From the IMG/VR virus record IMGVR_UViG_3300020045_003119, positions 1 through 25,035 of that record: 25,035 nt of DNA. One strand, given 5' to 3'. Positions 1-25,035 of the stretch are shown here, piece by piece (positions within the stretch are counted from its first letter, which is position 1; every line of letters starts with the position of its first letter). Source of the stretch: a virus (lineage: Duplodnaviria > Caudoviricetes). Made by a program: the position numbers and the translations under genes. A model generated the notes under the pieces. That model was given only the letters and a program-made list of their open reading frames with translations, made no database searches and was not told the DNA's origin.

Positions 1-1057
1 AAACAAAAACATCATAAGGATTTGAAGAAGCTGTCGATATTTCAAAGTATAAATTTCTACGATAAGATATAAAGGATGGACTTCCTGTTGGAGGGTCGTA
101 AAATGCGTTGATATAATCCTTGTCAAAAGTCAATACATTGCTTGTCAAATCTAAATCAGCAAAACCAAAAGCTGCCGTGTCGATAAAATTTTCAAATACA
201 TCTTCAATTCTAGTACTTGAATCTTTAGATGTAAAATCTACCAACAACTGCTCTGGCTTAATTAAAAACTCATCTTGGTTTTTCAAGTACAAATACAACT
301 TACTAAATGTTAGACTTTGTATGAACGCACCATCGAAAGTAATACCATAACAAGATTGAATGTACTCTAATATCTTGGTTACTCTTAACGCTGGAAATAT
401 TTCATTAAACAATAACTTACCAAATGTGTTTGATATATCTTGTGATGGCGTTCCACTGTCTAAATAAAGTTTTCTTTTTGTTCCGATAACAGGGTAAAGA
501 ATATCATAGTCTGGGTCAGTAACCCTATCCTGAACTTCTGACAAATTGTAAGCGTGGTTTAACTCATCATAATAACTTACCCTTACCGAACTGTCAATGT
601 ATGATAATGAGTTTAATTTGTCGTCTTTAAAGCGTTCTTTTAACTGGACTAAATTACCTGTAAATTCAATAGAATAACTTTCAATTTTATTGTTTACTTT
701 TTTACTTCCTTTTAAAATGAATTTACCGTATCGAAAAGGTATGCTATCTATTTCTATGAATCCGTAATAACTTATTCTATGGTCAAAAGCACCGTCAACA
801 TCCAAAGGACTGTCTAAAGATGTTGCGCCAACCTCGCTATTATACCAATGCTTTAATATTTTATTATTGTGCTGTGACGCTGGAATAGTAAAAGACTTTG
901 AATAATCAGTAAATATTTTCCCTAAATCTCTAAAGTTTTGAATAGAAGACACCACGCTTATTGATTCGTCATCGAACATTTCAATTCTGTGAGCAACAGG
1001 CGTAAGTACAGATGCTACAAGCTCGTCAATGTAAATATATAGTTTAGCTGACCTCAT
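1..1057 (-). CDS. Putative virion structural/tail protein (partial, runs off the window start)
   Basis: ATG at 1055-1057 overlaps the TAA of the upstream gene (TAATG). The N-terminus translated by hand is MRSAKLYIYIDELVASVLTPVAHRIEMFDDESISVVSSIQNFRDLGKIFTDYSKSFTIPASQHNNKILKHWY, which resembles Bacteroidetes phage structural proteins. Absent from the ORF track, consistent with no stop inside the window. Confidence 0.7.
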   Translation of the reverse strand, partial: MRSAKLYIYIDELVASVLTPVAHRIEMFDDESISVVSSIQNFRDLGKIFTDYSKSFTIPASQHNNKILKHWYNSEVGATSLDSPLDVDGAFDHRISYYGFIEIDSIPFRYGKFILKGSKKVNNKIESYSIEFTGNLVQLKERFKDDKLNSLSYIDSSVRVSYYDELNHAYNLSEVQDRVTDPDYDILYPVIGTKRKLYLDSGTPSQDISNTFGKLLFNEIFPALRVTKILEYIQSCYGITFDGAFIQSLTFSKLYLYLKNQDEFLIKPEQLLVDFTSKDSSTRIEDVFENFIDTAAFGFADLDLTSNVLTFDKDYINAFYDPPTGSPSFISYRRNLYFEISTASSNPYDVFV

Positions 1058-2136
1058 TAATCTACATCGTTAATTAAGTTAAAAGCATATTCAAAGTCAA
1101 TTTGATAGTTAATCATTTTATCTGTTGTAGCTGTTTTCTTTGTCATAGTTTTGCTGACTATCATAACAGGAGTTTCATCTAACAAAATAGTTTCGCTATT
1201 CATTAACTCTGTAATAAGCTCTATATAGTTTTCCTCAACCCATCCTGTATTGACTTTTACCTTTTGCTTTTGCTGAAAATTAAAAGCTTTCTTTTGACCT
1301 CGATAAACATTGTAGTCATCTGCATCGGCAAGTAAATTATATTCTTTGTTTGTTGTTTCGTATTCGTCGGTTCTTACTTTAAAGAAAGTAATAAACTGCC
1401 AACCACCAGATGAATTAATGAAACTGCATTTAATCGGTGTGTAAAGACACTCATCTTCATTTATAAAATATATTCTCGGATGTAGTGTTGAATCATAAAT
1501 AAGCTCAACAGTATTTCCGTTTATAAGCCCGCTGTCTGAGGTTCTGTAAGGAACTTTAAACATATAAACACCGCTGTCATCTGCTGGCGTTAGTAATGTT
1601 GATTCATCTTGAATAACACCGCCTAAATTTCTGTATCTAGCAATTAAATCAAGCGTAAGTGTATTGTCATAATCAATAACAATATTAAAATATTGAAAGT
1701 TGTCGCTTCTTTTTATCTTAACTGTTTTGTTGGTTAAGTAGATTAAGTTTTCAGATGATGACTGATTCCAACCGCCCATGTAGTTTGTATCTCCGTTAAG
1801 AGCTATTAACTCCTCGTCATCTATTTCTGTCCAATCATCTAGTAAAGCCTCTTTATAAAATCTAACTACTTTAACTTTTCTCCACATTAAATACTCCTCT
1901 ACTGTAGGAGTAACTGCGCTAGGTTTTATAGCTTCAACATTCTCTTTGATGTAAGGAGAAATATTAAAATAACAAGTTGGTTGTGTTATATCTGGTATTT
2001 GTTTCTCTAAAATATAACTAGCTGTTGTAGGTTCTGTTTCATCACCACCCCAAACAAACAACTCAACTTTTGCAAAGAGTTGGTCTGTTTCGTTTATTGC
2101 AATTTTATAAGGGCTTCTTACTTGTATTACTTTCAT
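1057..2136 (-). CDS. Putative virion structural protein, 359 aa
   Basis: Long ORF in the late operon, coupled to both neighbours. C-terminal FINSSGGWQ...VNTGWV...YQIDFEYA pattern recalled from Bacteroidetes phage structural proteins. Confidence 0.6.
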   Translation of the reverse strand: MKVIQVRSPYKIAINETDQLFAKVELFVWGGDETEPTTASYILEKQIPDITQPTCYFNISPYIKENVEAIKPSAVTPTVEEYLMWRKVKVVRFYKEALLDDWTEIDDEELIALNGDTNYMGGWNQSSSENLIYLTNKTVKIKRSDNFQYFNIVIDYDNTLTLDLIARYRNLGGVIQDESTLLTPADDSGVYMFKVPYRTSDSGLINGNTVELIYDSTLHPRIYFINEDECLYTPIKCSFINSSGGWQFITFFKVRTDEYETTNKEYNLLADADDYNVYRGQKKAFNFQQKQKVKVNTGWVEENYIELITELMNSETILLDETPVMIVSKTMTKKTATTDKMINYQIDFEYAFNLINDVD

Positions 2137-2483
2137 TTTCTTGTTTGTGTTAATAGATTTTCTAAATCTAATTCAAAAGCCTCTATCAATTCTTTTGGCA
2201 ACTTTTCAAAAGCTTTTTCAAATGGTGAGTTCGGAGCTTTTTGTATTCCGTTCTTAACTAAACTAGGATTTGCACCTCTTACTCCTTTGTCTTGGAAATC
2301 CCCGTAATCTTCCATTAAGAATGATAATCCAAAACTATTTTTACCTACTTGCAAATCTGCCTTAATACTTTCGTATAACTTTCGACTAACCGATTTATTT
2401 TTGCGTGTTAGGTTAGCTCTTGACTGCATCACTACATACTTGGCAAACTTATTAAGAGCTATATTTACCTCGCTGTTTAACAT
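2133..2483 (-). CDS. Putative neck/tail-completion protein (HK97 gp10-like), 116 aa
   Basis: Basic N-terminal helix, SRKLYESI and MEDYGDFQDKGV motifs, and position next to a tail-terminator-like gene. Confidence 0.5.
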   Translation of the reverse strand: MLNSEVNIALNKFAKYVVMQSRANLTRKNKSVSRKLYESIKADLQVGKNSFGLSFLMEDYGDFQDKGVRGANPSLVKNGIQKAPNSPFEKAFEKLPKELIEAFELDLENLLTQTRK

Positions 2484-2905
2484 ATTGTCATATCGTTCGG
2501 AACTACAAACGAAAATGTTTGCTCGACACCAGCTAAATCATTTTCGAAACGGTCAGTAAAAAATGAAGATGTGGAAACATCGGTAAGCTCCCAATTCTGA
2601 CTGTTAAGATAACCTCGTCTTATACTGCCTAGTACTCTAAGTATTAAATCGGATTGTGTATTCCAAATAAAGTTTTTATTACTTAGAGGTGTTTTGTTTT
2701 CGTCAATCACATCCATACACAACACACTTACGTTAAAAGAAACTGTGCTTCCTAAATCTTGAAAACCCATAACCATAACATGAGTTAATGGATAGATTGA
2801 TTTCTTAGCTAAATTAACATCAAATATGTCGCCGTCAGTTGCTGTATTACAAAACGGTTCTTTTAAAAACTCAGCTTTTAATGTATCGATTGTTTCCTTA
2901 ACCAT
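2477..2905 (-). CDS. Putative tail terminator/completion protein, 142 aa
   Basis: Size, YPLTHV motif and C-terminal FTDRFENDLAGV beta segment; late operon context. Confidence 0.45.
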   Translation of the reverse strand: MVKETIDTLKAEFLKEPFCNTATDGDIFDVNLAKKSIYPLTHVMVMGFQDLGSTVSFNVSVLCMDVIDENKTPLSNKNFIWNTQSDLILRVLGSIRRGYLNSQNWELTDVSTSSFFTDRFENDLAGVEQTFSFVVPNDMTIC

Positions 2906-3646
2906 TCTTTTTAATTTTTGCTATTTCGATTTCGTTTTTTTCTTTCTCGTAAGATAACCAAGTAAAAGCTGGATGTATTCCTAATTCAGTTGCGTCATCA
3001 ATCTTGAAAGGGTCTCCTTTGGCGATCGCATAAAAGCTATTATACCATCCCCATTTTTTCCCAAATTGGCTTTCTCTTGAATAATCGCTTTCTGTTCCAT
3101 CGGTAACTCCTCCAAATAATCCATCGTAACGCTCAACAATTCTCTTTCTAAATCCGAAAAAAAAACCTGTGCGCCTAACACTATACTAACAGGAGTATCT
3201 TTCATAACCTCACTCCAATCTTTTGTGCCTTTATACTTTTCAATATCGTATAAGTGTTTAATCTTTTTAGTTATTGGTCTGTATAAAACCGCCATCATTC
3301 TATCCCACATTTCAATATTGCCAAAGTATTCGTCTAAGTCTGCAAACTCACCACCGCTCATTTTATCAAAGTTTGGAATTAACCCAAACTCTTTGTTGTT
3401 AATTTTGAATGTAGCTATTAATAGTTGTTTAACTTCAAATAGTCCAATCAAATGAGTATAAACCTCATCAATTGAATGCATCTGCATTGACCGAACGAAA
3501 TCCATTTCAACATTACAAAGTATGGAAATAGTTTTTTGGCGTGTAAATTCACTGTCTGGATTGTCTGTTATTAGTTTAACAAACTTTTGATACTGTCCTA
3601 GTGTAATTTCGTTTAATGATTCAGGAACTATTAACTTGCTTTTCAT
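2898..3646 (-). CDS. Predicted -1 frameshift extension product, about 249 aa
   Basis: After G-TTTTTTTTT-C the -1 frame stays open for about 86 codons (FGFRKRIVERYDGLFGG...QFGKKWGWYNSFYAIAKGD...KIKKNG*). It ends at TAA 2898-2900, overlapping the next start codon region. Confidence 0.65.
2981..3646 (-). CDS. Phage protein, 221 aa (frame-0 product of a probable frameshifting gene; tail assembly chaperone-like)
   Basis: ORF downstream of terL with EITLGQYQ motif. Contains a T9 run at 3157-3165. Confidence 0.65.
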   Translation of the reverse strand: MKSKLIVPESLNEITLGQYQKFVKLITDNPDSEFTRQKTISILCNVEMDFVRSMQMHSIDEVYTHLIGLFEVKQLLIATFKINNKEFGLIPNFDKMSGGEFADLDEYFGNIEMWDRMMAVLYRPITKKIKHLYDIEKYKGTKDWSEVMKDTPVSIVLGAQVFFSDLERELLSVTMDYLEELPMEQKAIIQEKANLGKNGDGIIAFMRSPKETLSRLMTQLN

Positions 3647-3682
3647 AACCTATTACCGTTTAAATGTTTGTTTTGTTATATG

Positions 3683-4888
3683 TTAGTGGACATTATATCT
3701 GCCTTGATTTGGCGCGCCTATTAAATCCCAAACGGCATAGCCTATTGCATCAAGTGCGTGGTTATAGTCATCAATAGGTGTTTGCGACTTCTTATCATGC
3801 CAAACATAATTGTTTAGTTCTTTTATTACATTGATACTGTCTGGAGAAACAATCAACTCATAGTCTTGCATTAAAGCAATTCTATCAACTATCTTAGGCT
3901 TATCTATTCCTCTTATGTTTAAACCTCGACTACTTAACTCCTCAATTAATCTAGGTTCTGCACTATCGGCTATAATAAGCGAACGTAATCCGCAATAACG
4001 ATTGTTCTCGGTATATATATCGCTTGTGGTTAGTTTAGGCTTGTAAAGTAATTCTTTGCAGTAAATCCTTTTGTTAGATTTATCAATTGATATTTGAATC
4101 AACGTCGTAGGGTCTACGCTAAAACCGAAATCTTGACCGAAAGCGTTTAAGTTTTGCTCAACAAAATTATCAATGCTCCAATTAGTAAACACAACGCCCT
4201 CTGCTTTATCTAGCCATCCGCCTAGTATTTGATGTTTGTATTTCTTTGGGTTAGTGTCTTTAATGCGCAATACTTCATCAATAAATGATTGCTCTAGGTT
4301 ATTAATATTGTCTCGGTAATCAGTATGGATATATGTAATGTCGCCTTTGATTCCGTTAAAACCCTCTTTTATTCCTTGCTCCTCAAAGAAACGTTTATAA
4401 ATCCAATGTTCTTTTGTAGACGGGTTGAGTATAAGTATTACCCTGTTTTGCGTTCCTTTTTGTCTAATAGATAGGTTTATCTTATCGAATGTTGCCTCGT
4501 CTGTCAACTCCTCTGCTTCATCTAATATCCAAGTTGTAACGCCTTGCAGTGATTTAAGATTTGCGGTTTGGTCACCACTACTTGTTTTGATTCCTCTGAA
4601 TATAATTTCGCTTTTAGAATGAACGTTTTTAATCTCTGATTTGTTAACCTCAAAAAATGAGTTCAACTTCATTAAATCAATCTTTTCTTGGAACTCTGGA
4701 ATGATTGATAAGTGAGCAGAAGTCATCGTTTGCCGTGTGAATAATATTTTATGCCCTGATTCAAACGACAAAAGGTTGGTAAATGTACCAACCCCGAAAG
4801 ATTTTGCTGAACCACGCCCACCTGTTAAAATGAAATACCTCGTGTTGTTTTCAAATAACGGTTTGTATTTATTGTTTAGTGTTATCAA
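3683..4888 (-). CDS. terL: Terminase large subunit (PBSX/Terminase_3-like)
   Basis: Walker A GGRGSAKS, Walker B WILDEAEE, coupling motif ILNP, RNase H-like nuclease motifs GQDFGF, DSAEP and DDYNHALDA. Confidence 0.95.
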   Translation of the reverse strand: MITLNNKYKPLFENNTRYFILTGGRGSAKSFGVGTFTNLLSFESGHKILFTRQTMTSAHLSIIPEFQEKIDLMKLNSFFEVNKSEIKNVHSKSEIIFRGIKTSSGDQTANLKSLQGVTTWILDEAEELTDEATFDKINLSIRQKGTQNRVILILNPSTKEHWIYKRFFEEQGIKEGFNGIKGDITYIHTDYRDNINNLEQSFIDEVLRIKDTNPKKYKHQILGGWLDKAEGVVFTNWSIDNFVEQNLNAFGQDFGFSVDPTTLIQISIDKSNKRIYCKELLYKPKLTTSDIYTENNRYCGLRSLIIADSAEPRLIEELSSRGLNIRGIDKPKIVDRIALMQDYELIVSPDSINVIKELNNYVWHDKKSQTPIDDYNHALDAIGYAVWDLIGAPNQGRYNVH

Positions 4889-5144
4889 AATTAATAACGT
4901 CTTTCAAATTAAAATCATTTAGTGTTAAGTTGGTATTGTTGTCAACTGTTTGCTTTGGCATGCCGTAACGATAACTAAGCCATGTCTTAATAGCTTGAAC
5001 ATCGCTTTCTTTTACTTTGTCTGCTAGTTTTTTCCAAGCTTCCTCAGGAACTAAAACAGCATCCATCGATTCTATTAATGAAAGTAGTTCATCTTTTTTT
5101 AATCTTCCGCTATTTGGTCTTGCCCCTCCGTGTTTCTTTTCCAT
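4869..5144 (-). CDS. Putative terminase small subunit
   Basis: N-terminal HGGARPNSGR motif, small helical protein, overlaps the terL start. Confidence 0.65.
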   Translation of the reverse strand: MEKKHGGARPNSGRLKKDELLSLIESMDAVLVPEEAWKKLADKVKESDVQAIKTWLSYRYGMPKQTVDNNTNLTLNDFNLKDVINFDNTKQ

Positions 5145-5167
5145 CTTGAAAAAATTTGAAATCCAAG

Positions 5168-5404
5168 TTAGTTACAAACTTTATCCCCAATCGAATACAA
5201 TCCAGCTAAAGTTCTTTGTCTTTGCGCTCCAGTACAATCGTTAGCTACTGTTGTAACTGTTTGAGTGTTTTGATTTGGCAAAGTGAATGATGTTGCCGAT
5301 AATACAGTTTCGCAATTACAGTTAGCTTGTGGTTCTCTTTGTTCGCTGTCTGTTGAACAACTGATAAAACTAATTATCGTTAGTATCGTTAGTAGTGCTT
5401 TCAT
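5168..5404 (-). CDS. Small Cys-rich lipoprotein
   Basis: Hydrophobic signal ending in lipobox FISC, then four further Cys residues. Confidence 0.6.
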   Translation of the reverse strand: MKALLTILTIISFISCSTDSEQREPQANCNCETVLSATSFTLPNQNTQTVTTVANDCTGAQRQRTLAGLYSIGDKVCN

Positions 5405-5753
5405 ATACTTGTTTTAAATCTTTAATAATATCCCTCCAACAACTTGAACAGTTAGTATCAACTACAATATCAAAAACTGACTTATAAATACTTGACAACT
5501 CTCTTTGCTGTATTGGATATAATACATTCTGTGGTTTTGAAAAGAACTCGATTAAGTATTCTTTATCTTTATCGGTTAGACAGTTTTTAACTCGTTTGCC
5601 GTATGGAAATAAATTATTTAAGTATTCTTTACGTTCTGGACATCCACAATCATCGCCAGCAATAGCATGAACTACTTTATCAATGCCTGTTGCTTCGGTA
5701 ATCTTTTCGATTGTATCGCCTAAGCCTTGTGATTTTTTTTTAGGTCTTGCCAT
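5370..5753 (-). CDS. Phage protein with Cys motifs, 127 aa
   Basis: SQGLGDTIEKIT...DCGC..RKEYLN..FPY and CSSC motifs; possibly Zn-binding. Confidence 0.6.
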   Translation of the reverse strand: MARPKKKSQGLGDTIEKITEATGIDKVVHAIAGDDCGCPERKEYLNNLFPYGKRVKNCLTDKDKEYLIEFFSKPQNVLYPIQQRELSSIYKSVFDIVVDTNCSSCWRDIIKDLKQVYESTTNDTNDN

Positions 5754-5898
5754 ATATTTTAAAATTATATTCTTTTAACCAAACAGTTGCTATGTCGTAA
5801 GCGTGTTCTAACTTCCTTATTTGAGCAAAGTTAGTAATATTTATTTTAACTTCAACATTTTTTCTGATATGAATGTAACATTGAATTATACTTATCAT
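5740..5898 (-). CDS. Small hypothetical protein, 52 aa
   Basis: Hand-translated MISIIQCYIHIRKNVEVKINITNFAQIRKLEHAYDIATVWLKEYNFKIYGKT. Fills the gap between neighbours and overlaps the next start. Confidence 0.5.
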   Translation of the reverse strand: MISIIQCYIHIRKNVEVKINITNFAQIRKLEHAYDIATVWLKEYNFKIYGKT

Positions 5899-5902
5899 AG
5901 AT

Positions 5903-6328
5903 TCAACACTGTTCTTCATGGTGTTCTATAATGTATTTTCTTAAAACTTCATTACAATTTTTAATCGTGTTAAATATGCTTGTTAAGCTTATTCCTGTTT
6001 GCTCACTTATATCACGCATTGATAGCTTTTCATTTACGTAAGTCAAGTAAAGCTTTCTTTCGTATGGATGCCAAGTGTCAATAAAATTATAAATATGCTC
6101 AGTTATAAACTGAGTTGGGGCTATGTAAAGACATTCTCTTTTTTCTTTTCTGAAATGGTCTGAGATTGTATCTCTAAGCATATAATAAAACAAAGCGTCG
6201 TTAATTCTGTTTTCTCTGTTTAAAGCTTTTATGTAAGCATCTTGTACCAAATCCTCAGCGACGTCATTAGCACCGAATGTTCTGGCTATTTTTATCCACT
6301 TTTGATGCTGGTTGTATATATGCTCCAT
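5903..6328 (-). CDS. Phage-encoded ECF-type (sigma-24-like) RNA polymerase sigma factor
   Basis: Region 2 AEDLVQDAYIK and region 4 HTH LSMRDISEQTGISLTSI. ATG at 6328 is preferred over the track start because a TACTTTTG -7 box occupies 6334-6341. Confidence 0.8.
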   Translation of the reverse strand: MEHIYNQHQKWIKIARTFGANDVAEDLVQDAYIKALNRENRINDALFYYMLRDTISDHFRKEKRECLYIAPTQFITEHIYNFIDTWHPYERKLYLTYVNEKLSMRDISEQTGISLTSIFNTIKNCNEVLRKYIIEHHEEQC

Positions 6329-6455
6329 TAACACAAAAGTAGTAAATTTTATTTATTACAAAGCTATTTATAATTATTTCTATTCTCCATCCACCAACTA
6401 ATAAACCCGCATAAAAAGCAGATTAGAATAAATGTTGTTGTTAGTTGGAGAGGGG

Positions 6456-6722
6456 TCATTTTACCGATTCTTTAGGCGTAAGTACCAACATAACACTTTC
6501 TGAATTATCAAACGTTCTTAGATAACCGCCTTGACAATTATTTATATCAACTGAAAATGGTTTAAATCGTTCTTCTCCAAACGAACCGTTTTTAACTGCT
6601 AAACTAATATTATCATTTGTTGTGATAAGTTTTAAAGCGAATTTTTCATCTTCTGTTTCTGGCGTGAAGTTTATTTGCTTTATACCGTTTGCGAATATTA
6701 CCGCTACTTTCATAATTTCCAA
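6456..6722 (-). CDS. Hypothetical protein, 88 aa
   Basis: ORF with GAAATT-ATG-type start context in the minus-strand operon. Confidence 0.55.
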   Translation of the reverse strand: MEIMKVAVIFANGIKQINFTPETEDEKFALKLITTNDNISLAVKNGSFGEERFKPFSVDINNCQGGYLRTFDNSESVMLVLTPKESVK

Positions 6723-6732
6723 TATTTAAAGT

Positions 6733-6948
6733 TTATTTATTATTTCTCAACTCCCCAACAACCGCCTTAGCACCGCCACTAGGTTTGTGAATGTTTACCC
6801 ATTGCTTGAATGATATATATTTAACCACTTCCAATCCGTGCGCTATTTGTTTACGGTTATGCAATGATATAATAGATGTTCGCTGTACCGGACAGGTTAA
6901 TTGTTGGTAGTAATTGGTTTGGGTGATTGTTTCGGTTGTGGTTGTCAT
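6733..6948 (-). CDS. Hypothetical protein, 71 aa
   Basis: ATGA overlap with the YopX gene stop. Confidence 0.45.
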   Translation of the reverse strand: MTTTTETITQTNYYQQLTCPVQRTSIISLHNRKQIAHGLEVVKYISFKQWVNIHKPSGGAKAVVGELRNNK

Positions 6949-7274
6949 GATAGTAGTTCAGGGTTTTCGTGAATATTGCCAATTATTTCGCTTTCGCACA
7001 TAAACACTACAGTATAAAATGAAGAATCGGTTTCGGAAACGGTAACTTGAAAGCCGTGATTTTTTTTAACTACAATACCCCAATTACCATTAATCGTTTT
7101 AATTATGTCCCCCTCATAAATATCTTTTCCGTTTTTGTCTTGTAGCCCTATAAATTGCATAAAAACATAATTAGCTCTATCAAAATCATCAAAGGTATAT
7201 TTATCTAATACTAAAGATTCCCAAGAATACATTTCATTATAAAACCAAGCCCTAAACTTTATCTCTCTGCTCAT
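6945..7274 (-). CDS. YopX family protein
   Basis: MSREIKFRAW, MQFIGLQDKNGKDIYEGDI and EIIGNIHENPELL signature motifs. Confidence 0.92.
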   Translation of the reverse strand: MSREIKFRAWFYNEMYSWESLVLDKYTFDDFDRANYVFMQFIGLQDKNGKDIYEGDIIKTINGNWGIVVKKNHGFQVTVSETDSSFYTVVFMCESEIIGNIHENPELLS

Positions 7275-7592
7275 AATTTCCTTAATTTACCACAAAAGCC
7301 ACAACTTCTAACATGGTTTCGCTTTCATGTTGTCGGTGAATGGCTGTTTGCTTATTATTTATTTCTCCCGATTCAGAACAGGATTTATAGAGTTGCGAAA
7401 CTATTACTGTTTTGAATTTCAAATATATACATTATTTCAATCGGTTGTATGCGGTGGCGGTAATTTAGAATCATTACCAATAAGATCCTGTAACGTTTCA
7501 ATCTTAATATCAATCAAAGCATTCATTATGCCTTTTGTTTTTTGAGATTGTAGGTTTTGAATTTGTTGGTGGATTTTGCGGGTGGTTGGCAT

Positions 7593-8018
7593 TTACTCGA
7601 CTGGTTTAACGTATTTCTTTTTAACCTCGCTTCGTCTGTTGATATTATCGACGTAATCAATATGTCTTTGGTTTAACAGTTCTCTAGCGTGGTCAAGTTG
7701 TTTTTTAGAACAGATTTTGTAAAAAATGCCTTGAGCGTTTAGAAATTTATTTGCCTTTATGAAAGTCGCTTTTGTTAAGAATTCCTTGTACAATTCACTT
7801 TTGTGTTCCAGATTAAAAAGCAATTCATTAATACCATCGTATCTAGGGTCAACCGATTTAATTAACTTAAAATGCTTTTGTAATTCCTTTGCTTCAATTT
7901 CTGCTTTTGTAGTTACTTTTTCAACTTTTAAAATATTCAAAAACAACTCTTTAGTAAAAGTCGGTTTTAAATTCATTATAAAAGCTAGTTCTTGGTAATT
8001 CAAATTTAAGTTCTTCAT
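7593..8018 (-). CDS. Hypothetical protein, 141 aa
   Basis: ORF downstream of a TATATTTG -7 box at 8041-8048. Confidence 0.6.
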   Translation of the reverse strand: MKNLNLNYQELAFIMNLKPTFTKELFLNILKVEKVTTKAEIEAKELQKHFKLIKSVDPRYDGINELLFNLEHKSELYKEFLTKATFIKANKFLNAQGIFYKICSKKQLDHARELLNQRHIDYVDNINRRSEVKKKYVKPVE

Positions 8019-8077
8019 AGTTTTCTATTTTTTAATTAAACAAATATAATTCATTCCGAATTAAGAATTATTCTAAA

Positions 8078-8365
8078 TTACCTCCAAACCCTCCCCATCT
8101 CCTCACTACCAATCTTAAACATAAAACTATCGTCGTACCCAAACTGAAACCCTATTGTTTCGTCGGTGTCTATGTAGCGGATTGCGTAGAGCCAGATTGA
8201 TTTATAACTGCTTAGCTTCGGGTTCTCTTTGTTCTCGATATACTTTTTCGGTTCGGTCATTACTTGCTTAGTTCCTACATACTTAAACACCCTATTGTTA
8301 TTCGGGTCTGTTTGTAATTCGTTGTTTAAGTAAATTGTTAATGTGTCTGTTTTAATTTTTTGCAT
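8078..8365 (-). CDS. Hypothetical protein, 95 aa
   Basis: Overlaps the VRR-NUC gene end. Confidence 0.55.
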   Translation of the reverse strand: MQKIKTDTLTIYLNNELQTDPNNNRVFKYVGTKQVMTEPKKYIENKENPKLSSYKSIWLYAIRYIDTDETIGFQFGYDDSFMFKIGSEEMGRVWR

Positions 8366-8681
8366 GGATTAAGTTTTTAAATTGTGTTAAATCTCTAATT
8401 ATATGGTATTCAAAACCATTTTCAGTTATTATTTTTTGCCATTGCTTTTGCTCGTTGCTTTGTATTCCATCTTCTGTTTTAAATTCAATCATTAATGCCT
8501 TTCCGTTTTTATAATAAACCATATCGGAACGCCCTTTTATAAGTCCTAAAGATTTATTTTGATTGCCTTGAATTTTGTTAGCTGAATTATTCAGATTGTA
8601 GCATAGTAACCCCCTTTCGTTTGGAAAGTTATTCCAATGCCATTGAAAACATGAACTATGTAATTGTATCTCGGTTTGCAT
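8352..8681 (-). CDS. VRR-NUC domain nuclease (PD-(D/E)XK)
   Basis: GLIKGRSDM...MIEFKTEDGIQSNEQKQW motif; adjacent to an SF2 helicase. Confidence 0.85.
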   Translation of the reverse strand: MQTEIQLHSSCFQWHWNNFPNERGLLCYNLNNSANKIQGNQNKSLGLIKGRSDMVYYKNGKALMIEFKTEDGIQSNEQKQWQKIITENGFEYHIIRDLTQFKNLIHAKN

Positions 8682-10143
8682 TTTCTTTTATTTTTGATAG
8701 GTTTAAAGGTTCTTCTTTTGATTTACTTCTCATTTCGATTTGATATTCAACCCATTTATAATTATATCCTTTGTATGTGGCATAATCTTCTAACTGTCCT
8801 TGAGTATAAATTTGATGGTAAACCCAACCCATTTTATAACCTTTAGCTTTTGCAATTAACTCTAATTTTTTAAAGTCTGCATTATTAATTTCATCTTTTA
8901 TTTGCTGGTAACTCATTTCTTGCAAAACAGCAATCACGTCATCTTCAATTTGCTTTTCTGACTTTTCAAATATATGACCGCAATACTCGCAATTCATAAC
9001 CGAAGCTGGTAATATTGCAAAACAATCGGGACAATCTTTTACTGGTGTAGTACCAGCTATTTTTCTTTTCTTTTTTAAACTCCATTCTCTATCTTGCTCC
9101 CAAAAACCATGACGCTGTATATTGTTTCCAAAGTCAAGAATTGTGAAAGTAGATTTTCTTAAAGTTGTTCGAGAACCCCGACCAACCATTTGTAAAAATA
9201 AAGGCAAAGACATTGTTGCTCGATACAAAATAACTACATCAATATCAGGGCAATCAAAACCAGCGTTTAAAATACCAACGTTGCTAATCATTGCATTTTC
9301 AGTATTTTTAAACCAACTTAATATTCTGCGCCTTTCGGCTTCTGGTGTATTTGCGTCAATATGTTCAATAGGTAATCCTTTATCTTTAAACTCGCTAACA
9401 AGTTGCTTACTACTATTTACGTTTGTTGCAAAAATGATGGCTTTTTTATTTGGCGTTATTCTTTGGTAATTTTCGTAAACCCCGTTAAAAAGTTTAATAT
9501 CTGAATATCTTTGAGCAAGTTGATTTTCGTCAAAGTCGCCTTTAGTAATTTTTATGCCGTCAAGATTTATTTTTACTCCAAAACTATTTGGTTTTGCTAA
9601 AAACCCCAAATCAATTAGCTGTGATATTTTAACTACTTCGACAATATCTTGGTAAAATTCGTCAAGTGATTTTTGCGATTTTTCTCTATACGGTGTTGCA
9701 GTAGCTCCAATGACAATACACTTATCTGAAATAAATTCTAATAATGATGTAAAAGTTTGCTTGTGAGCTTCATCGATAATTACCAAATCTAAATCATTAA
9801 AAAAATCTTGGTATAATTTATCTTTTAATCTGCGAATTATTGTTTGAGCCATGCCAACGTATAAAATACCGTTAAGCGACTCTAATTTTCTTTTAGCATT
9901 TATTTCAATCGGTTTTAATCCAAATTCAGAAAGAGTACCACCAGCTTGCGTTAATAATTCAATACGGTCTGTAATAATTAAAGTTCGCTTTCCTTTTTCA
10001 ACTGCATTTTTACACATGAAAGAAAACATTACCGTTTTACCGCTACCAGTAGGTGCGCAAAGTATCAATTTTTTCTTTTTTAAAAGTATTTTTTTTCTTA
10101 GCTCAAAAACACTTTCGTTTTGATAATTTCTTAATTCAATCAT
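8656..10143 (-). CDS. SF2 DEAH-box helicase with C-terminal Zn finger (RadD/YejH-like)
   Basis: LRNYQ Q-motif, APTGSGKT, DEAH, TATP, GFDCPD and QMVGRGSR motifs; CPDC...CEYC Zn finger. Confidence 0.92.
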   Translation of the reverse strand: MIELRNYQNESVFELRKKILLKKKKLILCAPTGSGKTVMFSFMCKNAVEKGKRTLIITDRIELLTQAGGTLSEFGLKPIEINAKRKLESLNGILYVGMAQTIIRRLKDKLYQDFFNDLDLVIIDEAHKQTFTSLLEFISDKCIVIGATATPYREKSQKSLDEFYQDIVEVVKISQLIDLGFLAKPNSFGVKINLDGIKITKGDFDENQLAQRYSDIKLFNGVYENYQRITPNKKAIIFATNVNSSKQLVSEFKDKGLPIEHIDANTPEAERRRILSWFKNTENAMISNVGILNAGFDCPDIDVVILYRATMSLPLFLQMVGRGSRTTLRKSTFTILDFGNNIQRHGFWEQDREWSLKKKRKIAGTTPVKDCPDCFAILPASVMNCEYCGHIFEKSEKQIEDDVIAVLQEMSYQQIKDEINNADFKKLELIAKAKGYKMGWVYHQIYTQGQLEDYATYKGYNYKWVEYQIEMRSKSKEEPLNLSKIKENANRDTIT

Positions 10144-10164
10144 AATCAGTTATTTACGTTTTTA

Positions 10165-10387
10165 GTGTAGTAGGTGTAGTAGGGTGTAGTACCCCTTTTT
10201 CAGAGTTCTAGGATTTTCAATAATAAAATATATAAATCAATATGCAATCACCCTTGTATGTATAAAAATATTAAAAAAAGGTACTACCTATACTACACAC
10301 GGCCAAAAGGCTAATAAAATCAATACTTAAGGTGTAGTATAGGCTATTGATTTACCCCTACTACAACCGTACTACGGGGTACTACAC
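10165..10387. repeat. Putative phage replication origin with (GT)GTAGTA iterons in both orientations
   Basis: GTGTAGTA at 10165, 10174, 10184 and 10332. Inverted TACTAC(AC) at about 10282, 10291, 10359, 10370 and 10380. AT-rich core between them, directly downstream of the primase-helicase gene. Confidence 0.7.
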
Positions 10388-12607
10388 AAATTCAAGCCAA
10401 TAAACTATTTTTGGCGAGCTTCCATTAACTCTTTTACTTCTTTTTTCAAAACCTAATTTCTTTAAAGTAAGTCCTAGTTTATATGGATTAAGCCTTATTG
10501 TAGTTGATTTTTCCTCAATATACGCTTTGATTTCAGTATTAGTTAGCTCGGTTGTGTTTCCGCCTAATGATTCGGTCGGTGTAAAGTATTTCAATATCAG
10601 CTCTTCCTCTGGACTTGGTTGCTCATTCATCATACTAGAATTATTCAAAATAGTAATCTCATCTTTACTCAACATCCATTTATCACCACACTCTCTCCAT
10701 TCGTTATAAAGCTCCATAAACAAATCAACTTTGTTTATTTCGTTCATTTTTTCTAAGTCAAGATTGATTAAATTTACTGGAATAATCCTACGGTTGCCCG
10801 TTGGGTCGTTAATAACTTCGTCGTCGTTTGAAGTTCCGCAAAGTACAGCAAGCCTTTTTAAATCTTCGCTAGTTCTACCAAAAGGTCTTCTTAAGTTAAA
10901 CCATTGCTTGCTACTCAATTCTTTTAACCTCTTTGCATCTTGCTTGCTTTTCCCTCCAAATTCGTCATCCATTATGATTAATTTTTTAGTCATAAGAATT
11001 TCAGAATCTTTACCCTCGTCAAGTTTGCTTTCAGCATAATAACTCATTAATTCATCTGGTAAAAGAGTTCTGAAGAAGTTTGTTTTGTTGTTTCCTTGAC
11101 CGCCAGTTAAAACTAAAATAAGAAGCGAGTAAGTGCCATGCATCGAGCTAATCATACCTAGTAGCCACTTCTTTAAAAATATTTCCAAATAACCATCTAT
11201 TTGCTCTCTTTTCCCGTTTGCATAAGTGATTTGTTTATAATCGAAACAGCTACATAAACACTCAAAATTACCCGCTGGTTTTAAGTTCTTGTATTTTACA
11301 AAAAACTCATTAAATGGATTGTAGCCAATTGTATTTTCAGAATCAATAAGGCTAAACAATTTGTCTTTAGTAATCTTTTCATCGACTTGCTCGATTGCTT
11401 TTATGTAAATAGAATTATAATCCCTATCCGTCATAGGTTCTGAATTTAGTTCATAATTTCTAGTTATTTCATTAAACCTTAAATCAAACGTTTTAAGAAA
11501 CGCTTTTAAATCAGCTAAAACATCATTACTTTTTTGCTTTAAATCACTTTCTGGCAATTCAAAAACTTGGTTAATTGCCAAGTCAACATCGTCGCCAGTA
11601 ATATTTTCAAACTCTTCTAAATATTTTTTAGCTTCTTTTTTTGCAGTTTCAACATCTTTTGCACCACCATTAGTGCCAATTGTTTTTCTTCTAGCTTTCG
11701 TAATTCTTTCAATTACTTCGGTTCTTTTAGTCTTTATTTCAATACCAGCATTTTTACACAACCAAAGAAAAGTACCAATAGTAGCTATTTTTTCAGCGCT
11801 TCTTTTTTCTAAAATATCGTATAAATCGTTAACTGTTTCTGCATTATATTTTGGTGAGTTTTGAGAAACTAAATGAAATAAATCACGACCTTGTTGACCG
11901 CCGTATTTATTTTGCAATCCAGCACCAATTTTAAACCAGTCATCGTAAGAGTTGGTCAAGTCAATGCCTTTATCTGAAATCTGTTGAAACACAAAGTCTA
12001 GGTCGTTATCTGTATAAACGTAATGCTGTTTAGGCTCTAATTGCTTTGGCTTTAAATATTGCTTCCAAACTTTAGCTTTCTTATTTATATATAAGTCGGG
12101 GTCGTATGAAACAAATCTATACCTATCAACATTTTTACAACTCTTATCGATTACAACTTTGTAATTATCTAAAAAGTATTTCTCTAATGACAGGAAAGAT
12201 TCTAAATGCTTTTCTGGAACTATTTTTACATAAGTAGCTAATCCAAATCCACCTAAAGAAACGTGAACAGAATAAACGTAAGAATCGTTTTTAAGTTCTT
12301 CTAGTGTTTTTTGTAGGTTAAAATTTAGCTGATCTTTTGAATCAATATCAATACAAATAAATCCAGAATGTTCAATTAAGTTTTTACTGTTTCTATATGT
12401 AAAAGTTCCAGAAGCCGTTACGCCTCTTAAACTTAACTTTTCAATTTTACCAGTTCGATATTTTAAAACCTCATCTTGAAATTCACCATCCTTTATTTTT
12501 TGCAAGTAGTCGTCAAAATCAATATTGCAAAATGGAATAACCGCTGGCGAAAGCTTATTTGTTTTCGTGGATATTTTACCCTCTGGAAATAAAGATATTT
12601 TACTCAT
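10382..12607 (-). CDS. Primase/helicase replication protein (BT4734/VirE-N-like, PriCT-2 and VapE/VirE ATPase domains)
   Basis: TASGTF...HSGFICIDID...RFVSYDP N-terminal domain; SYDDWFKIG PriCT-2; P-loop GGQGNNKT, IMDDEF, GTSN and DPTGNRR. Confidence 0.88.
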   Translation of the reverse strand: MSKISLFPEGKISTKTNKLSPAVIPFCNIDFDDYLQKIKDGEFQDEVLKYRTGKIEKLSLRGVTASGTFTYRNSKNLIEHSGFICIDIDSKDQLNFNLQKTLEELKNDSYVYSVHVSLGGFGLATYVKIVPEKHLESFLSLEKYFLDNYKVVIDKSCKNVDRYRFVSYDPDLYINKKAKVWKQYLKPKQLEPKQHYVYTDNDLDFVFQQISDKGIDLTNSYDDWFKIGAGLQNKYGGQQGRDLFHLVSQNSPKYNAETVNDLYDILEKRSAEKIATIGTFLWLCKNAGIEIKTKRTEVIERITKARRKTIGTNGGAKDVETAKKEAKKYLEEFENITGDDVDLAINQVFELPESDLKQKSNDVLADLKAFLKTFDLRFNEITRNYELNSEPMTDRDYNSIYIKAIEQVDEKITKDKLFSLIDSENTIGYNPFNEFFVKYKNLKPAGNFECLCSCFDYKQITYANGKREQIDGYLEIFLKKWLLGMISSMHGTYSLLILVLTGGQGNNKTNFFRTLLPDELMSYYAESKLDEGKDSEILMTKKLIIMDDEFGGKSKQDAKRLKELSSKQWFNLRRPFGRTSEDLKRLAVLCGTSNDDEVINDPTGNRRIIPVNLINLDLEKMNEINKVDLFMELYNEWRECGDKWMLSKDEITILNNSSMMNEQPSPEEELILKYFTPTESLGGNTTELTNTEIKAYIEEKSTTIRLNPYKLGLTLKKLGFEKRSKRVNGSSPKIVYWLEFV

Positions 12608-12765
12608 AGTCTTTCAATTAAAAAAAGTTCAGAAACTTTCCAGTTGTTTCTTTCAAGCCTTGCGTTAAGAGTTGGTCTAGTAATTCCGATTTCTTTTGCA
12701 ACCTCTTCTTGAGATTTAAAACAAAGCAATCTTTTTACTCTTTGCGACGCATCGTACTTCGTCAT
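12604..12765 (-). CDS. Small Cro/Xre-like HTH protein, 53 aa
   Basis: Hand-translated MTKYDASQRVKRLLCFKSQEEVAKEIGITRPTLNARLERNNWKVSELFLIERL. ATGA overlap with the primase gene; TATATTTG -7 box at 12820-12827. Confidence 0.75.
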   Translation of the reverse strand: MTKYDASQRVKRLLCFKSQEEVAKEIGITRPTLNARLERNNWKVSELFLIERL

Positions 12766-12830
12766 AATGTAAATTTTTTTACAAGTTAATAGCTAAAAAT
12801 ATCCCTTTCGGGATTAATACAAATATAATC

Positions 12831-12864
12831 AAAAAAACAACACCCGCAACTTAATCGGGTGTTT
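12831..12864 (-). terminator. Intrinsic terminator after the SSB-like gene
   Basis: Minus strand AACACCCG-ATTAAGTTG-CGGGTGTT followed by GTTTTTTT. Confidence 0.65.
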
Positions 12865-12872
12865 ATTTATTG

Positions 12873-13187
12873 CTAGAACGGCAAATCGTCATGCTCTTCT
12901 TCGCCTTGTGGAATCGGAGTAGCGGGTAATGCTTCTTTTTTCTTAGCTACTTCAATTTTACCATCTGTCCAAAAACAACGACCGTTACCTACATAAAAAC
13001 GAGGCTTTTTATCTTCTCTTTCTTCTTTGCTTTGAGATACGTATGTTGATACGTTTTGGTCAAATTGATTGCTGTCATCGCTTATTGAAATATCAATATT
13101 GATTCCTTTCTCATTTTTTGCTTTTACAGTTTTTAAAAGCGTTTCTAGTGTTTCTACTTTAATGTAAATGTTTGATAAACTACTCAT
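12873..13187 (-). CDS. Putative single-stranded DNA-binding protein
   Basis: Acidic C-terminal tail EEEHDDLPF; follows the recombinase and exonuclease genes. Confidence 0.65.
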   Translation of the reverse strand: MSSLSNIYIKVETLETLLKTVKAKNEKGINIDISISDDSNQFDQNVSTYVSQSKEEREDKKPRFYVGNGRCFWTDGKIEVAKKKEALPATPIPQGEEEHDDLPF

Positions 13188-13945
13188 TTTTTAATTGTTT
13201 CTATGTACTGGCGTACGTTAATAACTCTATTTTTTAAATCTTCAATAACTGATTCATCGTATTGCACAAAGAACTCTTTTATTCTGTATTTTGTATCAAT
13301 GTTTGAATAGTCATTTTTTGTTTCCCAAGTCAATTCATCTGGTGTATTTAAAAGTACGTAAACTAAACGAGCTTTTTTAGTTCCAGTAAGATGCATATAA
13401 ACTTGAAGTTGATAGTAATAGTCAGAAGTAGGTATTTCATATTCAAACAAAGGGAACGTAAAGCAATCCCAACTATTTTTAATATCTAAAACTTCATCAT
13501 TTAATATTAAGTCTGGCGTTCCTTTAAAGTATTCGTCTTCAAATGTTTCTTCATTTTTTAAAACAAACGGCAAATCTAACCATGTAATAGCGCAGTCAAT
13601 CGCTTCATCTTCTAAAGTCAAGCCTTTAGATAAATACTTCGATTTTATTTCTTGACTAACTTTGTAAATCTGCTCTTTAAGATAATTTTGAACAAACGTT
13701 TTTGCGGTTTGTGAAATTTCCTTTTTGTCTTTTATCAATTCCAATTCAGAAATTAATTTTTTGCAATTCGGAATATCCTCGTTTAAAGTTTTTAACGCTG
13801 TTTTACATTGTTTGTTTGCGAACGCCTCATATTTTAACTCTAACGAAACTAACTTATCACAAGCCTCGTTATATTTTTCTAAATTACTTTTACCTGTTGG
13901 GTTGGTCATTAATTTACCAGCAGCCGAAGCTCTTATTTTAAACAT
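13184..13945 (-). CDS. YqaJ/lambda-exonuclease-like PD-(D/E)XK nuclease
   Basis: IRAS, GLTLEDEA, GTPDLI...DIKNSW and YYYQLQVYM motifs. Confidence 0.8.
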   Translation of the reverse strand: MFKIRASAAGKLMTNPTGKSNLEKYNEACDKLVSLELKYEAFANKQCKTALKTLNEDIPNCKKLISELELIKDKKEISQTAKTFVQNYLKEQIYKVSQEIKSKYLSKGLTLEDEAIDCAITWLDLPFVLKNEETFEDEYFKGTPDLILNDEVLDIKNSWDCFTFPLFEYEIPTSDYYYQLQVYMHLTGTKKARLVYVLLNTPDELTWETKNDYSNIDTKYRIKEFFVQYDESVIEDLKNRVINVRQYIETIKK

Positions 13946-14568
13946 AGTAACAACTCGTTTTCGTTAGACAATTGGTATTTAGATTTTACTTGGTCAATAG
14001 TATAGTTTCCACTGTCAACAGATTCTTTAACCTTATCCCAATTCGGGTGTGTAGGTGTTAATTCAATTAGCGTTAAATCCATTTCGTAACTAATCAAATC
14101 TTTTCTATTTAAGTCAGCACCGAATAAATTACCGAAGTGGTCGCAAGCGTCTTTAATAGCTATTGTTTTAGCCATTGGGAAAGCCATTGATAACGCCCCG
14201 TTGTTTATGTTAATCATATCGGTACAACTTGTTCCTTTAGCTGTTTGCAATTGACTTGCTCCAATACCATCGTGAAACTCCCAGGTTCCGTTTATTGGGT
14301 GTAAGTAATGAACTCGAACCGTTACCCAAACACCGTTAAACGCTGTTCCTTGTCCTGTTACTTCAATACGATAATTTTTAAAAATAGTCTTTAAAAGAAA
14401 CTCTACTCTTTCAATTGGCAAGTATTTATAATTTTTAATAATTGGGTGTTCTTTTACCCACTTAGCTTGTGGTGGTTGATTCATAAGCATAACAAAAGCA
14501 TCATTTTTTTGTATTGATACTTTGTCGTTGTATAAATCTTGGATTTTAGGTAATCTACTAGTACTCAT
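13933..14568 (-). CDS. ssDNA-annealing recombinase (Sak/Rad52-like)
   Basis: YKYLPIERVE...DGIGA...AKTIAIKDACDHFGNLFGADL motifs; paired with the exonuclease and SSB-like genes. Confidence 0.7.
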   Translation of the reverse strand: MSTSRLPKIQDLYNDKVSIQKNDAFVMLMNQPPQAKWVKEHPIIKNYKYLPIERVEFLLKTIFKNYRIEVTGQGTAFNGVWVTVRVHYLHPINGTWEFHDGIGASQLQTAKGTSCTDMININNGALSMAFPMAKTIAIKDACDHFGNLFGADLNRKDLISYEMDLTLIELTPTHPNWDKVKESVDSGNYTIDQVKSKYQLSNENELLLCLK

Positions 14569-14650
14569 AATTTCATAATTTTAATAAGCAAATCTAACAA
14601 AAACAATTCATTAAATCGCTATGGTTGTGGTAGTTTAGAATGGTTTTAGA

Positions 14651-14860
14651 TTAGTAAAATATAGGTTCTTCATCGAAATTCATTTTGCTCGGCACTAACA
14701 AATAACTATCTTTTTTCTCGATAACGAAAATTGAAGATAATGATTGTTTGTTCTCATGCGATATAAATCCGTCGGTGTTAATACCTAATTTAATAGCTTT
14801 GGATAGCGTTAAATTAAACGGCATGCCTGATTGTTGTGTTAGCTCGTGGATTGGGTTCAT
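14651..14860 (-). CDS. Hypothetical protein, 69 aa
   Basis: ATGA-coupled ORF. Confidence 0.5.
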   Translation of the reverse strand: MNPIHELTQQSGMPFNLTLSKAIKLGINTDGFISHENKQSLSSIFVIEKKDSYLLVPSKMNFDEEPIFY

Positions 14861-15285
14861 TGGAAATTACTTTTAAATACTTTGTATAATTCAGCGTATT
14901 CTGAATAGTTAGATATTTCATTTTCAGCTTTTAAAGCATGGTGAATTGTTACGTGATTCATTCCACAAGTTTGTGCTATATGAAAAGATTTAAAGCCTTT
15001 ACTTATACAATGTTTATAGAATATAAGCCTAACGCAAACAAATTCTCTTTTTCTTGACTTTTTAAAAATATCAGATCCAAAAACTTTATTGAATTGATTT
15101 TGCAAATCCTTAATCTGGTCATAATATAGTTTGAAACTATTCCTCTCGATTTTAACCTTTTCTTTTTCAAGTACAAACGGCTTATTATCTGGTTCTTTTT
15201 CAAAACCGTTTAATATTATTTTGATTGCTGAACATTGTGATTCATGAAACTCTAATAGTTTCTGTAATTCTTTTTTGATTTCCAT
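14857..15285 (-). CDS. Protein with a DnaA C-terminal-like (Bac_DnaA_C) HTH domain
   Basis: KSRKREFVCVRLIF...IAQTCGMNHVTIHHA resembles the DnaA domain IV pattern (kSR...ar.iam...IG..f..dHtTv.ha). Confidence 0.65.
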   Translation of the reverse strand: MEIKKELQKLLEFHESQCSAIKIILNGFEKEPDNKPFVLEKEKVKIERNSFKLYYDQIKDLQNQFNKVFGSDIFKKSRKREFVCVRLIFYKHCISKGFKSFHIAQTCGMNHVTIHHALKAENEISNYSEYAELYKVFKSNFQ

Positions 15286-15290
15286 AATTT

Positions 15291-15440
15291 CTATCGTTTT
15301 AAATTTTTACACCAATTATAAGAAACAATAACCCAATAAATAAACATTGCAAGTATTGGAATAATTGAAAGTTTTTGATTGTAGTTAAATGTTATAATTG
15401 AAATGATTGTGAGAATGAATAGGATTAGGGTTGGTTTCAT
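15291..15440 (-). CDS. Small membrane protein, 49 aa, two hydrophobic segments
   Basis: Hand-translated MKPTLILFILTIISIITFNYNQKLSIIPILAMFIYWVIVSYNWCKNLKR. Confidence 0.4.
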   Translation of the reverse strand: MKPTLILFILTIISIITFNYNQKLSIIPILAMFIYWVIVSYNWCKNLKR

Positions 15441-15545
15441 GGTTGTGTTGTGTTAAATTCCGTTTTCTAAATAGTCTAGTTTTTGTTTTATGCTTTCATA
15501 ATCTCTATTTTTATTTATTAATAATTCTATTCTCACTACACCGTG

Positions 15546-16040
15546 TTAAGGTGTTGGCATTTTCATAAATGTCATCCAAATTGTTTTTCCCGTTTTTCCA
15601 GTGAAATCTCCGAAAAGTGGTTTTACAGACAAAAGTTTTAAAAGTTCAGAAGTTTTTATATTTGATTCCGCCCATTTGAAAACTAGAACGCCATAATCAT
15701 CTACGCATCGCCAACATTCTTCAAATCCTTCAACAACATATTTAACTCCTTCTCCCTTTGGTAAAATTCCGTACTTAATATTTATCACGCCTTTCATTGA
15801 ACCGCTTTCTAAATGTGGTGGGTCATAAACTACTAATTTAAAACTTTTGTCCGCAAACGGTAGGTTTCTAAAATCTGCAATTACATCTGGTTTTACTTCC
15901 CAATTAGGATTCCAATTATTATTAAATGCGCCTTTATCAACTTCTCTTTGGTCAACAAATAAAACATCTTTGTTATTCTTATCGTGCCAGAACATTCTAC
16001 CGCCACAGCAAGCATCTAAAATCAATTTATTATCATTCAT
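15546..16040 (-). CDS. SAM-dependent methyltransferase, probably an amino-type DNA MTase
   Basis: Motif I ILDACCGGRMFW, ADFRNLPF and motif IV variant DPPH. Confidence 0.85.
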   Translation of the reverse strand: MNDNKLILDACCGGRMFWHDKNNKDVLFVDQREVDKGAFNNNWNPNWEVKPDVIADFRNLPFADKSFKLVVYDPPHLESGSMKGVINIKYGILPKGEGVKYVVEGFEECWRCVDDYGVLVFKWAESNIKTSELLKLLSVKPLFGDFTGKTGKTIWMTFMKMPTP

Positions 16041-16473
16041 AATTTCTATCTTTTTATACCCTCACTACACCACTCAAAGATTCTTAATCGTTTCTTTTGG
16101 TTGTAGGATAGGCGGTTTTGGTGTTTCGTCAACTCGATTTCATTTGCCATTTCAGGCGCTAGCATAATCTTAGCAAATAGCTTTAGATTATTAGTTGTTG
16201 TTTGGATGTGGGTGGTCATTGGTGTAAGGATTTTTCTAAATATAGTTCTTTATTACAGTATTTACACTTGTAAATATCTGAGTAGTTTAAGTTTAAAAAA
16301 TGCAAATGCCTATGAGGGCAATTGCCTAATAAAATCTTAAATAAACACAATCTTACCATCAGTTTAAATTTACTATACAAGTTTCATCGGTCCACCAAGA
16401 TTCATATCTGCTTCTGTATGGTAAAAACCATCTATAATGAAATGCCGTTAACATAATTTCCTATTTTTTAAAG

Positions 16474-16884
16474 TTAATTCAAATCCCCTCTCAAAGATTT
16501 TAAAGCCATTAGAACCACTCCGATATTTTCCTCTGACGGCTCTAATATTTCAATTGCTTTGTTGATTCGGGATTCTAGTGTTTCAATGCGTTTGTCTTTG
16601 TTTACGTTGTCGATGTATGAAAATGTTAAATCGATTTGCAAGCGTTTCTTTTTGCTTAGATTATTGTAATCGAGTTCTTCACGGTCTTGACTATGATTGT
16701 CGTTGTAGGGAGTTGATTGGTTGTTTGTCGAAAGCTCTTTGGTAAATTCGGAACAGTAAGTTTCTAAAACTTTTTGATTATCCCAAGCTCCTCTAAAATC
16801 ATACTTTTGCCTTAAAAACAACTTGTCTTGATAGGTTAACTTTTTAAACCATTCTATTGATTCTTTAGCTATTGTGCTTTCCAT
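16474..16884 (-). CDS. Hypothetical protein, 136 aa
   Basis: ORF in the early-gene string. Confidence 0.55.
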   Translation of the reverse strand: MESTIAKESIEWFKKLTYQDKLFLRQKYDFRGAWDNQKVLETYCSEFTKELSTNNQSTPYNDNHSQDREELDYNNLSKKKRLQIDLTFSYIDNVNKDKRIETLESRINKAIEILEPSEENIGVVLMALKSLRGDLN

Positions 16885-16903
16885 AATTCCTTTAATTTAA
16901 TTG

Positions 16904-17230
16904 TTAAACTTCGGTTGCTTTTTTGATGTGAGTTGAGTTACATCTAAAAAGACCTTTACCTATTTGTATAAGCACGTCTTGAATATATCCGATACCTACT
17001 ACTCCCGTGCAAAAATGATTTTTAATATTTGACTCTATAATAATAGCGTCAATGTATTTTAATTCTTTTTCTATACCCGTTATATTGGGGTAAGAATTAA
17101 CGATGTGGGTATCAACAAATCCATTAAACCCAACAGAAGTTAAAGAACTGCCGTCAATTAATCTCACAATATCTCCTTTTTTAAAGTTTTGTTTTTTATG
17201 TTCGTCTACTTGGAATGATTGTTTGTACAT
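16904..17230 (-). CDS. Hypothetical protein, 108 aa
   Basis: FKKGDIVRL SH3/KOW-like start. Confidence 0.55.
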   Translation of the reverse strand: MYKQSFQVDEHKKQNFKKGDIVRLIDGSSLTSVGFNGFVDTHIVNSYPNITGIEKELKYIDAIIIESNIKNHFCTGVVGIGYIQDVLIQIGKGLFRCNSTHIKKATEV

Positions 17231-17234
17231 AACC

Positions 17235-17441
17235 TTACTTTTTTAATTGTTGTTCACTTACTTTTGTTAAACTCTCGTCTTGTAGCTTTTTAATGGCTTT
17301 GTTGGTGATTGTTTGTAATTCTAACGGGTTTAGGTCTCTAGTGGCTAAAATAGCTTTTCTTAGATTTTCATGCGACCCGTGAGCGTCGATATCTTCTTGG
17401 GAGTATCTAATCTCGTAGCGTTTAGTTTTTGATTGTTTCAT
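17235..17441 (-). CDS. Hypothetical protein, 68 aa (possible ribbon-helix-helix)
   Basis: KTKRYEIRYS beta-ribbon-like N-terminus; ATGA overlap. Confidence 0.45.
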   Translation of the reverse strand: MKQSKTKRYEIRYSQEDIDAHGSHENLRKAILATRDLNPLELQTITNKAIKKLQDESLTKVSEQQLKK

Positions 17442-17617
17442 TTTATTTCTGCTAATTCTGTTTCGCTTTCAACTATTCTTGTGTAGTAATCAGGATGTAA
17501 ATTCATGCACATTCCCATTTCTATTCTATCTCTGCGACTTTCTGAATATTCTGAAACATCGTTTCTAGTTACAATTTCTTCTGTTTTTCCGTTTACTCTT
17601 TCGATATAAAATTTCAT
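17438..17617 (-). CDS. Hypothetical protein, 59 aa
   Basis: Start moved to MKFYIER (GAAATTATG) because the promoter at 17646-17676 lies inside the longer track ORF. Confidence 0.5.
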   Translation of the reverse strand: MKFYIERVNGKTEEIVTRNDVSEYSESRRDRIEMGMCMNLHPDYYTRIVESETELAEIK

Positions 17618-17645
17618 AATTTCTAGTTGTTTAATTATTACCTGA

Positions 17646-17676
17646 CAAACGTACGTACAATTCAACTACCAGCAAA
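17646..17676 (-). promoter_or_regulatory. Bacteroidetes primary-sigma promoter
   Basis: TTTG (17673-17676), 19-nt spacer, TACGTTTG (17646-17653); matches TTTG-N19-21-TAnnTTTG. Confidence 0.7.
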
Positions 17677-17786
17677 ATAATTTAGCGACTATTTTCAACT
17701 AACAGCGCAATTTAGAACCATTCAAAATAACAAACGTGTTAACTAAATCACCATTCCGTTAACATATAGTATATGATATGTTAATG

Positions 17787-17814
17787 AAAAACCCGACTTG
17801 TTTAGGGTCGGGTT
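17787..17814 (-). terminator. Intrinsic terminator
   Basis: AACCCGAC-CCTAAACAA-GTCGGGTT followed by TTT. Confidence 0.65.
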
Positions 17815-17882
17815 GGCGTTGTTAGTAGTAGAAACAATACCGATAAATATGAAGTCCAAGATTCAATGCGAATATAGTTAAT

Positions 17883-18158
17883 TTATTCTACTTTGTATTT
17901 TTGAGGTACAAAATCGTTATGAACGTGGAATAATCCCGCCCAAACTAAACTATTAGCCATAGTTATTATCATTTGCATTTCGTTATTGTCGTTAGCTAAT
18001 GAAGTTAAATATTCGTAATTAGTTTCTAAATCTTCACAAAGCTCTAAAACTGTTTTTTCATCGTACTTTATAAAATCTTTGTCAAATATTAAACTGTGTG
18101 GTTCTCTTTTCATGCAGTGAATTAATACTGCCTCATTATTGTATTTTGGTGCTTTCAT
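17883..18158 (-). CDS. Hypothetical protein, 91 aa
   Basis: ORF in the minus-strand operon. Confidence 0.55.
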   Translation of the reverse strand: MKAPKYNNEAVLIHCMKREPHSLIFDKDFIKYDEKTVLELCEDLETNYEYLTSLANDNNEMQMIITMANSLVWAGLFHVHNDFVPQKYKVE

Positions 18159-18172
18159 AATTGATTGTATTT

Positions 18173-18370
18173 TTACAAGTTGTTAAACCACATAGTTAAC
18201 GGCCAGAATAGCCAAATTAAAATAGAGGTTACGTTCATTTTTCTTGGGTAGGTTCTACGCTCTTGGTATATTGTTGCGTAAAAAATACAAGTTGACAAAT
18301 ACAGCGATGCAATTATAATCCATTGTGCTATTATTAAATTTTCCATATTTTCCCTTATTTTAATTCCCAA
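18173..18370 (-). CDS. Small two-TM membrane protein
   Basis: Two hydrophobic segments; lies next to the spanin-like gene. Confidence 0.5.
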   Translation of the reverse strand: MGIKIRENMENLIIAQWIIIASLYLSTCIFYATIYQERRTYPRKMNVTSILIWLFWPLTMWFNNL

Positions 18371-18863
18371 ACAATTTTCTACCTACTCCAAACCGATAAC
18401 ATAAATAAAGAATAATAATCAGCCACAGCCACCAAAAAGACAAAATAAACGTACTCCAATTGAATTGCTCTTTAACCAAGTCTTTAGTGGTTTTTGATTT
18501 ACTTACCGATACATTCGTATTAAGGTTTTTAACGGCTGTTTTGACTATCTCTTTGCTTTCAACAACATTACTATTGTTTTTTACTTTTTTACTTCTTATA
18601 CGAGCATTTTTTACTTTAGTAACTTTGCCATTAGCGTCTGTTAGTTCAATCGATTTTGAAGTGTCAATCGGCTCGATAAAGTACTCATCAGTTGAAATAT
18701 CTATATTAGTAGTTTTTGTTTCTTTTGAAACGCTATCTATTTTAGTATTTTCCACTACTGAAGCAATACTATCAGTTTTAACTTCTGTTTTAGATAGTTT
18801 CTTTGCGCCACATGATGATAGTGCGATTGCAATTACTGCGATGTAGAATAGGTGTGTTTTCAT
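18360..18863 (-). CDS. Putative unimolecular spanin (u-spanin-like lipoprotein)
   Basis: N-terminal lipobox LSSC, K/T/S/V-rich beta-prone middle region and C-terminal TM helix (FILSFWWLWLIIILYLCY): the u-spanin architecture. Confidence 0.65.
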   Translation of the reverse strand: MKTHLFYIAVIAIALSSCGAKKLSKTEVKTDSIASVVENTKIDSVSKETKTTNIDISTDEYFIEPIDTSKSIELTDANGKVTKVKNARIRSKKVKNNSNVVESKEIVKTAVKNLNTNVSVSKSKTTKDLVKEQFNWSTFILSFWWLWLIIILYLCYRFGVGRKLFGN

Positions 18864-19129
18864 TATACTTGATGGTATTTAGGTTCTAAAGAAACGATAA
18901 AATCTGTAGCCTCTTTGATTGTTTTAAATTTAACAGATTCTGAAAGCCTAGAAGTAAATCCTAAAGCGTTAAGATATTGAAATTCTTTAGTAGTTTTAGG
19001 CTTATGAATATTTAAGCAGAAAAGCAATTGCATAAACAATCCATGTATATCTTCGGTTTTTTCAATTTCTACTTGAACCCAAAACATTCCGAGCCATTCT
19101 TTAATTCTGTAATTTTTTTGTTCTTTCAT
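18863..19129 (-). CDS. Hypothetical protein, 88 aa
   Basis: TAATG-coupled to the spanin-like gene. Confidence 0.55.
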   Translation of the reverse strand: MKEQKNYRIKEWLGMFWVQVEIEKTEDIHGLFMQLLFCLNIHKPKTTKEFQYLNALGFTSRLSESVKFKTIKEATDFIVSLEPKYHQV

Positions 19130-19146
19130 AATCTCAATTTTATATT

Positions 19147-19177
19147 AATAAAGCCCCGAGTGTTGGGGTTCGGGGCT
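19147..19177 (-). terminator. GC-rich hairpin, possible weak terminator downstream of the tRNA array
   Basis: AGCCCCGA-ACCCCAACAC-TCGGGGCT followed by TTATT. Confidence 0.5.
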
Positions 19178-19341
19178 GAATGGTGATTATTTGATTTTCT
19201 GACGAATATCGCTAAGGTTAATTGCTAAAGAAGTGATTATTTTATTTGGCAAAAATACAAAAGCATCAATGAACTAGCGCAAACCTACAAAACATTTTTC
19301 AAATAATCGCTATTTGAGGTGTAATTTAGAATGGTTATAGT

Positions 19342-19416
19342 TGGTAGCTTGTAAGAGATTCGAACTCCTATCTTCTGGTTCGTAGCCAAAAATTCTATCC
19401 ATTGAAATAACAAGCC
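19342..19416 (-). tRNA. tRNA-Arg(ACG)
   Basis: GGCTTGT/ACAAGCT acceptor, A20, anticodon arm TTTGG-CTACGAA-CCAGA, TTCGAAT T-loop, encoded CCA. Confidence 0.92.
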
Positions 19417-19424
19417 GTTAATTG

Positions 19425-19497
19425 TACGCCTAGCAAGATTCGAACTTGCAAAATGTGGGTTCTAAAGCCACCGTGTATACCGTTCCACCATAAGCGC
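19425..19497 (-). tRNA. tRNA-Leu(TAG) with atypical short variable region
   Basis: GCGCTTA/TAGGCGT acceptor, A73, Leu-type D arm GTGGAACGGTATACAC, loop TTTAGAA, 5-nt variable region, C31.C39 mismatch. Confidence 0.8.
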
Positions 19498-19503
19498 ATT
19501 TCG

Positions 19504-19577
19504 GGTATTATATGGGATTCGAACCCATATAATCGGATTCACAGTCCGACCGCCTTACCATTAAGCGCAATAACACC
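19504..19577 (-). tRNA. tRNA-His(GTG)
   Basis: G-1:C73 pair, GTGTTAT/ATAATAC acceptor, TCGGA-CTGTGAA-TCCGA anticodon arm, ATGGG-TTCGAAT-CCCAT T arm. Confidence 0.92.
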
Positions 19578-19586
19578 ATATATTTG

Positions 19587-19657
19587 TCGATTTATCTGGA
19601 TTCGAACCAAAACAACGAAAGTCAAAGTTTCGTGTGCTACCATTACACCATAAATCG
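19587..19657 (-). tRNA. tRNA-Gln(TTG)
   Basis: CGATTTA/TAAATCG acceptor, GTGT/GCAC D stem, CGAAA-CTTTGAC-TTTCG anticodon arm, TTCGAAT T-loop. Confidence 0.9.
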
Positions 19658-19660
19658 CAC

Positions 19661-19746
19661 GTACATTGTGCATCCGTTACACCATATCCCGCAAATCTTA
19701 ATATTGTTTAGGCGGGGCAACAAGATTCGAACTTGTTCCTATGTAC
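19661..19746 (-). ncRNA. Circularly permuted tRNA-like element without an anticodon loop
   Basis: The 3' half (GTACAT-AGGA-ACAAG-TTCGAAT-CTTGT-TGCCCCG-C, 19746-19712) precedes a 19-nt linker and the 5' half (G-CGGGATA-TG-GTGT-AACGGAT-GCAC-A-ATGTAC, 19692-19661). The halves are complementary in both the acceptor and anticodon stems. Confidence 0.65.
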
Positions 19747-19749
19747 TCG

Positions 19750-19824
19750 TCGGGGTAACTGGATTCGAACCAGCGAACCGTAGATTCCAAGTCTACGTTG
19801 TATATCCATCTGCATAACACCCCG
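19750..19824 (-). tRNA. tRNA-Pro(TGG)
   Basis: CGGGGTG/TACCCCG acceptor, A73, GTAGA-CTTGGAA-TCTAC anticodon arm, GCTGG-TTCGAAT-CCAGT T arm; weak D stem. Confidence 0.88.
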
Positions 19825-19857
19825 AAATAAAAAAGCCTCCCGATTATGGAAGGCTTT
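19825..19857 (-). terminator. Intrinsic terminator immediately upstream of the tRNA array (candidate attenuator)
   Basis: AAAGCCTTCC-ATAATC-GGGAGGCTTT (10 bp, one G.U) followed by TTTATTT, abutting tRNA-Pro nucleotide 1. Confidence 0.8.
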
Positions 19858-19883
19858 AAGCTAAATATATTTTGTTCACTATA

Positions 19884-19949
19884 CTATACGCTTGTTCCTC
19901 CCATAAAATAGGTATGCGGTAAGCGTTGAAGTAAGTTTAAATTTGTTTT
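19884..19949 (-). pseudogene. 3' part of an IS-interrupted 22-aa leader peptide (MKTNLNLLQRLPHTYFMGGTSV); its ATG is at 23642-23644
   Basis: Removing the IS and one TSD copy restores ATG AAA ACA AAT TTA AAC TTA CTT CAA CGC TTA CCG CAT ACC TAT TTT ATG GGA GGA ACA AGC GTA TAG. Confidence 0.7.
19897..19906 (-). promoter_or_regulatory. Candidate antiterminator strand
   Basis: TTATGGGAGG can pair (10 bp, one G.U) with CCTTCCATAA at 19853-19844, which is the terminator 5' arm plus loop. Confidence 0.65.
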
Positions 19950-19990
19950 GGTAACTATATACAACTTTGCAGAAAATAATTGACAAATAA

Positions 19991-20021
19991 TTTGTTTTAC
20001 TGCAATTAAGTTCTATCTTTG
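19991..20021 (+). promoter_or_regulatory. Bacteroidetes-type promoter for the transposase
   Basis: TTTG (19991-19994), 19-nt spacer, TATCTTTG (20014-20021). Confidence 0.7.
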
Positions 20022-20043
20022 TATCAGCAAAACGATAGAAATT

Positions 20044-20949
20044 ATGTTTAACAAAGAAGTAAAATCAGTTTTAGACCTTATCCAAGCCTTTCCAACGGAG
20101 CAATCTTGCATCGAGCATTTGGAATTAATCAGATGGAACGGTAAAGTAGTAAGCCCTTTTGATGCTACTTCTAAAGTTTACAAAACTAAAGTAGGCTACC
20201 AATGTAAAAATACTGGTAAAAACTTCAATGTAAAAACTAACACAATCTTTGACAATACTAAATTGCCATTAGTAAAATGGTTTTTAGCTATTTGGATTGC
20301 TACTTCACATAAAAAAGGAATTTCATCTTTGCAATTAGGGCGTGATTTAGATATTACTCAAAAATCTGCGTGGTTTATGCTACAAAGAATCCGTCAATGT
20401 TTCGGAATCGAAAACGATAACCAATTAGATAACGAGGTTGAAGTTGACGAAACATTTGTAGGTGGTAAAGACGAAAATCGTCATGCTGACAAAAAAATGA
20501 AAGGTAGTCAGGGCGGTGCAAACAAAGAAATTGTTTTAGGAATGGTTGAGCGTGAAGGGAACTTAGTTGCAAAACACATTTCTGACCGCAAAGCATCTAC
20601 ACTATCGCCTGAAATCTACGAAGCGGTATCTTTGACTGCAAAACTTTATACAGACGAACACGTAGGCTACAAATCGCTTAAAAGAGTTTATGACCATTCA
20701 GTTGTAAAACATAAAGCACGCCAATACGTTAATGGTCGTGTACACACAAATACAATCGAGGGTTTTTGGTCGTTGTTGAAACGCGGTGTTTTTGGAATTT
20801 ATCACTTCACATCTAAAAAACATTTACAGTTATACGTTGACGAGTTTGTATTTAGATACAATAGTCGTAATATTACTTCTGAAATGAGATTTGATTTGAT
20901 GCTAGGAAATATGGAAAATAGATTAACTTATAAAATGCTAATAGGATAA
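20044..20949 (+). CDS. IS1595-family (ISXO2-like) DDE transposase
   Basis: Degenerate Zn-ribbon N-terminus, KKGISSLQL HTH, VEVDETFVGG, YTDE..GY, HTNTIEGFWSLLKR and YVDEFVFRYN motifs. Confidence 0.95.
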   Translation: MFNKEVKSVLDLIQAFPTEQSCIEHLELIRWNGKVVSPFDATSKVYKTKVGYQCKNTGKNFNVKTNTIFDNTKLPLVKWFLAIWIATSHKKGISSLQLGRDLDITQKSAWFMLQRIRQCFGIENDNQLDNEVEVDETFVGGKDENRHADKKMKGSQGGANKEIVLGMVEREGNLVAKHISDRKASTLSPEIYEAVSLTAKLYTDEHVGYKSLKRVYDHSVVKHKARQYVNGRVHTNTIEGFWSLLKRGVFGIYHFTSKKHLQLYVDEFVFRYNSRNITSEMRFDLMLGNMENRLTYKMLIG

Positions 20950-21935
20950 TGGCTAAACACAATATTATAAAAATTGACAATCATAACATATCAATGTTTT
21001 CGGAGGGAGATAAAGATTTGATATGCCTAACAGATATTGTAAAAACTCAAGACGGGGATTTCTTTATAAGTGATTGGCTAAGAAACGCTAACACTTTAGA
21101 TTATATTGGAGCTTGGGAGCAGATTTATAACCCTGATTTTAATTATGGCGAATTCGCCATAATTAGAAGTGGCGCGGGTTCAAACACTTTTAAGATAAGT
21201 GTTAAAGAATTGATAGACAGAACTAATATCATAAGTATTAGAGCTACTGCTGGAAGATATGGAGGTACTTATGCGCATAAAGACATTGCATTTAACTTTT
21301 GCATGTGGATTAGTCCTATATTTCAATTATACATTGTAAAAGAATATCAACGCCTAAAAGAAATTGAATCTAATAGTTATAACTTAGAATGGGATGTTAG
21401 ACGAATTATGACAAAAGTTAATTATGCTTTACATACAGATGCTGTTCAAAAGTTTGTAATCCCCAAAAGCGTAAAGCCTTTAGATAAACAACATTTTGAG
21501 TTTGCCGAGGAAGCTGATATACTAAACATGGCTTTATATGGATATACCGCTAAACAATGGCGCGATGCAAACCAAGACCATGCATCTAATAATAAAAATA
21601 TGCGCGACTTTTCTAGCATAACAGACTTGCTTATAATGTCAAATTTAGAAACTTTAAGCGCGCAGTTAATTCAAACAAACTTGACTAAACAGCAACGATA
21701 TGCATATCTTAAAAAGATGGCTGACGAGCAAAAAGTACAATTTGAAAAAATCGATATTGTAAAGTCAATTAAAAAAGCTAAGCCAGACACTTATTTGAGT
21801 ATTGAAAACCTTTCGCACGATGAGATTGAAGCAGAATCAAAAAAAGATATTTTAGAGGCTAACAGGAAAGCATTATCCGACTTTAATCAAAAACTACACA
21901 AAGGGTTGAATTTTGATCCTAACGCTAAGGATTAA
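20949..21935 (+). CDS. KilA-N domain protein (IS passenger)
   Basis: ICLTDIVK...ISDWLRNANTLDYIGAWE...AGRYGGTYAHKDIAFNFCMWISP motifs; TAATG-coupled to the transposase. Confidence 0.9.
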   Translation: MAKHNIIKIDNHNISMFSEGDKDLICLTDIVKTQDGDFFISDWLRNANTLDYIGAWEQIYNPDFNYGEFAIIRSGAGSNTFKISVKELIDRTNIISIRATAGRYGGTYAHKDIAFNFCMWISPIFQLYIVKEYQRLKEIESNSYNLEWDVRRIMTKVNYALHTDAVQKFVIPKSVKPLDKQHFEFAEEADILNMALYGYTAKQWRDANQDHASNNKNMRDFSSITDLLIMSNLETLSAQLIQTNLTKQQRYAYLKKMADEQKVQFEKIDIVKSIKKAKPDTYLSIENLSHDEIEAESKKDILEANRKALSDFNQKLHKGLNFDPNAKD

Positions 21936-21938
21936 AAA

Positions 21939-21966
21939 TAAAAAAACCACTCATTTAAAGCGGTTT
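21939..21966 (-). terminator. Hairpin terminator between convergent IS passenger genes
   Basis: Minus strand AAACCGCT-TTAAATG-AGTGGTTT followed by a T tract. Confidence 0.55.
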
Positions 21967-22181
21967 AGTTTTTCCTGTTTGAAAAATGCCTTGTTTAAAA
22001 AAGGACATTTAAAGATAAGATTTTCGTTTTAAAATATTATTGATTAACCATCAATAATGTCGTTGGTGCGTGTTTTCATAATTTGCTGTTTTTTGTTTTT
22101 AGAATACCTGTATGTTTAATTTCAGATATGTTGCACTGTTTAGACAAAGTCAAAGATAAGACTTTGATTGAGAAAAACAAG

Positions 22182-23126
22182 TTAATCTTTTGATAAAAGT
22201 AAAATAAATCCCTGTTTCTGAAATATAAGCCCGCTATATTCTGCTTTCAACCTTCTAGAATCTTTGGTAGGTTCCCGCCAGTCAAGCGTCCATTCATTTG
22301 TTACTCCACATTCTATAAATTTTACATTTATCTCTTTGGGATAAGTAAAGTCAATAAAAAAGTTTTCATATATCCATACAGCCCTATGTTGCCTAAAATT
22401 ATTTGTCTTTAAGTGATAACGCTTTTTGTCTACCCTAACAATTTCGTATTGTAGTTTTTCAGACACAGGAAACTCGTAAATAACATTTAAAAATTCAGCG
22501 TCTCTAGTAATGTTAGTGCGGTTATCGGCTAGTTTCTGTTTATTTATTTTAAAATCAATAAGTTCGTATGTTGTGTAGCCATTATCATTAGGCGGTAATG
22601 GGATTTTGTTTTTCAATTTTACCGTAATTGGTTTTACATCGTCTGTAATTAATGTAGATTTAGTTGTTTCTTTCACAATTACATATTCTGGATTATCGGG
22701 GTCAATTTCTATAGTAATGTCTAAATTGTAATTCTTATAATAATAATCGTGTTTAATAGGTAAATAGAATGATTTAACGCCATTATAAAGCTTTTCACTT
22801 ATTAGTTTAAATTTTTGGTTACAAAGTGCCTTGGTAACTTTAACCCATAATGTTTCTAAATCATTCCTGTTTTTTAAATCCTCGTCCCCATATACAATTT
22901 TTCTAAGTTCATCTTGAAACATCGAGGAAAACTGTTCGGATTTTAGAATCACCGCAAAGACGCCACCCGATATCATAGTATATCCTAAAGTCTTAAATAT
23001 ATCATACCATATAGATTCTTTATCACATCCTGTGTAAGCTATAGATAGCGAAACTAAAGCAACAAGAGCTATAAAGTATAAAATGTATGATTTTATAAAA
23101 TGTATTAGAGGGTTTATGTATTTCAT
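22182..23126 (-). CDS. Uncharacterised protein with two N-terminal TM helices and a beta-rich soluble domain (IS passenger)
   Basis: 314-aa ORF with hydrophobic segments at about aa 14-32 and 43-61, lying inside the IS inverted repeats. Confidence 0.75.
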   Translation of the reverse strand: MKYINPLIHFIKSYILYFIALVALVSLSIAYTGCDKESIWYDIFKTLGYTMISGGVFAVILKSEQFSSMFQDELRKIVYGDEDLKNRNDLETLWVKVTKALCNQKFKLISEKLYNGVKSFYLPIKHDYYYKNYNLDITIEIDPDNPEYVIVKETTKSTLITDDVKPITVKLKNKIPLPPNDNGYTTYELIDFKINKQKLADNRTNITRDAEFLNVIYEFPVSEKLQYEIVRVDKKRYHLKTNNFRQHRAVWIYENFFIDFTYPKEINVKFIECGVTNEWTLDWREPTKDSRRLKAEYSGLIFQKQGFILLLSKD

Positions 23127-23400
23127 TTTTTAAATATTAAATTATTTCAAAAGAATATATAGCCACACCTATTGGCGTAGATTTTAAGAAATTTAGTAAG
23201 GAATTTTTGCTTGCTTTACGTCAAATATAATAATTCTTGCGAATGTTCAAAATAAATCAATAAATTATTGCCTTTATCGTGATAAAAAGTAGTAATTACC
23301 ACTAACGAATATTTTAAAATTAAGTATTTCTACTTAAAAATCATTTTATGTATTATAAAGGTAGATTAAAAAATTGTTTATTTATATTTGTAAAAAATAA

Positions 23401-23565
23401 GCAACCGTTCCGTCAGGCGCACAGATGCCGAATTTTAAACGGTCGCCCCTATTCCGAATGCTGTTAGCGGATGTTACGCAGAACGTCGTTAAACTATCTT
23501 TAAACAGTAATTCAAAACAAATTCGTTACCGATTGCAGAGGTAGCAAAAGCCGTTTAGCGTTTCT
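23401..23565 (+). ncRNA. Candidate structured RNA near the IS right end
   Basis: GC-richer island after a TATATTTG -7 box (23383-23390). Nested complementary segments: 23401-23409/23438-23446, 23487-23494/23553-23560 and 23494-23501/23537-23544. Confidence 0.35.
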
Positions 23566-23648
23566 AAAAAAATGATGAAATAAGCATTAGTTTAAAAACC
23601 GTTTTCGCTACTGCAAAGTAATATATAGTTACCTTTGTTTTCATACGG

Positions 23649-23680
23649 CAATATTACAACCTTATTTTCAATCTACCAAA
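23649..23680 (-). promoter_or_regulatory. Bacteroidetes-type promoter of the leader/tRNA operon (probably leaderless)
   Basis: TTTG (23677-23680), 20-nt spacer, TAATATTG (23649-23656, one mismatch to TAnnTTTG), then CCGT-ATG. Confidence 0.6.
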
Positions 23681-23772
23681 TAATGTAATGTAAAAATAAG
23701 TATAATTAAAACATCTTATTTAGTACAAAAATGTAAAAATAAGCTAAAAAGAACATTGCAAATAGCTTATTT

Positions 23773-23810
23773 AAAACAAAAACCGCCAACAGTAGGTTAT
23801 CAGCGGTTTT
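23773..23810 (-). terminator. Intrinsic terminator after the lysis genes
   Basis: AAAACCGCTGATA-ACCTAC-TGTTGGCGGTTTT followed by TGTTTT. Confidence 0.7.
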
Positions 23811-23846
23811 AAAATAAAGAGCGAAATTATGAAGAAACTCTCTTTA

Positions 23847-23975
23847 CTATGTTAATATTTCTGGCTCAATAGGCGGTTTGCCTTTCCGTCTGTTTTTTAC
23901 CTCATTAACCTTTACAAATGTATGGTAAACTTTTTTAAAAGTCGGTGGTTTGTATTGGTTAAGTTTGGGTTTCAT
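23847..23975 (-). CDS. Small basic hypothetical protein, 42 aa
   Basis: TAATG-coupled to the endolysin stop; MKPKLNQYKPPTFKKVYHTFVKVNEVKNRRKGKPPIEPEILT. Confidence 0.35.
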   Translation of the reverse strand: MKPKLNQYKPPTFKKVYHTFVKVNEVKNRRKGKPPIEPEILT

Positions 23976-24442
23976 TACTCTTTAATTTCAAAGTGCATGT
24001 AATCGTAATTCTTTTCACGACCCAAAGATATAAAACCATGTTTGTAAAATATATCAATCATAGGTTTATATTCTGGTCGTGCAAATCTAGCTGTTTTGCT
24101 TGTTTCTTTTAGTTGATTGCGTTCGGGGTCTAAATCAATTGCTACGCCCCAGCTATGACGACTATAATCCGAACCACCACGCATTTGTCGATAATTGAAA
24201 CAGCCACCAAATAAATCAATACCTAGTTCCTGAATTTTAGGCAATCCGTAAATTTGTAAAATTTCAAGAAGTGCGTTTGATAACTGTGTAGCAATCAATC
24301 TGTGACAACGCATTTTTGTTACTTTGGTGTTTTTATCCCAAGCTAAACGCATCGGAAACGGCAAAGCGATTGAAACTAAATAGGCTTTACCATCTTGTGT
24401 TGGCTTGCCGTATTTTGCTATGAGTTGTTGTGTTGTTATCAT
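23975..24442 (-). CDS. Endolysin, peptidase M15 family (L-Ala-D-Glu peptidase-like)
   Basis: GCFNYR...SRHSWGVAID...DYMHFE Zn-peptidase motifs. Confidence 0.9.
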   Translation of the reverse strand: MITTQQLIAKYGKPTQDGKAYLVSIALPFPMRLAWDKNTKVTKMRCHRLIATQLSNALLEILQIYGLPKIQELGIDLFGGCFNYRQMRGGSDYSRHSWGVAIDLDPERNQLKETSKTARFARPEYKPMIDIFYKHGFISLGREKNYDYMHFEIKE

Positions 24443-24564
24443 TATTTATGAAATTTGCTTTTTACCGTTACGTTTTTATACAATTCATGCTTATGCCACT
24501 TTGGCAATCCAATCACATTAACGCCGATATTAAACCAAATTGTTAGGATTGTGTTTTTCATATC

Positions 24565-24675
24565 TTATCTTTTATTTCTATCAAAAAACCACCATTGCGC
24601 CACTAAACAAGTAAGTACGAAAGCTGTAAATATAACCGCTGACCACGCTGGCGATGTTTCTATAAAGTTTCTCAT
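24565..24675 (-). CDS. Small single-TM protein, 36 aa (possible lysis accessory)
   Basis: Hand-translated MRNFIETSPAWSAVIFTAFVLTCLVAQWWFFDRNKR, between the holin-like gene and the endolysin. Confidence 0.4.
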   Translation of the reverse strand: MRNFIETSPAWSAVIFTAFVLTCLVAQWWFFDRNKR

Positions 24676-24677
24676 AA

Positions 24678-24980
24678 TCAGTTATGTTTATTAGTAAAAA
24701 ACCAAAGAAAAAAAGCTACAATTGCACCGCCAATAGTTCGGCTAGTCCATTTAATTGTGCTTAATTTTTCATCGGCTAACGCTTGTTTTTTTTCAACTTC
24801 TTTTAATCTTGAATCCATTGAATCCAATTGATTAACCAATCCTTTATTTCCGTTTAAATTACTGCCTACTAAAGTATTTTTAATATCGATTAATAAATCG
24901 CCTTGCTTTTCATCGTTTAGCTTTAAATTATGTAAATGCTGTTCGATACGGTCTAGTCTTTCATTCTCGATATTACTCAT
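24678..24980 (-). CDS. Holin-like/XhlA-like protein (coiled coil plus C-terminal TM)
   Basis: Coiled-coil N-terminus, NGNKGLV motif and single C-terminal TM, upstream of the endolysin. Confidence 0.5.
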   Translation of the reverse strand: MSNIENERLDRIEQHLHNLKLNDEKQGDLLIDIKNTLVGSNLNGNKGLVNQLDSMDSRLKEVEKKQALADEKLSTIKWTSRTIGGAIVAFFLWFFTNKHN

Positions 24981-25035
24981 TTTAAATTGGCGTTTATGGA
25001 TGACAGTACGGTTTCAACAATAATAAAAAAGTATA

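Follow-up and report, generated by a model that had tools for sequence, protein, structure and literature searches.

A unit conserved in many phages is described here that is likely a ribosome-mediated attenuator, in which, judging from folding models, a tRNA operon would be switched on when the cognate codons of a short leader are decoded slowly. The copy in the window (the whole 25,035-nt stretch analysed, IMG/VR record IMGVR_UViG_3300020045_003119) lies on the minus strand and is broken by an insertion sequence (IS); its leader was rebuilt in silico by leaving out the IS and one 8-bp repeat. A promoter-like site of the Bacteroidota sigmaA type, recognized from sequence, occupies 23649..23680 (minus strand) and consists of TTTG (23680-23677), a 20-nt spacer and TAATATTG (23656-23649), followed after 4 nt by an ATG at 23644. 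This 4-nt spacing between the TAATATTG-type box and the ATG is kept in 17 of 19 family members, and in Flavobacterium the -7 box occupies positions -12 to -5, according to the available text of PMC9723704. The predicted transcription start is the A of the ATG, and the leader is therefore predicted to be leaderless. The start codon (23642..23644, minus strand) is severed by the IS from codons 2-22 and the TAG stop (19884..19949, minus strand). Once rejoined, they form a 22-codon ORF with its stop at 19884, ending 29 nt ahead of the terminator stem. Every coordinate given for the promoter, the ATG and this ORF in an earlier note, made from the sequence alone, was recovered.

The leader carries exactly five codons beginning with C, namely CTT (19931), CAA (19928), CGC (19925), CCG (19919) and CAT (19916), one each for Leu, Gln, Arg, Pro and His. 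With a Leu-TTA codon between CGC and CCG, they make up codons 8-13 (19914..19931, minus strand). The same five residues are served by the downstream genes, all on the minus strand and all with A37: tRNA-Pro(TGG) (19749..19824), tRNA-Gln(TTG) (19586..19657), tRNA-His(GTG) (19503..19576), tRNA-Leu(TAG) (19424..19497) and tRNA-Arg(ACG) (19342..19416). Both the codon cluster, one codon per residue, and the five tRNA genes behind the terminator had been proposed before and stand. No six-codon window in 24 of the window's phage ORFs holds all five codon classes (0/4655), and the cluster is not a product of chance.

Between leader and tRNAs, an intrinsic terminator (19825..19857, minus strand; 10-bp stem, 6-nt loop and U tract) immediately precedes tRNA-Pro, and an antiterminator strand (19897..19906, minus strand) can form 10 bp with its 5' arm and loop (-14.4 kcal/mol), as the earlier note had described. 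The same note had suggested looking for compensatory changes, and these are present in both helices: across 10 aligned copies the antiterminator helix is 90% paired and the terminator 96% paired, the covariation score of either was matched by none of 500 shuffles, and shared column 127 covaries with its partners in both structures. Covariation and the duplex test thus identify the two as mutually exclusive structures that share a strand. At equilibrium the full transcript of the window favours the terminator (0.99), and read-through therefore depends on folding kinetics.

To model the switch, a ribosome footprint was placed on the leaders of 19 copies. With the ribosome at the first C codon, the antiterminator was on in 19/19; with the ribosome at the stop it was off in 17/19, the exceptions being L006 and L146, where a ribosome at the stop would leave it uncovered. 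The modelled geometry is thus one in which a stall would free the antiterminator and passage would cover it, failing at the stop in two of 19 copies. When the ribosome was omitted, the antiterminator won in 14 copies and was off in only 5. A candidate upstream protector (1:2) helix ranged from -2.5 to -10.4 kcal/mol over the 19 copies (-6.0 in the window), and no consistent protector helix of the trp/his kind was found among them.

Conservation in relatives that lack the IS, put forward earlier as a check, was borne out: promoter box, leader, antiterminator and terminator are all kept in 18 IS-free relatives. Twelve of these were picked out solely by their tRNA features, and the leader is present in every one of them; the distance from leader stop to terminator stem is 27-31 nt in all 18. 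Leader codons also follow tRNA content, as had been suggested, both within the family and in the leader-blind set described below. Among 16 complete leaders, a tRNA-Glu and a GAR codon occur together in 7, both are absent from 8, the codon stands alone in one and the tRNA alone in none (p=0.0014, by a Fisher test that ignores relatedness). The corresponding link between tRNA-Leu(TAA) and TTR codons is weak: 4 leaders have both, 7 have neither and 5 have the codon alone. The claim that codons match tRNAs one-to-one holds for the present copy and fails in relatives, whose leaders repeat sensor codons and in 3 of 18 cases lack the Arg codon. In some relatives, UNN-type and RNN-type tRNA blocks are separate, each behind its own matching leader. 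Two such units are present in the cultured Maribacter phage Panino, and similar units occur in two Flavobacteriaceae genomes; bench tests are therefore feasible.

The exact 17-nt leader pattern gave five matches in viral contigs, none with tRNAs; the antiterminator-to-terminator pattern gave a single, unrelated match; and a His-Leu pattern had none in genome contigs. Of 301 genomes from the family to which G013 belongs, 14 matched a terminator plus Pro(A37) pattern, about as many as the 13 for the reversed control; the matches listed were not tRNA-like, and the CNN block was not found in that family.

Further evidence comes from a leader-blind set of 138 terminator-plus-tRNA units, picked without regard to leaders. 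A short ORF ends 20-40 nt before the stem in 107 of the 138, compared with 113 of 914 control anchors. Leader residues match the unit's own tRNA set at 0.33 versus 0.23, a value reached by none of 20,000 permutations (35 clusters). The duplex between leader and terminator arm is -12.5 kcal/mol for own pairs and -8.1 kcal/mol for swapped ones; in only 14 of 67 units, however, did the arm pair best with its own leader. From 30 to 12 nt ahead of the antiterminator, 46-53% of codons are cognate, compared with 14-22% within the 24 nt following its start. For Arg, the codon box used agrees with the anticodon of the tRNA (13/4 vs 0/8, p=0.0005, Fisher test with relatedness ignored); for the Leu and Ser boxes no clear following was seen, in tests that were uninformative. 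The units combine two marks of an attenuator, a short conserved leader ORF and codons matched to the downstream tRNAs (in the present genome, once the IS is removed). Anatomy, conservation, covariation and codon match are features of the sequences themselves and support the attenuation logic of the earlier note, with the switch itself modelled.

Where no IS interrupts the unit, one and the same A would be the start of both transcription and translation. A ribosome that had passed codon 13 would mask the antiterminator, the terminator would form and no tRNA would be made. If functional tRNA for Leu, Gln, Arg, Pro or His were lacking, the ribosome would instead stall at codons 8-13, and the antiterminator, left uncovered, could pair with the 5' arm of the terminator; polymerase would then enter the five tRNA genes. 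Once made, these tRNAs would end the stall, closing a feedback loop whose trigger may be cleavage or depletion of host tRNAs, or loss of m1G37.

The modelled preference for the antiterminator when no ribosome is present, with no consistent protector helix, would also suit a general translation-stress switch, in which the terminator is opened by any slowed or failed translation of the leader, whether from antibiotics, host shut-off or weak coupling, and the codon match does no more than tune the response. Translational stress does induce the trn operon of Anabaena, according to the available text of PMC8421152 and PMC10272220. Such a switch is nevertheless unlikely, given that codon identity tracks tRNA content down to the presence of Glu and the Arg codon box, and that separate leaders for each tRNA block would be needless for a general sensor.

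More improbable still is an operon that is constitutive or controlled by a phage protein, with an antiterminator protein or timing signal opening the terminator and the leader acting as a dampener or relic. Phage antitermination proteins are common; such control leaves unexplained the compensatory change in the antiterminator helix, the fixed distance from stop to stem and the concentration of cognate codons immediately ahead of the antiterminator. The blind-set statistics, the tracking of codons and tRNAs in the family and the covariation in both helices largely refute a chance match noticed post hoc in a single AT-rich stretch, or an artefact created when the IS was removed in silico. This last explanation is barely credible, even though the unit must be rebuilt over a 3.7-kb IS and all five codon classes do co-occur in 31 of 4295 21-codon windows of the same 24 phage ORFs. 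Natural IS-free copies exist. Contigs from 4 of 24 public runs were compared with the window, and those of three runs, from three studies, skip the IS and join 19879 to 23634, the shorter side covering just 26 nt; the public runs contain at most 12% of the sequence words.

The attenuator of the present genome is broken by the IS. The element (19950..23633, plus strand) has 23-nt terminal inverted repeats (19950-19972 and 23611-23633, 91% complementary), a transposase matching PF12762 (DDE_Tnp_IS1595) and an identical 8-bp target-site duplication, to which no strand applies, on the promoter side (23634..23641) and within the leader (19942..19949). Together these features place it in the IS1595 family and uphold the IS boundaries and duplication reported earlier. 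It encodes the transposase (20044-20949, plus strand), a KilA-N protein matching PADLOC candidate PDC-S22 (20949-21935, plus strand) and a 314-aa product of no assigned function (22182-23126, minus strand), and contains a terminator-like hairpin (21966-21944, minus strand). In the IS allele the leader ATG (23644) opens a 26-codon frame that runs into the IS end. Because the IS separates promoter from sensor by 3.7 kb, the present copy is probably switched off or uncoupled, and is unlikely to function in the way described. Within the IS, a perfect TAnnTTTG at 20188 points toward the tRNA operon and is at chance level.

It has long been asked why phages carry tRNA genes, and at present the answer is that these replace tRNAs cut by host defences; no published control mechanism for such tRNAs was found. 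Leader codons that list the downstream tRNAs supply one, testable by a simple reporter, and turn genomes into a readout of which tRNA shortages a phage detects. The CNN-reading tRNAs of the family carry A37, whereas their housekeeping counterparts in Flavobacteriaceae carry G37. We tentatively propose, at somewhat below even confidence, a modular tRNA homeostat in many phages and some Flavobacteriaceae chromosomes, in which the attenuator of each block would detect failed host tRNAs and refill only those. On this proposal the CNN block would sample just those G36 tRNAs that have G37 in Flavobacteriaceae hosts and would supply them with A37; it would serve specifically to sense and bypass an attack on G36-G37 tRNAs, by a nuclease or through loss of TrmD methylation, and leader codons would predict the tRNAs destroyed by undiscovered host defences. 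A37 is common among phage tRNAs generally, and it was rejected as a mark of gated tRNAs (72 A/55 G gated vs 42/31 ungated, p=1.0); one G37 comparison selected G37 by design and does not count as a test.

Leader-peptide attenuators of amino-acid operons include trpL, hisL, pheL and thrL, in addition to leuL and ilvL. The phage units resemble them in that sensor codons lie in a short ORF, antiterminator and terminator are alternatives, and a stall would lead to read-through. Unlike in those operons, the output is phage tRNA genes, the very thing sensed, the leader samples five codon families and is predicted to be leaderless, and a protector helix upstream is not consistently present. None of the Rfam amino-acid leader families reached its gathering cut-off (Phe_leader, 26.8 bits against 55, in the terminator part only). 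In E. coli, loss of m1G37 is sensed by leuL and ilvL through CUA and CCA-CCG codons, as given in the available text of PMC8384417. The mycobacterial polycysteine sORF attenuators, as the accessible part of bioRxiv 10.1101/834739 presents them, share a leaderless ORF whose codons match the downstream function; they free a ribosome-binding site in translational control of cysteine genes, whereas the phage unit gates tRNA genes by an intrinsic terminator. The stress-induced Anabaena trn operon is likewise a spare tRNA array, but the available text of PMC8421152 places it under the repressor TrcR and contains neither attenuat- nor leader. Nuclease-evading phage tRNAs (PMC10264068, available text) also differ from those of the host in the anticodon loop, here as A37 vs G37; no regulation is given in that text, where attenuat-, leader and promoter have 0 occurrences. 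The literature searched held no description of a codon-sensing attenuator of phage tRNA arrays.

One slot of the operon, between tRNA-Pro and tRNA-Gln, holds a putative permuted tRNA mimic (19658..19748, minus strand), assigned from its fold. Read from 19748 to 19658, it comprises a T arm, a closed acceptor-like stem and a D arm, with the anticodon loop absent. Like the A37 of all five tRNAs and the broken state of the unit as it stands, this element had escaped the earlier note. This is the arm order of YrlA Y RNAs, whose tRNA-like domain has T and D stem-loops flanking an acceptor-like one (available text of PMC4201824); unlike YrlA (RF02553), the element sits inside a tRNA operon and has no Rfam match (window at E<=5, L617 and L223 at E<=1). 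Its fold z-scores are weak taken alone (-1.6 for the window, and -0.4). No Ro60/TROVE match was found among the 14 window proteins scanned, the record being a 25-kb fragment, and the gene behind the G013 array was not supported as a TROVE protein. An ARAGORN test with swapped halves gave no match for the window or L210 element and a match for L223 only. Similar permuted elements occur in L617/L210, L223, L606, L607, L608 and L610.

The phage fragment is linear, spans 25 kb and encodes terminase, helicase, primase-like and lysis genes. The minus strand past the endolysin gene carries a promoter-like site (TTTG at 23680-23677 plus TAATATTG at 23656-23649) and, beside it, a leader ATG (23644); the terminator (19857-19825, minus strand) lies beyond an IS1595 element, ahead of tRNA-Pro, Gln, His, Leu and Arg. 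When the IS and one repeat were omitted in silico, the 22-codon leader predicted by the earlier note was recovered, its stop 29 nt ahead of the terminator stem and its five C-starting codons within positions 8-13, one for each downstream tRNA. Across 24 ORFs of this phage, all five C-codon classes co-occurred in 0 of 4655 six-codon windows versus 31 of 4295 21-codon windows. The leader-terminator-tRNA unit is real and likely acts as an attenuator of a known kind. A GC-rich hairpin ∼165 nt past tRNA-Arg (19150-19177, minus strand), absent from the terminator-scan calls, is a possible operon end. The host probably belongs to the Flavobacteriaceae, because the nearest relatives of the IS1595 transposase (70-74%) are mostly from Flavobacteriales and, of the cultured phages, Maribacter phage Panino gives the top DNA match.

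Pattern scans and one BLAST match gathered IS-free relatives, with 18 distinct leaders ahead of a Pro-Gln-His block among the matches listed (17, plus that of locus L607). Six came from a pattern demanding leader features, for which 12 of 48 matches have tRNA-Pro 127-144 nt downstream; the other 12 were selected on tRNA features only, and a leader was found in all 12. The leader is thus kept in IS-free homologues. Stop-to-stem spacing is 27-31 nt in 18/18 leaders (17 IS-free plus the window), and the promoter box ends 4 nt 5' of the ATG in 17/19 copies. As described in PMC9723704, the Flavobacterium -7 box occupies -12 to -5, so +1 would be the A of the leader ATG; that paper puts leaderless mRNAs in Flavobacterium at 5.5%. 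At two relative loci (L171, L172), ARAGORN calls a second Pro(tgg) as the fifth or fourth tRNA where relatives have Leu(TAG), probably a mis-called unusual Leu tRNA.

The one-to-one match of leader codons to tRNAs claimed in the earlier note holds for the window copy, and all five classes occur in 15/18 leaders (17 IS-free plus the window); the remaining three lack the Arg codon. Covariation of leader codons with tRNA content was borne out for Glu, whose codon is present in 7/7 units with a Glu tRNA versus 1/9 without (p=0.0014, uncorrected for relatedness; 16 complete units, two incomplete ones dropped), and in the same 16 units the Leu(TAA) association is weak. Several relatives carry extra tRNA blocks, each with a separate leader. 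Leaders rich in the matching residues precede the Tyr, Phe, Leu, Ser, Trp and Cys (or Asn) tRNAs, and further leaders precede those for Ala, Lys, Ile, Gly, Asp, Thr and Val. Three-block arrays (L306, L307, L220) divide the code by first base into CNN, UNN and RNN; in L306 and L307 the CNN block runs convergent to the other two.

Compensatory changes were found in both helices in a 10-copy alignment, with the structure defined on the window copy. Two-sided changes number 8 in the antiterminator (90% paired) and 13 in the terminator (96% paired); each covariation score was reached by 0/500 shuffles, which ignore relatedness, and slid controls scored far lower. One terminator 5'-arm base covaries with both partners. 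Folding of the window copy under a ribosome footprint constraint left the antiterminator free with the A site at codons 8-13 (8-12 if the footprint is lengthened) and covered it once the A site reached codon 14. All 19 copies modelled had the antiterminator on with the ribosome at the first C codon, 18 still had it on at the last C codon, and 17 had it off once the stop codon was reached, the exceptions at the stop being Panino and L146. At equilibrium, the full-length window transcript prefers the terminator, and read-through therefore needs the antiterminator to form first.

A leader-blind set of at least 234 viral loci, chosen solely because a T run precedes a tRNA, contained 138 terminator-plus-tRNA units among the matches listed, to which all following counts likewise refer. 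A 10-45-codon ORF with its stop 20-40 nt upstream of the stem precedes 107/138 units versus 113/914 control anchors. Leader residues belong to the unit's own tRNA set in 33% of cases versus 23% when shuffled; the observed match was reached by 0/20,000 permutations over 35 single-linkage clusters, three of which show no match whatsoever. Individual cases include L411 (five consecutive Gln, three Gln tRNAs) and L392 (a Leu/Ser leader, seven Leu tRNAs). Among 67 less strictly merged leaders, the duplex with the own terminator arm has -12.5 versus -8.1 kcal/mol when swapped, with the own leader being the best partner in just 14/67. For the 52 units whose duplex is clear and whose amino acids number ≤10, the cognate-codon share is 46-53% at 30-12 nt upstream of the antiterminator versus 14-22% in the 24 nt from its start. 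The Arg codon box tracks the tRNA anticodon (p=0.0005); Leu and Ser boxes show no clear tracking in this set. These statistics leave chance little room.

The window's five tRNAs form the G36 set, which reads CNN codons, and TrmD methylates G37 following G36. As reported in PMC8384417, ribosomes lacking TrmD activity in the cell stall at CCN, CGG and CUA, and leuL and ilvL are opened. Housekeeping G36 tRNAs are all G37 in one bacterial genome (G013) and in the examined part of another (G014), and tRNA-Pro(TGG) is G37 in 30/31 Flavobacteriaceae genomes. Phage family G36 tRNAs are A37 in 90/91, a count in which some search patterns preselected A37 for His, Leu or Gln and none for Pro or Arg. A37 tRNAs would be independent of TrmD; they might also escape a nuclease (PMC10264068). 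A37 is equally frequent in ungated and gated phage tRNAs, which counts against a special link between A37 and gating. Our first choice among candidate triggers is tRNA loss via host defence.

Leader-peptide attenuators include trpL, hisL, thrL and pheL. The mechanism proposed here is this known one, and the novelty is its use on tRNA genes. The earlier note knew of no described sensor for phage tRNA arrays, and a full-text search of main texts, with few subscription papers, likewise found no published leader-peptide attenuation of tRNA genes. Closest to it come a stress tRNA operon under repressor control (PMC8421152, PMC10272220) and leaderless cysteine sensors (10.1101/834739).

The window copy of the switch is probably disabled. 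The IS1595 element (19950-23633) is bounded by 23-nt inverted repeats and flanked by an 8-bp target duplication. It encodes a transposase, a KilA-N protein (20949-21935, plus strand) that matches PDC-S22, a candidate defence model of PADLOC (E 7e-106), and a 314-aa product (22182-23126, minus strand) whose N terminus has a hydrophobic stretch and for which Pfam, PHROG and PADLOC gave no match. The 314-aa gene now sits 3' of the phage tRNA promoter. In the IS allele this promoter faces into the element and its ATG starts a 26-codon frame; the IS also contains a terminator-like hairpin (21966-21944). The sensor frame lacks an ATG, its sole candidate start being a TTG at 19964, inside the IS end. 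The IS-less junction (19879 to 23634) is present in contigs of 3/4 public runs, with a short side of 26 nt. The insertion may point to a prophage stage.

Between tRNA-Pro and tRNA-Gln, an element (19748-19658, minus strand) folds as a tRNA mimic with its halves swapped, the acceptor stem closed and the anticodon loop absent. It resembles YrlA in the layout described in PMC4201824; the Rfam YrlA model gave no match. The layout recurs with different sequences in six other loci (L617/L210, L223, L606, L607, L608, L610), whose elements have short end motifs in common.

G013 (Flavobacterium microcysteis; L318 1200-1905) and G039 (L619) are bacterial genomes with comparable units, and the L619 array has A37 in every G36 tRNA. 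For a long gene past the L318 array, the one match is to Prok-RING_4 and lies below threshold. The cultured Maribacter phage Panino (L006 2590-5500) carries two tRNA blocks, each gated by a leader, together with a permuted tmRNA (RF04321), and is a ready test system. This region adjoins a large gene annotated as a tRNA methyltransferase.
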